A stretch of DNA of 64,000 nt. It comes from Escherichia phage vB_EcoM_KWBSE43-6. Position numbers and translations under genes: made by a program. The DNA lies in sequence record NC_048186.1; one strand, given 5' to 3'. Below the pieces are notes generated by a model. The model was not told where the DNA came from. It was given only the letters and a program-made list of their open reading frames with translations, and did not search any database. Positions 1-64,000 of the stretch are shown in pieces. Every line of letters begins with the position of its first letter. The stretch's first letter is position 1.

Positions 1-2
1 TG

Positions 3-854
3 AAGATTTCGTTGCTTTCCAATGGTTACAACAAATTGGAAGTCGATCTCTCTAATCTTGTCGTGAGGACAGACACAGCGCTCCCTCAATCGCTGGCTGT
101 GTATTCACCCACAGGTGGGTCACAAATATGGTCTATGACAAGCCTGTTCAACAGTTTTTTCGCTGACACTCGTTTCAACGACTACGTGAAGGTCGTGGAA
201 TATGATTCAGATATGCTGAACATTGAAACGCAATTCACTAGCGTCAACAACCGCATAAATCTGAAACTGGATACTGCGACATATACGACGAAAATGACCA
301 GTCTGGATTCTCAGATAGCGAATTTACAATCTGGGAAAGTGGATAATACGACGTATACGGCGAAAATGACAAGCCTTGACAGTCAAATCAGCGGCCTGTC
401 TACGAATAAAGTTGACAAATCGACGTATGACACCAAAATGGCTAGTTTAGACGGTCAAATCAGTGATCTGACTACAAACAAAGTCGATGTGTCGACGTAC
501 ACTACTGATATGAACGCCTTGAATTTGGCGCTGGCGGGTTCGGTGAAATTGGCTAAAACCAACACCACCAGTGTTTCTGTCCCGGCTTCTGGTAGTGCTG
601 CGTTACCTGATTTCACTTTGGTGAATCTGTGTCAAATTTTGATTACAGCCAAATGGGGTACATTGGTTGATACGTTCTTGGTCACAATGACGTATGACGG
701 TACTCTTCAGGCAACGTCATTGACACAAAAAAGTACGGCGGGGACTTTGTCGTTCGCAGGTTCTGTTGTTTCAGGTAAACTACGCCTGACAATGACCAAT
801 GCTAATACAACAACCGCAGCATCTGTCGATTATTCACTTCGTGCTTCTTTCTAA
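3..854 (+). CDS. tail fiber-like structural protein, C-terminal fragment (5' end outside window)
   Basis: Frame is open to the window start; four in-frame 24-aa repeats (KVDxxTYTxKMxSLDxQIxxL); Thr/Ser/Ala-rich C-terminus; sits at head of tail-spike cluster. Confidence 0.5.
   Translation, partial: KISLLSNGYNKLEVDLSNLVVRTDTALPQSLAVYSPTGGSQIWSMTSLFNSFFADTRFNDYVKVVEYDSDMLNIETQFTSVNNRINLKLDTATYTTKMTSLDSQIANLQSGKVDNTTYTAKMTSLDSQISGLSTNKVDKSTYDTKMASLDGQISDLTTNKVDVSTYTTDMNALNLALAGSVKLAKTNTTSVSVPASGSAALPDFTLVNLCQILITAKWGTLVDTFLVTMTYDGTLQATSLTQKSTAGTLSFAGSVVSGKLRLTMTNANTTTAASVDYSLRASF
264..542. repeat. four tandem in-frame 72-nt degenerate repeats inside fiber-like gene
   Basis: Peptide repeats KLDTATYTTKMTSLDSQIANLQSG / KVDNTTYTAKMTSLDSQISGLSTN / KVDKSTYDTKMASLDGQISDLTTN / KVDVSTYTTDMNAL read from translation. 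Confidence 0.7.
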
Positions 855-862
855 ATCTTAAA

Positions 863-901
863 CTAAATACCCCTAGACGATTACATGTGCTAGGGGTATT
901 T
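863..901 (+). promoter_or_regulatory. late-promoter-like CTAAATA box inside a 12-bp perfect palindrome abutting the start codon
   Basis: CTAAATA 863-869; arms AAATACCCCTAG 865-876 and CTAGGGGTATTT 890-901, 13-nt loop; ATG at 906. Confidence 0.5.
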
Positions 902-905
902 TCAA

Positions 906-3900
906 ATGGCTAATAAACCCACGAAACCAAATTTTCCGCTTGGGCTTGAATCACAAGATCAATCCGTATTTCAAGAAGGTATTCTGAATAATGGTGTTGT
1001 AGAACATGGCCCAGATGCGGTAATGACTGTGCCAGAAACTCCTGACGCATCTGGGGTTCCTTCTGCTGTCCGTTATAACGAAGATGACGACCAGTTTGAA
1101 GGCTATTACAACGAAGGCGGTTGGTTGCCGCTTGGGGGTGGTAACGGTGGGCGCTGGGAACTCCTTCCGCATGCCCCCTCTTCCTTGTTACAGCTCGGTC
1201 GTGCATATCTGGTGGATAACACTGACGGTGCCTCTACGGTGGTTTTCCCTCCCCCTAAACGGGTTGGTGATAGCATCACTGTGTGTGACCTTTTTGGTAA
1301 ATTCTCAACTTATCCTCTGACTGTTGACGGTAACGGTAAATCGATCTATGGCTCTGCGGATAGCATGACGATTTCTACCGATAACGTCAGCGCGACGTTT
1401 ACGTGGACTGGTGAATCCCGTGGCTGGGTTATTACATCAGGCGTCGGTCTGGGACAAGGCCGGGTTTATAGTCGCGAAATTTACAGCCAAATTCTGTCAG
1501 CGACAACACCATCTATTACCCTGAGCACTCAACCATCTATTGTAGATGTGTATGTTGACGGAAAACGTTTGAAAGAATCCCTGTATACTCTCGACGGGTA
1601 TGAAGTTAAATTCGATCCGGCGCTGGCCTCTGGTTCTGATGTGCAGATTATTCAGTACATCCCAATTCAGCTCGGCGCGGGCGGTGGGGGTTCTGGTGGA
1701 ACTGTAATCACCTGGGAATACAACGGCGGCTCAGCTATCGGCGGAGAAACCCAAATCGTGTTGGATGTGGTCGTGGACTCAGTATCTGAGATCTACATCC
1801 GTGGTTCCCGTCAACAGATAGGGCGCGGGTTCACATTTGATCCTGCCACCAGTACGATTACCTTGGCGGATGAACTGGATGCCGGGGATGACGTTGTCGT
1901 CGTTATCAACGGTGACCCAACGGTCTACAACCAAATAGATCGCACTCCTTGGGAAGTTGCTCGGGCGTTTAACGTCTCAAATAACAGCGTCATTATGAGC
2001 AATGACAGGAATACTACCCTTGACGGGAAAACGATAGTATACGATATTAACAGTCAAAACTCTTGGGAAATTCCTGCTGGTATTCCTGTTGGCGCTAAAA
2101 TATCAAGTGTTTCTTCAGGGATTCTTGTGTACACCCCTGGTAACGTCAGTGTCACATTGACATTGTTGACGACGGGTACTACTGTTCTGAAACGCCTCGC
2201 CAATAGCAATTCTGGTAACGGCGGTGATATGGTTCTTTACAAAGCATCTTCAAATGCTGTGGAAAGAGCTATTTCTATGGCGTTGAAAGATTTTGTAAAC
2301 CTCCATGATTATTATCTGTCTTCTGATAACGGAGATTGGTATCCTGCATTTAACAGGGCTTTCCAAGATTCCCAAAATATTTTAGTTCCTTATGGTTCTC
2401 ATGTTGTCAAAACCACGGTTGTTCCACCATCCAATTCAAAAATAATTGGTCTTGGGGAAGCCAGTATCGTTAAATCACCAGATGCGATTGACGCCGCCGC
2501 CACAAACCTCGTTACCGTGTTTCGGGCTACTGGTTCAGATAATATATTGATTTCTGATATTACAATAGATGGTGGTGTTAACGAAGTCAACACCGCCAAA
2601 TCCTTTACACGAACTGTAAGGTTCATTAATTGTACCAACGTGTCGTTGCTGAGGGTTCGAGTATTAAACAACGCGGATTGGTCGACATCGTTCGAAGGCG
2701 GTCATGACTTTACGGTGAAGAATTATTACCAAAGATCGTATCGTTATCAGAACACTGCTATCAATTTGAATGGTGGACGTGATGGCCTACATTTCATGGA
2801 TTGTTATAATGTGAATGCAGACGGCCTTGACATAGAATCTGGTGATGATTGCGTGGGTATCACCACTACTGGTACAGATCTTGAAAATATCACGATTCGT
2901 AACCTGTGGGGTTCATCCAATATTGCTTCTCTCGTTATTTTTAACGAAGAAAAAGATTCTAACGATGTGTACTATTCAGCTAATGTCACTGGATTGAATA
3001 TTAGTGGTATCAGGATCAAGAAAGGCGGCAACGCTCGAAATATCGTCAGGGTTATAGGATACGGTGCCAACACCCAAATCAAAGATGTTTCAATCTTGGA
3101 TGTAAGGGGAAAAGCCTTTAACTCTTATGGTATTTGGGTGCAAGGTAGCGTTGACCATCCAGTAGACACAGTACACATAAGCAATTCAGACGTTGGTTCA
3201 CAACAGGCCCACGGCGTTCTGTTGCAGAATATAAAACGTTTGTCCGGTAACGTCTATGGTTATTATGAGGGTGTGAATTCTTCCGCTTCATTTGTTGGTG
3301 TGAACATGGTTTCGATCACTGGTGCGATGTTCACTCCAGGTTCTAGAAGTTCTTACGGGTATGGTGTACAAGTTCTGACCAGTAAAGATATCGTGCTGAC
3401 ACCTGATATCGAAAGTTGCGGCGCTGGGTTGTTCAGCTCTGCTTCTGGGGGTAATTTACGAATAGTAAACTGTGATGGTGTAACCATACCTTATGGCCGT
3501 GCCGTCGGGGACGTGGCTGTCAGCTATTGGGGTATCAACTTCGGTGGAAATACAAATTTAGACGTGGGTCTGGAATTCGTGTTTGGTGGGTTTACCAACT
3601 CGTCTCTCCCGAACTCTTATTATTTAAAAGCCCCAGCAGTTGATATCAAATGGAAAGAAGCGTCTGACGGGACTGTGACTATGAGTATCGCTCGTGGCGC
3701 CAGTATAGTCAGAAACAGCCAAGGCAATTTTACAATAACGTTCAACAATGATATGCGCAGTACATTGTTTTCTTGGCAGGCGACCGCCTATCACAATGGC
3801 GCGTTACGTTTAGTTCGTCTTGCTTCTGCTGTGGGGACTAAAACGATGACGATACAAGTAACGGATACGGCAAATGCCGCGACGTTCGCTGATTTTATAG

Positions 3901-3935
3901 AATTGAAAGCGTTTAACACTGCTACAGGATCTTAA
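906..3935 (+). CDS. tail spike protein, 1009 aa (TSP4-like), pectate-lyase-type beta-helix
   Basis: ATG 906; beta-helix signatures (NNADWSTSFEGGHDF, GRDGLHFMDCYNVNADGLDIESGDDCVGITTTG); N-terminal Ig-like modules as in gp10-like attachment domains; late-promoter hairpin upstream. Confidence 0.75.
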   Translation: MANKPTKPNFPLGLESQDQSVFQEGILNNGVVEHGPDAVMTVPETPDASGVPSAVRYNEDDDQFEGYYNEGGWLPLGGGNGGRWELLPHAPSSLLQLGRAYLVDNTDGASTVVFPPPKRVGDSITVCDLFGKFSTYPLTVDGNGKSIYGSADSMTISTDNVSATFTWTGESRGWVITSGVGLGQGRVYSREIYSQILSATTPSITLSTQPSIVDVYVDGKRLKESLYTLDGYEVKFDPALASGSDVQIIQYIPIQLGAGGGGSGGTVITWEYNGGSAIGGETQIVLDVVVDSVSEIYIRGSRQQIGRGFTFDPATSTITLADELDAGDDVVVVINGDPTVYNQIDRTPWEVARAFNVSNNSVIMSNDRNTTLDGKTIVYDINSQNSWEIPAGIPVGAKISSVSSGILVYTPGNVSVTLTLLTTGTTVLKRLANSNSGNGGDMVLYKASSNAVERAISMALKDFVNLHDYYLSSDNGDWYPAFNRAFQDSQNILVPYGSHVVKTTVVPPSNSKIIGLGEASIVKSPDAIDAAATNLVTVFRATGSDNILISDITIDGGVNEVNTAKSFTRTVRFINCTNVSLLRVRVLNNADWSTSFEGGHDFTVKNYYQRSYRYQNTAINLNGGRDGLHFMDCYNVNADGLDIESGDDCVGITTTGTDLENITIRNLWGSSNIASLVIFNEEKDSNDVYYSANVTGLNISGIRIKKGGNARNIVRVIGYGANTQIKDVSILDVRGKAFNSYGIWVQGSVDHPVDTVHISNSDVGSQQAHGVLLQNIKRLSGNVYGYYEGVNSSASFVGVNMVSITGAMFTPGSRSSYGYGVQVLTSKDIVLTPDIESCGAGLFSSASGGNLRIVNCDGVTIPYGRAVGDVAVSYWGINFGGNTNLDVGLEFVFGGFTNSSLPNSYYLKAPAVDIKWKEASDGTVTMSIARGASIVRNSQGNFTITFNNDMRSTLFSWQATAYHNGALRLVRLASAVGTKTMTIQVTDTANAATFADFIELKAFNTATGS

Positions 3936-3936
3936 C

Positions 3937-4173
3937 ATGAATATAAATTGTGTTTTTGTGAAAGACGAAATTCCCCTTGAGAAACAAGATGACTTTTTGA
4001 AATTATTTTTGGAAAGAATATCATTGGAATTCTCTGATGTCGTGATAACGGCAGAATGGGGAGACGATGAAACTGCTGTCGTTTCAGAGGATTGTTCTGA
4101 TTACGTCAAAGCAAATTATCAAAGATTTGTAGACGGTCTTAAACAAGACCTCATTATTTTCGATTATTTCTAA
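3937..4173 (+). CDS. hypothetical protein, 78 aa, acidic
   Basis: ATG 3937 two nt after upstream stop; AT-rich small ORF between tail-spike genes. Confidence 0.5.
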   Translation: MNINCVFVKDEIPLEKQDDFLKLFLERISLEFSDVVITAEWGDDETAVVSEDCSDYVKANYQRFVDGLKQDLIIFDYF

Positions 4174-4174
4174 A

Positions 4175-4212
4175 CTAAATACCCCATATTGGTAACGCCT
4201 TATGGGGTATTT
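4175..4212 (+). promoter_or_regulatory. late-promoter-like CTAAATA box inside a 12-bp perfect palindrome abutting the start codon
   Basis: CTAAATA 4175-4181; arms AAATACCCCATA 4177-4188 and TATGGGGTATTT 4201-4212; ATG at 4216. Confidence 0.5.
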
Positions 4213-4215
4213 CAA

Positions 4216-6795
4216 ATGGCCAGAAACATAGAAGAAATTTTCGGTGGGGTAGTCGTAGCACCACACCAGATCCCGTTCACGTACACTTCAACAAACGGTG
4301 GGGAAACTTTTATATCTCTGCCATTTTATCCCATCACCGGGTTCGTTACTATCAACGGTGGTGTACAGGTCCCTCTTGACAATTTCGAAATAGACGGAAA
4401 CACATTAAATCTTGGTCGAGAACTGGATCCAAGTGATGTTGTGTTCTGTTTGTTCGATAAAATCATGTCACCTCAAGATGCCAGTAACAACGCAGTTCGA
4501 GTTTATAAATTCATCTCTGTTGGAGGAGAAACGGAATTCACTCCAGATTTTACGGCGTATGGTGTCCAATCTCTTTATATCAATGGGAAATACCAAATAG
4601 CTGGTGAGGATTACACATATTCTAAGACAGATGGGAAAGTTTCTTTTACTACCCCATTAGTTACTGGAGTATGGGTTGCAGCTGAGATGAACATAAAGCA
4701 AAATATCCCCGCTTTAGCTGGCAATAATGGCGCATCACAAATCGGAACAGAATCAGGGCAAAATGTTCAATTAGAACTCGATTCATTCCGTAATTTGTTC
4801 GGGGAATATGGGTTTAGCATGATAGGGCAAACCACATATCAAGGATTGAGGAATTATAACGGCAATTCCAATTATATGATGATATATGGTAGATCCTATC
4901 TTCTAGATGGTGGTCATGGTATATTTGATTTAGTTCCTGGCGGTAATGCCATGACAACCCCTGACGATGATTGTGTGCATATTCGAGATACGTTGGGGCG
5001 GTTATGGCGTCGTAGATTTGAAGACAATGTCATAAGAATGAGCTGGGCGGGTGCTAAAAACCAATTAGAAACATCATCACCACAAGATGATGCTTTCAGG
5101 AACTGCCTGCTTGCGGCCAAATCGTTGTCTCCTACTGGTTATCCACAATCAATCATTAAAGGATTAGACCGTGGTGTAGTTTATCTTGCAGAGCGGCATT
5201 ATATCCGTTGTGGTAATTTCCCTGAATATATGGCGTGGAAATTGCCACCTACTGGTGGTGGTGACCGTTTTGGGCTGGATCTGCTGTGTGCATTGGGAGA
5301 AGGGGCGGGGTTCTTTATCGTCCAAGCTAATAACCCATTGTTGCGCGTCCGGGTAGACAACACTGGTATCCCATTCAATGTTTCGAATTATACTGATGCC
5401 CAACTTGTGAGTATAGTTGAGAACAATTATATCTTACGTTTGGAATCAATGGTGAACGCTCCGGAATTCGACGTTCATCCAGGTAATTATCCCGGTACTG
5501 TTCTTTACAGCACGGGTAAAAAGGATTATTCTGCAGTAACTGCACAATGGCCTGATTTGGTCCAAGTCTTACCGTCTATACAGAACGTCGGTAACGCGGT
5601 GTTTAACATAAAAAACTGTGGTCGAGATTTTATGTTAACCAATACTGGGGCTGGGTTGGGTCATTTTCATTCCGTTTGGTCACAAAATAACCGACTCCCT
5701 GGTTATATATCGAACTGCTATGATTTAACGATGACATATGAAGATTATGTCCCACACAACGAAACATCTGGTGGATTGATATTTAGTGAATGTGGCACTC
5801 TTTCTTTAGAAAATATTTTGATTGGCGCAGGTGGGGTAGGACATTTGTGTATATGGGATTGCCGTAACGTCCATATGAACCGTCATATCTCTATATGTGG
5901 TAATACCACTTGGGCTGCATCTAACCAAGTAGATGATCTTTATGCTTTAGAAATTTGTAACTCCGAAGTTCATATGAGCGGCGTGCATGCTCAAAACTCT
6001 GGTAAATTCGCACGTGTAGGATTCAATTCACAATTAACGGTTGATCACCTTACTGCATGGGATGTTTCAAAATTATTCTTGATGACGAATGATTTGACTA
6101 AATTGAAATATCGTGGGCAGCGGCAGGCTGTTACAGGGGACCCGAGCCGGATTTATGTGACATCAGGATTCGCTCAAAACCTTAACGCATCTCAGTTCGG
6201 TTGGGCTTGTGCTCCTGTAATAGAAATCGACAGCACAGTTAACGGTGATTTCAAATTTTATTGGAATTGCTGGACCAATAACGTTCATGCAGGGTATGGA
6301 TCTGAATCTGAAGCAAATCTTGCTATTATTAGCGTGGCTTCTACAAGTTCTACAGGATCTGTGTCATTCGGCGAAGACGCTAAATTGGAAGGTAATACGA
6401 CGAACTACGTCCTTCGTCTTGCAAACAAAAACCAATTGGGGAAAGTGCGCACTCGTCAAACATCTTTCTGTCGTGTACGTTATACCAATGACAACTCACA
6501 GTCATCTTTTGCAATGCGCGAAGCTGCTCATGACAATGGAACTACTGTGATCCCTATTGACGGAACAACATACAGCTATCCGTACCGCAGACCTGCTAAA
6601 TATTTCGTATCTTTAAACGTCCCTGCTGGTGGTGGTTCATGCTCAGTGACATTAAACGGTATGACGATTTTCCAAACTACGGTAGTCGGGACACATGGTA
6701 TAGTTATTGAAATGAAATACCAAGAAACCGTCGTGTTTACGTCATCCAACGTTACTGTATCGAATGCGCAGTGGCGTTATATTTTGGAGGAATAA
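4216..6795 (+). CDS. tail spike protein, 859 aa (TSP2-like), beta-helix
   Basis: ATG 4216 (track start 4189 is TTG inside the hairpin); same upstream architecture and tttcaaATGGC start context as 906 gene; beta-helix-like repeats in C-terminal half. Confidence 0.7.
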   Translation: MARNIEEIFGGVVVAPHQIPFTYTSTNGGETFISLPFYPITGFVTINGGVQVPLDNFEIDGNTLNLGRELDPSDVVFCLFDKIMSPQDASNNAVRVYKFISVGGETEFTPDFTAYGVQSLYINGKYQIAGEDYTYSKTDGKVSFTTPLVTGVWVAAEMNIKQNIPALAGNNGASQIGTESGQNVQLELDSFRNLFGEYGFSMIGQTTYQGLRNYNGNSNYMMIYGRSYLLDGGHGIFDLVPGGNAMTTPDDDCVHIRDTLGRLWRRRFEDNVIRMSWAGAKNQLETSSPQDDAFRNCLLAAKSLSPTGYPQSIIKGLDRGVVYLAERHYIRCGNFPEYMAWKLPPTGGGDRFGLDLLCALGEGAGFFIVQANNPLLRVRVDNTGIPFNVSNYTDAQLVSIVENNYILRLESMVNAPEFDVHPGNYPGTVLYSTGKKDYSAVTAQWPDLVQVLPSIQNVGNAVFNIKNCGRDFMLTNTGAGLGHFHSVWSQNNRLPGYISNCYDLTMTYEDYVPHNETSGGLIFSECGTLSLENILIGAGGVGHLCIWDCRNVHMNRHISICGNTTWAASNQVDDLYALEICNSEVHMSGVHAQNSGKFARVGFNSQLTVDHLTAWDVSKLFLMTNDLTKLKYRGQRQAVTGDPSRIYVTSGFAQNLNASQFGWACAPVIEIDSTVNGDFKFYWNCWTNNVHAGYGSESEANLAIISVASTSSTGSVSFGEDAKLEGNTTNYVLRLANKNQLGKVRTRQTSFCRVRYTNDNSQSSFAMREAAHDNGTTVIPIDGTTYSYPYRRPAKYFVSLNVPAGGGSCSVTLNGMTIFQTTVVGTHGIVIEMKYQETVVFTSSNVTVSNAQWRYILEE

Positions 6796-6797
6796 TA

Positions 6798-7097
6798 ATG
6801 ATTAAAGCAATCAAAGGGGATTTCACTGCTGTAACTTCAGTAGGAGAAATTTCATATCAATACGCTACTGTCCAGACTTTTCGGGGAGATGCAACGAGCG
6901 TGACCGTAGATGTATTTCTTTCCGATCGCTGGATTATCCAACGGGACGGGATCAATGTGGTAGATGATACTGCGCCTGGATTTTTCAAATCTGTACAGTT
7001 TGCTCCTGATTGGCAGAGCAGTTTGAATATCATAGATCAGGCTTATGAATATTTGAAAAGTCTTCCAGAGTTTTCAAATTCTACTGATGTTGTATAA
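6798..7097 (+). CDS. hypothetical protein, 99 aa
   Basis: ATG 6798 with GGAGG 8 nt upstream; overlaps end of preceding tail-spike gene. Confidence 0.5.
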   Translation: MIKAIKGDFTAVTSVGEISYQYATVQTFRGDATSVTVDVFLSDRWIIQRDGINVVDDTAPGFFKSVQFAPDWQSSLNIIDQAYEYLKSLPEFSNSTDVV

Positions 7098-7130
7098 AGT
7101 TAAGGGGGCTAGACCCCCTTAACTTATTTT
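7097..7130. terminator. bidirectional rho-independent terminator
   Basis: 12-bp perfect stem AAGTTAAGGGGG / CCCCCTTAACTT, loop ctaga, T-tract after; A-tract before serves the minus strand. Confidence 0.6.
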
Positions 7131-7372
7131 TCTATTTGTACAACAATCCCGTTTTCTTTTAAAACAGCTTCCAATTGCTCAATATGTAGCCTTAAATTTG
7201 AGTAGACGGTCGCTGCGATCAAAATTTCTTCACTTAATTTAACAGGTGAGTGAAGTGCGTCTATGTTAAAATTTCCTCCTGACGCAATAACTTTTCCATC
7301 TTCGTTAAATGTGTAGATGCAAGGATCTGGTTTATTTTTCTTAATCTTTATCAGTATTTCTTGTTTCCCCAT
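7124..7372 (-). CDS. hypothetical protein, 82 aa, opposite orientation inside tail-spike cluster
   Basis: ATG (minus) at 7370-7372 with GGAGA 9 nt upstream; stop lies in bidirectional terminator. Confidence 0.45.
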   Translation of the reverse strand: MGKQEILIKIKKNKPDPCIYTFNEDGKVIASGGNFNIDALHSPVKLSEEILIAATVYSNLRLHIEQLEAVLKENGIVVQIEK

Positions 7373-7442
7373 GATACATATCTCCAGCTGACTATGATTT
7401 GTACAAACATTGTACCCGAAACCGTTCGTTTGGAATAATACA

Positions 7443-7449
7443 CTAAATA
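7443..7449 (+). promoter_or_regulatory. late-promoter-like box CTAAATA
   Basis: CACTAAATACAAG 39 nt upstream of ATG 7488; same 13-mer context upstream of 9822 gene. Confidence 0.4.
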
Positions 7450-7487
7450 CAAGAATCAAGCCACAGAAAAACAACAGGAGATTCATC

Positions 7488-9491
7488 ATGAATCCGCAAT
7501 TTAGTCAGCCCGGTGGTTCCGTCTCTAAAGACGTGAACAAACAATCTATCGCACGTGTATTCTCTAAGAAAAAGAGTGATATATCATATTTGAAAGTTGG
7601 TTCTAGCGTTAATGGTTATGCTGTGCTATTCGAGCCGACAACCCAAACGTGTTGGTTTAGAGGGACTGCAACAGGTAATACAGTTTCTTGGACTATCAAC
7701 AATGATATCATGACTTTAGTGACTTCGGGTGGTTCCTTCACTCTGAACAAAGCCCAAGTTTGGGATTCTGTTACACTTTCCGGTGGAAATGCGACGAGTT
7801 TGATCGGAACACCTTCTGGTGGAACGTTAGCTAATCTGTTATTACGGACTGTGTCTCCTGCTGAATTCGGATTAGAAAACGATCCAACAGGAGTCAAAGC
7901 AGATAAAAATACCATGGCTGTTCAAAAGGCTATTCGTTACCTGAATTCTTTGGGTGGTGGACGTCTCTTGTTCCCTACTGGGCAATACACATTTTGCTAT
8001 GGAATTTGGTTGTTTGACAACATTCTGATCGATCTGAACGGTAGCATCTGTACTTTCAAAAACGCAACTTTTCCATTACGCAGTCGGGCATGTTTTGTTA
8101 TGGGTTCTTCTTATGAAGTCAACCGTGACAAGGCTATGAGTTTTTATGATGACGGCACCTACATCAACAACCCAAACCCGACCAATACAGCATATGTGAA
8201 TTTGCCGTTGGGAACGTTTTTGCGTGACAATGTCAATAAAGCGGAAATCAAAAACGCGCATATAATGAATGGGCATATCAAAGCCACGTTTGATTCCCCT
8301 ACTGCAAACGGTGCTTATGCAATAAATATGGCAAATGCGATGTATTGCACAGCACATGATTTATTCTTTACTGGATTCACAGAAGCCATAAACATGGGTT
8401 CGGATACTGGTTCTGAAACTCCGTCTTGCCATGGTTGTCTGGCTCATGATCTTTATATCGTTCAGCCTGACCAAAATAAAACTTATTATTCAATTGGTTT
8501 TATTTCAAACTCCACCAACTGTTCCATTCAACGGGCGATACAATATCTGCCTTGCGCCGCCGGGACAGAGAACGGGTCGGGTGTGGCTACTAACGTCGTT
8601 GAAGATTGTATTATAGAGGACATATTCATACCTTCTTTGGGTATTACGCAATCTTCTGAAGGGGTTCTTTTAAACAACGCAAAAGGATGTGTTGTGAGGA
8701 ACATTTGTGTCCGAAACTGTAAAGTGGTGGTGGCTGTTTATTATGTCAGCACCAGCTATATCAGTGCTGACAAATGGAATCATATTTCTGGCATAACTGG
8801 CCAAGGCACAGTTGCATTGATCGCAGTGCGCGGAAAATATACCACATTTACCGGATTCGCTGCGGATTCAACGACGCCGTATGAAATATATTTCGGGACT
8901 ACAAACGGATCTAACAACCGTATTGAACAAGAACCGGCTAGTATGTATTTCACAGAGACATCAACGGTCAAACAATATTGGTATTGCAATAACAACTACA
9001 TCAAAGGATGGGTCGTCAAATATCTGTATTTGCGGCCAATGAATACACTGGTGAATGACAAATCTGTTGCATTCAACTGGAACATGAACAAATCCGTGTC
9101 AGCCAACGATGACACCACGTTGTATTTCTTATGGGAAGTTCCTCCGTCCGTGAAGGCTATAAAGGCGGTCAAACTTTTCGCATATTACAATACCAACGCA
9201 GTGGCTAAAGGAAGTAATATCAAAATAGAAGTTCGTAGGATGATAGCGTTTGATGGTAACGCTAACACGTTGCCGTACATAGAACCTGCCATTGGTGCAA
9301 CTTCTACAGCAACGGTGGATCAACAGAATATAGCCATGAGCGCGGTTCATTCCGATACGGTTAGTCCCGGCATGGTAGTAACTGGCGATACTACGAATGG
9401 CCTGTCGAATAGTGTTGACATTTTGGTTACGTTTGCCAACACGTCCAAAAACTCTTTAATGAAAGAAATGGAAATTACATACCTGGGGTGA
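7488..9491 (+). CDS. tail spike protein, 667 aa, conserved N-terminal anchor module
   Basis: ATG 7488; N-terminus MNPQFSQPGGSVSKDVNKQSIARVF... shared with 9822 gene and resembling Ackermannviridae tail-spike N-termini; beta-helix-like C-terminal region. Confidence 0.75.
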   Translation: MNPQFSQPGGSVSKDVNKQSIARVFSKKKSDISYLKVGSSVNGYAVLFEPTTQTCWFRGTATGNTVSWTINNDIMTLVTSGGSFTLNKAQVWDSVTLSGGNATSLIGTPSGGTLANLLLRTVSPAEFGLENDPTGVKADKNTMAVQKAIRYLNSLGGGRLLFPTGQYTFCYGIWLFDNILIDLNGSICTFKNATFPLRSRACFVMGSSYEVNRDKAMSFYDDGTYINNPNPTNTAYVNLPLGTFLRDNVNKAEIKNAHIMNGHIKATFDSPTANGAYAINMANAMYCTAHDLFFTGFTEAINMGSDTGSETPSCHGCLAHDLYIVQPDQNKTYYSIGFISNSTNCSIQRAIQYLPCAAGTENGSGVATNVVEDCIIEDIFIPSLGITQSSEGVLLNNAKGCVVRNICVRNCKVVVAVYYVSTSYISADKWNHISGITGQGTVALIAVRGKYTTFTGFAADSTTPYEIYFGTTNGSNNRIEQEPASMYFTETSTVKQYWYCNNNYIKGWVVKYLYLRPMNTLVNDKSVAFNWNMNKSVSANDDTTLYFLWEVPPSVKAIKAVKLFAYYNTNAVAKGSNIKIEVRRMIAFDGNANTLPYIEPAIGATSTATVDQQNIAMSAVHSDTVSPGMVVTGDTTNGLSNSVDILVTFANTSKNSLMKEMEITYLG

Positions 9492-9494
9492 TTT

Positions 9495-9740
9495 ATGCAA
9501 AATTCGGCTATGCGTGATGCGTTATCTCTATTTTATGCTTTATACGACTATTTGGTAAACAAAGTGGAATTGACAGAAACAGAAGAATCTGTCAAATCTA
9601 AAATAGAACAAGATATGGGGATACGTTGTGATGATTCATTGGATGAGCAAATCCTACAACTGCAATCAGAACTAAACCAAGCAGTTGAAGAGGGAGAACG
9701 TCACCAAATCTTAGATAATGTGGTTGAACTTTTGAAATAA
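9495..9740 (+). CDS. hypothetical protein, 81 aa, acidic
   Basis: ATG 9495 four nt after upstream stop; terminator follows. Confidence 0.5.
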   Translation: MQNSAMRDALSLFYALYDYLVNKVELTETEESVKSKIEQDMGIRCDDSLDEQILQLQSELNQAVEEGERHQILDNVVELLK

Positions 9741-9742
9741 CA

Positions 9743-9767
9743 AAGCCCCTTCGGGGGCTTTTCTTTT
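9743..9767 (+). terminator. rho-independent terminator
   Basis: AAGCCCC ttcg GGGGCTT followed by TTCTTTT. Confidence 0.6.
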
Positions 9768-9774
9768 GAACAAA

Positions 9775-9781
9775 CTAAATA
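9775..9781 (+). promoter_or_regulatory. late-promoter-like box CTAAATA
   Basis: AACTAAATACAAGGAG 41 nt upstream of ATG 9822. Confidence 0.4.
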
Positions 9782-9821
9782 CAAGGAGACATTGTTAGAA
9801 AAACAACATGAGGAACCACCC

Positions 9822-12098
9822 ATGAAAACGCAATTTAACCAATCACAAGGCTCAACTTCACGTGAGACGAATAAAGAAGCGATTGCTCGCATCTTTGGTC
9901 TCAAGAAGTCTCAAGTCGGATATCTGTCAACAACCACTCCAATTGATTCGTATGTCATATTGTTTGACAAAGAAACTCAGACGTGTTGGTATCGAGGTAC
10001 AGCAACAGGTACTCCAATTTCTTGGAATGTCAATGGTGAATCATTATCTTTGACAACTAATTCTGGAACTTCTATATTAACTAAATCTAAACCATGGGAT
10101 GAATTGAATCAAAAACTATCATCACCACAAGGATTTGGTGCGATAGGCAAATTTTCTTCTTTGATTAATTTAAGAAATCATGAACCCACATACCCTGGCG
10201 AATCTGTGATTTTAGAAAGAATAGCGTCTGGGAAACCGACAGTTAACGTAGTGCTAAGGCATGATCCTACTGATACCACGTCTGTGGATGACGACATAAG
10301 CATATTTGTTACACCTGGTGGTGCTCGTTGGAAATTGGATATTAGTGATGGTTATGATATGAGACTGGCAGGGGTTAATGTTGATGGTACAAACTTTTCC
10401 TCTGCTTTAAATAAAATAGTCAGTGTCATTATTTCAAAAATAGTAGCTAATGGGCGGGTAAATAATGTTGCTCGTCGCATAAAAGTTGTCCCGACAAATT
10501 TTTTATGTCAATTCTTTTTAACTGATCCTGTTGATTTACCATCAATCGTGTCATGTTCTTTTTATGGGTCACCATTCATAGAATCACAAAACATGACGGG
10601 ACTCTATTCTTTCAGAATAGCCAACCAACCGTTCAGCACGTTGACCAAGGCTATGATGCAAGCAGAAACTTCGTGGCCTAATGGCCCGTTAAACCAAGTT
10701 ATCGGGAATAAAGTTATAAATTCAGGGGATGGCGGGAGAATAACTTTAAGGGGACCCGGATTTTCAGATGGTGTCCCAAGGATAGGTGTTATATTAGGTA
10801 ATGATGTGACCACAGATAAAGACGTGAGGGATTGTAGCGTAGAAGATATGAATATCTTCGGCTTCGACGCTTCTCATACGTTGGGTGGCTATTTTACCTT
10901 TATGGCAGGCTTCCGGAATTGTAACTTCTCGCGTTGTAATGTTGGTATGCGATTACCAAATATCACTGGAAACGCTGGGGAAAGAATGTGGTATGATTCT
11001 TGCACTTTTGGTAACATGACAAGCCATGCATTACACGTATTTGGGGCTGGTACGTATAGCTTGGTCAACACTTCCATAGACTTCATAGGCGGGGATATGT
11101 TCCATTATGGATCTGATTCTTCTGTGTCTATAGAATTTATTTCAGGCCATATAGAAGGTATACAAGGGTATGATGCCGCGAAAGATACTCCGACGAACTA
11201 TTCTCAGGCCAGGGTTCATATCCATTCTGCCGTTCTGAGAGATCCGAGACAAGGAAGCGGCCAATACAGGGGTATAAGGCAACGTTGGTCTTGCCCTTCT
11301 TCTTCATTTGGGCAAGGACTTTCCGTAATAGACGAATCTATTTCCCCCGGAATGGAGAATACAAAACCGAACACTGCATATCCGTGCTTTATGGGTAGTC
11401 CAAGTAATACTGGTGTTTACATAGAAACCCCGCGAACTGCTAACCGGGGAACGCCGTGGTTGAACAGCTATAGTGATTCTTGTTCCAAGAGAATAAATCC
11501 GACATATTTCTTTATAACTTCGGCGGGTACTGGGGAGTTAGGTCAGAGTCAATTAGTGTTGGATTATAACTTTTCATACACCAAAACTGGGGATGGAATA
11601 GTAGAATATGGTGTAGTCGGTGACGCGGATGCAGATGGATTTATACCGTTCAAGATTACTTGTAATGATGTCAATACAGTCATTAATTTGTTCTGTAATA
11701 ACCGATCTAAAGCCACCAACGGAAACAAGCCTTTATGGGGAGCTTGCTCAGTTAAATTGGCGAATTCCGTGGGTGATGTCATGATCGCTCCACTTAGGGC
11801 AACATATTTAGGTTCTACTATCACGTCGATATATAATGACACCACGAAGACGGTAACAAGTACGTTAAATCCTGTTCTTCGTTCAACAAACGTGGGAGTT
11901 GCTCTTAACCTTAGAGATCTGTTGAACGGAAGCGGACTAACAACTAATGACTATCAGGCGACTTATCCTCGATATGTTACTGGTTACTACCAGGGCAATG
12001 ATTTCTTTGTCCCCGGTTTCCGCCTTTGGAATTTCACAGGAACCATATATTTGAAATTGCCTATTTGGTGGTTCGAAGGTGATAACTTTGGAGCATAA
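9822..12098 (+). CDS. tail spike protein, 758 aa, conserved N-terminal anchor module
   Basis: ATG 9822 (GAGGA 8 nt upstream); N-terminus MKTQFNQSQGSTSRETNKEAIARIFG... homologous to 7488 gene; divergent C-terminal receptor-binding/depolymerase region. Confidence 0.75.
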   Translation: MKTQFNQSQGSTSRETNKEAIARIFGLKKSQVGYLSTTTPIDSYVILFDKETQTCWYRGTATGTPISWNVNGESLSLTTNSGTSILTKSKPWDELNQKLSSPQGFGAIGKFSSLINLRNHEPTYPGESVILERIASGKPTVNVVLRHDPTDTTSVDDDISIFVTPGGARWKLDISDGYDMRLAGVNVDGTNFSSALNKIVSVIISKIVANGRVNNVARRIKVVPTNFLCQFFLTDPVDLPSIVSCSFYGSPFIESQNMTGLYSFRIANQPFSTLTKAMMQAETSWPNGPLNQVIGNKVINSGDGGRITLRGPGFSDGVPRIGVILGNDVTTDKDVRDCSVEDMNIFGFDASHTLGGYFTFMAGFRNCNFSRCNVGMRLPNITGNAGERMWYDSCTFGNMTSHALHVFGAGTYSLVNTSIDFIGGDMFHYGSDSSVSIEFISGHIEGIQGYDAAKDTPTNYSQARVHIHSAVLRDPRQGSGQYRGIRQRWSCPSSSFGQGLSVIDESISPGMENTKPNTAYPCFMGSPSNTGVYIETPRTANRGTPWLNSYSDSCSKRINPTYFFITSAGTGELGQSQLVLDYNFSYTKTGDGIVEYGVVGDADADGFIPFKITCNDVNTVINLFCNNRSKATNGNKPLWGACSVKLANSVGDVMIAPLRATYLGSTITSIYNDTTKTVTSTLNPVLRSTNVGVALNLRDLLNGSGLTTNDYQATYPRYVTGYYQGNDFFVPGFRLWNFTGTIYLKLPIWWFEGDNFGA

Positions 12099-12099
12099 T

Positions 12100-12354
12100 A
12101 TGTATACCATACATAAAATTCCTTGTGACATAGTCTACAATTCTTTGTTAGAGCATCATAAGTTTTTCATATCTTTAAAGAAAGATTTGGCAAAGCGTAT
12201 TAAGAATTCTACGTCAGGATTCAAATATGAAAATTTCAAATTTTGTTATGACAAAGATGATGTAAATCAATATTATCTAAAATTAGATTCAAAATGTCGT
12301 GACTTTGAAACCCAATTAAACGAAATTTGGTTTCATTCAGTACACCAACAATGA
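12100..12354 (+). CDS. hypothetical protein, 84 aa
   Basis: ATG 12100 immediately after tail-spike stop; AT-rich. Confidence 0.45.
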   Translation: MYTIHKIPCDIVYNSLLEHHKFFISLKKDLAKRIKNSTSGFKYENFKFCYDKDDVNQYYLKLDSKCRDFETQLNEIWFHSVHQQ

Positions 12355-12364
12355 GGATTATGGT

Positions 12365-12625
12365 ATGAAATTTAGTATAATTGAAACAGAAGTTAACCCA
12401 GGTTCTGAACTAAGGAATTTCTTAGTCGTTCCTGCAGGAAGTGAAAAAGAAACCGAAGACAATTGGATTCTTTCTTTCAAACATGATTCTGTCGATACTT
12501 TGCAAGAAACCGCTTCTCGTTATCTCATCGCATTCGGTGTCTTGTCCTCGTTGTCACTCAGTTTAGACAACACTGCTATTGTTGAATTGGTGAAAACTTT
12601 AGATAACACTTCAGTTTCAAGTTGA
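12365..12625 (+). CDS. hypothetical protein, 86 aa
   Basis: ATG 12365 with GAGGA 7 nt upstream; terminator follows. Confidence 0.5.
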   Translation: MKFSIIETEVNPGSELRNFLVVPAGSEKETEDNWILSFKHDSVDTLQETASRYLIAFGVLSSLSLSLDNTAIVELVKTLDNTSVSS

Positions 12626-12632
12626 TGCAATT

Positions 12633-12656
12633 AGCCCCCTCGGGGGCTTTATTCTT
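12633..12656 (+). terminator. rho-independent terminator
   Basis: AGCCCCC tc GGGGGCT followed by TTATTCTT. Confidence 0.6.
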
Positions 12657-12679
12657 CATACGATGGGTTGTGTGGTATA

Positions 12680-12686
12680 CTAAATA
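12680..12686 (+). promoter_or_regulatory. late-promoter-like box CTAAATA
   Basis: TACTAAATAATTCC about 35 nt upstream of ATG 12721. Confidence 0.4.
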
Positions 12687-12720
12687 ATTCCAAGACAAAA
12701 CTCTATAGATGGAGTACAAA

Positions 12721-15700
12721 ATGCAACAATTGAATCTTAACCGCCGCCCTTATTGGGACGACTGGAATCCAGAGAAGCGTTTCAGCCGCATCCTGTTCCG
12801 CCCAAATCCAATCAAAGTACAGACTCGTGAGCTGAACCAGCTGCAGACTATCCTACAGGATCAAATTGAGAAGATCGGTAATCATCTTTTCAAAGACGGT
12901 TCCATGGTAATCCCAGGCGGTTTGACTATTACCAATTCGGCTGTATCCATGAAGTTCCAGCTGGCGGGTGGGAGCGAATTCACCGACCTGGAAGGCATTC
13001 AAGAACTGTACGTGATTGGCAAAGACAACAACGCCAAGGCCCGTGTATTGTCTCTGGAACGCTACACCAGCGAACCGGATATGATGTTCTGTATCCTGGA
13101 AATGACCGAGTCCGGCACTGCCGATGGATTCAGCCCGAACGATAATCTATACTTCAACACTTATGATGTGAATGATAACTTCATCCGTATCGGTTATGGT
13201 GTTGCACAGACTGTCGGTGGCTCTATTGTTGCTCGGATGACCAAAGGCGTCTATTTCGTTCGTGGGTTCTTCCTCGACGTTGACGATGATATGTTGGTTG
13301 TCAACAAATATGCAAATAACACCAGCCATCGCGTCGGGTTCAAAGTTACTGAAGAAATCGTGACTGAAGAGCAAGATAGTAGTCTGTTCTCCAATGCCCA
13401 GGGTACACCGAACACCAAAGCGCCGGGCGCTCATCGCCTTCGTTTGGATCTGAGTCTTCAGGCGTTTGATTATGACGCAGAAGTCGAAGATTTCGTTGAG
13501 CTGGCGAAGATCAAAGACGGTAAAATCCAGTCTATGGTCACCCAATCGACGTACAATATCCTCGAAGACACTATGGCCCAGCGCACCTATGAGCAAGCTG
13601 GTGACTACAACGTGTCTACTCACCAGATCGACCTTCGCGAACACCTGAAAGAAAACAACAATGGTGGGGTATATACTCCGGCCGAAGGTGGCGATGAAAG
13701 CAAACTGGTTGCGGTAATGAAGCCGGGCATTTCTTATGTCCGTGGTCGTCGTATTGAGAACGTCGGGGAAGAACTCGTCGTCATTGATAAGGCGCGTGAT
13801 ACAGACCTCCTGAACAACACGCCAGTTGCTGTAGCGACAGGTAATTTCCTGACGACCAAGAACTCTAAAGGTGTTCCTGTTATCAGCCGTAGTATTCGCT
13901 ACAAATTGCTGAATGCTTCTGGTGTTACCCAAGCGACTGCCCTGTGTATCTCCGCCGACCGTACCGGGACGGAATTCCGTCTGTATATGCGTGACCTGGT
14001 CGTCACTGGTGATATGAGCACGGTCACCAAAGTCGCTTACGAAGAAAGCGGGACCACGATGTTCTCGGCAGCGTTGGAAACTAATCAGTTCTCACAAAGT
14101 TCATCTATGGATCTCATATTTGAACTGCCTGTCTTTGGCGTGAAAACTTTGGCTCCGACCGGAACGATTGATATCAACTACACCGTCTTGCGTTCTTACA
14201 AAATTACGCTGGATGCGTCAGGTAACGGTTCTATATCTGCACCGCTGGGATACAGTTTTTCTCCGGAATTCTCACTCTACTCCGGAGCGAAATCTGACGG
14301 AACCGCCGCCCAGATCGATATCTCCAGCAGCCTGTCTCTGACCGGGACACCAGTTGGGTCGGCTCTGCAGATTTCCCTCGGTTCCGGTAATGCTCTGCAA
14401 TCTATCAACCTGTTGGCGCTGATGGTACGCACCACTGCTATCATCAAAACCAAAACTGTTACGACTGCTACTGAGACTGTGATCTTCACCAACCAGGCCA
14501 GCATCCAGCTTGCGAACCATGACGGCTACAAATTGACTTCCGTCAAAAATGCCAATGGTGCTGACGTGACCTCTAACTTCACTCTGGATGGCGGGCAGCG
14601 TGATGCGGCGTACTACAAGTCCAGTCTGATATCGGCCACTGGAGCCATTTCAGGCGCGTATACCGTGGAATACACGTATTTCGCTCACAGTACTGGTGAC
14701 TTCTTTACCGCTGATTCGTATACTTCTATTGATTACAAATCAATCCCGAATTATACGTCGAGCACGTCGGGTACAGTGTATGGTCTGGCCGACAGTATAG
14801 ACTTCCGCCCTAAAATCACCAATGGTGCGTCTGATACTGATATGGTGCGGCCTAACACGGCGATCATCATGGACGTTGAATATTATCTGCCTCGCATTGA
14901 TGCTGTGTACCTGGCAGACAACGGCGTTTTCAACGTTGCTCGTGGTATCAGTTCGAACAACCTGGCGGCTCCGGCTATTCCAGCAAACGCCATGCGTTTG
15001 TACGAACTGTTGATTCCCCCATATACTCCGGATATTGACGATATTCAGATCCGTACTATCGACAACCGCCGCTACACAATGCGGGATATCGGTAAGCTGG
15101 ACACCCGTATATCGAACGTCGAGTATTACACAACACTGTCTCAGCTGGAATCTTCGGCTATGACTCAGCAAGTATTCGACCCGGTAACAGGCAACCCACG
15201 TTACAAAAATGGTATCGCTGCTGATCCGTTCAAAGACTTTCGTCTGATTGATGATCTGTCTTCCGACTGGATGGGTTCCGTAGACACCGACAATGGTCGC
15301 CTGCGTCCGTTTGTACAACAAAACGCGATTGACCTGGTTCCGGATGGGTGGGACAAGGTTATGGACGGTATGGTCGTGTGCAAATACACACCGGAAATTT
15401 CTGTTAATCAGGAATATGCGACGACGACGATCAACGTCAACCCATATGCTGTGTTTAACTGGACGGGGTTCCTCAAACTCAATCCGACAACAGATTACTG
15501 GTTTGAAAACTACTACGTTGCCCCTCGTGTTATCAACGAGACGATCAATACCCGTGGTGCTGTCCAAGAAGGTACGGTTTATGGTACATGGCGGACTGTG
15601 TCTGTATCTGAGCGGGTATGGGAACCGCACGGCGCGGGCGGCGTATGGTGGGGATATCGTTATAGAACCACTGTGTCTACACGTGATGTTTCGACTTACA

Positions 15701-17559
15701 CGTACACGGATACAACCACCACTTCACTTTCTGGCGAACAGATTGTTGAAACTCAGGTTATTCCGTACATGCGTTCAATCGAAATCAACTTTGACGCCAG
15801 CGGCCTGCGCCCGTTCACCAGAATGTATGCATTCTTCTCTGGTCGGGATGTGAATCTGTACTGCAAACCGAACGGCGGGGCATATGGTGCACCGTTGACG
15901 ACGGACGCCAACGGTAATCTGAAAGGTGTATTCAAAGTTCCGCAGAATAACACCATTAAATTCAATACTGGTGACAACGTCTTCCGGTTAACTGACAGCC
16001 CGACTGATAGCAAGTCTGCTGATGATACTCTGACGAATGCCGAGATTGTTCATAAGTCCTTTGGTAAGAAACAAGGTATCCAGAAGACCTATGTTAACAC
16101 ACGTGTCCTGGGTTATACTGTATCGACTAAATCTGAAACAACTTCGTCTGAAGCCGTTGTTGGTCAGTGGCGTGATCCTATCGCACAATCTTTCATGGTG
16201 GCGACCAGCATCGGTGGTGAATACATTGAAGGTGTGGAAGTGTTCTTCTCAAGCAAATCACGTGATGTTCCAGTAACTCTGGAAATCCGTGAGATGAGCA
16301 ATGGCCTTCCGGCAAGTACTGTTATCACCCGGAAAACTTTGAACCCGTCTGACGTCAAAGTATCGAATGACTCTTCCCTCGGGACGAAATTCACTTTCGA
16401 TTATCCAGTATATCTGCAGGCTGGCACAGAGTTTGCTATCGTTCTTCTGGCTAACACCCAGGATTACAATGCTTACATTGCAGAAATGGGTAAAAAGAAT
16501 TTGCTGTCGAACGAATATATCGCCAAACAACCGTATACTGGCGTGTTCTTCACCTCGTCAAACGGTTCAACCTGGTCTCCAAACCAAATGGCGGATATGA
16601 AATTCCGTGTGTATCGCTGTAATTTTGCTGCTGCCGACAACGTGGTGACATTTACTCCGAACGCCGGGCCTAAAATCCGTCCTCTTGGTCTGAACGTGTT
16701 GAACTGCGTCAACGGTTCTACTGTGGTCACAGTTTACGCACCGGGCCATGGTCTTGTTGCGGGCAACTCTGTGACGTTGTCAGAACTGACGGGCGGCTGC
16801 GGCTTTACCGCAGAGCAACTGAATAAAGTTCACACTGTCACGGATGCGAGCTATACTTCATTCAAGATTGATGTTGGCGCAGCTGCGGACAGCGATGGAC
16901 AGATTGGTGGTGAAGACGGTTCTTTCTTGGGCAATTACCTGGTAGATATGTTCTATGCCAGCGTGACCAATTCAGCCCTGGAAGGTTCTATATTGAAACT
17001 GGAATACCGTTATCGTGATTCTACTTCCAATTCTATGTCTGATTGGGCTGAGTTTGAATCTGATACTGATGTTCCTTTGCCAACAGAAGGTATTTATCGT
17101 CAGGCTGGGGATTTCCAGGTAAGAGCCACCATGACTCGCAGCGCGAGCAATGCGTACACGGCACCAATGATTGATGGTGATGACTTAACCGTGGTTCTCA
17201 ACTCGCATGGCGTAGATCCTTTCGAGGACGTTTTCCGCTATGTGACCAAGGACGTAAGTTTTGACAACCCGTGTACAACTTTGAAAATGTACTTCGGCGC
17301 GATGTTGCCTTCTCAGTCCACCATGACTGTACAGGTCAAACTTCTGCGCCCAGGGCAAGAAATGGATTCGATCGAATGGGAAACGGTTACGCCGAATTCT
17401 CCTCTGGTCAACGATGGTTCCGCATTCTTTGAATATGAATACGATAAGACCGTCGACAGCAGCAGTCCATTTTCAGCCCTGAAAGTCAGAGCATTAATTC
17501 GCGGAAGCCGGATAGCCCCACCTTCCTGCAAAGATTTCCGCTTGATTGCTCTGGCATAA
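12721..17559 (+). CDS. large virion structural protein, 1612 aa (baseplate or fiber component, function unassigned)
   Basis: 4.8 kb uninterrupted ORF; ATG 12721 preferred over 12709 because GGAG lies 6 nt upstream; between tail-spike cluster and neck genes. Confidence 0.6.
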   Translation: MQQLNLNRRPYWDDWNPEKRFSRILFRPNPIKVQTRELNQLQTILQDQIEKIGNHLFKDGSMVIPGGLTITNSAVSMKFQLAGGSEFTDLEGIQELYVIGKDNNAKARVLSLERYTSEPDMMFCILEMTESGTADGFSPNDNLYFNTYDVNDNFIRIGYGVAQTVGGSIVARMTKGVYFVRGFFLDVDDDMLVVNKYANNTSHRVGFKVTEEIVTEEQDSSLFSNAQGTPNTKAPGAHRLRLDLSLQAFDYDAEVEDFVELAKIKDGKIQSMVTQSTYNILEDTMAQRTYEQAGDYNVSTHQIDLREHLKENNNGGVYTPAEGGDESKLVAVMKPGISYVRGRRIENVGEELVVIDKARDTDLLNNTPVAVATGNFLTTKNSKGVPVISRSIRYKLLNASGVTQATALCISADRTGTEFRLYMRDLVVTGDMSTVTKVAYEESGTTMFSAALETNQFSQSSSMDLIFELPVFGVKTLAPTGTIDINYTVLRSYKITLDASGNGSISAPLGYSFSPEFSLYSGAKSDGTAAQIDISSSLSLTGTPVGSALQISLGSGNALQSINLLALMVRTTAIIKTKTVTTATETVIFTNQASIQLANHDGYKLTSVKNANGADVTSNFTLDGGQRDAAYYKSSLISATGAISGAYTVEYTYFAHSTGDFFTADSYTSIDYKSIPNYTSSTSGTVYGLADSIDFRPKITNGASDTDMVRPNTAIIMDVEYYLPRIDAVYLADNGVFNVARGISSNNLAAPAIPANAMRLYELLIPPYTPDIDDIQIRTIDNRRYTMRDIGKLDTRISNVEYYTTLSQLESSAMTQQVFDPVTGNPRYKNGIAADPFKDFRLIDDLSSDWMGSVDTDNGRLRPFVQQNAIDLVPDGWDKVMDGMVVCKYTPEISVNQEYATTTINVNPYAVFNWTGFLKLNPTTDYWFENYYVAPRVINETINTRGAVQEGTVYGTWRTVSVSERVWEPHGAGGVWWGYRYRTTVSTRDVSTYTYTDTTTTSLSGEQIVETQVIPYMRSIEINFDASGLRPFTRMYAFFSGRDVNLYCKPNGGAYGAPLTTDANGNLKGVFKVPQNNTIKFNTGDNVFRLTDSPTDSKSADDTLTNAEIVHKSFGKKQGIQKTYVNTRVLGYTVSTKSETTSSEAVVGQWRDPIAQSFMVATSIGGEYIEGVEVFFSSKSRDVPVTLEIREMSNGLPASTVITRKTLNPSDVKVSNDSSLGTKFTFDYPVYLQAGTEFAIVLLANTQDYNAYIAEMGKKNLLSNEYIAKQPYTGVFFTSSNGSTWSPNQMADMKFRVYRCNFAAADNVVTFTPNAGPKIRPLGLNVLNCVNGSTVVTVYAPGHGLVAGNSVTLSELTGGCGFTAEQLNKVHTVTDASYTSFKIDVGAAADSDGQIGGEDGSFLGNYLVDMFYASVTNSALEGSILKLEYRYRDSTSNSMSDWAEFESDTDVPLPTEGIYRQAGDFQVRATMTRSASNAYTAPMIDGDDLTVVLNSHGVDPFEDVFRYVTKDVSFDNPCTTLKMYFGAMLPSQSTMTVQVKLLRPGQEMDSIEWETVTPNSPLVNDGSAFFEYEYDKTVDSSSPFSALKVRALIRGSRIAPPSCKDFRLIALA

Positions 17560-17572
17560 ATAAAATTGAAAT

Positions 17573-17591
17573 GGCGGGGGATTCCCCCGCC
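17573..17591 (+). other. GC-rich hairpin after large structural gene
   Basis: GGCGGGGG att CCCCCGCC; no clear T-tract so terminator function uncertain. Confidence 0.35.
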
Positions 17592-17604
17592 CTCTTGAGA
17601 GGAT

Positions 17605-17859
17605 ATGTGTATGCGTGGAATGAAAGTACAGGGGCACGCATCAATGGTACGCAGTAGCTCTTGCCCCGGAGCAATCATCTGCACTGACCATGTTGCTGGA
17701 ATGGCGGCGCTTCGGTCTCGCCAAGATACTGAACAAAGAGAGGCTAAGATTGCTGCGCAATCGGCCCAAATTGATCAGCTTGAAGCAACCGTTAAAATGT
17801 TGGCAGAAAAACTCGGGATTACAATCCCGGACGGGGGCGAAAATGACAACGCAGAATAA
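17605..17859 (+). CDS. hypothetical protein, 84 aa, coiled-coil C-terminus
   Basis: ATG 17605 after GAGAGG; overlaps next gene in another frame; start uncertain. Confidence 0.3.
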   Translation: MCMRGMKVQGHASMVRSSSCPGAIICTDHVAGMAALRSRQDTEQREAKIAAQSAQIDQLEATVKMLAEKLGITIPDGGENDNAE

Positions 17860-18181
17860 CAGCTTGTTTAATGTTAAGGAAATCTTGACTGCTGCCGTTG
17901 CATCTCTATTGGTCTCTTCTGCGACATTCGTATGGTTTATGGGTGGATTAGAAAACCGTGTGAATGTTCTGGAAAAAGACTCTGGGAAAGTTGACCAGAT
18001 TTTGATAAAGGTTAATGATCTCAGCGAAAGAATGGCTGTCATGAACAACGATATATCCTACGTTAAACAAAACATGACTGAATTGAAATTAAACAGCAGC
18101 AGCCTTTCTGACGACGTTAGAACATTGCGCCTGACTGTTTCAGATCTACAGCGCAAGGAGGGTGATAATGGCCGTCAATAA
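17843..18181 (+). CDS. membrane-anchored coiled-coil protein, 112 aa
   Basis: ATG 17843; N-terminal hydrophobic helix ILTAAVASLLVSSATFVWFMGG followed by coiled-coil-like region. Confidence 0.45.
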   Translation: MTTQNNSLFNVKEILTAAVASLLVSSATFVWFMGGLENRVNVLEKDSGKVDQILIKVNDLSERMAVMNNDISYVKQNMTELKLNSSSLSDDVRTLRLTVSDLQRKEGDNGRQ

Positions 18182-18920
18182 GATTCGGGACAAAGATTCA
18201 TTTATGAATTATGTCCTTCGTAAATTGGGTGCGCCTGTCATCCAAATCAACCTCGACAAAACACAAGTTGAAGACGCGGTTGATGATGCTTTACAGAAGT
18301 TTTGGGAGTACCATCGCGACGGTAGCCAAGATGCATTCTTCCTTTACCAGGTGAAGCAGGAAGACATCGATAAAGGATATATCACCTTTCCAGAAGATAT
18401 CGATGACGTTGTCGAAGTTATCCAAGGGCCACCAATTGAATCTATCGGTAACTGGGCAACCCCCCAGTGGCAGATGGCTCAGGCGATGTTAGTGCCCAAA
18501 GCTGCTTTGGTATCTATCCGTCTTATCGATTATGTCTCTATGCAGCAGCGCCTTTCCGATATCACCAGCGTCCTCAATGTCCGCAGGGCATTCGTCTACA
18601 AGAAATTCCAGCGCCGTCTGTACCCTCAATTCTCAGCTGTTATCGACGAAGTCCTGGCGTTCAAGTGCTACCAGAACATCGACCCCACAGCGGAAGAGAA
18701 CACAGAAGCATGGAATGACATGTGGCTGAAGGCTTATGCGACCGCATTGGTAAAACGCCGCTGGGCGGAAGTGCTCAAAAAGGCCCGAGGCATCCGTCTC
18801 CCTGGCGGGATAGAACTGGATGGCGATAGTATGTTCAGCGAGGCCGAGGCCGAGATCGAGCGCCTGGAAGAAGAACTGCGTACTGGTCAGCAGTATCCCA
18901 TCGACTTCTTTATGGGATAA
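18168..18920 (+). CDS. gp13: neck protein gp13
   Basis: ATG 18168 with AAGGAGG upstream; VLRKLGAPVIQINLDK...EYHRDG and C-terminal LPGGIELDG match T4 gp13 as remembered. Confidence 0.85.
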   Translation: MAVNKIRDKDSFMNYVLRKLGAPVIQINLDKTQVEDAVDDALQKFWEYHRDGSQDAFFLYQVKQEDIDKGYITFPEDIDDVVEVIQGPPIESIGNWATPQWQMAQAMLVPKAALVSIRLIDYVSMQQRLSDITSVLNVRRAFVYKKFQRRLYPQFSAVIDEVLAFKCYQNIDPTAEENTEAWNDMWLKAYATALVKRRWAEVLKKARGIRLPGGIELDGDSMFSEAEAEIERLEEELRTGQQYPIDFFMG

Positions 18921-18924
18921 CAAA

Positions 18925-18950
18925 AAGCCGGGGTTTCCCGGCTTTCTTTT
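18925..18950. terminator. rho-independent terminator (bidirectional)
   Basis: AAGCCGGG gttt CCCGGCTT then TCTTTT; stop of minus ORF lies at its 3' edge. Confidence 0.6.
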
Positions 18951-19161
18951 AGAGTTTGATATCCCGAGGGCCGGGTAGCGCAGTCGCCTGAATATACCCA
19001 TCATGGACGTTATTACTGTCCCACCATTCAATGAAGTCATTCCCGTCAGATTGTTTTACCAAACCGACGATATCATAATCACCACCTGCAATTTTAGCAT
19101 CCACACAGATGATTCTTACTCGACTTCCATCACGAGTTTCTTTGATATCTTCTACTTGCAT
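18949..19161 (-). CDS. hypothetical protein, 70 aa, opposite orientation between neck genes
   Basis: ATG (minus) 19159-19161 with GAGGA 8 nt upstream. Confidence 0.4.
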   Translation of the reverse strand: MQVEDIKETRDGSRVRIICVDAKIAGGDYDIVGLVKQSDGNDFIEWWDSNNVHDGYIQATALPGPRDIKL

Positions 19162-19192
19162 TCATCAATTCCTCAATAGAATTAAACATCGA

Positions 19193-19199
19193 CTAAATA
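19193..19199 (+). promoter_or_regulatory. late-promoter-like box CTAAATA
   Basis: CGACTAAATACC 30 nt upstream of ATG 19223. Confidence 0.4.
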
Positions 19200-19222
19200 C
19201 CTTCAAAATTGAGGGTATAGTC

Positions 19223-19864
19223 ATGGCCACTTCAAAATATTTCAACTACACGAACCACCAAGGCACGCAGAAGTTAATTGATGACCTCGTGGTGGAGATG
19301 ATACAATTACGTGGGATCGACGTCAAGTATATTCCACGCGCCATTTATGAAAAATACCCAATTTTAAACGAAGCCGAACATCGTTTCGACCAGGCGTTTG
19401 ATATTGAGGTCTATATGCAGGATTATCAGGGCTTCAACACCCAAATGTGGGAGAAGTTCGGTGGTATCCAGCTACAAGATGAGGTGACATTTACTATCGC
19501 CCGTCGCCGCTTTGCGGAAGTTATTGGTAACGGACCAGGACTGGATCAACAACCTCAGGAAGGGGATCTCATTTATCTTCCGATGGCGAATAAAATATTC
19601 AAGGTCAATAACCCGAATAATGACGAAGACTTCATGCAATTCGGTAAATGGTACACGTATTCATTACCATGTACCTTGTTCCAGTATGGCAACGAAGACT
19701 TCGATACTGGTGTCCCTGAAATTGATGATATTGATAAACGTCTTCAAGATCTTGAAGGTGATGGGGTTTACCAGGATGCTACTCTCCAAACAGACAACCA
19801 GTTTGCTGATGAGATCGAAGAAGATCTGGCCCCCAATAATGTCAAAATAGATTTTGGAGAATAA
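19223..19864 (+). CDS. gp14: neck protein gp14-like
   Basis: ATG 19223 after GAGGG; position between gp13 and gp15 homologs; size and acidic C-terminus consistent. Confidence 0.65.
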   Translation: MATSKYFNYTNHQGTQKLIDDLVVEMIQLRGIDVKYIPRAIYEKYPILNEAEHRFDQAFDIEVYMQDYQGFNTQMWEKFGGIQLQDEVTFTIARRRFAEVIGNGPGLDQQPQEGDLIYLPMANKIFKVNNPNNDEDFMQFGKWYTYSLPCTLFQYGNEDFDTGVPEIDDIDKRLQDLEGDGVYQDATLQTDNQFADEIEEDLAPNNVKIDFGE

Positions 19865-19866
19865 CC

Positions 19867-20565
19867 ATGAGACCTTTTCAGAATTATTTTTACCATGGTT
19901 CACTCCTGAAATATATCCATGTGTTCAACGCTATTATGTCTGACGTTCAGGTGAAAACTGAGCGCGGTCTTATGAAAGTCCCGTTACACATGGCTATTGG
20001 TCGTCGTAATGACCTGAACCGAAATGTCCCAGCGAATGCATTACCATTTGCGACGATGTCTTTCGGTCAATTTGAAATCAATAAACAGGTAACGAATTCG
20101 TATCACAACAAATTGGCGACTAATACTGCGACGTCTAAGCAACGAATTCCAATCATCATCGACTTTGAATACAATGTGCGTACAAAGAAGATGAATGAAA
20201 TGCTTCAGATCCTCGAACAGATTTATTCTGTTTACACTCCTTCAATAGATTGCCAGATAAAGGACAACGAAACGCTCAAGCAGGATCAGGTTGTGAAGAT
20301 CCAATTGATGAGCCATACGATGTCAGATAACTGGGAAGGGGATGCTGCTGAATCTCCTCATGTCGATTGTAATTTCATGTTTCAGCTTCATGGTGCTATC
20401 TATGGCTGGGATTATTGGGTTGATGACGGTTCCGGTACTGGTGATCCAAACGTTATCAAGGAAATAATTATCGAAATGTCTACTGATTTGAATACACCGT
20501 GGACGGAATTGCCTCTTTGGTTTACTGTTGACAAAGACGGCGTCCACCATCCAGAGGATGATTGA
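19867..20565 (+). CDS. gp15: tail sheath stabilizer / tail completion protein gp15
   Basis: N-terminus FYHGSLLKYIHVFNAIMSDVQVKTERG...KVPL matches T4 gp15 pattern as remembered; synteny. Confidence 0.8.
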   Translation: MRPFQNYFYHGSLLKYIHVFNAIMSDVQVKTERGLMKVPLHMAIGRRNDLNRNVPANALPFATMSFGQFEINKQVTNSYHNKLATNTATSKQRIPIIIDFEYNVRTKKMNEMLQILEQIYSVYTPSIDCQIKDNETLKQDQVVKIQLMSHTMSDNWEGDAAESPHVDCNFMFQLHGAIYGWDYWVDDGSGTGDPNVIKEIIIEMSTDLNTPWTELPLWFTVDKDGVHHPEDD

Positions 20566-20567
20566 TT

Positions 20568-21254
20568 ATGTCTAATATGTCGGAACGTTTGTTACAGACC
20601 TTAGATGCTGTCTCAGCACGAGATGAGGTTGCTCAAGATGCGATGAAGAAAACCGCATTGAAGCCCGGTGTTGATTATGATGAAGAAACGGGGGAGTGGT
20701 TAGGTGATCCCCCGGAAGGGTATCAAGGATTCGAGATGCCACCATCATTGTCTGAAGTCGCATCAAAAGAATCAAAAGTTCCTGAATACGAGGACACTGA
20801 CGCCACGACTGACTACAAACGTATTCGTGACACCACATATGCTATGCAAGAAGCCACGATGTTCATGATGGGCAAGGCCGCTGAACTCGCCGCTTCTACA
20901 GAGGCTCCTCGTGCATTCAGCGTCTTCCGCGAGCTGGGTGAACTCATGCGTGGTCTCAATAAAGACTTGATGGAAAACCAGAAAACCATCAAGGATGTTA
21001 CTCGCGACAAAGAACCGCCGGGACAGACCACCGTTGAGGTTTCTGAAGATGAAAATGGAACGACTACAGTCAAAGTCGGTAAGACTGCTCGTTCGTCCAG
21101 AGATCTTCTCCAGATGATTGAGAAAGTTCGACGTGATGCCGAAGCCAATCGAAATTCTCGCGTCAACCCCGATGAAGAAGTAATTGACGTCGCGGAAGAA
21201 CCAAAACAGGAAGATAAGTCAGAGGGCGAGGACAATGGCGTATCCGAAGCGTGA
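20568..21254 (+). CDS. gp16: terminase small subunit gp16
   Basis: ATG 20568; central region MFMMGKAAELAASTEAPRAFSVFRELGELMRGLNKDLMENQKTIKDVT resembles T4 gp16; directly upstream of large terminase. Confidence 0.75.
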   Translation: MSNMSERLLQTLDAVSARDEVAQDAMKKTALKPGVDYDEETGEWLGDPPEGYQGFEMPPSLSEVASKESKVPEYEDTDATTDYKRIRDTTYAMQEATMFMMGKAAELAASTEAPRAFSVFRELGELMRGLNKDLMENQKTIKDVTRDKEPPGQTTVEVSEDENGTTTVKVGKTARSSRDLLQMIEKVRRDAEANRNSRVNPDEEVIDVAEEPKQEDKSEGEDNGVSEA

Positions 21255-23445
21255 AGTCGAATATGCCCCGGTCAAGACGGGGTTTAAAATTGAAGACGTC
21301 AAATTGCGTATGGACCAAACGTTCATGCGCAAGCCGACTGTGCGTGCTCCTCGTGTTGAATTAGTCCTTACTGATGAGCAAGAAGATGAATATGTCAAGT
21401 GTGCCATGGACGCACACTATTTCGCTGCGAACTATTACAAGATCACCACTATCGACCACGGCTTCATCTTGTTCGATATGCATGATTATCAGAAGCAATT
21501 GTTCCATGATTTCCAGGATCATCGATTCAATGCTGTCGTACAGGCTCGTCAGTCTGGTAAATGTGTTCGGGGCGACTCTGAAGTTTATGTTTACGATACT
21601 CTCAGCCAGGAAGAGTTCTCTATCACCATAGAGGAGCTTCACAGCCGCTTCGAGGACGTTAACCATGCAGAGCCGTTGAATACCATTGGCAAACACAATA
21701 AGTTCGTAGATAGCCGCTTCGGCAAACGATACTTTGTGAAGTCTGATAGTGGTTGGGTTCCTGTAATAGCAGCACACAAGACAAAAGAATATGCAGAATA
21801 TGTGGTAAAAACTGAAAGTGGTCGGACGATTCATGTCGCGGACGAACATCTATTCTTTAATGAATATAATAGTGAGGTTTTCGCCAAAGATCTGGAAGCC
21901 GGGGATGCCATCATGACGCAAGATGGCCTTGAATGTATTTCTGAAATTTGGGAAACCGGCGAATCTCACCACATGTTTGACCTCCAGGTGAAATCATCTG
22001 AGCAGCGTTATTACACCAATGGGTTCCTGAGCCATAATACGACAGTGGTGGCGGCATTTCTCCTCTGGTACGCGATGTTCAACTCTGACAAAGAGATCGC
22101 GGTTCTTGCGAACAAAGAGAAACAGGCTATTGAAATCCTGGATCGTATTCGTAAAGCATATCAGGACATGCCATTCTTCGTCCAGCAAGGTTGTGAGAAA
22201 TTTGGTTCAACCCTGATTGAATTCGAGAACGGTTCGAAGATCTTTGCATACGCGACTTCCTCGGACTCCATCCGTGGTCGTTCTGTATCTCTCCTGTATG
22301 TGGACGAAGTCGCATTCATCGAAAACGACTTTGAATTCTGGGAATCAACTTTCCCGGCGATCGCCCAGGCAGAGACTTCGAAGTGTATCCTCACCAGTAC
22401 ACCAAAAGGTCAGCGCGGGCTGTTTTACGACATCGTCACGAAGGCGAACCCAGAACATCCTCAATACAACGACTTCAATCTTACGGAAGTTCCTTGGTAC
22501 AGGGTTCCGGCGTACACCAAAGACCCGAATTGGGAATCCAAACAACGTGCCAAACTTGGCGACGCTCGTTTCGATCAGGAATTCGGTATCAAGTTCCGTG
22601 GTTCTGTCGGTTCATTAATACCGTCGAAATGTCTGGACAAGATGACATCCAAGTTGTATCAGGAGCCGAATGAGTTCACCAAAATCTACAAACCCTTTGA
22701 CAAAACCAGAACATATTTTGGTATTGCGGATACAGGCAAAGGGGTTGAGGGGGACTACTCTGTGCTGACCATATTGGACATCACGGAATATCCTCATACG
22801 ATTGCAGCCAAATACCGGAACAACACGATACCGCCGATGATGTATGCATACACGATTGCCGATATGTGTACTCAATACGGTGAATGCCCTGTGCTTGTAG
22901 AGACCAACAATGATGTTGGTGGCCAGGTGATCACAATCCTGTATCAAGAAATTGAATATCCGGAAATCGTGTTTACATCAACGGACAATAAGGGTACTGG
23001 TAAGAAGATCGGCGGTCGTCGTCCTGAACCAGGGATCAACACCAACAAGAAAGTTCGCTCTATCGGTTGTGCTAACCTGAAAGCACTTATCGAAAGAGAG
23101 ATGTTGGTAATCGAAGACCAGGATACGATTGATGAACTGAGTACGTTCGTGTTTACTGGGACCCGCTATGAGGCCGATCAGGGTTGTCATGACGACTGCG
23201 TTATGCCACTTGTTTTATATTCATGGGCTGTAAAACAGGAATGGTTCAGTGATTTAACTGATACCAGCATTTCTCGAGATATGCGCGGTCGTATGAATGC
23301 GATGGAGCAACACCAAGTCCTCCCGTTTGGGGGCAAATTTACTGGTGATACCCCTCATGAAGTACAGCATATGCCGGGCTTTGGGGGTGTGAATGTATTT
23401 GATGAACGTTCTGGGATGTCAATGGAAGAGTGGTTCAAGAACTGA
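21235..23445 (+). CDS. gp17: terminase large subunit gp17, intein-containing precursor
   Basis: ATG 21235; extein sequence reconstitutes Walker A QARQSGK-TTVVAAFLL (T4: SRQLGKTTVVAIF); downstream ATPase and nuclease regions match T4 gp17. Confidence 0.9.
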   Translation: MAYPKREVEYAPVKTGFKIEDVKLRMDQTFMRKPTVRAPRVELVLTDEQEDEYVKCAMDAHYFAANYYKITTIDHGFILFDMHDYQKQLFHDFQDHRFNAVVQARQSGKCVRGDSEVYVYDTLSQEEFSITIEELHSRFEDVNHAEPLNTIGKHNKFVDSRFGKRYFVKSDSGWVPVIAAHKTKEYAEYVVKTESGRTIHVADEHLFFNEYNSEVFAKDLEAGDAIMTQDGLECISEIWETGESHHMFDLQVKSSEQRYYTNGFLSHNTTVVAAFLLWYAMFNSDKEIAVLANKEKQAIEILDRIRKAYQDMPFFVQQGCEKFGSTLIEFENGSKIFAYATSSDSIRGRSVSLLYVDEVAFIENDFEFWESTFPAIAQAETSKCILTSTPKGQRGLFYDIVTKANPEHPQYNDFNLTEVPWYRVPAYTKDPNWESKQRAKLGDARFDQEFGIKFRGSVGSLIPSKCLDKMTSKLYQEPNEFTKIYKPFDKTRTYFGIADTGKGVEGDYSVLTILDITEYPHTIAAKYRNNTIPPMMYAYTIADMCTQYGECPVLVETNNDVGGQVITILYQEIEYPEIVFTSTDNKGTGKKIGGRRPEPGINTNKKVRSIGCANLKALIEREMLVIEDQDTIDELSTFVFTGTRYEADQGCHDDCVMPLVLYSWAVKQEWFSDLTDTSISRDMRGRMNAMEQHQVLPFGGKFTGDTPHEVQHMPGFGGVNVFDERSGMSMEEWFKN
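21562..22038 (+). mobile_element. mini-intein (159 aa) inserted in terminase Walker A P-loop
   Basis: Begins Cys (TGT 21562), ends His-Asn (AAT 22036-22038), +1 residue Thr; block A CVRGDSEVYV and block F/G FDLQV...NGFLSHN recognisable; no homing endonuclease domain. Confidence 0.8.
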
Positions 23446-23448
23446 TCA

Positions 23449-23455
23449 CTAAATA
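23449..23455 (+). promoter_or_regulatory. late-promoter-like box CTAAATA
   Basis: CACTAAATATC 43 nt upstream of ATG 23498. Confidence 0.4.
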
Positions 23456-23497
23456 TCTTTCAAATTGAGCGAAACTCTACCGAGAAGGAATAATATT

Positions 23498-25393
23498 ATG
23501 GCAACTACAAGCTTCAGCGTTGCGCCGTCTGTACAGTGGACCGAGCGCGATGCCACGCTTCAGACATCTCCGTCCGTTGTTGTTCAGGGCGCGTCTGCTG
23601 GTAAATTCCAATGGGGTGAAGTAGAATTGCCCGTGTTGGTTACTAGCGGTGAGACTGGTCTGGTGAAGAAATTCTTCAAACCGAATGATGATACTGCAAT
23701 CGACTTTCTGGTCATCGCTGACTTTTTGTCGTACAGTTCTGCTGCATGGGTGACCCGTATCGTCGGCCCTACTGCCAAGAACGCCGTGACTAAAGGTCAG
23801 AGCGCTATCCTCATCAAAAACAAACTGGACTTTGAGACCGCAAGTCCTTCGGCTTCTATCACGTGGACTGGTCGTTATCCCGGTTCCCTGGGCAACGATA
23901 TTGCCGTTAACATCTGTGATGCAGCGTCATTCCCAACCTGGGAATTCCGTAACAACTTCGCCTATGCTCCTCAGGCTGGTGAATTCCACGTTGTTGTTGT
24001 GGATAAAGTTGGCCGTATCACCGATTCTTCCGGCGCTGTCGGTCAGGTTGATCGTATTTCTATTTCTGGTACTGCTACCGCCGCTGGCGCCATCACAGTA
24101 GCAGGTGAATCTGTTGCGTACCTGCAGACGGATACCCCAGCAACTCTGGCGGCTAAAATCGGCCTGGAGATGGAAGCACTGACTGATGTTTATTCGAGCG
24201 TTGTTGTGAAATCGAATACCGTCATTCTGACCCACAAAGCTATCGGCCCGCAGCCTGTTACCACCGTGGTTCCTGATGCCAATGGTCTGACTGGGACTGC
24301 GATCATCACCACTGTTGGCGCATCCGGTACGATCATTGAGAAATATGAACTGATGCAGAATACCCAGGGTTCTAAAAAATCCGACGGCGCGAACGCATAT
24401 TTCAAAGATGTTATCAACAATACTTCGAATTGGGTTTACACCTTCACTAATGCCCTGGCGGCAGGTGTAGTTGAACTCGAAGGTGGTGTTGATGATTACG
24501 ACGTCAACCGTGTCGCTGCTATCGAAGCCCTGAACAACGCCGAAGCATACGATGCCAAACCTGTGTTTGCATACTGCGAAGAGCTGATTGAACAGCAGGC
24601 GATCATCGATCTGTCGACTAACCGTAAAGACACAGTGTCCTTCGTGTCGCCGCTGCGTGATGTTGTAGTCGGCAACCGTGGTCGTGAAATGGATGATGTT
24701 GTGGCTTGGCGTGAAAGCCTGGTGCGCGATTCTTCCTATTTCTTTATGGATGACAACTGGGCATACGTTTACGACAAGTACAACGACAAAATGCGCTGGA
24801 TCCCGGCGTGTGGTGGTACTGCAGGTCTGTGGGCGCGTACTATTGAGATTGCTGGTATCTATAAGTCCCCGGCGTTCCATAACCGTGGCAAATACAACAA
24901 CTACAATCGTATGGCATGGTCCGCGTCTTCTGATGAACGTGCTGTGCTGTATCGCAACCAGATCAACAGCATCGTCACCTTCTCCACAGAAGGCATCGTG
25001 CTGTACGGTGATAAGACTGGCCTGACCCGCCCGTCAGCGTTCGATCGCATTAACGTGCGCGGCCTGTTCATCATGGCTGAACAAAACATCGCTGCCATCG
25101 CCAAATACTATCTTGGTGAAAACAACGATGCGTTCACTCGCAGCCTGTTTAGCAACGCCGTTCGTCCTTATATTCGCCAGCTGGCCAACATGGGCGCGAT
25201 TTATGACGGTAAAGTGAAGTGCGACGAAGACAATAACCCGGCTGAAGTTATTGCTGCCAACCAGATGGTTGCTGGTATCTGGCTGAAACCAGAATACAGC
25301 ATTAACTGGATTTATTTGGATTTTGCTGCCGTTCGTCCGGACATGGAATTCTCGGAAATCGAATCCGGCGGCGGTATTGTCGCAGCGTCATAA
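23498..25393 (+). CDS. gp18: tail sheath protein gp18
   Basis: ATG 23498; GKFQWG motif and overall similarity to T4 gp18. Confidence 0.9.
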   Translation: MATTSFSVAPSVQWTERDATLQTSPSVVVQGASAGKFQWGEVELPVLVTSGETGLVKKFFKPNDDTAIDFLVIADFLSYSSAAWVTRIVGPTAKNAVTKGQSAILIKNKLDFETASPSASITWTGRYPGSLGNDIAVNICDAASFPTWEFRNNFAYAPQAGEFHVVVVDKVGRITDSSGAVGQVDRISISGTATAAGAITVAGESVAYLQTDTPATLAAKIGLEMEALTDVYSSVVVKSNTVILTHKAIGPQPVTTVVPDANGLTGTAIITTVGASGTIIEKYELMQNTQGSKKSDGANAYFKDVINNTSNWVYTFTNALAAGVVELEGGVDDYDVNRVAAIEALNNAEAYDAKPVFAYCEELIEQQAIIDLSTNRKDTVSFVSPLRDVVVGNRGREMDDVVAWRESLVRDSSYFFMDDNWAYVYDKYNDKMRWIPACGGTAGLWARTIEIAGIYKSPAFHNRGKYNNYNRMAWSASSDERAVLYRNQINSIVTFSTEGIVLYGDKTGLTRPSAFDRINVRGLFIMAEQNIAAIAKYYLGENNDAFTRSLFSNAVRPYIRQLANMGAIYDGKVKCDEDNNPAEVIAANQMVAGIWLKPEYSINWIYLDFAAVRPDMEFSEIESGGGIVAAS

Positions 25394-25399
25394 GACACC

Positions 25400-25423
25400 A
25401 AACCCCGCTTCGGCGGGGTTTTA
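25400..25423 (+). terminator. rho-independent terminator
   Basis: AAACCCCGC ttcg GCGGGGTTT. Confidence 0.6.
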
Positions 25424-25461
25424 CTTCGGGGTAAATAATATCGGCAACCCGGAGATTTGAA

Positions 25462-25917
25462 ATGATATTTGCATACAAAATTGAAATGATATCTAACAAC
25501 AAGGTCTACATCGGTGTGACCAATGATCCGCAAAGGCGATATGAGCAACATTTGGCCAATGCATTTCAATATAATGTTGAAAGTGAATTGTATGATGCCA
25601 TGCGCAAATATGGGGCTTCCGCTTTTACTTTCGTGATTATTGCTCAAACCGATGAAGTCCACAAATGGGAATTGGAAAAGCAATTAATTGCTCAATACGA
25701 TTCTTATGAATTGGGCTACAACATGAATAAAGGCGGTAACGATGGAAGTCATCTGGTTGGTAAAGCTGCTGCTAAATTGACCTCCACTGGAGAACATATT
25801 GGTATGGTCTCATTAATTGATCCACGTTGGGATCTCTGTGAGATTGAACCAGTACGGAACAATGTTGATCATGGCTTTGATCTCAGTAAATTGACGATCA
25901 AAAGATTAACAGACTAA
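25462..25917 (+). CDS. GIY-YIG endonuclease (free-standing homing endonuclease-like), 151 aa
   Basis: YKIEMISNNKVYIGVTNDPQRRYEQH aligns with I-TevI GIY-YIG catalytic core; conserved R, E and N (GYNMNKGG) present; inserted between sheath and tube genes. Confidence 0.8.
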   Translation: MIFAYKIEMISNNKVYIGVTNDPQRRYEQHLANAFQYNVESELYDAMRKYGASAFTFVIIAQTDEVHKWELEKQLIAQYDSYELGYNMNKGGNDGSHLVGKAAAKLTSTGEHIGMVSLIDPRWDLCEIEPVRNNVDHGFDLSKLTIKRLTD

Positions 25918-25951
25918 TTAGAATTGTGTAACTCTTTTTGGAGAATGTATA

Positions 25952-26485
25952 ATGGCTACAGTAAATGAATTTCGCGCGGCCATGTCACGTGGGGGCGGCG
26001 TTCAACGTCAGCACCGCTGGCGTGTGACTGTAAACTTCCCGGCATTCGTAGCGGGTTCTGACACCATTCGTGACGTATCTCTGTTGGCTGTAACAACCAA
26101 CACCCCGACAGGCCAGCTGGGTGAGATTCTCGTTCCGTGGGGTGGCCGTGAACTGCCGTTCCCTGGCGACCGTCGTTTTGAGGCTCTGCCTGTAACGTTT
26201 ATCAACGTTGTGGACAACGCCCCGTACAACGCATTTGAAATCTGGCAGCAGTATATCAACGGCAGCAACAACAACCGTGCGTCTGCTAACGCAGATGATT
26301 ATTTCCGTGACATCATCATGGAACTGCTGGATGCTAACGACAACGTCACCAAGACCTGGACGCTGCAGGGCGGCTGGCCTCAGAACCTCGGTCAGCTGGA
26401 ACTGGATATGTCTGCTATGGACTCCTATACTCAGTTCACTGTTGACCTGCGTTACTTCCAGGCCATTTCGGACAAGTCTCTCTAA
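25952..26485 (+). CDS. gp19: tail tube protein gp19
   Basis: C-terminus WTLQGGWPQNLGQLELDMSAMDSYTQFTVDLRYF matches T4 gp19 as remembered. Confidence 0.85.
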   Translation: MATVNEFRAAMSRGGGVQRQHRWRVTVNFPAFVAGSDTIRDVSLLAVTTNTPTGQLGEILVPWGGRELPFPGDRRFEALPVTFINVVDNAPYNAFEIWQQYINGSNNNRASANADDYFRDIIMELLDANDNVTKTWTLQGGWPQNLGQLELDMSAMDSYTQFTVDLRYFQAISDKSL

Positions 26486-26553
26486 CGTTACACGTGGTGG
26501 GGGAATTTATTTCCCCCTCACTAATTACAAGAAAACGTTGAGGACATATAATC

Positions 26554-28236
26554 ATGGCATACGGCAAAGGTTTCTTTGGTCTGTTCAGCGGCGGCGGTTT
26601 AGTTGACGCCAAAGTTGACACGGACAAATATGTCCAGAGTCAAGAAGAGAAGCTGCTTTCAAAAGCGACTGTTGTAGCTCTGGACGACGCTCAGGATGGT
26701 TCAGTCATCCTCCAGGGCGGGGCCAACACTTACAATTATGTTGGTGTTGAGAGCGAGCTGCTTAATGTCAAACAGCTTGTTGAAGAATATCAGTCCATGG
26801 CTCAGCAGCCTGAAATCCGCAAAGCGGTGGACATCATTATTAACGACGTTGTCACCTGCGAAGAAGATGAAACGCCGGTTACTATCAATCTCGATAAAGT
26901 TGAAGGCATCAGTGAAGATTTGAAAGAACAAATCACAGAATGCTTCAAAGAGATTATGAATTTGCTGGACTTTGACGACACTGCGTATCAGAAGATGCGT
27001 AAATGGTATGTTGAAGGCCGTCAGGCATATCATGTTGTAACTGACCCGACCAAGCCAGGTAACGGCATTCAGAAGCTGGTCATGCTTGATTCTCGTTGCA
27101 TCCGTCCAGTATACGTCGTTGAGAAAACGATGCGAGAAGGCGGCATCGAGGCAATCGAAAAGGTCACTCTCAAGTATTACTACAATCCGAACTACAACCG
27201 CAACCAATTCACTGGTCAATCTGGGACATCTCAGAACTTCCAGCCGTCTCAACAGGAACTGGTATTTGACGAAGAAAGTATCGTCTATGTTGATAGCGGT
27301 GAAGATCCTTTGGCAAATGGTGTTGTTCCCGGTCTGCTGAACCCTGCTATCCGCCCGCTCAACAACCTGGTTACGGTTGAGGATGCGACGGTAATTTACG
27401 CCATCACCCGTGCTCCAGAAAAACGTGCATTCTATCTGGACGTCGGTACTCTCGGTAAGAAATCTGCCGAAGAATACATGACTATGATGATGGGTAAATT
27501 CAAAAACCGTCTGGCGTTTGACCGCAGTACTGGTAAGATTACGGGCAACAGCCATCTGATGGGGATAGCTGAGGACTATTGGTTGCCTCGTCGTGAAGGT
27601 CAGAACGCCACTGAGATTTCAACAGTCGGTGGTGGCGACCAATTAGGACAGATGGACCACGTCAATTACTTCCTTGAAAAACTGTATAGCTCTCTGTTTA
27701 TTCCAAAGAGTCGTATCCAGGAAGAAGGGAGCATCAATATTGGCGGTTCTAATTTGGCTGAGATCACCCAGGAAGAACTGCGGTTCAACAAATTCTGCGC
27801 AGGTTTGCGCCGTCGTTATTCTAAATTCTTCTCTGAATTTTTACGTCGTCAGTTAATTTTGAAAAAGATTACTGACGAACAAGATTGGGTTGAAAAAATT
27901 CAACCGTTCGTTACGTTTGAATTCACCTCAGACAGTTTTATCCGTGAACAGCAAGAAAATGAAATGCTTGCTGGTCGTCTGAGCGCCCTGACCGGGATTG
28001 AGCCTTATATCGGAACATTCTTCTCAATTGATTACGCGATGCGGAACATTATGCGTATGTCTGATGAAGAAATTAAGGCCCAGCAAGAGAAGATCAAAGA
28101 AGAAAAAGATAAAGGAATGTATCCGAAGGTTCAGGCTGATGAGAGTGGTGGATTTAGTGGACAAGATGTTAGCCCGCTGAAATGGCGACCTGAAGTTATC
28201 CCTTTCCAGGGTACACCCGGCGGAGTAGAAGAGTAA
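26554..28236 (+). CDS. gp20: portal vertex protein gp20
   Basis: AVVIYAITRAPEKRAFYLDVG...EDYWLPRREGQ matches T4 gp20. Confidence 0.9.
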   Translation: MAYGKGFFGLFSGGGLVDAKVDTDKYVQSQEEKLLSKATVVALDDAQDGSVILQGGANTYNYVGVESELLNVKQLVEEYQSMAQQPEIRKAVDIIINDVVTCEEDETPVTINLDKVEGISEDLKEQITECFKEIMNLLDFDDTAYQKMRKWYVEGRQAYHVVTDPTKPGNGIQKLVMLDSRCIRPVYVVEKTMREGGIEAIEKVTLKYYYNPNYNRNQFTGQSGTSQNFQPSQQELVFDEESIVYVDSGEDPLANGVVPGLLNPAIRPLNNLVTVEDATVIYAITRAPEKRAFYLDVGTLGKKSAEEYMTMMMGKFKNRLAFDRSTGKITGNSHLMGIAEDYWLPRREGQNATEISTVGGGDQLGQMDHVNYFLEKLYSSLFIPKSRIQEEGSINIGGSNLAEITQEELRFNKFCAGLRRRYSKFFSEFLRRQLILKKITDEQDWVEKIQPFVTFEFTSDSFIREQQENEMLAGRLSALTGIEPYIGTFFSIDYAMRNIMRMSDEEIKAQQEKIKEEKDKGMYPKVQADESGGFSGQDVSPLKWRPEVIPFQGTPGGVEE

Positions 28237-28248
28237 AAATTTTATCAA

Positions 28249-28255
28249 CTAAATA
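28249..28255 (+). promoter_or_regulatory. late-promoter-like box CTAAATA
   Basis: CAACTAAATATAG 28 nt upstream of ATG 28283. Confidence 0.4.
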
Positions 28256-28282
28256 TAGAAAATTAACTTCGGAGATACAATC

Positions 28283-28447
28283 ATGAGCGCGATCGATATT
28301 GTTCGAGCCGTACTGGATGGTGACATCGAAAATGCCACGGCAGAATGTGGTATGGAACTTGATGCCCGCCGTGAAGAACTGATTGCTCAGGGTACAGAAT
28401 ACGTTCTGAATTCCCTGGGTGACGATCTCAGCACTGGCGCGGAATAG
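28283..28447 (+). CDS. small protein, 54 aa (possible gp67-like prohead core protein)
   Basis: ATG 28283 with GGAGA upstream; not in ORF track (<60 aa); position between portal and protease as T4 gene 67. Confidence 0.4.
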   Translation: MSAIDIVRAVLDGDIENATAECGMELDARREELIAQGTEYVLNSLGDDLSTGAE

Positions 28448-28456
28448 GTGATTAAT

Positions 28457-28765
28457 ATGGAAATCAAAGAAATTGCCACGTTCGCTGATTTCCTGGCTTC
28501 CCGCATGGACGAACAGAAAGTCATCGATAAAGTGAACGCAAAAGGTAAACGCCGTCGTCGTTTAAAATGCGCTCCTGGATTCAAACTTTCCGCTGATGGT
28601 TCTCGTTGTGAAGTCATGAACGCCAGCGAGCGTCGTACCCGTAAACTGGGCAACCGGAAAGCCATACGCGCTAAAAAACGTATGGGCCTGGGGTATGAAC
28701 GCAAAGTGGAGCGGCGTAAAAAGAAAGCCATGAAGTTCCGTAAAATGATGGGACTGAGCAAGTAA
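28457..28765 (+). CDS. basic protein, 102 aa (possible gp68-like prohead core / internal protein)
   Basis: ATG 28457; Arg/Lys-rich; synteny with T4 gene 68. Confidence 0.5.
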   Translation: MEIKEIATFADFLASRMDEQKVIDKVNAKGKRRRRLKCAPGFKLSADGSRCEVMNASERRTRKLGNRKAIRAKKRMGLGYERKVERRKKKAMKFRKMMGLSK

Positions 28766-28772
28766 GGAGCAA

Positions 28773-29441
28773 ATGATGAAACTGTTGCGTGAGATCACGG
28801 CGATAGGAAAGGAACTTCAGATCGGGGAAGCGCAAACTTCCACTGGTGGGAAGGCCATGTTCATCGAAGGTCCGTTTGTGATGTGTAACCAGGTTAACCG
28901 CAACGGGCGCAACTACGACCTTGAAAAAGTCGGTCGCCCTGCTGTGGAAGCATATGACCGGGAATACATTCAAGATCGTCGCGCAATCGGTGAACTCAAG
29001 CATCCTGACTATCCATTTCCTGATATCGAACATGCCGCCCTCAAAACCGAGTCACTCGTGTGGCAAGGCAACAATGCAATCGGGCGGGCGCGTATTTTAA
29101 ACACCCCCAAAGGTCAGATCATCCGTGCTCTGGCTGATGCGGACTTCAACCTGGCTGTCTCTACACGTGGCCTGGGTGAGACAGTAGAAGTTAACGGCTA
29201 TGATGACGTCAAGCCGGGCTTCATGCTTACCGCTGTTGATGCTGTCGACCGTCCTTCTGGACAAGTTTGTTATGTAAAAGCGGTTCACGAATCTGTAGAC
29301 TGGCAACTTGATGAATCCTCTGGTATCTGGATGCCTCGGGACATCAAAGGTCAGGTTGTAGACAATCTGGTTAAACACAATAGCCAGCTTGAAGACGACT
29401 TCCTGCGCCGTCTTGATTTAGCTCTTAAAAAATTGGGTTGA
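28773..29441 (+). CDS. gp21: prohead core protease gp21
   Basis: GELKHP, GRARI, STRGLG and TAVDAV motifs parallel T4 gp21. Confidence 0.85.
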   Translation: MMKLLREITAIGKELQIGEAQTSTGGKAMFIEGPFVMCNQVNRNGRNYDLEKVGRPAVEAYDREYIQDRRAIGELKHPDYPFPDIEHAALKTESLVWQGNNAIGRARILNTPKGQIIRALADADFNLAVSTRGLGETVEVNGYDDVKPGFMLTAVDAVDRPSGQVCYVKAVHESVDWQLDESSGIWMPRDIKGQVVDNLVKHNSQLEDDFLRRLDLALKKLG

Positions 29442-29451
29442 TTTCAGCTCA

Positions 29452-29458
29452 CTAAATA
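29452..29458 (+). promoter_or_regulatory. late-promoter-like box CTAAATA
   Basis: CACTAAATACTG 29 nt upstream of ATG 29487. Confidence 0.4.
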
Positions 29459-29486
29459 CTGAAAAATCGTTCAGAAGGAAATTATC

Positions 29487-30347
29487 ATGAAACCTGAATT
29501 ACAAAAACTGTTTGAGGGCGTTAATGGCCTCAGCACCGAGTTCCTGGACAAAGTGAGCGGTCTGATGGAGGCTAAAGTCGGCGAAGCCCGTCTTCAGGCT
29601 ATCCAAGAGACTGAACATGTTGCCCACCAGGAACGTCTGAAACTGGTGGAAGCGCATCAGCAAGAAATCGCTAACCTGAAAGAAACTCATATTCAGGAAG
29701 TGGCGACCAAAGTTGATGCATTCCTGAATGCCGTGGTTGAAGAATGGGCGAACAAAAATGCTCCGGCTATTGACGCTACCATCAAAACCGAAGCGGCTGA
29801 AAAATTCCTGTCTGGTATGGTCAACGTGCTGAAAGAAGCCAACGTTGAATTTACTGTAGACACCGACGGCCAGATCGCGGCCCTGACTCATCGTCTGGCG
29901 GAAGCAGAAAAACGTGCAAACGTTTCTGAATCCGAGCTGAAACAGATCCGTGAACAAGAAAGTGTCCGCCAGCGCAATAACGTCATTGACGAAATTTGCG
30001 AAGGCATGGTCAGTACCAAAAAAGAAGTCGTTGTTGGCCTTCTGGAAGGTATTCAATTTTCTGACGCCTCTTCCTTCGGCGCTCGCGTTCGCACCTTCCG
30101 CAACCTGGTAGAAGGTAACAAAGACGACTTTACTGACAAAGTCGGTAAAGACAACGAAGGCGGTAAATCTTCTGATGATCAGGAAAAAGACATCAAAGAA
30201 GGCAAAAAACAGAAAAAAGAAGGCGACGATGACGATGATGACGACAACGACAACGACGATGACCCTGATGAAACCGACAAAGAACTGAAAGAGTCGGTCA
30301 GCCGTCAGCTGGAAGAATACCGTCGTATGCGTGGTCTGAAAGGCTAA
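29487..30347 (+). CDS. gp22: prohead scaffold protein gp22
   Basis: Coiled-coil, highly acidic C-terminal tract DDDDDDDNDNDDDPDE; between protease and capsid genes. Confidence 0.8.
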   Translation: MKPELQKLFEGVNGLSTEFLDKVSGLMEAKVGEARLQAIQETEHVAHQERLKLVEAHQQEIANLKETHIQEVATKVDAFLNAVVEEWANKNAPAIDATIKTEAAEKFLSGMVNVLKEANVEFTVDTDGQIAALTHRLAEAEKRANVSESELKQIREQESVRQRNNVIDEICEGMVSTKKEVVVGLLEGIQFSDASSFGARVRTFRNLVEGNKDDFTDKVGKDNEGGKSSDDQEKDIKEGKKQKKEGDDDDDDDNDNDDDPDETDKELKESVSRQLEEYRRMRGLKG

Positions 30348-30361
30348 ATTTTGCAGCCACA

Positions 30362-30389
30362 GCCCTCTATAAAAGGGGGCTTGATTTTG
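30362..30389 (+). terminator. terminator-like hairpin
   Basis: GCCCTCT ataaaa GGGGGC (one G-U pair) followed by TTGATTTTG. Confidence 0.45.
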
Positions 30390-30394
30390 AACGA

Positions 30395-30401
30395 CTAAGT
30401 A
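30395..30401 (+). promoter_or_regulatory. late-promoter-like box variant CTAAGTA
   Basis: One mismatch to CTAAATA, 41 nt upstream of ATG 30442. Confidence 0.3.
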
Positions 30402-30441
30402 ATTTCAACTTAACTGAATATCAATGTAAGGAATGAGCATC

Positions 30442-31764
30442 ATGGCTAAGAAACTTGTTACTGAACAAATGCGCGAAACGTGGCTGCCGGTTCTGAATGA
30501 AGAATCCAAATCTATTCAGCCGCTGTCTGCCGAAAACGTCGCGGTTCGCCTGCTGCAGAACCAGGCCGAATGGAACGCCAAAAACCTGGGCGAATCCGAA
30601 GCGCCGGGTTCTCTGAACACCACTGTCGGTAAATGGCAACCGGTTCTGATCGATATGGCAAAACGTCTGGCGCCGATCAACATCGCGATGGACTTCTTCG
30701 GCGTTCAGCCGCTGTCTGGTCCGGACGGTCAGATCTTCGCACTGCGTGCTCGCCAGGGCGTTGCTGACGGTTCTAACACCCAGCAGTCCCGTAAAGAACT
30801 GTTCATGCAGGAAGCCGATTCCGGTTATTCTGGTGACGGTACTGTACAGGCTGGCGACCCGTCTGGCTTCACCCAGGCTGAGATCGAAGGTTCCGGCGCT
30901 GGCACCACCACCATCGGTAAAGGTATGCCGTCGACCGACGCTGAACTGCTGGGCTCTCCGTCCAATCCGTGGGCGCGTGTTGGTATCACCGTTCAAAAAG
31001 CGACCGTTACTGCGAAATCTCGCGGCCTGTACGCTGATTACAGCCACGAACTGCGCCAGGATATGATGGCGATCCACGGCGAAGACGTGGACAACATTCT
31101 GTCCGACGTGATGGTAACTGAAATTCAGGCGGAAATGAACCGCGAATTCATCCGCACCATGAACTTCAGCGCAGTGCGTTTCAAAAAATTCGGCACCAAC
31201 GGTATCGTAGACATCGCTCAAGACATCTCCGGTCGTTGGGCGCTGGAAAAATGGAAATTCCTGACCTTCATCCTGGAAGTTGAAGCGAACGGTATCGGCG
31301 TCGACACCCGTCGTGGTAAAGGCAACCGTGTTCTGTGTTCCCCGAACGTAGCGTCCGCGCTGGCAATGTCCGGCATGCTGGATTACGCTCCAGTTCTGCA
31401 GGAAAACACCAAGCTGGCGGTTGACCCGACTGGTCAGACCTTTGCGGGCGTTCTGTCCAACGGTATGCGCGTCTATATCGACCCGTATGCAGTAGCAGAA
31501 TATATCACCCTGGCGTACAAAGGCGCAACTGCGCTGGATGCTGGTATCTTCTTCGCACCTTACGTGCCGCTGGAAATGTACCGTACCCAGGGTGAAAGCA
31601 CCTTCGCACCGCGTATGGCGTTCAAAACCCGTTACGGTATCTGCGCGAACCCGTTCGTACAGATCCCGGCGAACCAAGACCCGCAGGTATACGTTACTGC
31701 CGATGGCATCGCCCAAGACAGCAACCCGTACTTCCGTAAAGGTCTCATCAAATCTCTGTTCTAA
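30442..31764 (+). CDS. gp23: major capsid protein gp23
   Basis: ATG 30442 preferred (ATG 30433 abuts the SD); FFGVQPLSGPDGQIFALRA and KSRGLYADYSHELRQDMMAIHG match T4 gp23. Confidence 0.9.
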   Translation: MAKKLVTEQMRETWLPVLNEESKSIQPLSAENVAVRLLQNQAEWNAKNLGESEAPGSLNTTVGKWQPVLIDMAKRLAPINIAMDFFGVQPLSGPDGQIFALRARQGVADGSNTQQSRKELFMQEADSGYSGDGTVQAGDPSGFTQAEIEGSGAGTTTIGKGMPSTDAELLGSPSNPWARVGITVQKATVTAKSRGLYADYSHELRQDMMAIHGEDVDNILSDVMVTEIQAEMNREFIRTMNFSAVRFKKFGTNGIVDIAQDISGRWALEKWKFLTFILEVEANGIGVDTRRGKGNRVLCSPNVASALAMSGMLDYAPVLQENTKLAVDPTGQTFAGVLSNGMRVYIDPYAVAEYITLAYKGATALDAGIFFAPYVPLEMYRTQGESTFAPRMAFKTRYGICANPFVQIPANQDPQVYVTADGIAQDSNPYFRKGLIKSLF

Positions 31765-31784
31765 TCGGACAGCTGATCTGAATC

Positions 31785-31812
31785 AAACCCCGCCATGTGC
31801 GGGGTTTTTCTT
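31785..31812 (+). terminator. rho-independent terminator (sequence repeated at 49594)
   Basis: AAACCCCGC catgt GCGGGGTTT TTCTTT. Confidence 0.65.
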
Positions 31813-31863
31813 TATACACCCTCAGTGTTATTATATTATGGTCTATCACTGAGGAAACAAAAC

Positions 31864-32109
31864 ATGAATCTGTCAGGAGCAGCAATTGATGTTCTATACC
31901 AACTTTTCTGGTTTGGGCCAAGAGAAGCTGGTGAAATTCCGTCTAAATCTGGTGAGTTGGAATTGTTGTCTAAAGGGTTGTGCGAAAGATTAGATCTGGT
32001 TTCTACACCCAAAGGCAAAGATACTCATCTCTGCGTTTTGACTCCAAATGGTTACATCCAATCCCGCGCTCTTTTCTTCCATTCCAACAAACAGGAAATC
32101 AAATCATGA
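31864..32109 (+). CDS. hypothetical protein, 81 aa
   Basis: ATG 31864 after GAGGA; SD lies in right arm of inverted repeat CCTCAGTG/CACTGAGG. Confidence 0.5.
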   Translation: MNLSGAAIDVLYQLFWFGPREAGEIPSKSGELELLSKGLCERLDLVSTPKGKDTHLCVLTPNGYIQSRALFFHSNKQEIKS

Positions 32110-32426
32110 GTATTCAATTAACCATTTCTTCCCTGATCCCAGCGTTCGGCAGCAATCTGGAACAAATCACTTACATCCGTAATCGGCTGGAAGATGTGGC
32201 GTTCCAATTGGGGTATGTGGAACCTCCTCGGGAAGTAAAAGAAGCGGAGGATGCTGCGGCACCTTCCAACCTCATCGATGCGTATGATGAAATCGGGCGT
32301 AAAACGAACGTTGTCATACAGCAAATTTTTGAATATATCGGGTTTATAGAAAACGCGCTGGGGAATTCTTACCACCCCCAGTCTGATTCGGTTAAGGAAA
32401 TTGTTCCAACATCTAATGGTATTTAA
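32106..32426 (+). CDS. hypothetical protein, 106 aa
   Basis: ATGA overlap with upstream stop. Confidence 0.55.
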   Translation: MSIQLTISSLIPAFGSNLEQITYIRNRLEDVAFQLGYVEPPREVKEAEDAAAPSNLIDAYDEIGRKTNVVIQQIFEYIGFIENALGNSYHPQSDSVKEIVPTSNGI

Positions 32427-32464
32427 AGAGAGGGCGCAGTCGCGCCCTTTTATTTGGGGGTTTT

Positions 32465-32713
32465 ATGTACTCAAATATTTCAAACTCTGAAGCCCTGTCT
32501 TTGGCTAAACGATACCATTGCTTCAAGTCCCGCGCCGGGCATTCCTGGGATAAAAAGGCGTGGATCAAGCAATTACAGATACAAATAGAGATAATGGAAT
32601 CTCTATCCACTCAGTGCGGAAATAACCCATTCGCTGCCCGTTGTCTTGAACAAGAGTATGCAACTCTTAAAATGCAACTGAACACTGCGATGTCACACGT
32701 TTTGCACTCTTAA
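32465..32713 (+). CDS. hypothetical protein, 82 aa
   Basis: ATG 32465 after hairpin GGGCGC agtc GCGCCC. Confidence 0.5.
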   Translation: MYSNISNSEALSLAKRYHCFKSRAGHSWDKKAWIKQLQIQIEIMESLSTQCGNNPFAARCLEQEYATLKMQLNTAMSHVLHS

Positions 32714-32742
32714 CTTTTCAATAAACAGATTTCAATTATTAT
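32714..32742 (+). promoter_or_regulatory. early-promoter-like element (-35 CTTTTC, 17 bp, -10 TATTAT)
   Basis: -35 immediately followed by AATAAAC; 30 nt upstream of ATG 32772. Confidence 0.35.
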
Positions 32743-32771
32743 TCACCCACAATCTAAACGAGGAACAACTG

Positions 32772-32978
32772 ATGGCCCGCGAAGACAATTCACAGATTTC
32801 TACCAACGCCAACTCAACCTTCAATGAGTGGCACAACACCCTTGAGCGCGTAGCACGTTCTCAAGGTGGTTCAGCTGCTGACGCCGATGCCTGGCGTGAA
32901 GATTATGACAATGGCAAGACTCCGCGCCAGGCATGGGAAGACGAATGGGGATGGGAAGATGCAGACACTAATTCGTAA
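32772..32978 (+). CDS. hypothetical protein, 68 aa
   Basis: ATG 32772 with GAGGAA upstream. Confidence 0.45.
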   Translation: MAREDNSQISTNANSTFNEWHNTLERVARSQGGSAADADAWREDYDNGKTPRQAWEDEWGWEDADTNS

Positions 32979-33189
32979 AATCTTTCTGGATAAAAAGGGG
33001 ATGGAATCAAAGGTCGAAATCATCACGACTCAAAAATTGTTTGAGAAAGGTGAAACTCGATACTATCTTAATGTGTTCCTTTACCTTCCAGAATGCAGCC
33101 TGAACCGCGATATTACCCAACCGGATGGAACTGTGGTCCGTTGGGAAATAGCCAAACAGGAAGATGTTGAAAAAGACATATCACTTTGA
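32959..33189 (+). CDS. hypothetical protein, 76 aa
   Basis: First in-frame ATG giving minimal overlap with upstream gene. Confidence 0.4.
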   Translation: MQTLIRKIFLDKKGMESKVEIITTQKLFEKGETRYYLNVFLYLPECSLNRDITQPDGTVVRWEIAKQEDVEKDISL

Positions 33190-33204
33190 AGCGAGATCTA
33201 TATC

Positions 33205-33642
33205 ATGACAAATAAATTCATTTTTCTGGACGTTCGCGGTAAACGATTCTTCAAAACCGATCTGGACGAAAAGACAGAAGGGTTCCAGGGGCGATTATCA
33301 TATTTGTTGCCGACAGGCGATATCGACACCCAAAGATATGTGGCGGATGTACGGGATCTCCTGGATTGTGGTTGGGTTGAAATTCCTAACCCCCAGGTGT
33401 TGACCGTCAACCTGTATTACATGAAGGAAAGTGGGAAGTATTATTCCAATGGAGAACTCCACCTCCTTCGTTCTGAAGTCACTGCCGATCCAGCCAAGAG
33501 TTGGTACAATGCTAGAGAAACCGTCCGGAAGATGGTTGATGAAGGCAATTTGCCTGGCCTGGTATCCGGTTCTCGTTACGATGTGTTCATGTCCTGTGAA
33601 GAGCACCCGTGTTATGTGCCCACTTTGGTGAAGGTGAAATGA
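33205..33642 (+). CDS. hypothetical protein, 145 aa
   Basis: ATG 33205. Confidence 0.55.
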   Translation: MTNKFIFLDVRGKRFFKTDLDEKTEGFQGRLSYLLPTGDIDTQRYVADVRDLLDCGWVEIPNPQVLTVNLYYMKESGKYYSNGELHLLRSEVTADPAKSWYNARETVRKMVDEGNLPGLVSGSRYDVFMSCEEHPCYVPTLVKVK

Positions 33643-34022
33643 TGGAACTCTTAACTGTTGGTGACGTTTTCGAATTGACGCCGGATATGAAAATCGGCAC
33701 AAATGTCCCTAATCATTTCCTGTATTCAAATCGAGTAGGTGATTGGACGCTTTCTCATGGGAGCGTATATCCAGAAGGCGTGTTTGATTATATGCTTGGG
33801 AATTATGTGGTCACCAAAACTGCCAAAGACGGCGGTGGTACTGGTCATGGCCCAGGCGACGTCTATCCCGACGGGCATCACGTTTGGGCGCAGAATGTGG
33901 ACAACGAGAATATCGTAATTGATTTCTATCAGACTGGTTGTTTCACTAATATGCATCGTAATGTGTCCGTCATCGGAAAAGCAAAGGCTCAGAAATGGTC
34001 TTGGGAACGTTTAGATGGGTAG
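33639..34022 (+). CDS. hypothetical protein, 127 aa
   Basis: ATGA overlap with upstream stop. Confidence 0.55.
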   Translation: MMELLTVGDVFELTPDMKIGTNVPNHFLYSNRVGDWTLSHGSVYPEGVFDYMLGNYVVTKTAKDGGGTGHGPGDVYPDGHHVWAQNVDNENIVIDFYQTGCFTNMHRNVSVIGKAKAQKWSWERLDG

Positions 34023-34179
34023 ATCCCTCGTTTCTCATCATTACCGTGACCTCATAAAGCGTCTGGAGCGCAAAGGTATCTTTGAGGGAATGGATAAAGA
34101 AAAGGTGAAGGTCTTGAAAGAAGAAATTCATGAAGCCATTAAAGACACTTCTCGTTCCACATATTTCAAAACTTTATAG
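34015..34179 (+). CDS. small protein, 54 aa
   Basis: ATG 34015 overlapping upstream stop; not in ORF track; weak SD. Confidence 0.3.
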   Translation: MGRSLVSHHYRDLIKRLERKGIFEGMDKEKVKVLKEEIHEAIKDTSRSTYFKTL

Positions 34180-34189
34180 GCTATAACAA

Positions 34190-34630
34190 ATGAAAACTCT
34201 CGAACAAATTTTAGAAGGTCATAAAACAGGAACTTTGTCAGCGGCTTTAGACGGTCGTGACCTGGTTCGCCTGTCTCAGTTTTTGACAGTTGAGCAAATT
34301 GAAAGTCTGGGATTGTCTTTCGAATCTTCTGAAAAACGTGAATCCCATGTCCCGGTTGAATTCACCAAAGAAAATATCCTGAAACAACTGGAAAAGGACG
34401 TCGCCTTTGGGTTTGAAAAGGCTCTGAATCGTCGTGGGATTAGTTCTAGCCTTATGTACGAAGTCGTACAAATGTGGAACTGTATCCTTGAAGAAGGTCT
34501 CGAAGATTTTGATTCGTATGCGATGTACGGCCTTCCTCTGTTTAAAGCAACTGCTGTCAAATACGGGTTTGACAACCCAATCGGTGATGACACAGGTGCC
34601 GAAGATCATTATGAAGAGCAGGGCTATTAA
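34190..34630 (+). CDS. hypothetical protein, 146 aa
   Basis: ATG 34190. Confidence 0.55.
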   Translation: MKTLEQILEGHKTGTLSAALDGRDLVRLSQFLTVEQIESLGLSFESSEKRESHVPVEFTKENILKQLEKDVAFGFEKALNRRGISSSLMYEVVQMWNCILEEGLEDFDSYAMYGLPLFKATAVKYGFDNPIGDDTGAEDHYEEQGY

Positions 34631-34631
34631 T

Positions 34632-34868
34632 ATGCGTATCAAAAAGATCGGATCCAGCCCGCTGACTGGTACTATCTTCTACGGCACCCTGGAAACCAAA
34701 ACCAGCATGTGGGTAGGGGATAAAATTGATGTCACCGAAGAGTGTGTCGCAGCGACGGCTGAGCATATGCGTCATATCAAGAAAGACTACTGCTACAAAA
34801 CGCCTGATGGAAAATATCTGGTGTTGTCTGCTGAAGTCCACGATACTCTTCCGGACAGATTCAAATAA
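34632..34868 (+). CDS. hypothetical protein, 78 aa
   Basis: ATG 34632 two nt after upstream stop. Confidence 0.5.
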   Translation: MRIKKIGSSPLTGTIFYGTLETKTSMWVGDKIDVTEECVAATAEHMRHIKKDYCYKTPDGKYLVLSAEVHDTLPDRFK

Positions 34869-34891
34869 TTTAAAAATATTCAATAAACGGG

Positions 34892-34920
34892 GTTTACTTC
34901 TTCAATAAACCCCGTATACT
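34892..34920 (+). promoter_or_regulatory. early-promoter-like element (-35 GTTTAC, 17 bp, -10 TATACT)
   Basis: Matches T4 early promoter pattern as remembered; contains 17-mer TTTACTTCTTCAATAAA also found at 52830. Confidence 0.4.
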
Positions 34921-34969
34921 TCATTTCATAAGCAGTACGACACCAACTCTGAAATGAAGGAACTATATC

Positions 34970-35392
34970 ATGATCACTCCCAACATCACCGCCTATGCGT
35001 TTGACGACTTCGCCAATTTTGATTCATTCATCAAGAAATTTGGTGTGAATTCCGTCGAAGCCAAGCAATTGTATGGTTCCGATCGTCTGAGCAAAACCGC
35101 CCAGATCAAAGCTACGTTGGAAGAACTGATTGAGTCCTTGGGTGAATCCTTCCGCGCCAAAATCTATAAGAAGGACGGTGGCCTGCGCCAACTGAAAGGC
35201 AAGACTGTCATTCATGAGGCTGATCAATTTACCGTATCTATGCATTTCACGTTCAAGCCTGAATATGAACTTTTTTCCAACGGCGAGGATTCCACCCATT
35301 ACGTCATAGCCAAAGGTAGCAATCGCCCAGTATTTGAATCCGGTGATATCATGGCAGCAATCAATGAAATGGAACGCCTGAATAAAGCATAA
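34970..35392 (+). CDS. hypothetical protein, 140 aa
   Basis: ATG 34970 with GAAGGA upstream. Confidence 0.55.
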   Translation: MITPNITAYAFDDFANFDSFIKKFGVNSVEAKQLYGSDRLSKTAQIKATLEELIESLGESFRAKIYKKDGGLRQLKGKTVIHEADQFTVSMHFTFKPEYELFSNGEDSTHYVIAKGSNRPVFESGDIMAAINEMERLNKA

Positions 35393-35421
35393 CTATTCAA
35401 TAGTCACTATCGGGGTATGAT
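35393..35421 (+). promoter_or_regulatory. early-promoter-like element (-35 CTATTC, 17 bp, -10 TATGAT)
   Basis: TTCAATA-N9-GGGGTATGAT shared with 47033 and 53390. Confidence 0.35.
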
Positions 35422-35461
35422 AAACTTCGTACCCTACACAAATTGATGAGGTCTATATATC

Positions 35462-35722
35462 ATGGCTTGTGCGTCATCTATTCCGAAAATGCTTATCCTG
35501 AAATGGTATGAGCACAGTATTTATGCTCGCATCAAATCAGCTGCGAAAGAGGGTCGAAAAACGATCGAATTATTCCGTCCTTGCGCATCCTCCAAAGCGC
35601 ATCGCGATACATTCGTCTTACTGCGTGAATTGGAACGACTCGGCATCAAAATCGAACCTATGCCATGCAGTAACCCGATGGTCAATCTCTTCGTTCTGAG
35701 CAATTTTGAGAATTTGGAATGA
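35462..35722 (+). CDS. hypothetical protein, 86 aa
   Basis: ATG 35462. Confidence 0.5.
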   Translation: MACASSIPKMLILKWYEHSIYARIKSAAKEGRKTIELFRPCASSKAHRDTFVLLRELERLGIKIEPMPCSNPMVNLFVLSNFENLE

Positions 35723-36162
35723 ATACGATTATCCTCATAACTGGTTCGCGTTCTATTACGGAGCGCGACAAAATCTTTGAAAAGTTAGACGAACTTTCTC
35801 ATACAGATTCCGTTTGTAATCTGTATCATCCGTGCGATACCCTATTGATCGCTGGGGAGGCTGTCGGCGTCGATACGATCTGCAAAGATTGGGCTGAATC
35901 CAGAGGGGTGACTTATCTCGGGATGCCTATCCCCGATGAATACTTCGCTACATATGGGAAAGGGGCTGGAAACAAACGCAACCAGGACATGTTAGACAAG
36001 GCGTTGGAGTTATCACAGAAATACAAGGCGGAGATACTGCCTCTGGCTTTCTGGGACGGTTCATCGACTGGTACGCAGGATATGATCAAACGAATCAACA
36101 AAGCAGGGTTGCATTGTAAGGTCATGCTCTTGGGTAAGCCAAAAACCAAACGCCTTCTGTAA
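35719..36162 (+). CDS. SLOG-like (YpsA/DUF2493-type) Rossmann-fold protein, 147 aa
   Basis: N-terminal ILITGSRS strand-loop, central IAGEAVGVD glycine loop, C-terminal WDGSSTGT; pattern recalled from SLOG family. Confidence 0.45.
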   Translation: MNTIILITGSRSITERDKIFEKLDELSHTDSVCNLYHPCDTLLIAGEAVGVDTICKDWAESRGVTYLGMPIPDEYFATYGKGAGNKRNQDMLDKALELSQKYKAEILPLAFWDGSSTGTQDMIKRINKAGLHCKVMLLGKPKTKRLL

Positions 36163-36185
36163 TTTGTTAACACTGGAGACGTCCC

Positions 36186-36353
36186 ATGATCATTTTTCAA
36201 CTGTTTTGCTATTTGTTCACTCTGTACTTTCTGGTTGCTGTCGGTTATGAAACCTTCCGTGACCTGGCATCGAGCCAGTATGCGTCCAAACTGGTTTATG
36301 CTAAGAAATTTGCTGTCCGCTTCTGGAGCAATTTTCTGTATCGCCTCCCCTGA
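36186..36353 (+). CDS. small membrane protein, 55 aa
   Basis: ATG 36186 with GGAGA upstream; N-terminal hydrophobic helix; not in ORF track. Confidence 0.35.
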   Translation: MIIFQLFCYLFTLYFLVAVGYETFRDLASSQYASKLVYAKKFAVRFWSNFLYRLP

Positions 36354-36354
36354 T

Positions 36355-36383
36355 TTAAATACCCCCATCAATTGGGGGTATTT
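36355..36383 (+). promoter_or_regulatory. late-promoter-like box TTAAATA inside an 11-bp palindrome abutting the start codon
   Basis: Arms AAATACCCCCA 36357-36367 and TGGGGGTATTT 36373-36383, 5-nt loop; ATG 36388. Confidence 0.5.
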
Positions 36384-36387
36384 TCTT

Positions 36388-37116
36388 ATGAACGCACAAA
36401 TTTATGACGCCCTTGAACAAGGCAATGCATTTAACAATCCTCTCCCGGGATTCTCTGCTACTTCTCAGACGTTAATCACCAGTGGCCAACAAAGTATAGC
36501 TGGTATTACAAGCATCCCGGATACGTCCGTTCAGGCGGCGATAACCGCTGGTGGTTTGACTCCTGCTAAACTCAATACAATGAACACCATGTACGGGACT
36601 GCCAACACCGGGATCGGGACTCTGAATTCTTATGGTGACCAGACCGTTAATGAGGCATACAATAGGATCGGAACTTCAGTATCCTATAAATCCGGCCTCA
36701 AAAGTATTGAACGAGAACCCACCAACTGTGATTTGATTAACAACGCATTCGGTGTTGTACAGACACTTGGTCGTCAATGGTTGACTGCAATGGAGGATGC
36801 CTTATCTCCAATAACAGACAAAGTTCAAGAACTGTATGATCTGGCCAAACAAGGCGCGGCGGCGGGGCTGGCCAAAATACAGGCATTAGCCTCACAGGTC
36901 AACGGATTAATCAATGACGCTGTAGCAAAGGTGAATGGTGTTATTCAGAACATCACTGATGGGATAGCTGCTGAGTTAGCTCATATTGAAGATATGGTGA
37001 AGAAGTGTCTTAATTTCTCCTTTGCTAATGTTCTTGGCGAATGGGCAAAAGATCTTTGCGCAGGCGGTGTCATCAACAATATCGGTTCTAATGATCTGAA
37101 AAATGCCCTGAAATAA
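36388..37116 (+). CDS. hypothetical late protein, 242 aa, coiled-coil-rich (possible virion component)
   Basis: ATG 36388; same palindromic late element as two tail-spike genes. Confidence 0.6.
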   Translation: MNAQIYDALEQGNAFNNPLPGFSATSQTLITSGQQSIAGITSIPDTSVQAAITAGGLTPAKLNTMNTMYGTANTGIGTLNSYGDQTVNEAYNRIGTSVSYKSGLKSIEREPTNCDLINNAFGVVQTLGRQWLTAMEDALSPITDKVQELYDLAKQGAAAGLAKIQALASQVNGLINDAVAKVNGVIQNITDGIAAELAHIEDMVKKCLNFSFANVLGEWAKDLCAGGVINNIGSNDLKNALK

Positions 37117-37767
37117 TCAGGGCACAGTCCTTGCTGGCAGAACTCCCACTGGCTCAATACCTTCCACCAGGAGGGAGTTCACGCCTACATCGCTCAACCT
37201 AATCCATATCTTCCCACCAGGCTTAATTTCAAAAACGTTCATTTCATTTCCAACCGCTTCATTATTCACAAATACACCTTGTGTTGCGATCCTGATAGGC
37301 TTCTTCGTGTTGTTTGTGATTTGAAATGTAACAGTTATATCCGTGGTCAGATTAACTCCCTGTTTCATGGTGTAGCGTTTTATTTTGTCGTAGAATGATG
37401 GATTGAATGTGATGATGATGCTGTTGTTCTGTGAGTAATAAATACTTGCTGACAAGTAAGGAATTTTGCCTTCTTCCCCTTTGCGTAAAAGAGGGATGGT
37501 GGTTTTCCAGTATGGTCGCAAAGTGTCTTTATTGTCATCAAAACAACCGACAGGCTGGAGATTTTGGAAACTTTGAAACAAAATAGTGGCCTCATCCAGC
37601 ATGGATTTTTCACATTTGTTGCTGTCTGTTGAAATGGTTACTGGTACAACACGGACATCAGTATCCCAGAGGTCACTAACGGAAATGATGGGCGTGACGA
37701 AAATACGGCAACTTGTCAATACAAGTACCATAAAAATCATCACAATCCATCTTCTGATTCCGCGCAT
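37117..37767 (-). CDS. predicted lipoprotein, 216 aa
   Basis: Minus ATG at 37765-37767; signal peptide MRGIRRWIVMIFMVLVLTSC with lipobox LTSC; stop abuts stop of converging plus gene. Confidence 0.6.
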   Translation of the reverse strand: MRGIRRWIVMIFMVLVLTSCRIFVTPIISVSDLWDTDVRVVPVTISTDSNKCEKSMLDEATILFQSFQNLQPVGCFDDNKDTLRPYWKTTIPLLRKGEEGKIPYLSASIYYSQNNSIIITFNPSFYDKIKRYTMKQGVNLTTDITVTFQITNNTKKPIRIATQGVFVNNEAVGNEMNVFEIKPGGKIWIRLSDVGVNSLLVEGIEPVGVLPARTVP

Positions 37768-37805
37768 CAGGGACACAATTAATCTCCACAGCAAAGGTGC
37801 TAACA

Positions 37806-38306
37806 ATGTCTACTTCAGTCCAATTCAAACATGACAACCCAAATTATGCAGCATCCGATAAGTGGCGCTTAACTATCGGTGATCTGATATTGTTATCCCG
37901 CTCTGTACACGATTTTAGCATACCAGGCGTGTATTCCGAGGGCATCGATGGGCCTTCGCCCGGTTCAGTGCTCAACACGATCCCTTCTGAACGTTTAACA
38001 TATGATCCCATCGTATTTACGTTCGTTATCGATGAGGATTGGGTAAACTGGGAAACCATCTACAACTGGATAGCCAGCAACGCCGCCGCTGATATGGCTG
38101 TTAGTAAAGACATCACCATAGAATTACTCAACAACATGAACCGCCCGGTTGGCCTGCAACTTCTGTTGGAAGAAGCACGTCCAACTGCACTGGACAACGT
38201 TCTTGTTGATGTGGACGCTTCTGTTCCCCAATTAGTTACAACGGTGACTTTCAAGTATCTGAAACTGACACCGACCCGTGTCGTACGTGAAATTGATAAA
38301 GAATGA
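37806..38306 (+). CDS. hypothetical protein, 166 aa
   Basis: ATG 37806; diverges from lipoprotein gene across a 38-bp spacer. Confidence 0.55.
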   Translation: MSTSVQFKHDNPNYAASDKWRLTIGDLILLSRSVHDFSIPGVYSEGIDGPSPGSVLNTIPSERLTYDPIVFTFVIDEDWVNWETIYNWIASNAAADMAVSKDITIELLNNMNRPVGLQLLLEEARPTALDNVLVDVDASVPQLVTTVTFKYLKLTPTRVVREIDKE

Positions 38307-38343
38307 GTTATAATAGAGAGAGTTGAAAAGGTGGGAATATTTT

Positions 38344-38805
38344 ATGGAAGTTAACAACACTCAATATCAAACGATGTCTATAGAGGACATCATGGCTGAA
38401 CTGGATCCACTGATTACGGTTGATCCAGCTGATCGTAATTTAGATCAGATTTCGTTGAAGATCGGACGTTCCTTTATGACAGTGCAGCGGCATTACATTC
38501 GTGAAGGGCGTTATCTGGAATATCTGACTGGGCGGTTTAAACAGATTGATGTTTATCTGCGGAGATATTATGCCGGGGAATTACCTGCGCAATCGTACCG
38601 AGATCGTCCTCTCAACAACAAACCACTGAAAACTGATCTGCCTCTATGGGTCCAGGCTGATGACATGTATGTTGAGATGTCCGGGCTGCTCCAAGAGCAG
38701 AGAGCAAAAGTGAAATTCATCGAAAGTTGTTTGGATCGTTTGAACAAGCTGGGTTATGAAGTCAAAAACGCCATAGATTGGCGAAAATACATGGACGGTA
38801 TGTAG
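38344..38805 (+). CDS. possible recombination mediator UvsY-like protein, 153 aa
   Basis: C-terminal half aligns loosely with remembered T4 UvsY; adjacent to nuclease and UvsW. Confidence 0.4.
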   Translation: MEVNNTQYQTMSIEDIMAELDPLITVDPADRNLDQISLKIGRSFMTVQRHYIREGRYLEYLTGRFKQIDVYLRRYYAGELPAQSYRDRPLNNKPLKTDLPLWVQADDMYVEMSGLLQEQRAKVKFIESCLDRLNKLGYEVKNAIDWRKYMDGM

Positions 38806-38807
38806 CG

Positions 38808-39554
38808 ATGAGTCGACTCCAGGCACTCAAGAAGATCAACAATATTGAGGAACGTCAATATACATTTCAGCAGTACGAATTACCGTACAAGGAGCTGACT
38901 TGTGTAACGAACGAGAATGGACGCCATTACGTTTCCCCAACAGGAGTAAAGTTGACCTCTGTGACAACCATGTTGGGGCGTACCAGTGATCATACATGGT
39001 TGGATGCCTGGGTCGAAAGGCTTGGAGTTGAAGAAGCAGCAATTGAAACACAAAGGTGCGCTGATAGGGGAGAGGCAGTGCATCTTGCTTGTGAGTTATA
39101 TCTGAAGAATGCCCCAATGAAAGATGTTGTGGCCGCCGCCGGACAATATCTGTTCATGTTCATGCAGTTGTTTCCCTATCTGAACCGCATGACAAAGATA
39201 TATGCTCAGGAAATACCTCTATATAGCGAAGTATTGGGCTTGGCCGGGCGTGTGGATTTAATTGGGGTGTACAACGGAACCCCAGCAATTATCGACTTCA
39301 AGACTTCGAACACCCTGAAAACCAGAGACATGATCGAGGATTACAGCATCCAATTGTGTCTGTATTCAGTTATGTTTCAACAGATGTTTAATGTCAAAAT
39401 CGAGCGTCTCATCAACATCATATCCAATGAGAATGGTTTACTGCCGACAGTAATAGAATTCGACAGAAAGGATATTCTCCCAAAAATGTTCGAGCGCGTC
39501 CGTTTATATCACCGTATGGACAAGGAACAGAATGGAATCTGGGCAGACCGCTAA
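38808..39554 (+). CDS. PD-(D/E)xK family nuclease (RecB/Cas4-like exonuclease fold), 248 aa
   Basis: Motifs GEAVH, GRVDL, IIDFKTS, QLCLY in canonical order. Confidence 0.65.
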   Translation: MSRLQALKKINNIEERQYTFQQYELPYKELTCVTNENGRHYVSPTGVKLTSVTTMLGRTSDHTWLDAWVERLGVEEAAIETQRCADRGEAVHLACELYLKNAPMKDVVAAAGQYLFMFMQLFPYLNRMTKIYAQEIPLYSEVLGLAGRVDLIGVYNGTPAIIDFKTSNTLKTRDMIEDYSIQLCLYSVMFQQMFNVKIERLINIISNENGLLPTVIEFDRKDILPKMFERVRLYHRMDKEQNGIWADR

Positions 39555-39557
39555 ATA
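39551..39557 (+). promoter_or_regulatory. late-promoter-like box CTAAATA
   Basis: GCTAAATACTCC 25 nt upstream of ATG 39582. Confidence 0.35.
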
Positions 39558-39581
39558 CTCCATATAATTGGGAGGATTGGT

Positions 39582-41099
39582 ATGGCCGACATTTCTGTGA
39601 CCAAAGTGAACGAAGTCCGTATGCGTGTGCATGCTGACGCAGGGATCTATGAAGAACTAAATGATTATTTCAAATTTGAAGATCCCAACTTTCAGCCTAA
39701 TCCTTTCAGCAAATGGGATGGCGTCGTCCGTTTATTCACCAAATCTTCCGGGTTGATCGACATCGGTCTTCTGTTTGAACTCTTCAAATTTTGTAAGACC
39801 AACGGTTATTCACTTGACGTAGATCCTGCATTGAAATATATCCAGGACATCCCTGATAATGAAATTCATGATTTCTGTAATAATTTGAAAACACAAATTC
39901 GCACAGAATCTGGGGAATACATTGATGCTGAAGTTCGACAGTATCAATTCGATTCCATCGCCACTGCCATGAGGCAATCTCGCTGCGTCCTCGAGCTGGC
40001 TACAAGTGCCGGTAAATCCTTTATTCTTTATGTGATGGCCCGTTACTACAGGGAAAGACGAGAAGCGCTCGAAAGTAATCTGAGGACGCTTATCGTTGTT
40101 CCTTCTGTGCATCTTGTCAGACAATTGTACGAGAACTTCGAAGAATACAGTCATGGACAATCCTGGAACCCGTTCTACCAGGTACAGACCATATGCGAAG
40201 GTGCAACCCGCAATATTGATAAACCCATCACAATTTCCACATGGCAAGGCATACAAGACCAGCCAAAGGATTGGTTTCATCAGTTTGGTGATATCATTGT
40301 TGACGAAGTTCATACCTCAAAGTCGGATAAACTTTCATATATCCTCAACAACTGCATAAATGCTGACCAGCGCCTTGGGGTGACTGGTACTTTGGCGAAC
40401 ACTAAAGTTGCTGGTCTGCAGGTGGTATCCCACTTTGGTGCCTATCACAAGATCATCACGGCTCGAGAACTGATCAGTATGGGATATGCAGCTGACATTA
40501 AAATCCGGATGATAGAATTGAAACACAGATTGGCCGACGCTATTGATATGCATGGCGCCGATTACCAGAAAGAAATGGAATATTTGATATCGAACGAAGT
40601 TAGAAACCGGCTTATCGCCAAGATGGCTTTAACATTGAAGGGTAACGTCGCCATCATGTTCGAACGTATTGATGCCCATATGATGATCGTGTATGATATC
40701 CTCAAAGAAATAAAGCCCAACGTATTTGTCATCAACGGGGAAGTCAAATCAGCAGACCGCATGCAAATCCAAAGGGCGATAGAAGAAGGTGAGGATATTA
40801 CTCTGTTGGCATCTTATGGAACGATGCAACAAGGGGTTTCTATAAAGAAACTTCACCATCTGGTATTGGCACACCCAAGCAAATCATATATTCGTGTTAT
40901 CCAGACTCTGGGAAGATTGATGCGTCAGCACTCAACAAAAGACGTGGCACTCATATGGGATTTGGTAGACAATTTGAGTTATAATGGGAGTTACAATCAT
41001 GCGTTGCGTCACTCTCACGAGCGATACAAATTTTATTTGACAGAACGCCACCCTGTCGAATTGAAAAGAGTGGCGCTGGAAGATTATTTGGGGTCTTGA
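39582..41099 (+). CDS. uvsW: UvsW-like SF2 DNA helicase
   Basis: ATSAGKSFILYVMARYY (Walker A), DEVH box, TWQGIQDQPKDWFHQFG match T4 UvsW. Confidence 0.85.
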   Translation: MADISVTKVNEVRMRVHADAGIYEELNDYFKFEDPNFQPNPFSKWDGVVRLFTKSSGLIDIGLLFELFKFCKTNGYSLDVDPALKYIQDIPDNEIHDFCNNLKTQIRTESGEYIDAEVRQYQFDSIATAMRQSRCVLELATSAGKSFILYVMARYYRERREALESNLRTLIVVPSVHLVRQLYENFEEYSHGQSWNPFYQVQTICEGATRNIDKPITISTWQGIQDQPKDWFHQFGDIIVDEVHTSKSDKLSYILNNCINADQRLGVTGTLANTKVAGLQVVSHFGAYHKIITARELISMGYAADIKIRMIELKHRLADAIDMHGADYQKEMEYLISNEVRNRLIAKMALTLKGNVAIMFERIDAHMMIVYDILKEIKPNVFVINGEVKSADRMQIQRAIEEGEDITLLASYGTMQQGVSIKKLHHLVLAHPSKSYIRVIQTLGRLMRQHSTKDVALIWDLVDNLSYNGSYNHALRHSHERYKFYLTERHPVELKRVALEDYLGS

Positions 41100-41476
41100 T
41101 CCACATAGGCGGGCGTTGGCTCGCCTTCTTCACTGTCGTCAACCAAACCCAGGAATGCGTCAATACTATCACAACAACGTTGTAACAGTTCCGGTTTGAT
41201 GGTTTTGTTGATGATCGCCTGATTTTTGTTGACCAGAGGGAACACTCTTAATTCGCCGAAGTTGCTCATATTGACGATCGCAACATAAAGCCCTGGCTTG
41301 GTATTACCAGACAGAAATGAGAATGGGACTTCTTTGGCAGAGTCGGATTTTGTTTCATCAACTAAAACCTTCAAAAGAGTAGTTGTTGATGTCTCACTAC
41401 CCAATTTCCGGCTTGCCATATCTCCGTGGCTGTACCCTACGGCATAGATTGCTACTAATTGTTTCATTCTATTCAT
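41084..41476 (-). CDS. hypothetical protein, 130 aa, opposite orientation
   Basis: Minus ATG 41474-41476; 3' end overlaps uvsW by 16 nt. Confidence 0.45.
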   Translation of the reverse strand: MNRMKQLVAIYAVGYSHGDMASRKLGSETSTTTLLKVLVDETKSDSAKEVPFSFLSGNTKPGLYVAIVNMSNFGELRVFPLVNKNQAIINKTIKPELLQRCCDSIDAFLGLVDDSEEGEPTPAYVDQDPK

Positions 41477-41790
41477 CTCGTGTTGTTTACATCCTTATAT
41501 AATAGTCTCATGTTATGTTTAGACCAATTTAAAATAATTTGCCTTTCGGATTAAAAAGTCCTTTCTTGTTGAACAACTCCGTCGTACTATACGAGTTGTG
41601 AGCTTTGCGAGCAACGAGTATTAGGGGTTTACGAGCGAAGCGAGTTGATTAATATAAATTAATAGATTAATCTATTTCGTTAATAATTTGCGCGCGAAGA
41701 GATTTAACACTTGTTCTATATCCCCAAATGGGCGATACTAAATTGCGTCAACAACATGACTTGACTTCACTATATCTTGAGGATACATAA
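41477..41790. promoter_or_regulatory. 314-bp AT-rich divergent intergenic region with direct repeats upstream of clamp gene
   Basis: Repeated ACGAG/GCGAG (ACGAGTTG 41591, GCGAGTTG 41636), clustered ATTAAT/TTAATA 41648-41690; TTGACT and MotA-box-like TTGCGTCA near gene 45 start. Confidence 0.4.
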
Positions 41791-42459
41791 ATGCAAGAAA
41801 TTACTCTGTCGGAACGCACTCTGCAACTTCTGGCTAACTTTGAAACCATCTGCCCGTCTATCGTCCTGACTCCTGGCAAAAAGCTGCGTACCGTAAATGA
41901 CGCATCGACGGTTATCGCCATCGCCGATATCGACGAAGACTTCCCGTTCGAATTCCCGATCCTCGATCTAACCAAGCTGCTGGCCATCCAGCGCCTGCCG
42001 AGTTTCAAGAGCGGTAAGATCGAAATGTACGAAGATCACGTGCTGCTCAAAGGCGAAAACTCTCAACTGCAATTCTGGCGCTCGGCCAAAGAACTGACGA
42101 CTGTTCCGGCTGATACCATTGATCTGCCGTCGGTTGATTTCGAAGCAACTGTGTCGCCGGAAAAAATGAAAGAGCTGATCCGCGCGTGTTCTACCCTGGG
42201 CCACAAAACTGTCCGTATGGTCGCCAGCGGCGGCAAAACCCGTCTGGTGGGTACTACTCCGGCAATCGACAATTCCAACGATTACACCGTTGAATTGGGC
42301 GAAACTGCGCTGGGTGATTTCTCCATGCCGATCGACGTTGTCAACCTGAAAATGATCGAAGGCAACTATACTATCCGCGCCTGCACTGAAATGCAGCTGG
42401 TCAATTTCCAATCGGTCGACGGCACCATCAACTATTACGTCGGCATGCAGCTGGAATAA
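41791..42459 (+). CDS. gp45: sliding clamp gp45
   Basis: N-terminus TLQLLANFETICPSIVLTPGK parallels T4 gp45; followed by clamp loader genes. Confidence 0.8.
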   Translation: MQEITLSERTLQLLANFETICPSIVLTPGKKLRTVNDASTVIAIADIDEDFPFEFPILDLTKLLAIQRLPSFKSGKIEMYEDHVLLKGENSQLQFWRSAKELTTVPADTIDLPSVDFEATVSPEKMKELIRACSTLGHKTVRMVASGGKTRLVGTTPAIDNSNDYTVELGETALGDFSMPIDVVNLKMIEGNYTIRACTEMQLVNFQSVDGTINYYVGMQLE

Positions 42460-42492
42460 TCTTCAATATCTGCCTGTTGCTTTAATATCGTT

Positions 42493-42518
42493 GCAGGGGC
42501 TTTGTGCCCCTGTATTTT
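42493..42518 (+). terminator. terminator-like hairpin
   Basis: GCAGGGGC tttgt GCCCCTGT then ATTTTG. Confidence 0.45.
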
Positions 42519-42544
42519 GAAACGCATCATCTAAAGAGGCTGTA

Positions 42545-43534
42545 ATGTCTAATATCACAATCGTTGGTGACCAATACGCATGGGAAAACAAATATCGCCC
42601 GGACAATCTGGACGAAATCGTTCTCCCCCAGGACGTCCGTGCCAAGATCCATGGCTATATCACTGGTGGCAATGGCAACATCCCGTCAATGCTGTTCTAC
42701 TCACCGAAACCGGGTACTGGTAAGACCACGACTGCTCTGGCGGTTTGTAATGAAATCGGCTGCGTCAAGCCGCTGATGATCAACGCATCCCTGGACAACA
42801 ACATCGACACCATCCGCGACAAAGTTATCCAGTATTCGACTGGCGTCAGCGTATATGGCGGACGGAAAGTCGTTATCCTGGATGAAGCCGAGCGCCTGTC
42901 TATGGCCGCTCAGGAATCGTTGAAAGGTATTATCGAGAAGGTGAGCAAAAACTGCTCGTTTATCCTCACCACCAACTCGAAATCCCGTCTGAACGAACCG
43001 CTGGTTTCCCGCTGCCGTGAAATCGACTTCATCTGGACCGACAAAGAAGCACATGAAGTGCAGCTACAGTTCATGCGGCGCTGTGCTGAAATCCTTGCTG
43101 CTGAAAACGTCGAAGTCGATCTGAAAGTCCTCGGCCGGATCATTCCTCAGTTCTTCCCGGACAACCGTAAGATCATGGGCATCTTGCAAGACAATGCCTC
43201 CACCTACGGAAAAATTGATGAACGCGCTTTGGCCGTCGTCAACGCAGGCGGTATGCGCCAGCTGGTTGAAGAGATGAAGAAAAACAACTGGGACGGCGTT
43301 CGCCAATGGGTGACTGATAATCAGAACTACATCGGCGATGATTTCTATTCCCGTTTCTTCCATTTCTGTGTGCCGCAGGATAAGGACAAGCCACGGGCTA
43401 TCGAAACGACTAGCATCGTCGATATGGTCGCTCTCTGCGGTCAGGCGCAGATTGAACACAGACAGGCTGGTGACGTTTGGCTGCATGCGGTTTATTTCCT
43501 GACCAACGTCATGCTCAACATTAAGTGGAGCTGA
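42545..43534 (+). CDS. gp44: clamp loader large subunit gp44 (AAA+)
   Basis: WENKYRP, Walker A SPKPGTGKTT, Walker B ILDEAER, sensor SRCREIDF; matches T4 gp44. Confidence 0.9.
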   Translation: MSNITIVGDQYAWENKYRPDNLDEIVLPQDVRAKIHGYITGGNGNIPSMLFYSPKPGTGKTTTALAVCNEIGCVKPLMINASLDNNIDTIRDKVIQYSTGVSVYGGRKVVILDEAERLSMAAQESLKGIIEKVSKNCSFILTTNSKSRLNEPLVSRCREIDFIWTDKEAHEVQLQFMRRCAEILAAENVEVDLKVLGRIIPQFFPDNRKIMGILQDNASTYGKIDERALAVVNAGGMRQLVEEMKKNNWDGVRQWVTDNQNYIGDDFYSRFFHFCVPQDKDKPRAIETTSIVDMVALCGQAQIEHRQAGDVWLHAVYFLTNVMLNIKWS

Positions 43535-43536
43535 TT

Positions 43537-43959
43537 ATGGCCGCTCCGTCTTTGTTCGATTTCCTGGGTGCGTTGAACAACACCAAAGAGAACCTCTTGC
43601 AAACGGACGACCCTGATGTTCGTAAGGCTTTTGATCCGTTTATGACCCGGCGCGGGCTGGCACAGAACAAAGATACTCTTGTCATCGCCCAGCGAATGAA
43701 TTTGCTTCACAAGGTCACGCCGTGGATGCAATGGAATATGGCATTCCATTCTATCCCGGCGCGTAAGCGGTATGGGAAGTGGGCCAAAAAAGGTCCGCTC
43801 GACCCTGATATTCAGATGTTGTCTGAGTATTATTACATCAGCCATGAAAAGGCATCAGAGTATCTCAAATTTCTTCCAAAAGAAGCACTGGCCGAGATCA
43901 GGAAGAAAGTTGAGTTGTCTAACAGCAACGAGAAAGCGAAGCCGCGCAAGGCTAAGTAG
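43537..43959 (+). CDS. gp62: clamp loader small subunit gp62-like
   Basis: RYGKWAK motif and position directly after gp44. Confidence 0.7.
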   Translation: MAAPSLFDFLGALNNTKENLLQTDDPDVRKAFDPFMTRRGLAQNKDTLVIAQRMNLLHKVTPWMQWNMAFHSIPARKRYGKWAKKGPLDPDIQMLSEYYYISHEKASEYLKFLPKEALAEIRKKVELSNSNEKAKPRKAK

Positions 43960-43987
43960 TTAAAATCATTAATGAAGGAGTTTGGTC

Positions 43988-44452
43988 ATGGCGCGCAATA
44001 CGCTCGACATCTTAAAACTGACTGCGGTCGACGATGAGGCCAGCATCGTCGATTGTATGGTCGAAGTTGAACTGAACCAAGATAAACCGGGAATTTTCCT
44101 GGGTATCAAGGAAACACTGAGCCGAATCGGGGTTAATACTCGCCAAGAGCCTGAAACCCTGTATCAGACCTGCCATATCCTCCACAAATCTGGCAAGTAT
44201 TTTATCGTCCATTTCAAGCATCTGTTTATGCTGGATGGGCATTACAACGGCTTTCAGCGTGAAGATGTCCTGCGTATGAATCGCATCATTCGTCTTCTGG
44301 AGCAGTGGAAGATGATTAAGGTTCTGCATCCGGAACAAGTAACCGAATGCGCCGACATGTCCCGTATCAAAGTTGTGAAACACGATCAGATCGCTGATTG
44401 GAAACTGGTTCCCAAATATATCATTCGCCCATCTCGGGCCAAAAGCGAATAA
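43988..44452 (+). CDS. regA: translational repressor RegA
   Basis: LYQTCHILHKSGKYFIVHFKHLFMLDG and DWKLVPKYIIR match T4 RegA; AAGGAG SD. Confidence 0.75.
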   Translation: MARNTLDILKLTAVDDEASIVDCMVEVELNQDKPGIFLGIKETLSRIGVNTRQEPETLYQTCHILHKSGKYFIVHFKHLFMLDGHYNGFQREDVLRMNRIIRLLEQWKMIKVLHPEQVTECADMSRIKVVKHDQIADWKLVPKYIIRPSRAKSE

Positions 44453-44468
44453 CTGGAGTCGCTATATT

Positions 44469-45335
44469 ATGACAACTACATTTAGTAAGAACGTGAGACT
44501 GAATCTGGCTTTTGGTAATGCTAAAGGGGACGTAACCGCCCCCGACTTTAGCAAAATTCGCAATCAGGCGAAACTCGTTCTGGAAGAAACCCGCGAACTC
44601 CTGGAAGCGGCGTATTTCGATCATCAAGTAGTTCTGACATTGGAACTTAATCCTCGGGAAAGTGAAACGCCGACCACTACCGAAGATCTGATGAAAGCCA
44701 TCATGGATGCGCAGGGTGATATCACCACAGTCAACGACGGCGTAGCTCATATTGCCGGTTTCGACGGTGATGAATGCCTGCAACGTGTCTTTGCTTCCAA
44801 CATGAGCAAGTTCATCCGTTCTGAAGATGAAGTCGGCCCGGCGCTGGACTACTACTATTCCCGTGGTTTCCCGGAAGGCCAGCTGCGCGTTGAAGGCGAA
44901 TTCCCCCAGGCATGCATCAAGGTTAATGAAACCGTGATGTGGAAAGGTAAAGAATATCCGGCTGGCAAATTCCTGAAGAACATGGCGGTCTTCCAGGAAC
45001 CGGATTTCAGTGACATGTTGACGGATAGCCCCAAACAACAGATCAAAACCATCATCGCTACCCAAGCGGTTGAAGAAGGTAAATTACATGTTGATCATAC
45101 AAACGGCGTCGCGTATTTCCATTTGAAAGATTTTCAGGCATTCCTTTTAGCCCAATCTGAAACTTTTTCGCACAGCGTTGTTGCAAACAAAGGCCATATC
45201 GAAAGTTATGTCCCTGTCTTTCAAGTCGTGGACGAAGAACATCCGCCACTGAAAGGCGTTTGGGCAGCGAATGTCCGTATGTTTGTGTACTCCCCGTACA
45301 ATCCGGAAATTACACAGCTGACCCGAATCGATTAA
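44469..45335 (+). CDS. MazG-like all-alpha NTP pyrophosphohydrolase domain protein, 288 aa
   Basis: EExxELxEA (LVLEETRELLEAA) and downstream EDL...DAQGD acidic motif in N-terminal 110 aa; C-terminal 170 aa unassigned. Confidence 0.55.
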   Translation: MTTTFSKNVRLNLAFGNAKGDVTAPDFSKIRNQAKLVLEETRELLEAAYFDHQVVLTLELNPRESETPTTTEDLMKAIMDAQGDITTVNDGVAHIAGFDGDECLQRVFASNMSKFIRSEDEVGPALDYYYSRGFPEGQLRVEGEFPQACIKVNETVMWKGKEYPAGKFLKNMAVFQEPDFSDMLTDSPKQQIKTIIATQAVEEGKLHVDHTNGVAYFHLKDFQAFLLAQSETFSHSVVANKGHIESYVPVFQVVDEEHPPLKGVWAANVRMFVYSPYNPEITQLTRID

Positions 45336-45359
45336 GGCTATCAGGGTTTCAATATACAG

Positions 45360-45386
45360 CAGAGGCTATAATGGCCTCTGTTTTTG
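45360..45386 (+). terminator. rho-independent terminator
   Basis: CAGAGGC tataatg GCCTCTG TTTTT. Confidence 0.6.
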
Positions 45387-45406
45387 TATTCTAAGAAGAG
45401 GATACC

Positions 45407-46624
45407 ATGAAAGATAAACAGTCAGACATCCAATATTGCGGTGTCCGTGAAGATAAAATCAAATCAGCTGAACCAATTCTCAGTCCTTTCCATCGTAAGC
45501 TGTCCTATGATTGGATGGATGAACGTTACAAAATCCACGTGAGAAAGGACGTCCAGCGCCTTCCTTCTCCCTGGACAGAAAACGAGATACTACGGCAGGT
45601 CAAGTTCTGTAACGTCCGGAGAGAGCACGACAGGCAGTCTCAGCATCTTATCCGCAATATTGTCGAGAACAACAACCTGTCTCTGGCCGACAAGATGTTC
45701 AACTGCCTTCTGTTTCGTATGTTCAACATGTGGGATCCTATCGAACATGTTCTAGAAGGCCCGGTCTCCATCAATGATTTCCGTAATATCAATTTGGATC
45801 GAACTCGTGAACGGTTTGCGGACTTTGATAAAAAAGGCGGCGTGACATTCACCAATGCTTTCAACACAGGCGGTCTAAAGCAATGTTTGGCCTTCCCTGA
45901 ACTGGCAGTGACTGGAAAGCCCGCCAGCCCCAGCAAAATGATGGTGAAAGTCTTCGAGAACGAAGGACCGATGAAGTTTTATGTCGGTGAAATGAAATAC
46001 AAAGATGCCAAGTCTTTGGCGGAAGATAATCCAGGGTCAGTAACAATCGAAGGGTGGGAACCGCATATGGGGATGCGTGTTGTCCGGTTCCTGAAATCGT
46101 TTGTTACCCATAACCCTCATTTCTTCCATTCATTGTTGGGGTTCAATTCACCGCTATCTGTTTATGAAGAACTCCTTAACAAAGTTGAAGGCCTCGGACC
46201 ATTCTTGGCATATCAGGTTTGGGTTGACTTCACGTACAACCCGGATTATCCGTTTAGTGAAAACCATTTCACTATCGCCGGGCCGGGGTGCCGCGCCGGG
46301 ATTGATCTGTTGTTCCTGGATAAAGACGGGATGACACATGAAGAATGTATCTTCTGGCTGCGTGACAATCAGGATGATGTGTATCGGCAATATGGTTATG
46401 AACGTGATGCGTTTTGGTCAGCAGAAGAGCCGTATGACCGTTGTATGAACGTCATGCAGCTGGAAAACATGTTCTGCGAGCTGAGCAAATACACCCGTTG
46501 TGTTGAGGCTGTCATGCGCGGCGAGAAACCTCGAGGCAAGGTTGGATACAATGGCGGGGAAGTGTATACCGCTCCTAAGACCCAAGTCCGCTCTATCAAC
46601 CTCCTAGAAAGGATGAAGAAATGA
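45407..46624 (+). CDS. hypothetical protein, 405 aa
   Basis: ATG 45407 with GAGGA upstream; no motif recognised by eye. Confidence 0.6.
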   Translation: MKDKQSDIQYCGVREDKIKSAEPILSPFHRKLSYDWMDERYKIHVRKDVQRLPSPWTENEILRQVKFCNVRREHDRQSQHLIRNIVENNNLSLADKMFNCLLFRMFNMWDPIEHVLEGPVSINDFRNINLDRTRERFADFDKKGGVTFTNAFNTGGLKQCLAFPELAVTGKPASPSKMMVKVFENEGPMKFYVGEMKYKDAKSLAEDNPGSVTIEGWEPHMGMRVVRFLKSFVTHNPHFFHSLLGFNSPLSVYEELLNKVEGLGPFLAYQVWVDFTYNPDYPFSENHFTIAGPGCRAGIDLLFLDKDGMTHEECIFWLRDNQDDVYRQYGYERDAFWSAEEPYDRCMNVMQLENMFCELSKYTRCVEAVMRGEKPRGKVGYNGGEVYTAPKTQVRSINLLERMKK

Positions 46625-47028
46625 AACCTGTGAAGTGCCACCGTTCTTGGAAAGTATGCCCGGCATGTTCAAGCCGGGCCACAAAGATGATTGAATTTGA
46701 GACTGGCTTGTATCGTTGTCAGATCTGCTTTCATCGTTATTCGGATCCAGCTGGTCGTTCTTTGGTTGATAAGAAGTACAAATTCAAAATATTGTTGGGG
46801 ACTTCTGAACAATATGAATACACTGTGGTGGGCGACTCTCTTTCTCAGATTAATCTTCATGTCCTGGAAAAGATTTCCCATTATGATAAAAATTGTGAAC
46901 GTCCTGTGCGAGTTGTCAAAACTCCAAAGGGATACCCGGAAGGCACTCGCAGTGTTGTCGTGGCTGGATACACAAGATTTGACGGTAAGAGATTCAGAAG
47001 TATCCGAATTAATATGATCCCGGTTTAA
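46621..47028 (+). CDS. zinc-ribbon protein, 135 aa
   Basis: ATGA overlap with upstream gene; CPAC-x17-CQIC cysteine pairs near N-terminus. Confidence 0.55.
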   Translation: MKPVKCHRSWKVCPACSSRATKMIEFETGLYRCQICFHRYSDPAGRSLVDKKYKFKILLGTSEQYEYTVVGDSLSQINLHVLEKISHYDKNCERPVRVVKTPKGYPEGTRSVVVAGYTRFDGKRFRSIRINMIPV

Positions 47029-47029
47029 A

Positions 47030-47058
47030 GTTTTCAATAACTGTAATCGGGGTATATT
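47030..47058 (+). promoter_or_regulatory. early-promoter-like element (-35 GTTTTC, 17 bp, -10 TATATT)
   Basis: TTCAATA-N9-GGGGTATATT; 66 nt upstream of ATG 47124. Confidence 0.35.
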
Positions 47059-47123
47059 GACCTCACTTTAACGAAGCGCCTCAACCGGGGCGCACATTTG
47101 AACTGAAACAGGAAGACTATATC

Positions 47124-49160
47124 ATGTCAGATTTTAAACCCTTCGCAGTTGCTGTAAAGAATCAAATCACCGCGATGTCCAGCAATGGCCTGTACATGAC
47201 TTCGGTTGACAAAGACGCCCTGTGGGATCTGTACCTGTCATCTTTCCCGGAAGGCACGAACAACATCTACCGCGAGCGCACTGAGCACGATTGCACCTGC
47301 TGCAAGCAATTCATCCGTAACATCGGCGGCGTCGTATCGATTGACGCTGATCTGAACCTGGTTACTGTGTGGGACAGCGTCAATCTGGGTAACGAATACG
47401 AAGTGGTGGCGGCAGCGCTGGCCAAATATGTCAAGCAGCACAACATCGTCGGCGTTTACTTCAACGATTCAGCTAAGGTGAGCGTAGAAAGCAACCACGA
47501 AATGGGTGAAAACGGTAAAGTCCGCACCTACGACCATTTCCACGCCGTTCTGAACAATAAATTCGTCCTGCGCGGCGAAGATATCGCCTCCACCAAAGGC
47601 GAAATTTCCCAATCCATTGAAGTATTTGAGCGCAGCATGCGTGAGCTGACTATGGAATCGGCTGAAATCGTCCTGGAACTGATCGATCAGAATTCTCTGT
47701 ATCGCGGCGAAGAGCATCGTTCGGCTGTACAAAGTTTTGTGCAGAGCAAAACCGAATACATGAAAATTCGCTCCGATCTGAAACAACTTTGGGCCTGGCG
47801 AACTGGTTGGTTGTCTAAAAACCATAAGCCGTTCGGCATCCGCAATACTGTCATCGGCACCCTGCTGACCGATCTTTCTGACGGCGTTGAAATGGAAAAG
47901 GCGGTGAAATCCTTTGAAACCAAAGTCGCTCCGACCAACTACCGCCGCCCGACTGCCCTGGTCACCAAAGGTATGATCGAAAAGGCGCAGAAAACGGTTG
48001 CCGAACTCGGCCTGACTGAATCTTTGGGTCGCCGCTATGCGAAGTATGAAGACCTGACGATCAACAACGTGCTGTTCGCCGATATCGATGCGCGGAAAGC
48101 TATGGATCCGTTCGATCAATTGGCGCAGGAAGTCAAAGTGACTGAAAAGTCGCTGGGTAAAATTGAAGAGATCAGCGTCGATGATTTCATCAAAAACGTT
48201 ATCCCGAAAGCGCGTTCCATGGAAGTGATGTTTGAAGGACGTCATACCGCCAACCTGATGTCTCTGGTCGCACCGGAAACTCAAGGCGCTCCGAACCTGT
48301 TCAAATGGGGTAATAATTTCTCCTGGTCCTACAACGGTGAAGTTGCTGATTCCATCAAAGAGCGCGTGAAAGCCGCTGGTGGTAACGTTGATTCATTCCT
48401 GCGCATTTCGCTGGCCTGGTTCAACAATGACGACCTGGACCTGCACATGTACACTCCGACGAACGAACACATTTATTTCTCTCGCGGTTGCCGCCGTTCT
48501 TACCATACTGGTGGTGAGTTGGATATTGACATGAACGGTATGGATGGGATCAACAAAGAGCGTAAACCGGTTGAGAACATCTTCTTCAAAGACAAGAACA
48601 TGCTGCGTGATGGCGTGTACCGTTTCATCGTCGACAACTATGCCCAGCGTGAAACCATCGACACCGGGTTCATCGTTGAGGTGGAATATGAAGGCGACCT
48701 GAAACGTTTCTCCTGTGAAAAAGGTCTGAAGAATAAACAGCAGATGACCGTCATTGAACTGCGCGTCAAAGACAAAAAGGTTGTTGAAATTCAGTCTTCC
48801 CTGGTGCCGACAACTGGCGTGGAAACTGAAATTTGGGGTATCCGTACCCAGAATTTCCAGAAGGTGCAACTGGTCCTGAATTCTCCTAACCACTGGGACG
48901 GTGAACAGACCGGAAACCGACATCTGTTCTTTATCCTGGAAGGTTGTATCAACCCGGCCAGCACTCGCGGCTTCTACAATGAATATCTGAAGCCGGAATT
49001 GGCACCGCATGGCAAGGTTTTTGAAATGTTGGGCGCTAAAATGAGAGCAGAACCGAGTGATAAGCAACTCAGCGGCCTGGGCTTCTCTTCCACTCAGCGC
49101 AATTATGTCCTGGTGAAGGTAAGCGGTTCATTTAATCGTGTAGTCAAAGTCGTTTTTTAA
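47124..49160 (+). CDS. hypothetical protein, 678 aa
   Basis: Long ORF with good start context; HDCTCCKQF cysteine cluster near N-terminus; no Walker motifs. Confidence 0.6.
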   Translation: MSDFKPFAVAVKNQITAMSSNGLYMTSVDKDALWDLYLSSFPEGTNNIYRERTEHDCTCCKQFIRNIGGVVSIDADLNLVTVWDSVNLGNEYEVVAAALAKYVKQHNIVGVYFNDSAKVSVESNHEMGENGKVRTYDHFHAVLNNKFVLRGEDIASTKGEISQSIEVFERSMRELTMESAEIVLELIDQNSLYRGEEHRSAVQSFVQSKTEYMKIRSDLKQLWAWRTGWLSKNHKPFGIRNTVIGTLLTDLSDGVEMEKAVKSFETKVAPTNYRRPTALVTKGMIEKAQKTVAELGLTESLGRRYAKYEDLTINNVLFADIDARKAMDPFDQLAQEVKVTEKSLGKIEEISVDDFIKNVIPKARSMEVMFEGRHTANLMSLVAPETQGAPNLFKWGNNFSWSYNGEVADSIKERVKAAGGNVDSFLRISLAWFNNDDLDLHMYTPTNEHIYFSRGCRRSYHTGGELDIDMNGMDGINKERKPVENIFFKDKNMLRDGVYRFIVDNYAQRETIDTGFIVEVEYEGDLKRFSCEKGLKNKQQMTVIELRVKDKKVVEIQSSLVPTTGVETEIWGIRTQNFQKVQLVLNSPNHWDGEQTGNRHLFFILEGCINPASTRGFYNEYLKPELAPHGKVFEMLGAKMRAEPSDKQLSGLGFSSTQRNYVLVKVSGSFNRVVKVVF

Positions 49161-49196
49161 GTTAAAATATAACCGAATTCAATTGAGGATACAAAA

Positions 49197-49568
49197 ATGT
49201 TTGATAAAGCAACCCGTCTGAAACTGCGTTTCAACTCCAACAAAGGACAGCTGTCCGTTGAGCAGGTGTGGGATCTGAGCCTGACTGCTCTGAACGAAAT
49301 GGCGAAAGGTCTGAGCCGCGAACTGAAAGCTGCTGCGGTCGACGATGAAGATTTCATCGGCAACAATACATCCGTCGACTCTCAGCTGCAACTGCGCTTT
49401 GACATCGTCAAAAGCATCATCAGCACCAAGCTGAAAGAGCGCGATGACAGCCTGTCCGCTGCAGAAAAACGTGAGCACAACCAGGCCATCCTGGAACTCA
49501 TCAAGAAGAAACAGCAGGAAGAGCTGGCGGGTAAATCTGTTGAAGAACTGCAAGCCCTGCTGAAATAA
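49197..49568 (+). CDS. hypothetical protein, 123 aa
   Basis: ATG 49197 after GAGGA. Confidence 0.5.
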   Translation: MFDKATRLKLRFNSNKGQLSVEQVWDLSLTALNEMAKGLSRELKAAAVDDEDFIGNNTSVDSQLQLRFDIVKSIISTKLKERDDSLSAAEKREHNQAILELIKKKQQEELAGKSVEELQALLK

Positions 49569-49593
49569 ATCCGCTGCCTTTGGCGCGATAATG

Positions 49594-49620
49594 AACCCCG
49601 CCATGTGCGGGGTTTGTTGT
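49594..49620 (+). terminator. rho-independent terminator (same hairpin as 31785)
   Basis: ACCCCGCCATGTGCGGGGTTT identical to 31786-31806. Confidence 0.6.
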
Positions 49621-49694
49621 ATCCATCAGCAATAAAGCCTCATTCAATATACGTGGGCATATAATATCCTAGTGTTAAACAGTGGAGAAGATTT

Positions 49695-50051
49695 ATGTCG
49701 GTCAAAATGAAAGGTGCCGAGTTTAAAGCATACTACGATGACTCAGAGTATTGGGTTCAGGATGCTTGGCATGATTATCACAACATAAAGGTTAATGGCG
49801 AATATATCGACGATATTGAAACTGAGAATATTCCCGACGAGGCTGATGTGGTTATTGAGTCGGGGATAGTTTATATTCCCATCAGAAGTGAATCCGGTTA
49901 TGAAGAAAAAGAAGTCCAACTGGTCACTCACATCAAGAACTGGCGCAAACAGCAGAAATTTTCTACTATTGTCGTGGTAGTTGAAAAAGACAAAGCTGAA
50001 GAAATTATAGCCTCAATTAAAACGATACCTGGCGTCAATACCGTCAAGTGA
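49695..50051 (+). CDS. hypothetical protein, 118 aa
   Basis: ATG 49695 after GGAGAAG; perfect TATAAT at 49660. Confidence 0.5.
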   Translation: MSVKMKGAEFKAYYDDSEYWVQDAWHDYHNIKVNGEYIDDIETENIPDEADVVIESGIVYIPIRSESGYEEKEVQLVTHIKNWRKQQKFSTIVVVVEKDKAEEIIASIKTIPGVNTVK

Positions 50052-50058
50052 GGCGATA

Positions 50059-50202
50059 ATGGATTCCTGTCTATTAGATCCCGAGAACGTTCTTGTGGTT
50101 GAAATTGAAAACAACAAGCCGTTCATTTTGAAAATGTTGGAGAAGGATAATAATCCTGAAACCAATCCTAAACTATCCCAAAAGGGGAATAACGATGATT
50201 GA
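50059..50202 (+). CDS. small protein, 47 aa
   Basis: ATG 50059 after GAGG; not in ORF track; overlaps next gene start. Confidence 0.3.
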   Translation: MDSCLLDPENVLVVEIENNKPFILKMLEKDNNPETNPKLSQKGNNDD

Positions 50203-52448
50203 ATCATTAGAATTTAAGAATGCCACACAGACGGTCGCTCCTTCCAATCACGTCATCGTCGTTGACATTTCTTATTCCATGTGTTATGCGCTGCCGAAAC
50301 TGCGCCAGCACCTGAAAGAAAACCTGCCCTCCCTGGTTAAGCCGGAAGACACCGTCAGTATTCTGTACTTCTCTTCTCGTGGCGACTTCGGTACTGTGTT
50401 CGCTGGGCGCCAGGTCACCAACGCATCTGACCTGAGTGAGCTGGGTAAACTGATCGATCGCTTCCTGCAACCAACTGGCTGCACCGGATTTGTTGAGCCG
50501 CTCAAGCTGGCTATCGAAACCGCCAACGATCTGAAAAAGTCCGGCGTCATCAATTCCCTGGTGTTCATGACCGACGGTTATGACAACTGCTGGCGTTCCA
50601 GTGAAATTCTCGCGGTCGCAGAGCAGCTGCCAAAGGCGTACGACAACATCACGCTGATCGAATACGGCTGGAACTGCAACCGGGAACTGCTGCAGAAAAT
50701 GGCAGAGTGCTCTGGTGCCACCCATGTATTCGCCGAAGGCCAGGAAGAATATCAGATCGAACTGGAAACAGCGATGGTTTCTGTCGCTCCGCGCGTTCGC
50801 GTTGATTTCAGTATCATCTATTCCTATGCCGTTTATATCGAAAACGGGATTCCGACCATCCTGGCCGCCCAGTCTGATGAAGACCATCCTATCAATTACG
50901 TCAACATCCCTGAGAGCGTCTCTAAGCTGTGGGTTGTTGATCCTGATATGATCGACCAACTGGATAACCTGGCGGACGTTGAAGCGGCATATGTGCTGGC
51001 TCTCTTTGGCGTGCATACTATGGATGCCGACCTGGTGTGGGCCGCGCTGAAAAAGACTGGCGATGTGCGCTTCATTAAACAGTACACCAACTGCTTCACC
51101 AAGCAGGATTATTCCAACATCAAAACTGACATCACAGCAGCGATTGTAGACCCGGCGCTGCGCGGTGTGGACGGTATCGATTACAATCTGGTGCCGCCGG
51201 AAGACGCAACTACTGTTGTTGATGTTCTGACTTACCTGGCGGGAGCAGATGCACAACTGGTTGTTGACCATCCCCTGTTCTCTTACAAGCGGATCGGTCG
51301 CGGTACGGTACAAAAAGCCGACGATACCGAAGACAAGCTGGCGGCAGAAATTGCCGAAGCCAAATCTAAAGAAGAGCGTAAAGCGCTGGCCCTGAAACTG
51401 GCTGAGCACGAAGACTGGACTCCTGTGTTTGAGCCGGTGAAAGGCGCGGGCGTTCCCATCAGCAATCTGGTTTACAACTCGGCCCGCCCGAACATCAGTC
51501 TGCAGACTGTGCAAAACGGGACCGTCATCATCCCGAAGTTCGCACAAAAGAAATACGATCTGCCTGAATCTATTGATACGTGGCAGTGGAAGAACTACAC
51601 CAAAGAAATACGATCTGCCTGAATCTATTGATACGTGGCAGTGGAAGAACTACACCATCGTCAAAGACGGTATCATCCATATGAAGACCCTTCCTGTGGT
51701 CTGCTCGGTGGAAACCGTATCTGAACTGGTTAGCAAAGGCGTTGAAGTTTACGGCGGGCCGGAAGTGTTCATCGTAAATCTGGGCAGCGTTCCTCTGGTT
51801 AACCGCGCGATGGTTAAGAACATCAGCGCCGCGCAGTTCTTTGCTGACCACGTCCGTCTGGAATCCCTGAAAGCCAAGCAGAAGGTTCTCAAATATTTCC
51901 GTGACGAACTGGTTGGGAAAGGTAATGCCGTGGGCCTGGCAGGCAAATACGGCTTTGAAGCGGCTGAGTTTTTGTCTGCGAATGGCATCCGCGATTACGG
52001 CTTCTCTCCGAAGACCGCTTCGGTTGAGTCTACTGATTTCTACATGAGCCGCGAACTCAATGTGAAGATCAAAGGCGCTTCCTCGCTGCCGTCAATTGCC
52101 GCCGTTCTGAAGAAACAGGCCGACAACAAAAAACTGAACGCAGCTGATCAGCTGATCGCTAATGCGCTGGCAGAATACAACGCCTTTGTCAAATCTCCGG
52201 CGGTGACTGCAGTTCCGGAAGCAACGCAGGCCAAGATCATTGAATCTTGGATCAGTGATGCTGCCAAGGCTGCTATCACCCAAGTCCGTGAGCTGAACAA
52301 GACCCTGTCCAAATCTCTGTATGCCATCGTTGCAGGCCATGGCTGGTTCACCGACCTGGATCTGGAAGAGTCCACCATGGAAGTGGAAGTTGATGGCGTC
52401 AAATACACCGTCAGTGCAGTCCTGGAAGAGAAAGAGATCAAAATCTAA
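50195..52448 (+). pseudogene. vWA-domain protein gene split into two ORFs (50195-51622, 51573-52448) by a 55-bp tandem duplication
   Basis: N-terminal vWA/MIDAS motifs (VVVDISYSM, FMTDG); removing one repeat copy restores a single ORF of about 732 aa with KKYDLPESIDTWQWKNYT read once. Confidence 0.6.
51547..51656. repeat. perfect 55-bp direct tandem duplication (2 copies)
   Basis: AAAGAAATACGATCTGCCTGAATCTATTGATACGTGGCAGTGGAAGAACTACACC at 51547-51601 and 51602-51656; 55 is not a multiple of 3. Confidence 0.9.
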
Positions 52449-52456
52449 TCAACTGT

Positions 52457-52478
52457 GCCGGGGAAACCCGGCCTTTTC
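52457..52478 (+). terminator. rho-independent terminator
   Basis: GCCGGG gaaa CCCGGC CTTTTC. Confidence 0.55.
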
Positions 52479-52492
52479 ATAAGGTATCCCAA

Positions 52493-52816
52493 ATGTCTAA
52501 GAATGTGTCTTATATCGATGTCATGCGCTTCCTTGTCCAGTATGCAAGTGACAATCTGAATATGGAACTGTGGCGTGAGAAGAAACACTCCGTAACAATA
52601 CAATCCGCGATTGACAAAATCGAAGATCAGCTGGAATCCCTGGCTCCTCTGCGCGTCAAAGAACATCTGGGTGGCGATGAACTTGACGCGATAGAGATCA
52701 TCATGGACCTGGAAGAAGAATATGATGTAGAGATCACGGATTATTGGGTCGGTTCTCATAAAGACGACCCAACCCTGGGTGAATTGGCAGAGCATGTGGT
52801 GCATCTTTTAAAATAA
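52493..52816 (+). CDS. acyl carrier protein-like protein lacking the phosphopantetheine-attachment serine, 107 aa
   Basis: EHLGGDELDAIEIIMDLEEEYDVEITD aligns with ACP [26 protein letters not shown]; canonical DSL is DEL. Confidence 0.65.
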   Translation: MSKNVSYIDVMRFLVQYASDNLNMELWREKKHSVTIQSAIDKIEDQLESLAPLRVKEHLGGDELDAIEIIMDLEEEYDVEITDYWVGSHKDDPTLGELAEHVVHLLK

Positions 52817-52828
52817 TTTTGAAGTTGG

Positions 52829-52857
52829 CTTTACTTCTTCAATAAATGATTTAATAT
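52829..52857 (+). promoter_or_regulatory. early-promoter-like element (-35 CTTTAC, 17 bp, -10 TAATAT)
   Basis: Contains 17-mer TTTACTTCTTCAATAAA identical to 34893-34909. Confidence 0.35.
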
Positions 52858-52909
52858 TAATTTTGTAGGGCGGGAACGGCTCCCGCCTGATTGAAGAAGG
52901 CACTATATT

Positions 52910-53155
52910 ATGGAACAACTACTCCCCGAATCCGTATGCACATACGTGCGCCTCGCAGGTGAAGGCCACGATGTAGCAACTCAACTTACCGACCTCATTC
53001 TGAGCTACGGTATCAAGAAAGTTAATTCCGTTGACAACTCTGGTGTGAAAGGCGACTATATCGTTCTGAACCACCGCGGTCTGAAGACCAATCCGGTATT
53101 TTTCGTCGGCGTTCATAAGAAAGATGGCCAGGAAGTCGTGGAGATCGTATCGTGA
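52910..53155 (+). CDS. hypothetical protein, 81 aa
   Basis: ATG 52910 after GAAGAAGG and hairpin GGGCGGG...CCCGCC. Confidence 0.5.
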   Translation: MEQLLPESVCTYVRLAGEGHDVATQLTDLILSYGIKKVNSVDNSGVKGDYIVLNHRGLKTNPVFFVGVHKKDGQEVVEIVS

Positions 53156-53388
53156 GTAATAAGAAAGTCGAAACCACGGTTGAAATTGAAAAGAATTGGG
53201 GTTTCCTGCGTGCTAAAGGTTTCCGCCGTGTGTATGCTGCGAAGGAAGTCTATGTCCAGCGTAAGGACGTTATCATTAGCAAGAAAGGTAAGTCCTGGGT
53301 GGCAGAAGAAGTAGACGAAGACGGCATCGTAGGCAAGATTAAGGCCAAGGCCGAAATCCTCTTCGCTCTTCTGAAGCAAATTAACTAA
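53152..53388 (+). CDS. hypothetical protein, 78 aa, basic
   Basis: GTG start overlapping upstream stop, GGAGA 7 nt upstream. Confidence 0.45.
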   Translation: MSNKKVETTVEIEKNWGFLRAKGFRRVYAAKEVYVQRKDVIISKKGKSWVAEEVDEDGIVGKIKAKAEILFALLKQIN

Positions 53389-53414
53389 AATCAATAACAC
53401 GGACGGGGTATGAT
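53386..53414 (+). promoter_or_regulatory. early-promoter-like element (-10 TATGAT in GGGGTATGAT context)
   Basis: ATCAATA-N8-GGGGTATGAT; overlaps hairpin GACGGGG...CCCCGTC so the two roles conflict. Confidence 0.3.
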
Positions 53415-53447
53415 TGCCCCGTCTATTTGAAATGCAGGAACTATACC

Positions 53448-53918
53448 ATGACCCGTATTAATGTCATTCCCGTTGAATCTCTGTGTGATCAGCATTTGCT
53501 CGCTGAATATACCGAACTGGCGCCTGTTGTCCTTAATGTTGTGAATGGAAAACGTCGCAATCTCAAAGGCGCTCCAAAACATTACAAACTCAACGAAGGT
53601 CATGTGTTATTTTTCCGGGACAAACTGATTTATCTGATTGAGCGCTATGACCAACTTGTCACTGAACTGATATCTCGCGGGTATACCGTGAATTATCCTT
53701 CTCTTCGAAATCAGATAACTCATGAGAACAAACAGGAACTCCGGATTTATCTAAATGATTATCAACCGACTCAAGCTGCAGTCCAAGAAAATGTGGAACG
53801 CATAGTCGAAAGGTTGAAGGGTATGGGCAAAATAACGTATAACAGAAAGCCCGTAGATCCTTCTTATATGGTTGGCGTCATGAAACAGAATTTCGAATTT
53901 GGTGAGGTGGCATTATGA
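53448..53918 (+). CDS. denV: endonuclease V (pyrimidine dimer DNA glycosylase) DenV
   Basis: MTRINVIPVESLCDQHLLAEYTELAPV...GHVLFFRDKL matches T4 DenV N-terminus. Confidence 0.8.
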   Translation: MTRINVIPVESLCDQHLLAEYTELAPVVLNVVNGKRRNLKGAPKHYKLNEGHVLFFRDKLIYLIERYDQLVTELISRGYTVNYPSLRNQITHENKQELRIYLNDYQPTQAAVQENVERIVERLKGMGKITYNRKPVDPSYMVGVMKQNFEFGEVAL

Positions 53919-54223
53919 CAGATTTTATAGTCCCTCCAGCCTCATTCCTTCGCGTGAAAAATGAAGTGAAGGAAATCACGGGCTGTACTCACAAAGAATC
54001 TACGACTATCACCATGATGCTGGAAGCAAAAATGTTGGTAGATTCAGAGGATACAAAAGCGGCACTGAATTCTCTGTTGGCTCTTATTATCCGAGCGTAC
54101 CGAATCCCTGCTATTTCAGATGCGGACGATTTGGTTAAACTCCTCAACACTGGAGGGAAAGAATATGATTCCCTCCGCATCTTTATGACCGGTATACAAG
54201 AAGGTGGTTGGTATGAATCTTAA
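53915..54223 (+). CDS. hypothetical protein, 102 aa
   Basis: ATGA overlap with denV stop. Confidence 0.5.
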   Translation: MTDFIVPPASFLRVKNEVKEITGCTHKESTTITMMLEAKMLVDSEDTKAALNSLLALIIRAYRIPAISDADDLVKLLNTGGKEYDSLRIFMTGIQEGGWYES

Positions 54224-54389
54224 TTGGGAATTAATGGGTTGGATCCTTTGCTCCATTTTTGGCGTATTGGGTATTCTGTGGATTATTGTTGGTATCTGGT
54301 TCTATCGGGTTATTACACAATATGAAGCGCGTAAAGCGGAGCGCCAGGTACGCCAGGAAGAAATTCGCAATCGCCGGGAGAACTGGTGA
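54213..54389 (+). CDS. small membrane protein, 58 aa
   Basis: ATG 54213; hydrophobic helix WILCSIFGVLGILWIIVGIWFY then basic tail. Confidence 0.4.
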   Translation: MNLNWELMGWILCSIFGVLGILWIIVGIWFYRVITQYEARKAERQVRQEEIRNRRENW

Positions 54390-54502
54390 TGGAAGAAAAT
54401 ATCTGGCATGTCATCGGCGGCAATCTGTTGGGTATTCTGATCGTCTGGTTCTGTTATTGGTTCGGTGGCAAGCTGGCTAAATTTTTCCACGGACGTGACT
54501 AA
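54389..54502 (+). CDS. small membrane protein, 37 aa
   Basis: ATG overlapping upstream stop; single hydrophobic helix; not in ORF track. Confidence 0.25.
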   Translation: MEENIWHVIGGNLLGILIVWFCYWFGGKLAKFFHGRD

Positions 54503-54534
54503 CTAAGGGATAACTCCATATCCCGAGGTGTGCC

Positions 54535-54984
54535 ATGTTCTTGACTTCCTTTATCGACTGGTTGAATATCATCAACGGCCTGAGGATTCCTGTGGGAAAC
54601 CTCGGGCTTTCTCGTTCTTCTATGCCACAAATTGACGCTGATAAACAGCAAGACTTCCATGATTATCTGGAGGCGAATGGCGTGACCATAGATGCATCTC
54701 AAGTCCCGATCCGAACATTGCGGCTGACTCAGAACGAGATCAACAAAATGAAGGTCTGGAAGATCATGAAGCAGATCAGGAACAAGAAGCCGATGGGCCG
54801 GGTTTGGGTATCTTCAGACAATTACGTCGTGGATGGTTCCCATCGGTTTGTGGCCGCTCTGAATATGGACGGCAAGCAACGAATGAAGGTTTACAAAGTA
54901 GATTTGCCTGCCATGGAATTTGTCAAATTAGCTCGAAAATTCAATGGGGTGCGTTATCGTACTGTTTCTGATGCACGTTTCTGA
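54535..54984 (+). CDS. ParB/sulfiredoxin-like nuclease domain protein, 149 aa
   Basis: IRTLRLTQNEI and VVDGSHRFVAA resemble ParB N-terminal domain motifs (DGHHR-type). Confidence 0.5.
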   Translation: MFLTSFIDWLNIINGLRIPVGNLGLSRSSMPQIDADKQQDFHDYLEANGVTIDASQVPIRTLRLTQNEINKMKVWKIMKQIRNKKPMGRVWVSSDNYVVDGSHRFVAALNMDGKQRMKVYKVDLPAMEFVKLARKFNGVRYRTVSDARF

Positions 54985-55005
54985 ATAAAGAATATTATTG
55001 AAATC

Positions 55006-55035
55006 CTTTACTCAATAAACCTTCCGAACTACTAT
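55006..55035 (+). promoter_or_regulatory. early-promoter-like element (-35 CTTTAC, 18 bp, -10 TACTAT)
   Basis: CTTTAC followed by TCAATAAAC; 28 nt upstream of ATG 55063. Confidence 0.35.
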
Positions 55036-55062
55036 TTCCTCAATGAACAAGAGGGAATCACC

Positions 55063-55749
55063 ATGAAACGTTTAATCCTTGGGGTGCTGCTGGCTGGGCT
55101 GGCGCTCCCCGCCGCTGCCAAACTGAACTCTACAGGTGAGAAACTGTGGGGAGATCTTTCTTACTGTGCTGGATGGTCTCAGGCTGTCGCCATAGACAAG
55201 ACTGGTTCTATCGAGAACTTTTCTGAATTGTGGAACACAGGCAACGTATCTGACGCTGTTGTCAACGCCGGAATTGAATTTAATCGATACAAACAAGGAG
55301 CCTATAATCTCAAAGGCTATCTGAATGACGATAAATTCAACAAAGGTGGGATGGATGCCTCAGATTTGATCATGACCGGGCGTATGGGGACGGCAGGGAG
55401 GATTCAGGTTAGACAATGCCGTTCGCTTCCCATCCCGGCGCTTCAGAAAGGTGTCAACATCGGGCGTCGCCATCTTGATCTCATTAATGATGGGAACCAG
55501 TGCGTCAAAGTATTTGAATACAGTGCCGATCAGATCAATGATCCTAAATTAAAGAAAGAATGGCGGACTCGTGCTCTTGGGCTTCGGGCCTGGTTGGTAG
55601 AGAATGACCATTATTACCAGGACAGGGTTGATTCAGGCCTCAAAGATTTATCGACCAACTTGTCTGTAAATCTGGATGACCCAAGACTTTCCCGGGAACT
55701 TCAACAGACACGTATTGATTGTGACAACATGATGAAGGAGAACGAATGA
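55063..55749 (+). CDS. secreted / periplasmic protein, 228 aa
   Basis: Signal peptide MKRLILGVLLAGLALPAAA. Confidence 0.6.
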   Translation: MKRLILGVLLAGLALPAAAKLNSTGEKLWGDLSYCAGWSQAVAIDKTGSIENFSELWNTGNVSDAVVNAGIEFNRYKQGAYNLKGYLNDDKFNKGGMDASDLIMTGRMGTAGRIQVRQCRSLPIPALQKGVNIGRRHLDLINDGNQCVKVFEYSADQINDPKLKKEWRTRALGLRAWLVENDHYYQDRVDSGLKDLSTNLSVNLDDPRLSRELQQTRIDCDNMMKENE

Positions 55750-56093
55750 TGCGTGCGAAAAAGTCGACTATCATTATCGTCTACCTGATTTTGGTCTCTG
55801 TCTTTGGTTTATGGGCAAACCATGCATTGGCGGTCCCGGCCAACAATCTGAACAAATGTGCTGCATGGTTGTCTACTTATCAACAATTTCATCCTGACGA
55901 TAAAGATACTTCCATTTTGCTTTCCGATTTTGAAGGTGAAATGAAACGTTTGGACCAGTACAGTACTGACCAGATTGAGAATGCTCTGGATTTACCGATG
56001 ATGGATTCCGCAGCAGATAACAGTCACCAAACTGCCGTAGACCTGTCATATTGCCGTGAGATTGCGATTAACTTTACCCGTAATCAAAAATAA
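55746..56093 (+). CDS. secreted or membrane-anchored protein, 115 aa
   Basis: ATGA overlap; N-terminal KKSTIIIVYLILVSVFGLWANHALA signal/anchor. Confidence 0.55.
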   Translation: MMRAKKSTIIIVYLILVSVFGLWANHALAVPANNLNKCAAWLSTYQQFHPDDKDTSILLSDFEGEMKRLDQYSTDQIENALDLPMMDSAADNSHQTAVDLSYCREIAINFTRNQK

Positions 56094-56142
56094 AATCGGG
56101 TTAAAATTTAGGCTCTAATTGAAAATGACCGGAGTACTTTAA

Positions 56143-56883
56143 ATGACCGATAACGAAATTGCCCAGATCATTAAGCAGCATTCCCGTTTTGCTCCGAATG
56201 CTGCTAATGTCATCATAGTACACAAAGACGGACGTGTATTCTTTGCTGAAAAGTTTGAGCAAGGGAGCCAGTTCTGGGATGCGAGCACGATGCTTCCACG
56301 TACCTTACAAGGTATCATCTACTCCTGTTCTCTGGTGGCGAAGCGGAGCGATGCCGGTCATTGGGTTGGCGTTAATGATCTCGGTGGCATTATGGGTGGG
56401 AAAGAATATCCGACCAAACGCTCCCCGCCGCCTTATGTCAAAGAACAGATGTCCAAGATTACCAATCGTCCAAGGCCGACCCCGAAAGAACCGAAAGTCG
56501 AAGTCGTTCCTGCAACGGCGGTAGAAACAAAACCAGCCAAAAAGGATACTGATTGGCGTTCTGGATTTATCGGGGTTAAAGAATTGGATCGCGAACGTAA
56601 TCCTCGCAATCATCCATTGTTCGTGTCAATACGGACTGATGGTAAAATCATCCTGAGCAAAGGTCTTCTGGATAAAATCGATGGTAATTTTGATTTTCTG
56701 GTGTCTAAGGATCGGAAGGTCATTGCCCTGGTGAAAAACGGTTCTATGTATAATATGAACAAATCGGGGAATTACTCTCACAAAGGTCTGCCCAAGTATC
56801 TCAAGTTCCCAGAAGATTCCGGCACAGTTCGAATCTATATGGATTGGGACCAAGAAAAGAACGCATTTATCGGCAGTCTATAA
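56143..56883 (+). CDS. hypothetical protein, 246 aa, two domains joined by Pro/Lys-rich linker
   Basis: ATG 56143 after CCGGAG; internal linker PPPYVKEQMSKITNRPRPTPKEPKVEVVP. Confidence 0.55.
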   Translation: MTDNEIAQIIKQHSRFAPNAANVIIVHKDGRVFFAEKFEQGSQFWDASTMLPRTLQGIIYSCSLVAKRSDAGHWVGVNDLGGIMGGKEYPTKRSPPPYVKEQMSKITNRPRPTPKEPKVEVVPATAVETKPAKKDTDWRSGFIGVKELDRERNPRNHPLFVSIRTDGKIILSKGLLDKIDGNFDFLVSKDRKVIALVKNGSMYNMNKSGNYSHKGLPKYLKFPEDSGTVRIYMDWDQEKNAFIGSL

Positions 56884-56930
56884 TATCGGGGCGGTTATAA
56901 TGACCGCCTCTTTGATTTGAAGGAATTATT

Positions 56931-57641
56931 ATGCACAATGTAACAAAACTCTATCCGATCATTATCGGGGCCGATCAAGGGCACCTGCATTTATCTGAAC
57001 CCTCATATATCGCCTACGCCCGCGCCGGGGGATCTCGGTATGTATATTGTGAACATGACCATGGGCGTGGTACAGGCATCCTTCACTATACGGTGAACGA
57101 CACTACAATGGTCCCTCTGGCCCCAGAAGACGTTGTGTTGGCCCGGCGCATTTACATTGAATTTAATGCCATGCACAACAACGAAATAGACGCTCGTTAT
57201 CATGCCATGCGTTCTATGGAGGGGCGAGACTGTATTTATCGTATTGATCATTTTTCTGAATTTAGCCAGTCTATAGATTGGTTCATTTCTGACAAGATCT
57301 TGGGTGAAAGGATCATCACAACTCCTTGGGCGCATGCCGAACAACTTCGTGTCTCCACAGACGCATACAAAGAAGTTGATACCCTGTGCAACAAATTCCG
57401 CATTTCTGTAACCTGCAACCAGGACCTGGGTGAAGAGATACAATGGAAAGCGCAGTCCCCACATTTTAGTGATATGGAAATGTGGGCTGAAACCCGTTCC
57501 CGTGCTGTTGTTCAATTAGTTCTGTGGGCATTCTACCAGCGCACCCCATTCTCTTACATGGGACAGAAAACGATTGGTGAAATTCTGAAATCTCATAAAG
57601 TAGAGATTGTTGAAGATTTAATGGGTTGGAGCACATTATGA
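56931..57641 (+). CDS. hypothetical protein, 236 aa
   Basis: ATG 56931 after GAAGGA. Confidence 0.55.
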   Translation: MHNVTKLYPIIIGADQGHLHLSEPSYIAYARAGGSRYVYCEHDHGRGTGILHYTVNDTTMVPLAPEDVVLARRIYIEFNAMHNNEIDARYHAMRSMEGRDCIYRIDHFSEFSQSIDWFISDKILGERIITTPWAHAEQLRVSTDAYKEVDTLCNKFRISVTCNQDLGEEIQWKAQSPHFSDMEMWAETRSRAVVQLVLWAFYQRTPFSYMGQKTIGEILKSHKVEIVEDLMGWSTL

Positions 57642-57871
57642 GCATGCTATTTGATGTCTATTTGGTCCATTTCGTTGCCAGTCAATCCCAAACAACTTTC
57701 CTAGTTTTGTTGCCTTCTGGCAAAGGTATGAGCCTTGATGACATATCCACTTTAGAAAATCAATTCTACGAACGTTGTCATGATCTTGGGTATTTGGTTA
57801 ATTTCAATAAATTGACGGACGAGATCACTGCCGAAGAACATGACCAACTCCATCTTTTTTTCCAATTTTGA
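57638..57871 (+). CDS. hypothetical protein, 77 aa
   Basis: ATGA overlap with upstream stop. Confidence 0.45.
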   Translation: MSMLFDVYLVHFVASQSQTTFLVLLPSGKGMSLDDISTLENQFYERCHDLGYLVNFNKLTDEITAEEHDQLHLFFQF

Positions 57872-57894
57872 ATTACAACAGATTAGAGGCAAAC

Positions 57895-58221
57895 ATGAGC
57901 AGCCGTATTTTTGATCTAAAATTCCGCGTTTGGCACGTTCCTCAGGTGCCGGGGAAAATGTTTACAGTTGAAGTCCCGACGTATGCTGAAGCTGAACGTT
58001 TGAAATCGTCGCTGGCTGATTATGATCTGTTCCAGTATGAGAACAACATCAAACCCGATTATTGCAATGCCAGCGGTATTCAGATTTATCAACACGACCT
58101 ATGTGACGCCGAGTTGATCGAAATGGGCCTTGAAGATCGTTGGGTGGATATCGAGGATGACCAAGATCTACAGGATTATCTGGATCATATTCGTTCTACT
58201 GGTTGGGAAATAAAATCATGA
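57895..58221 (+). CDS. hypothetical protein, 108 aa, acidic
   Basis: ATG 57895 after AGAGG. Confidence 0.5.
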   Translation: MSSRIFDLKFRVWHVPQVPGKMFTVEVPTYAEAERLKSSLADYDLFQYENNIKPDYCNASGIQIYQHDLCDAELIEMGLEDRWVDIEDDQDLQDYLDHIRSTGWEIKS

Positions 58222-58532
58222 CCATGATCAGTTCTTATATCGTTCAAAAAGGTGATACCCTTATGGGGATCTGTATGAAATTTTATTCAGATCCCTATAT
58301 GTATTCAGATATAGCGAAGTACAACAATATCATTGATCCGAACAAAATTTGCGTCGGCCAGCTGATTAAATTCCCCCGGCCTGTCAATGACCCACAAACA
58401 GTCGTTATCCCGGTAGAACCCACTCAGAAATGTTTGGATGCTATTGCAGGCTTATTCCAGGAAGGATTTTGTGATGGTCGTATAGAAAGAGATATTTATG
58501 CCGTCATAGTGAGTTCGGCTCTGAACCAATAA
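58218..58532 (+). CDS. LysM domain protein, 104 aa
   Basis: YIVQKGDTLMGICMKFYSDPYMYSDIAKYNNIIDPNKICVGQLIKFP fits LysM consensus. Confidence 0.6.
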   Translation: MTMISSYIVQKGDTLMGICMKFYSDPYMYSDIAKYNNIIDPNKICVGQLIKFPRPVNDPQTVVIPVEPTQKCLDAIAGLFQEGFCDGRIERDIYAVIVSSALNQ

Positions 58533-58648
58533 TTTATTGGGAATCGGCAAATAAGTGCTTTATTCAATAATTTTTGTTAGGTAAGCTGTAATCCTCTTGT
58601 AGTGAACACAGAAGTAAACATTAACATAAACCAACTGGAGTAATCCGA

Positions 58649-58927
58649 ATGAATCGTCAAGATTTTATCGCACATATCGCCCAAACTCAGGGTGTGACCA
58701 AAACCGAAGCTGAAAAAACTGTCGCGTCCTTTATCGCTGGTATCAACTCTGCCGTCGCTGCTGGCCAATCCGTTCAACTCGTCGGATTCGGCACCTTCGA
58801 AGTGAAACATCAGGAAGCCCGCGCTGGCCGCAACCCGCTGACCGGGGCTGCGCTGACCATCGAAGCGAAAAATGTCGTCAAATTCAAGGTCGGCGAAACT
58901 CTGAAAAACGTCGCCAACGGCAAATAA
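58649..58927 (+). CDS. HU/IHF-family DNA-binding protein
   Basis: GFGTFEVKHQEARAGRNPLTGAALTIEAKNVVKFKVGETLK matches HU beta-arm signature. Confidence 0.8.
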   Translation: MNRQDFIAHIAQTQGVTKTEAEKTVASFIAGINSAVAAGQSVQLVGFGTFEVKHQEARAGRNPLTGAALTIEAKNVVKFKVGETLKNVANGK

Positions 58928-58976
58928 AACAAATTCGGCCAGTACCAGGCGCACTGCGCAGGCAGGTACAAAGAGG

Positions 58977-59003
58977 AAGCCGGGGATTACCCCGGCTTTT
59001 TCG
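58977..59003 (+). terminator. rho-independent terminator
   Basis: AAGCCGGGG atta CCCCGGCTT TTTCGTTCTT. Confidence 0.65.
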
Positions 59004-59052
59004 TTCTTGGGATTCGGGTAAACTATACTGACACCCCCAAAGGAGAAATCAA

Positions 59053-60774
59053 GTGACAGCATTTAACCAGCATGCCAAAGCGCTGGATACTCTTCGCAGA
59101 GAAATACCTATAGAAGAAATCCAGAAATTGGCCGAACAATATTTTCCATATGACCACGCCAACCCCGGCCAAATGGAATGTATTGTTGAAGCCATAGATG
59201 CGTTGGCCAATAAGAAATTCAAACACGTGATTATCGAAGCTCCTACCGGAGTCGGTAAATCCCTCATCGGCACAACTATCCATCAGGTGTTGCGCCATCT
59301 TGTGCTTGAAGCAAACCCTTATGGCCAATTCCGTACATCCATTTCCACGCCGACCAAAGGTCTACAAGATCAATATGCGGCTGAAAAAGCTGTTGCTATC
59401 GATATCCTGAAAGGCAAGAAGAATTATCGCTGCCATATGCATCCGGATATCTATTACAACGCAGTGCAATGCCGTATCGCTTGCCGGGATGGGCATTGTA
59501 GTAAGAGGCGTTGCCCCTATGTCCAGGCCCGTAATCTCTGGACCAACATCTCTTCATTACGCTGCACAAACGCAGCCATGATGATAGAAATGTGCACCAC
59601 CATTTGTATGAAGCCAGAAAACCGGGCCGACATGCTTATTTTGGATGAGTGCCATAAAATGCCCTCTACACTCCTAGACCATACGATCATGGAATACAAT
59701 ACGAAGGTATTGGAAGGACTGAGATCGTTGCCTCAGGGGAAGGATATCGTCCAGGCAGTGGTTGAGATCGTTTCCCATTGCAAAGACTATGAATTGGGCA
59801 AGCTGTATTCCCTTGATGGTTATCTGTTCGACCGTTTTGTAGACTTGTTAGGAAAGGTGGAAGCCATTTTAACAGAACTGCATGAACTCGTCGAAGATGA
59901 CCGCCTGACCGAAGCCCAGGTAATGAAGCTGGCCGATATTATCGACATCCTCCACAACCTATCTGACTATTGTGGTATCATGTCACAGACCCAGGCGAGT
60001 ACATTCATTGTACAGGAGAAAGGAGAAGAATTCATCCGCTTCAAACCTGTTATGGCATCGGATGTGTCTGAATTCGGGCTTTTCCGCAAAGCCGATTATC
60101 ACGTACATATGTCTGCAACCATCTGTGGAATTGATGCGTATGCTCGCTCCTTGGGTATTCGTCCTGGGCAGTACCATAAGATACAGATAGGAAACCCAAT
60201 CCCGATTGAGAATCGCAAAGTCAATTACATGCCGGTTATGAAAATGACCAACAATATGGGTGACTATGAGATGCGTCAGCTGGCCGGGTTTGTTGACGAG
60301 ATCATACAATTCCATCAAGGCCAGTCTGGCATCATTCATACGGTGAGTTATGACCGGGCGCTGGCGATACAGAAGTTCAGCAAATATCGGAACATCATCC
60401 ACGTACCCAGGACCCGTAAGGCTCTGATGGAACTGATGGATAATGCTTTCCGTACGAAGACGCCGTGCATCATCGCCAGCCCGGCTATGGAAGAAGGATA
60501 TGACTTCAAAGGGGATTATAGTCGTTTCCAGATTCTTATCAAGGTGCCATATGATTACCTTGGTGACCCATTAGTTGCGCATATCAACTCTGTGGATCCA
60601 TCGGCGTATTTCCGGAATGCCATACTGCGTATCATACAAATGTGTGGGCGTTCGGTCAGGGGCGTGAACGACTGGGCCGCGACATACATCCTGGATTCTT
60701 CCTTTGAATCCTTGATGATGCGCAACCCAGAGTTCTTTCCAACTTGGTTTACCGAGGCAGTATTTGAAGTTTAA
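59053..60774 (+). CDS. DinG/Rad3(XPD)-family helicase, 573 aa
   Basis: GTG start with AAAGGAGA SD; Walker A EAPTGVGKSL, DECH box, Cys cluster CRIACRDGHCSKRRCPY. Confidence 0.8.
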   Translation: MTAFNQHAKALDTLRREIPIEEIQKLAEQYFPYDHANPGQMECIVEAIDALANKKFKHVIIEAPTGVGKSLIGTTIHQVLRHLVLEANPYGQFRTSISTPTKGLQDQYAAEKAVAIDILKGKKNYRCHMHPDIYYNAVQCRIACRDGHCSKRRCPYVQARNLWTNISSLRCTNAAMMIEMCTTICMKPENRADMLILDECHKMPSTLLDHTIMEYNTKVLEGLRSLPQGKDIVQAVVEIVSHCKDYELGKLYSLDGYLFDRFVDLLGKVEAILTELHELVEDDRLTEAQVMKLADIIDILHNLSDYCGIMSQTQASTFIVQEKGEEFIRFKPVMASDVSEFGLFRKADYHVHMSATICGIDAYARSLGIRPGQYHKIQIGNPIPIENRKVNYMPVMKMTNNMGDYEMRQLAGFVDEIIQFHQGQSGIIHTVSYDRALAIQKFSKYRNIIHVPRTRKALMELMDNAFRTKTPCIIASPAMEEGYDFKGDYSRFQILIKVPYDYLGDPLVAHINSVDPSAYFRNAILRIIQMCGRSVRGVNDWAATYILDSSFESLMMRNPEFFPTWFTEAVFEV

Positions 60775-61538
60775 TAACCAGCAATAAATGACAGGCGACA
60801 TTTGAGATTCGGTGCCAGGGATGTCAGGGATATGATCATATCATCGCTGTCCATACTGTACTCAATTGTCGCCAGTTGCTGGGTTTGAACATTGTTGTAT
60901 TCACTGTAGATCAAGTCCTCACCACGGAAACCGATTTTTCCATCTGTATCTTGCCAATGACCTTGTGTTTTGTCATAAACATGGACACGGAATTCTACCA
61001 TATGGAAAAGCGCTTTCGGTATACTTTTCAATATACTGGTGCCGACGACTGGGATCTCAATATTGGCATCATTGGCCCCGCCTTCATAAACTGGCGCCCA
61101 ATTGAATATAGGATCACCACCAGCGACCGGAGTCCTTTTCCAATATTGGAATTCCGGGTTCCCTGAATCGTTTTTCTGCAACAATATGACTTCACCACCT
61201 GTAAAATTGGTGGTATCAATATCGTCTCGTGCCAAGATATCTGCCGGGGAACCGATAAATTTCCAGCCATCACGATCCAATAATGACTTATAATAGTCTG
61301 TGAAAACGTTGCTGTCGCCAGCATTGTTGATTGCGTCTTTGAGACCTTCTCCTGTGACCATCTCATTGACTTTCAACCACATGTTTTTGACCGCAGACGC
61401 TGCCGCAACCTGGCCTGGTGTACCGCCTGCAGCGTAGTCATAGATGATGTCTACATTCTGTATTGCGGTCTGTATGGACAGGAGAAGTCGTTCAATTTCA
61501 GCTGCGGTTAAACTGAAACGATAAGAACGTTCAGCCAT
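60771..61538 (-). CDS. hypothetical protein, 255 aa, opposite orientation
   Basis: Minus ATG 61536-61538 with GAGGA 8 nt upstream; stop overlaps helicase stop by 4 nt. Confidence 0.5.
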   Translation of the reverse strand: MAERSYRFSLTAAEIERLLLSIQTAIQNVDIIYDYAAGGTPGQVAAASAVKNMWLKVNEMVTGEGLKDAINNAGDSNVFTDYYKSLLDRDGWKFIGSPADILARDDIDTTNFTGGEVILLQKNDSGNPEFQYWKRTPVAGGDPIFNWAPVYEGGANDANIEIPVVGTSILKSIPKALFHMVEFRVHVYDKTQGHWQDTDGKIGFRGEDLIYSEYNNVQTQQLATIEYSMDSDDMIISLTSLAPNLKCRLSFIAGY

Positions 61539-61579
61539 AATAATGTCCTCATGATAAACAAGTTTGGAGTATTTATATC

Positions 61580-62119
61580 GTGATTGAAATTTACACTGAC
61601 GGCGCTTCATCGCCACAGACCACACAAGCGGCGGGATGGGCCTTTGCAGTCAGCCCGATTTCTGGCGGGGCACAATGGAACGTATTCTATGGTTATTTGC
61701 CACCGCCTTCCACAAATAATATAGCAGAACTCTTGGGCGTTATTAATGCTCTGAAACTCCTTTGGAAATTTTCGGGTTGTGGTGAGCGTAATATTCCCAA
61801 AGCGACGATTATATCCGACAGCCAGTATGTCATCAATAGTGCCACCAAATGGCGTTCGAAATGGGAATATGAGGGTATGCCTCCCAAAAATACTGAATTG
61901 CTTCTTGATTTGTTCAATATGTATGACAAAGTTTGTTCAATTTGTGAACTTGAACTAAAATGGGTCAAAGGTCATGCGGGTACAATCGGCAACGAAATTG
62001 CGGATCAGTGGAGTGTCCGGGCCAAAGAAAATAGCAGTATGGTCCTGGAAAACGAACGATTTCGCGTCAAGAAAGTAGTCGGTTCATTCAATCAATTTAT
62101 CGGTATCTCTGAGGGTTAG
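61580..62119 (+). CDS. ribonuclease HI (RNase H type 1)
   Basis: IEIYTDGAS, TNNIAELLG, ISDSQYV, WVKGHAGTIGNEIADQ reproduce the D-E-D-H-D catalytic pattern of E. coli RNase HI. Confidence 0.8.
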   Translation: MIEIYTDGASSPQTTQAAGWAFAVSPISGGAQWNVFYGYLPPPSTNNIAELLGVINALKLLWKFSGCGERNIPKATIISDSQYVINSATKWRSKWEYEGMPPKNTELLLDLFNMYDKVCSICELELKWVKGHAGTIGNEIADQWSVRAKENSSMVLENERFRVKKVVGSFNQFIGISEG

Positions 62120-62122
62120 ATC

Positions 62123-62893
62123 ATGGGCATGAATTTCGTAGACAGAGGGGAAAACGTCACCAAATATTTCACTGACGAAGACAATGAGCGTGTCATCGCA
62201 ATATTACGTGACTGGATACCCGGAAGGAAAAAGGCGATAGCCGAAGGGAAGCCCCTACCCAAGATTCCGAATTATGTGGCCGCCAAAGTTCATATGATCA
62301 TCCACAAAATGAGTACCCGCTACAACTACAGAGATTATCCTTTCCGTGAAGATATGGTGAGCGATGCCGTCGCCAATATCCTTCGATATTTGCATACCTT
62401 CGATGTCAGCCATGTTGGAAAGAAAGGGAAGATCAATTTCTTCTCTTGGGTGACCATGTGTGCTGACCGTTCATTCGCCCGCAAATTGACCATCGAAGAA
62501 GAACACACATATATCAAATTGCGTTCGTTCGAAGACGCGGGCGGATTTGCTGCGTTCAGTGATGATCCAGACTTCCAGCCTCAGACATTTGTTGACAACA
62601 CTGGGATCACAATGGATTTTCGTGAGCGGATAGGTCACTTCGAAAATAAGAAAGAATCCCAGCGTGAAAAGGAAAGACAAAAACAAGCCGACCTCAAAGA
62701 AGACGAAAAGAATAAAAAGATTCCAAAAGGTATACTTCAATGTCTCCGTGGACCGCAAAATAATGCTACCGCACAGGCCGAAGATGATTCAGAACAAGAC
62801 TTCGGCAAAACCCAATTCAGCCTTGAAGAAATAATGGATAGCCCTACACTGCTATCCGAATTATCAGGAGAAAAGAATAATGGCGATTGCTAA
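62123..62893 (+). CDS. gp55: late-transcription sigma factor gp55-like, with long acidic/basic C-terminal extension
   Basis: N-terminal 130 aa resemble remembered T4 gp55; immediately upstream of gp47 as in T4. Confidence 0.6.
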   Translation: MGMNFVDRGENVTKYFTDEDNERVIAILRDWIPGRKKAIAEGKPLPKIPNYVAAKVHMIIHKMSTRYNYRDYPFREDMVSDAVANILRYLHTFDVSHVGKKGKINFFSWVTMCADRSFARKLTIEEEHTYIKLRSFEDAGGFAAFSDDPDFQPQTFVDNTGITMDFRERIGHFENKKESQREKERQKQADLKEDEKNKKIPKGILQCLRGPQNNATAQAEDDSEQDFGKTQFSLEEIMDSPTLLSELSGEKNNGDC

Positions 62894-63998
62894 GATCGGC
62901 GATTTACACATCGGGAGCCGTAATGGATCTCGTTATGTTCGTGACTTCATTAAGAATTATCTCATCAACTATTTCATTCCTGAACTCGTTGATGCCGATA
63001 TCAAAGAAGTCTGGCAATTCGGCGACACATTTGACGTCCGTAAATTCATGTATGGGCGCGACAAAGATTGGCTAAAAGATGAGTTGGCCCCGGCTCTGCG
63101 TGCTGCTGGTATCAAGTGGAACGGTCTTGTCGGCAACCATGACATCACTCTGGAAGAATCTAACCGCATCAACTGGCCTTCTTACCTTGTCGATATGGCC
63201 CCGGATGTGTTCACCTATTACTCCGAACCGACGGAAGTTATGGTCGAGGGCAAAAAAGTCCTGGTGCTTCCGTGGATCAACAAAGAGAATTACAATGCAT
63301 CTATTAAAGCATTACAAGATACAGACGCCAAGTACTGTTTTGCGCATCTGGAGTTGGCAGGGTTCAAAATGTACCAATCATCTGTTTGTGATCACGGTCA
63401 GATCGACGTTGCATTGCTTTCCAAATTTAACCGGGTCGACACGGGGCATTTTCATACCCGTTCGATGGAAGGTAACATTCAGTATCTGGGAACGCCATAC
63501 CATCTGACATGGGAAGACCACAAAGACGGGGATAACCGTGGATTCTACGTGGACGACCTGACTGAAGGTGGTGAGCTGTTCATCCCCAACAACGCCAGCC
63601 AAACTCTATTCCGGTATGTGGAATATGATTACACCAAACTGTCATCTGATGACGAAGGTAATTGGATCGATCCGGAATGGCTAAACACCAAGTTGGGTAT
63701 TGAAGGACAGATCGTTAAGATTATCGTAACCAATCGTGATAATTCTAAGCATTACGAGAAGTTCTGTGATGCGATGAAGCGCTGTAAATGTATTGACTAC
63801 AACTTCATCGATAAGACCGTGACTGTTTCGGCTGAAAAGGTTGAAGTCACCGAAGAAATGATCGCGACCGATGCTGTGGAAGTTCTGAAGAATGATATCC
63901 GCGCTGCTGACAATATCCAGCGCCCAGAATCGGTCTGTAAACTGGCCGAAGCATTCTATACAGCCGCCCAACAACGTCTTAATACTCTGGATGCATAA
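62880..63998 (+). CDS. gp47: recombination endonuclease subunit gp47 (Mre11/SbcD-like metallophosphoesterase)
   Basis: GDLHIG, GDTFD, GNHD phosphoesterase motifs; overlaps gp55 end by 14 nt. Confidence 0.8.
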   Translation: MAIAKIGDLHIGSRNGSRYVRDFIKNYLINYFIPELVDADIKEVWQFGDTFDVRKFMYGRDKDWLKDELAPALRAAGIKWNGLVGNHDITLEESNRINWPSYLVDMAPDVFTYYSEPTEVMVEGKKVLVLPWINKENYNASIKALQDTDAKYCFAHLELAGFKMYQSSVCDHGQIDVALLSKFNRVDTGHFHTRSMEGNIQYLGTPYHLTWEDHKDGDNRGFYVDDLTEGGELFIPNNASQTLFRYVEYDYTKLSSDDEGNWIDPEWLNTKLGIEGQIVKIIVTNRDNSKHYEKFCDAMKRCKCIDYNFIDKTVTVSAEKVEVTEEMIATDAVEVLKNDIRAADNIQRPESVCKLAEAFYTAAQQRLNTLDA

Positions 63999-64000
63999 CG

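Follow-up and report, generated by a model that had tools for sequence, protein, structure and literature searches.

The analyzed stretch of Escherichia phage vB_EcoM_KWBSE43-6 (NC_048186.1; 64,000 nucleotides, hereafter the window) carries near its end genes for a LysM-domain protein, an HU-family protein, a helicase, a minus-strand protein and a type-1 RNase H (Table 1). The window belongs to the genus Taipeivirus (Ackermannviridae) and shares 98.5% identity with the Klebsiella phages Menlow and phi1_175010; the initial annotation had mistakenly read it against a T4-type genome. The top-ranked Taipeivirus records match at 97–98.5% nucleotide identity, the most divergent among the matches listed at 92%, and Kuttervirus at about 76%. 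At least 80% of the query is covered by each of 229 records, and over 200 phage records already annotate the gene block; all five genes carry annotation in Menlow and phi1_175010. RNase H, a helicase and a DNA-binding protein are among the core genes of Vi01-like phages (PMC10892097). Our analysis confirmed that the five genes are genuine and were rightly named at the outset. The block is an already known, family-wide stretch of Ackermannviridae (Vi1-like) genomes and not a new discovery.

Table 1. Positions of the genes and control elements in the window, with the evidence for each
Feature	Position	Strand	Evidence or remark
P22 gp17-type superinfection-exclusion gene (sie-gp17)	57868..58221	+	Pfam GP17 146 bits, phrog_1510; adjoins the block, outside it
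LysM-domain protein, 104 aa	58218..58532	+	Pfam LysM 31.9 bits (cut-off 20.9)
Conserved non-coding element upstream of HU	58557..58609	+	Nearly invariant across four clades
HU-family DNA-bending protein, 92 aa	58649..58927	+	Bac_DNA_binding (PF00216) 104.5 bits
Intrinsic terminator after HU	58973..59010	+	13-bp G+C-rich stem GAGGAAGCCGGGG/CCCCGGCUUUUUC, then U-rich sequence
XPD/DinG/Rad3-family SF2 helicase, 573 aa	59053..60774	+	GTG start; Helicase_C_2, ResIII and DEAD domains; phrog_2488 853 bits
Minus-strand protein, 255 aa	60771..61538	-	4-nt overlap with helicase stop
T4-type late promoter motif TATAAATA	61570..61577	-	39 nt upstream of the minus-strand gene ATG
Type-1 RNase H (RNase HI), 179 aa	61580..62119	+	GTG start; Pfam RNase_H (PF00075) 89.9 versus 25.8 bits
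gp55-type late sigma factor (context)	62123..62893	+	phrog_234 185 bits; Menlow annotation
gp47 (Mre11/SbcD-like) recombination nuclease subunit (context)	62880..63998	+	phrog_100 351 bits; Menlow 'T4_gp47'

The stop codon of sie-gp17 overlaps the start of the LysM gene (ATGA). The LysM assignment made in the initial annotation holds: the domain occupies residues 7–53, and the remaining C-terminus of about 50 aa is uncharacterised. In NCBIfam, the matches are to larger proteins and confined to their LysM portions, and no catalytic family was found in Pfam or NCBIfam searches. An endolysin was rejected, as LysM was found alone, with no muramidase, amidase, peptidase or transglycosylase domain. 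The 'endolysin' labels given to this gene derive from PHROG-style annotation alone, and the PHROG matches span LysM-type segments only. All annotated Ackermannviridae rows listed have sie-gp17 annotated next to LysM, and the two genes are present in some related loci and missing from others. LysM is an accessory gene that varies within the family and pairs with sie-gp17.

The HU gene, in which G+C is locally raised (0.48–0.51), had been described as an HU/IHF homolog with its own terminator, and both parts of this description stood. Residues 1–90 of the protein match positions 1–90 of the PF00216 profile far above the threshold of 22.4 bits, and the hairpin and U-run that follow the gene coincide with a terminator annotated by the authors of the Menlow record. 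Reading of the translation and an IHF/HU alignment located the beta-arm residues R58, R61, N62 and P63, among them the intercalating proline and the arginines that flank it. The phage protein has Q55, A67 and T70 at positions where E. coli HU-alpha presumably has R55, K67 and K70. Among solved structures, it comes closest to bacterial HU and IHF (E 1e-22 to 1e-17), SPO1 TF1 being a weaker match (6.5e-12). With 66–78 bits versus NCBIfam cut-offs of 111–162, it does not qualify as an equivalog of any host subunit (HU-alpha, HU-beta or IHF). The conserved element upstream occurs once in the window, and the sequence further upstream is unrelated among the four clades that share it; this element probably serves as promoter or 5′ leader of HU. 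With its own upstream element and terminator, HU would be monocistronic, and its product is probably abundant and could bend DNA for phage DNA transactions.

As the initial annotation had stated, the next gene encodes a DinG/XPD-type helicase with a cysteine cluster. In addition to the domain matches, all of 25 diverse homologues (32–100% identity) share four cysteines (C127, C140, C149 and C154), which lie after Walker A and before the DECH box and form a putative 4Fe-4S site. Walker A reads PTGVGKS, of which P64-T65-G66-x-G68-K69 is invariant in the 25 sequences and S70 nearly so; the DEAH-type Walker B (D198-E199-x-H201) and Q529/G532/R533/R536, which include the motif VI arginines, are likewise invariant. 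The AF2 model (pLDDT 89, pTM 0.88) has the fold of the family, with HD1, FeS, arch and HD2, and matches E. coli DinG best (6fwr, E 5.6e-25), then XPD and CasDinG, and the top 44 Foldseek matches are almost all DinG, XPD or CasDinG chains. Orthology with E. coli DinG or YoaA was rejected, since the scores lie far below the NCBIfam equivalog cut-offs (63.8 versus 598 bits for DinG; 54.2 versus 680 bits for YoaA). The protein belongs to a phage-specific subfamily or clade (phrog_2488). By analogy with the XPD/DinG family, it may act as a 5′-3′ translocase on forks, D-loops or R-loops in replication or recombination.

The opposite-strand gene that overlaps the helicase stop was also correctly recognized at the outset. 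The TATAAATA motif upstream of it overlaps, on the other strand, the spacer between the RNase H RBS and start codon. It is the sole exact match in 64 kb with both strands searched, and each of the 22 related loci retains it in the form TATAAATA, TATAAGTA or ATAAATA. Within 50 kb of Menlow, we found only two exact copies, which precede the baseplate-hub and tail-tube genes by 36 and 42 nt. The Sajous1 orthologue of the minus-strand protein, gp203, was represented by 39 spectra in mass spectrometry of purified virions. Because of this presence in virions and of the conserved motif at -39, we regard the gene as coding for a late virion protein, with lateness predicted from the motif. It would be read from the TATAAATA late promoter by RNA polymerase with the gp55 sigma factor encoded nearby. 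The best fold match is a gp9 baseplate protein (model mean pLDDT 70, N-terminal half weak), and no match to gp9 was found at the sequence level. With moderate confidence, the model suggests a gp9-like fold and a position at the baseplate periphery or as a fibre anchor. Late structural genes in the genome of the window lie mostly on the opposite strand.

The last gene of the block encodes, as proposed, a type-1 RNase H, whose catalytic residues were to be checked for conservation; all are present. In an alignment with E. coli RNase HI structures, D7, E50, D80, H132 and D142 match D10, E48, D70, H124 and D134. The position of the start codon is conserved, with ATG there in other clades. RNase H heads a tightly packed run that continues with gp55, gp47 and gp46, the last of these being next after gp47 in Menlow. 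From this tight spacing alone, we infer that RNase H may be co-transcribed with gp55, gp47 and gp46. A T4-type (FEN) RNase H was not found in the complete close relative cp21 by tblastn and phmmer (best E about 1), with T4 rnh, annotated as a 5′-3′ exonuclease, as the only query, which a very divergent FEN could escape. The 'exonuclease' encoded between UvsY and UvsW is a PD-(D/E)XK nuclease and not a FEN-type rnh. With no FEN-type RNase H detectable in the close relative, the phage RNase HI is therefore the most likely candidate to remove RNA primers and RNA:DNA hybrids in replication. RNase HI by itself leaves the last ribonucleotide of a primer, so a further 5′ nuclease, perhaps host Pol I, would be required.

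Gene order from HU through the helicase, the minus-strand gene, RNase H and gp55 to gp47 is invariant in the 22 related loci that reach that far, one of which ends at a contig edge where HU presence is not assessable. In this comparison of gene content with relatives, called for by the initial annotation, LysM varies among the loci. The helicase, the minus-strand gene, RNase H and gp47/46 remain together in Vibrio phage 1.244.A and in one metagenomic lineage, and no HU-domain gene was found in the flanks shown of either. Down to 39–46% helicase identity (Vibrio phage and metagenomic contig), the helicase and RNase H genes stay within about 1.5–2 kb of each other. In other lineages, the helicase gene adjoins topoisomerase genes, without RNase H nearby. 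The genome-reduced selz/SenALZ1 genomes lost about 2.7 kb upstream of HU, within the same query (PMC9825161), and all seven in the database retain the genes from HU to RNase H; this retention is not proof of essentiality.

With a probability of about 0.75, we conclude that the block comprises several independent units in a 'scattered' Ackermannviridae genome, conserved and already annotated, whose biochemical roles we infer. The accessory sie-gp17 and LysM pair, varying between relatives, would form the first unit; HU, the helicase and the opposite-strand late virion gene would be the second, third and fourth, and the RNase HI gene at the head of the gp55, gp47, gp46 run the fifth. The initial annotation had instead suggested that HU, the DinG-like helicase and RNase HI could jointly serve phage DNA as a dedicated toolkit against R-loops or replication-transcription conflicts. 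The anatomy does not support this, because HU is self-contained between its conserved upstream element and its terminator and is unlinked to the helicase outside the enterobacterial genera, where the Vibrio phage and metagenomic relatives have none next to it, because an antisense late virion gene separates helicase and RNase H, because RNase H heads its own packed run, and because LysM belongs with sie-gp17 in a variable pair. A single operon or module of HU, helicase and RNase H was rejected, the helicase being found elsewhere beside topoisomerase genes and away from RNase H. E. coli DinG unwinds R-loops and RNase HI degrades R-loop RNA, which agrees with a toolkit, as do the DinG/XPD type of the helicase, the intact catalytic residues of RNase HI, the persistent proximity of the two genes and the retention of all three in genome-reduced mutants. 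However, the helicase is not a DinG orthologue, and the entire neighborhood including gp55, gp47 and gp46 is syntenic, so that adjacency may be mere inheritance; we regard the toolkit as unlikely. A dedicated RNA:DNA-hybrid processing pair, made of the Fe-S XPD/DinG-like helicase and RNase HI only, is suggested by the neighborhood conserved from Klebsiella to Vibrio phages and by the lack of a detectable FEN in the close relative, and appears to us similarly doubtful. If true, such a pair would handle primers or R-loops in place of the T4 FEN solution, and might serve at R-loop-primed origins or on hypermodified-thymidine DNA. The conserved helicase-RNase H neighborhood allows a functional link but does not demonstrate one.

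Two further readings concern single genes. HU might be a TF1-like factor specialised for hypermodified-thymidine DNA, acting in genome compaction, replication or late transcription and not as a partner of the two enzymes, helicase and RNase H. The label 'transcription factor 1' is attached to HU in several records, its conserved control region and terminator suit high expression, thymidine-hypermodification genes lie close to the helicase in one related lineage, and Ackermannviridae DNA contains hypermodified thymidine (PMC11721090). The TF1 type itself was rejected on the closer match to bacterial HU (E 6.5e-12 for TF1 versus 5.8e-20 for HU); moreover, the 92-aa protein lacks the TF1 C-terminal tail and is absent from the Sajous1 virion list, which makes this role improbable. 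For the helicase, PADLOC PDLC01439 ('typeIV_DinG, CAS-IV-A associated') matches nearly full length (E 4.4e-51), and with the CasDinG structures among the fold matches this could indicate a CRISPR type IV-like (CasDinG) or defence/anti-defence component in place of a replication protein. We judge this extremely unlikely: the neighboring proteins scanned gave 0 PADLOC matches, E. coli DinG outranks CasDinG as fold match, the four invariant cysteines agree with Fe-S DinG/XPD, a replication/recombination neighborhood surrounds the helicase in every relative, and PDLC01439 probably acts as a general Rad3/DinG profile.

Compared with known systems, the helicase shares with DinG and archaeal/eukaryotic XPD (Rad3) the SF2 motifs, an arch-like insertion, Helicase_C_2 and a set of four cysteines that follows Walker A and precedes Walker B, with 6fwr, 9p55 and 5h8w as best fold matches. 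It differs from them by its shorter length (573 aa), an identity of only about 15% and a compact cysteine spacing (C127-x12-C140-x8-C149-x4-C154). The phage HU has the 90-aa fold and the R58/R61/N62/P63 beta-arm common to bacterial HU/IHF and SPO1 TF1, and resembles bacterial HU more than TF1; in contrast to the bacterial proteins, it is phage-encoded and does not reach the equivalog cut-offs for HU-alpha, HU-beta and IHF. The minus-strand protein (255 aa) may resemble T4 gp9 (matched chain 303 aa) and the gp9/gp10-type XD domains of tailspike anchors, to which no sequence similarity was detected; its model is confident in the C-terminal half only, and a 2024 review describes Ackermannviridae as lacking gp9–gp11 (PMC11721090).

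The phage RNase H matches E. coli RNase HI over the whole domain, including the DEDD residues and the His. It differs in that about 10 residues are inserted after the E50 helix, the basic protrusion is shorter, the C-terminal tail extends about 14 residues further and the score lies below the equivalog cut-off (68 versus 160 bits). To our knowledge, T4 has no HU, no XPD/DinG helicase and no type-1 RNase H; the phage RNase HI would occupy the role of the T4 FEN-type 'RNase H', an unrelated protein. Klebsiella phage Menlow (CPT_Menlow_121-125), Salmonella phage Vi01 (Vi01_110c-104c) and other Ackermannviridae have the same genes in the same order and on the same strands as the window, with the 4-nt convergent overlap and the HU terminator, and show no substantial difference. 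In Vi01, two additional genes, one of them encoding a lipoprotein, sit between LysM and HU, and some Ackermannviridae genera, unlike the window, have no LysM gene.

The ORF listing and profile searches recovered all five genes that the initial annotation had placed between 58218 and 62119 (LysM protein, HU-like protein, DinG-like helicase, a minus-strand gene and RNase HI). Over 4.3 kb, nucleotide identity is 98.5% to Klebsiella phage phi1_175010 and 98.4% to Klebsiella phage Menlow (Ackermannviridae, Taipeivirus), and it is still about 76% to Salmonella phage Vi01, to Escherichia phages of the CBA120 type and to others. It matches 244 records, 229 of them with at least 80% query coverage. The phage is therefore Vi1-like rather than T4-type. 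The five genes are already annotated in matching records, under names including ATP-dependent helicase/dinG, ribonuclease H/rnhA, DNA-binding protein/hup and LysM domain protein. In a published core-genome table (PMC10892097), entries of Vi01-like phages named "Ribonuclease", "ATP-dependent helicase" and "DNA binding protein" stand beside the late sigma factor and both subunits of the recombination endonuclease. This is an ordinary, family-conserved Ackermannviridae stretch with pre-existing annotations. It carries little weight as a discovery, since its genes have annotations in hundreds of genomes of this family and are listed among the family core genes; its use lies in corrections concerning the Vi1-like genome, the independence of its units, the virion nature of the minus-strand gene, a LysM protein that is not an endolysin, and the apparent use of a type-1 RNase H where T4 has a FEN nuclease.

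Features of the region and their coordinates in the window
Feature	Coordinates	Strand	Size	Remarks
LysM protein	58218-58532	+	104 aa	LysM domain, residues 7-53
Conserved non-coding element	58557-58609		~55 nt	Upstream of HU start; nearly invariant in four clades
HU-family protein	58649-58927	+	92 aa	Full-length Bac_DNA_binding match, 104.5 bits
Terminator	58973-59010			3' of HU; 13-bp G+C-rich hairpin and U-rich tract; annotated as terminator by the Menlow authors
SF2 helicase	59053-60774	+	573 aa	GTG start; Helicase_C_2, ResIII and DEAD domains
Minus-strand gene	60771-61538	-	255 aa	Stop overlaps helicase stop by 4 nt
Late-promoter motif TATAAATA	61570-61577	-		T4 late consensus; 39 nt upstream of the minus-strand ATG
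Type-1 RNase H	61580-62119	+	179 aa	GTG start; from profile searches

Horizontal transfer, considered because of a 96.8% partial match in the 68-kb GKM-TASP92 record, was dropped, as this entry is a partial genome with sparse annotation. An Rfam scan of 56000-64000 returned nothing credible, generic sigma-70 and terminator scans gave chance-level results only, and in the repeat scan nothing stood out besides the terminator hairpin and pairs at chance level. Elsewhere in the window, a 55-nt tandem duplication at 51543-51657 (2.1 copies, 98% match) throws a phrog_2426-class gene (~736 aa) out of frame and splits it into ORFs 50195-51622 and 51573-52448 (475 and 291 aa). Both parts lie in a single frame in the complete close relative cp21, and the duplication may be a recent inactivating event or an assembly artefact.

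Gene order was compared in 22 further Ackermannviridae loci retrieved via the 255-aa protein. Wherever a locus reached that far, the order HU, helicase, minus-strand gene, RNase H, gp55 (late sigma factor) and gp47 was kept without exception. The LysM gene and a P22-gp17-type superinfection-exclusion gene were variable, present in some loci and missing from others. More distant relatives were retrieved via the helicase. In Vibrio phage 1.244.A and a metagenomic contig (helicase identities of 46% and 39%), the helicase, a ~246-aa minus-strand gene, RNase H and gp47/gp46 are retained, with extra genes inserted between the conserved ones; no HU-domain gene was found in their displayed flanks. The HU-helicase linkage is confined to enterobacterial genera, since these distant relatives have no HU beside the helicase. 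In three other helicase lineages RNase H is not nearby, the helicase being beside topoisomerase genes in two and beside neither in the third. The helicase-RNase H neighbourhood is older than the HU link, yet not universal. In the distant helicase lineage L026 (10666-13674), the helicase (44% identity) adjoins topoisomerase, not RNase H, and lies a few kb from the thymidine-hypermodification genes HMUD2, ADDT and HMUDK_hel. The "cluster" of the initial annotation is several independent units.

In every annotated Ackermannviridae row examined, the LysM gene stands beside the superinfection-exclusion gene; we class it as an accessory gene of variable occurrence, coupled to that neighbour. A word-indexed search retrieved homologues from 4 close relatives only. 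Profile searches of the protein recognised the LysM domain and no catalytic domain, and inspection found no N-terminal hydrophobic segment. We set aside the "endolysin" label carried in many records as a PHROG-based over-call, given that a catalytic domain is absent; peptidoglycan binding is the only property that we infer for this protein.

The closest relatives of the HU protein are bacterial HU/IHF proteins (E 1e-22 to 1e-17); the phage HU SPO1 TF1 is more distant (E 6.5e-12). It has the DNA-bending arm residues R58, R61, N62 and P63, and no second HU paralogue was found in cp21. The non-coding element upstream hardly varies between Taipeivirus and the most divergent loci, whereas its flanks and the sequence further upstream are unrelated. 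The full element occurs once in the window, which led us to discard a repeated phage promoter consensus; on inspection, spacing also spoke against a T4 MotA box and against a sigma-70 promoter. With its own conserved upstream element and terminator, HU appears to be a self-contained expression unit.

The mechanical ORF starts at a GTG and would give the minus-strand gene 284 aa; the ATG at 61538 is the start in the PHROG profile, in 40 homologues and in the annotations of relatives. Searches of the 255-aa protein against solved structures, with the single sequence and with a profile, gave chance-level matches only, and sequence searches were uninformative. The informative comparison was that of folds. 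The predicted model is of moderate confidence, its mean pLDDT being 70 and its C-terminal beta-sandwich reaching 85-95. Among predicted viral structures it matched Vibrio-phage orthologues first, followed by a "Gp9plus10 baseplate wedge tail fiber connector" and a "baseplate wedge subunit", so that the protein is predicted to have a gp9-like fold. In Salmonella phage Sajous1 the orthologue is gp203, reported as "gp203, putative structural protein" with 39 spectra from CsCl-purified virions (PMC10892097). The Sajous1 orthologues of HU (gp201), helicase (gp202), RNase H (gp204) and LysM (gp199) were not found in that virion list.

The 41-nt gap between the minus-strand gene and RNase H holds the sole exact copy of TATAAATA on either strand of the 64-kb window. 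By chance alone, the whole window should contain about 2 matches; for a copy on this strand within these 40 nt, our own arithmetic gives a probability of about 6e-4. All 22 related loci keep the motif as TATAAATA, TATAAGTA or ATAAATA, while the rest of the spacer diverges. A 50-kb stretch of Menlow (L030) has exact copies only at 19640 (-) and 24902 (-), which precede the baseplate-hub and tail-tube genes of the minus strand by 36 and 42 nt. Every exact copy, one in 64 kb and two in a further 50 kb, thus lies 36-42 nt before the ATG of a minus-strand structural gene. Near-matches (CATAAATA and CTAAATA) precede two other baseplate genes, and the minus-strand genes of the Menlow stretch are mostly structural, amid plus-strand early genes. 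Because the rare exact copies all precede such genes, this pattern suggests a T4-like late promoter in the ViI family.

Given gp203 in Sajous1 virions and the conserved motif, we read this as a late virion gene, unrelated in role to the flanking nucleic-acid enzymes. For its transcription by RNA polymerase it most likely depends on gp55, the sigma factor whose gene lies 600 nt away. The CBA120 paper stated that the ViI-family late promoter was not identified (PMC3184105), and a 2024 review that gp9-gp11 are lacking in Ackermannviridae (PMC11721090); the T4-like motif and the predicted gp9-like fold bear modestly on these statements.

An alignment of 25 helicase homologues (32-100% identity) showed invariant Walker A (PTGVGKS), DECH box and motif VI, and exactly four invariant cysteines (C127, C140, C149 and C154) between Walker A and B. 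XPD/DinG helicases bind a 4Fe-4S cluster at this place. The confident AlphaFold model (pLDDT 89, pTM 0.88) matched E. coli DinG best (E 5.6e-25), then Finegoldia DinG, XPD and CasDinG. The protein scored 63.8 bits against E. coli DinG (cut-off 598) and 54.2 bits against YoaA (cut-off 680), and is an orthologue of neither; it falls in its own phage clade (phrog_2488, 853 bits). The PADLOC model PDLC01439 ("typeIV_DinG, CAS-IV-A associated") matches it over its full length (E 4.4e-51), far more strongly than the NCBIfam DinG models. A type IV CRISPR identity was set aside because the neighbouring proteins scanned had no PADLOC match and DinG outranks CasDinG structurally; the PADLOC hit is probably a generic Rad3/DinG family match.

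The gene calls of the initial annotation hold, and its interpretation is supported in part only: it had proposed that HU, helicase and RNase HI could act jointly as an R-loop or replication-transcription conflict toolkit, which we consider unlikely. The age of the helicase-RNase H neighbourhood counts in its favour, as does the behaviour of the genome-reduced selz/SenALZ1 phages (PMC9825161), where HU through RNase H is intact in all seven database genomes (118.6-143.6 kb; parent 154.8 kb). The five smallest records (H66-H70) have lost ~2.7 kb of the parent upstream of HU within the same query, including a lipoprotein gene (by comparison with Vi01), and are untouched from HU through gp46. These seven genomes argue against the genes being absent from relatives without fitness cost; such retention indicates importance, rather than cooperation. 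The anatomy, however, does not fit a single module. The HU transcript is predicted to end at the terminator ahead of the helicase, and HU is unlinked to the helicase in distant relatives. The antisense late gene parts the helicase from RNase H, which itself closely adjoins the genes for gp55, gp47 and gp46 (3 nt separate it from gp55, and a 14-nt overlap follows).

A narrower reading, in which helicase and RNase HI form a dedicated hybrid-processing pair in place of the FEN solution of T4, seems to us just as doubtful. Such a link, if true, would give a testable handle on the replication of hypermodified DNA in therapeutically used phages.

The RNase H can be aligned from end to end with structures of E. 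coli RNase HI, and its catalytic residues are conserved: D7, E50, D80, H132 and D142 correspond to E. coli D10, E48, D70, H124 and D134, in agreement with the PDB alignments. A gene at 38778-39554 (+), between UvsY (38323-38805) and a UvsW-like helicase (39582-41099), is called "exonuclease" in core-gene lists; a FEN identity was ruled out, as it encodes a PD-(D/E)XK (Cas4/RecB-like) nuclease. Searches of the complete cp21 genome for a T4 FEN-type rnh (tblastn, phmmer --max) gave nothing better than E about 1. A junction ribonucleotide would require a further 5' nuclease besides the type-1 enzyme. The "RNase H" of T4 is a FEN-type 5'-3' exonuclease, whereas the enzyme here is a type-1 RNase H; since the type-1 residues are kept and cp21 gave no match to T4 rnh, we infer, as the most economical reading, that type-1 RNase H would remove RNA primers or hybrids in Ackermannviridae where T4 uses FEN.
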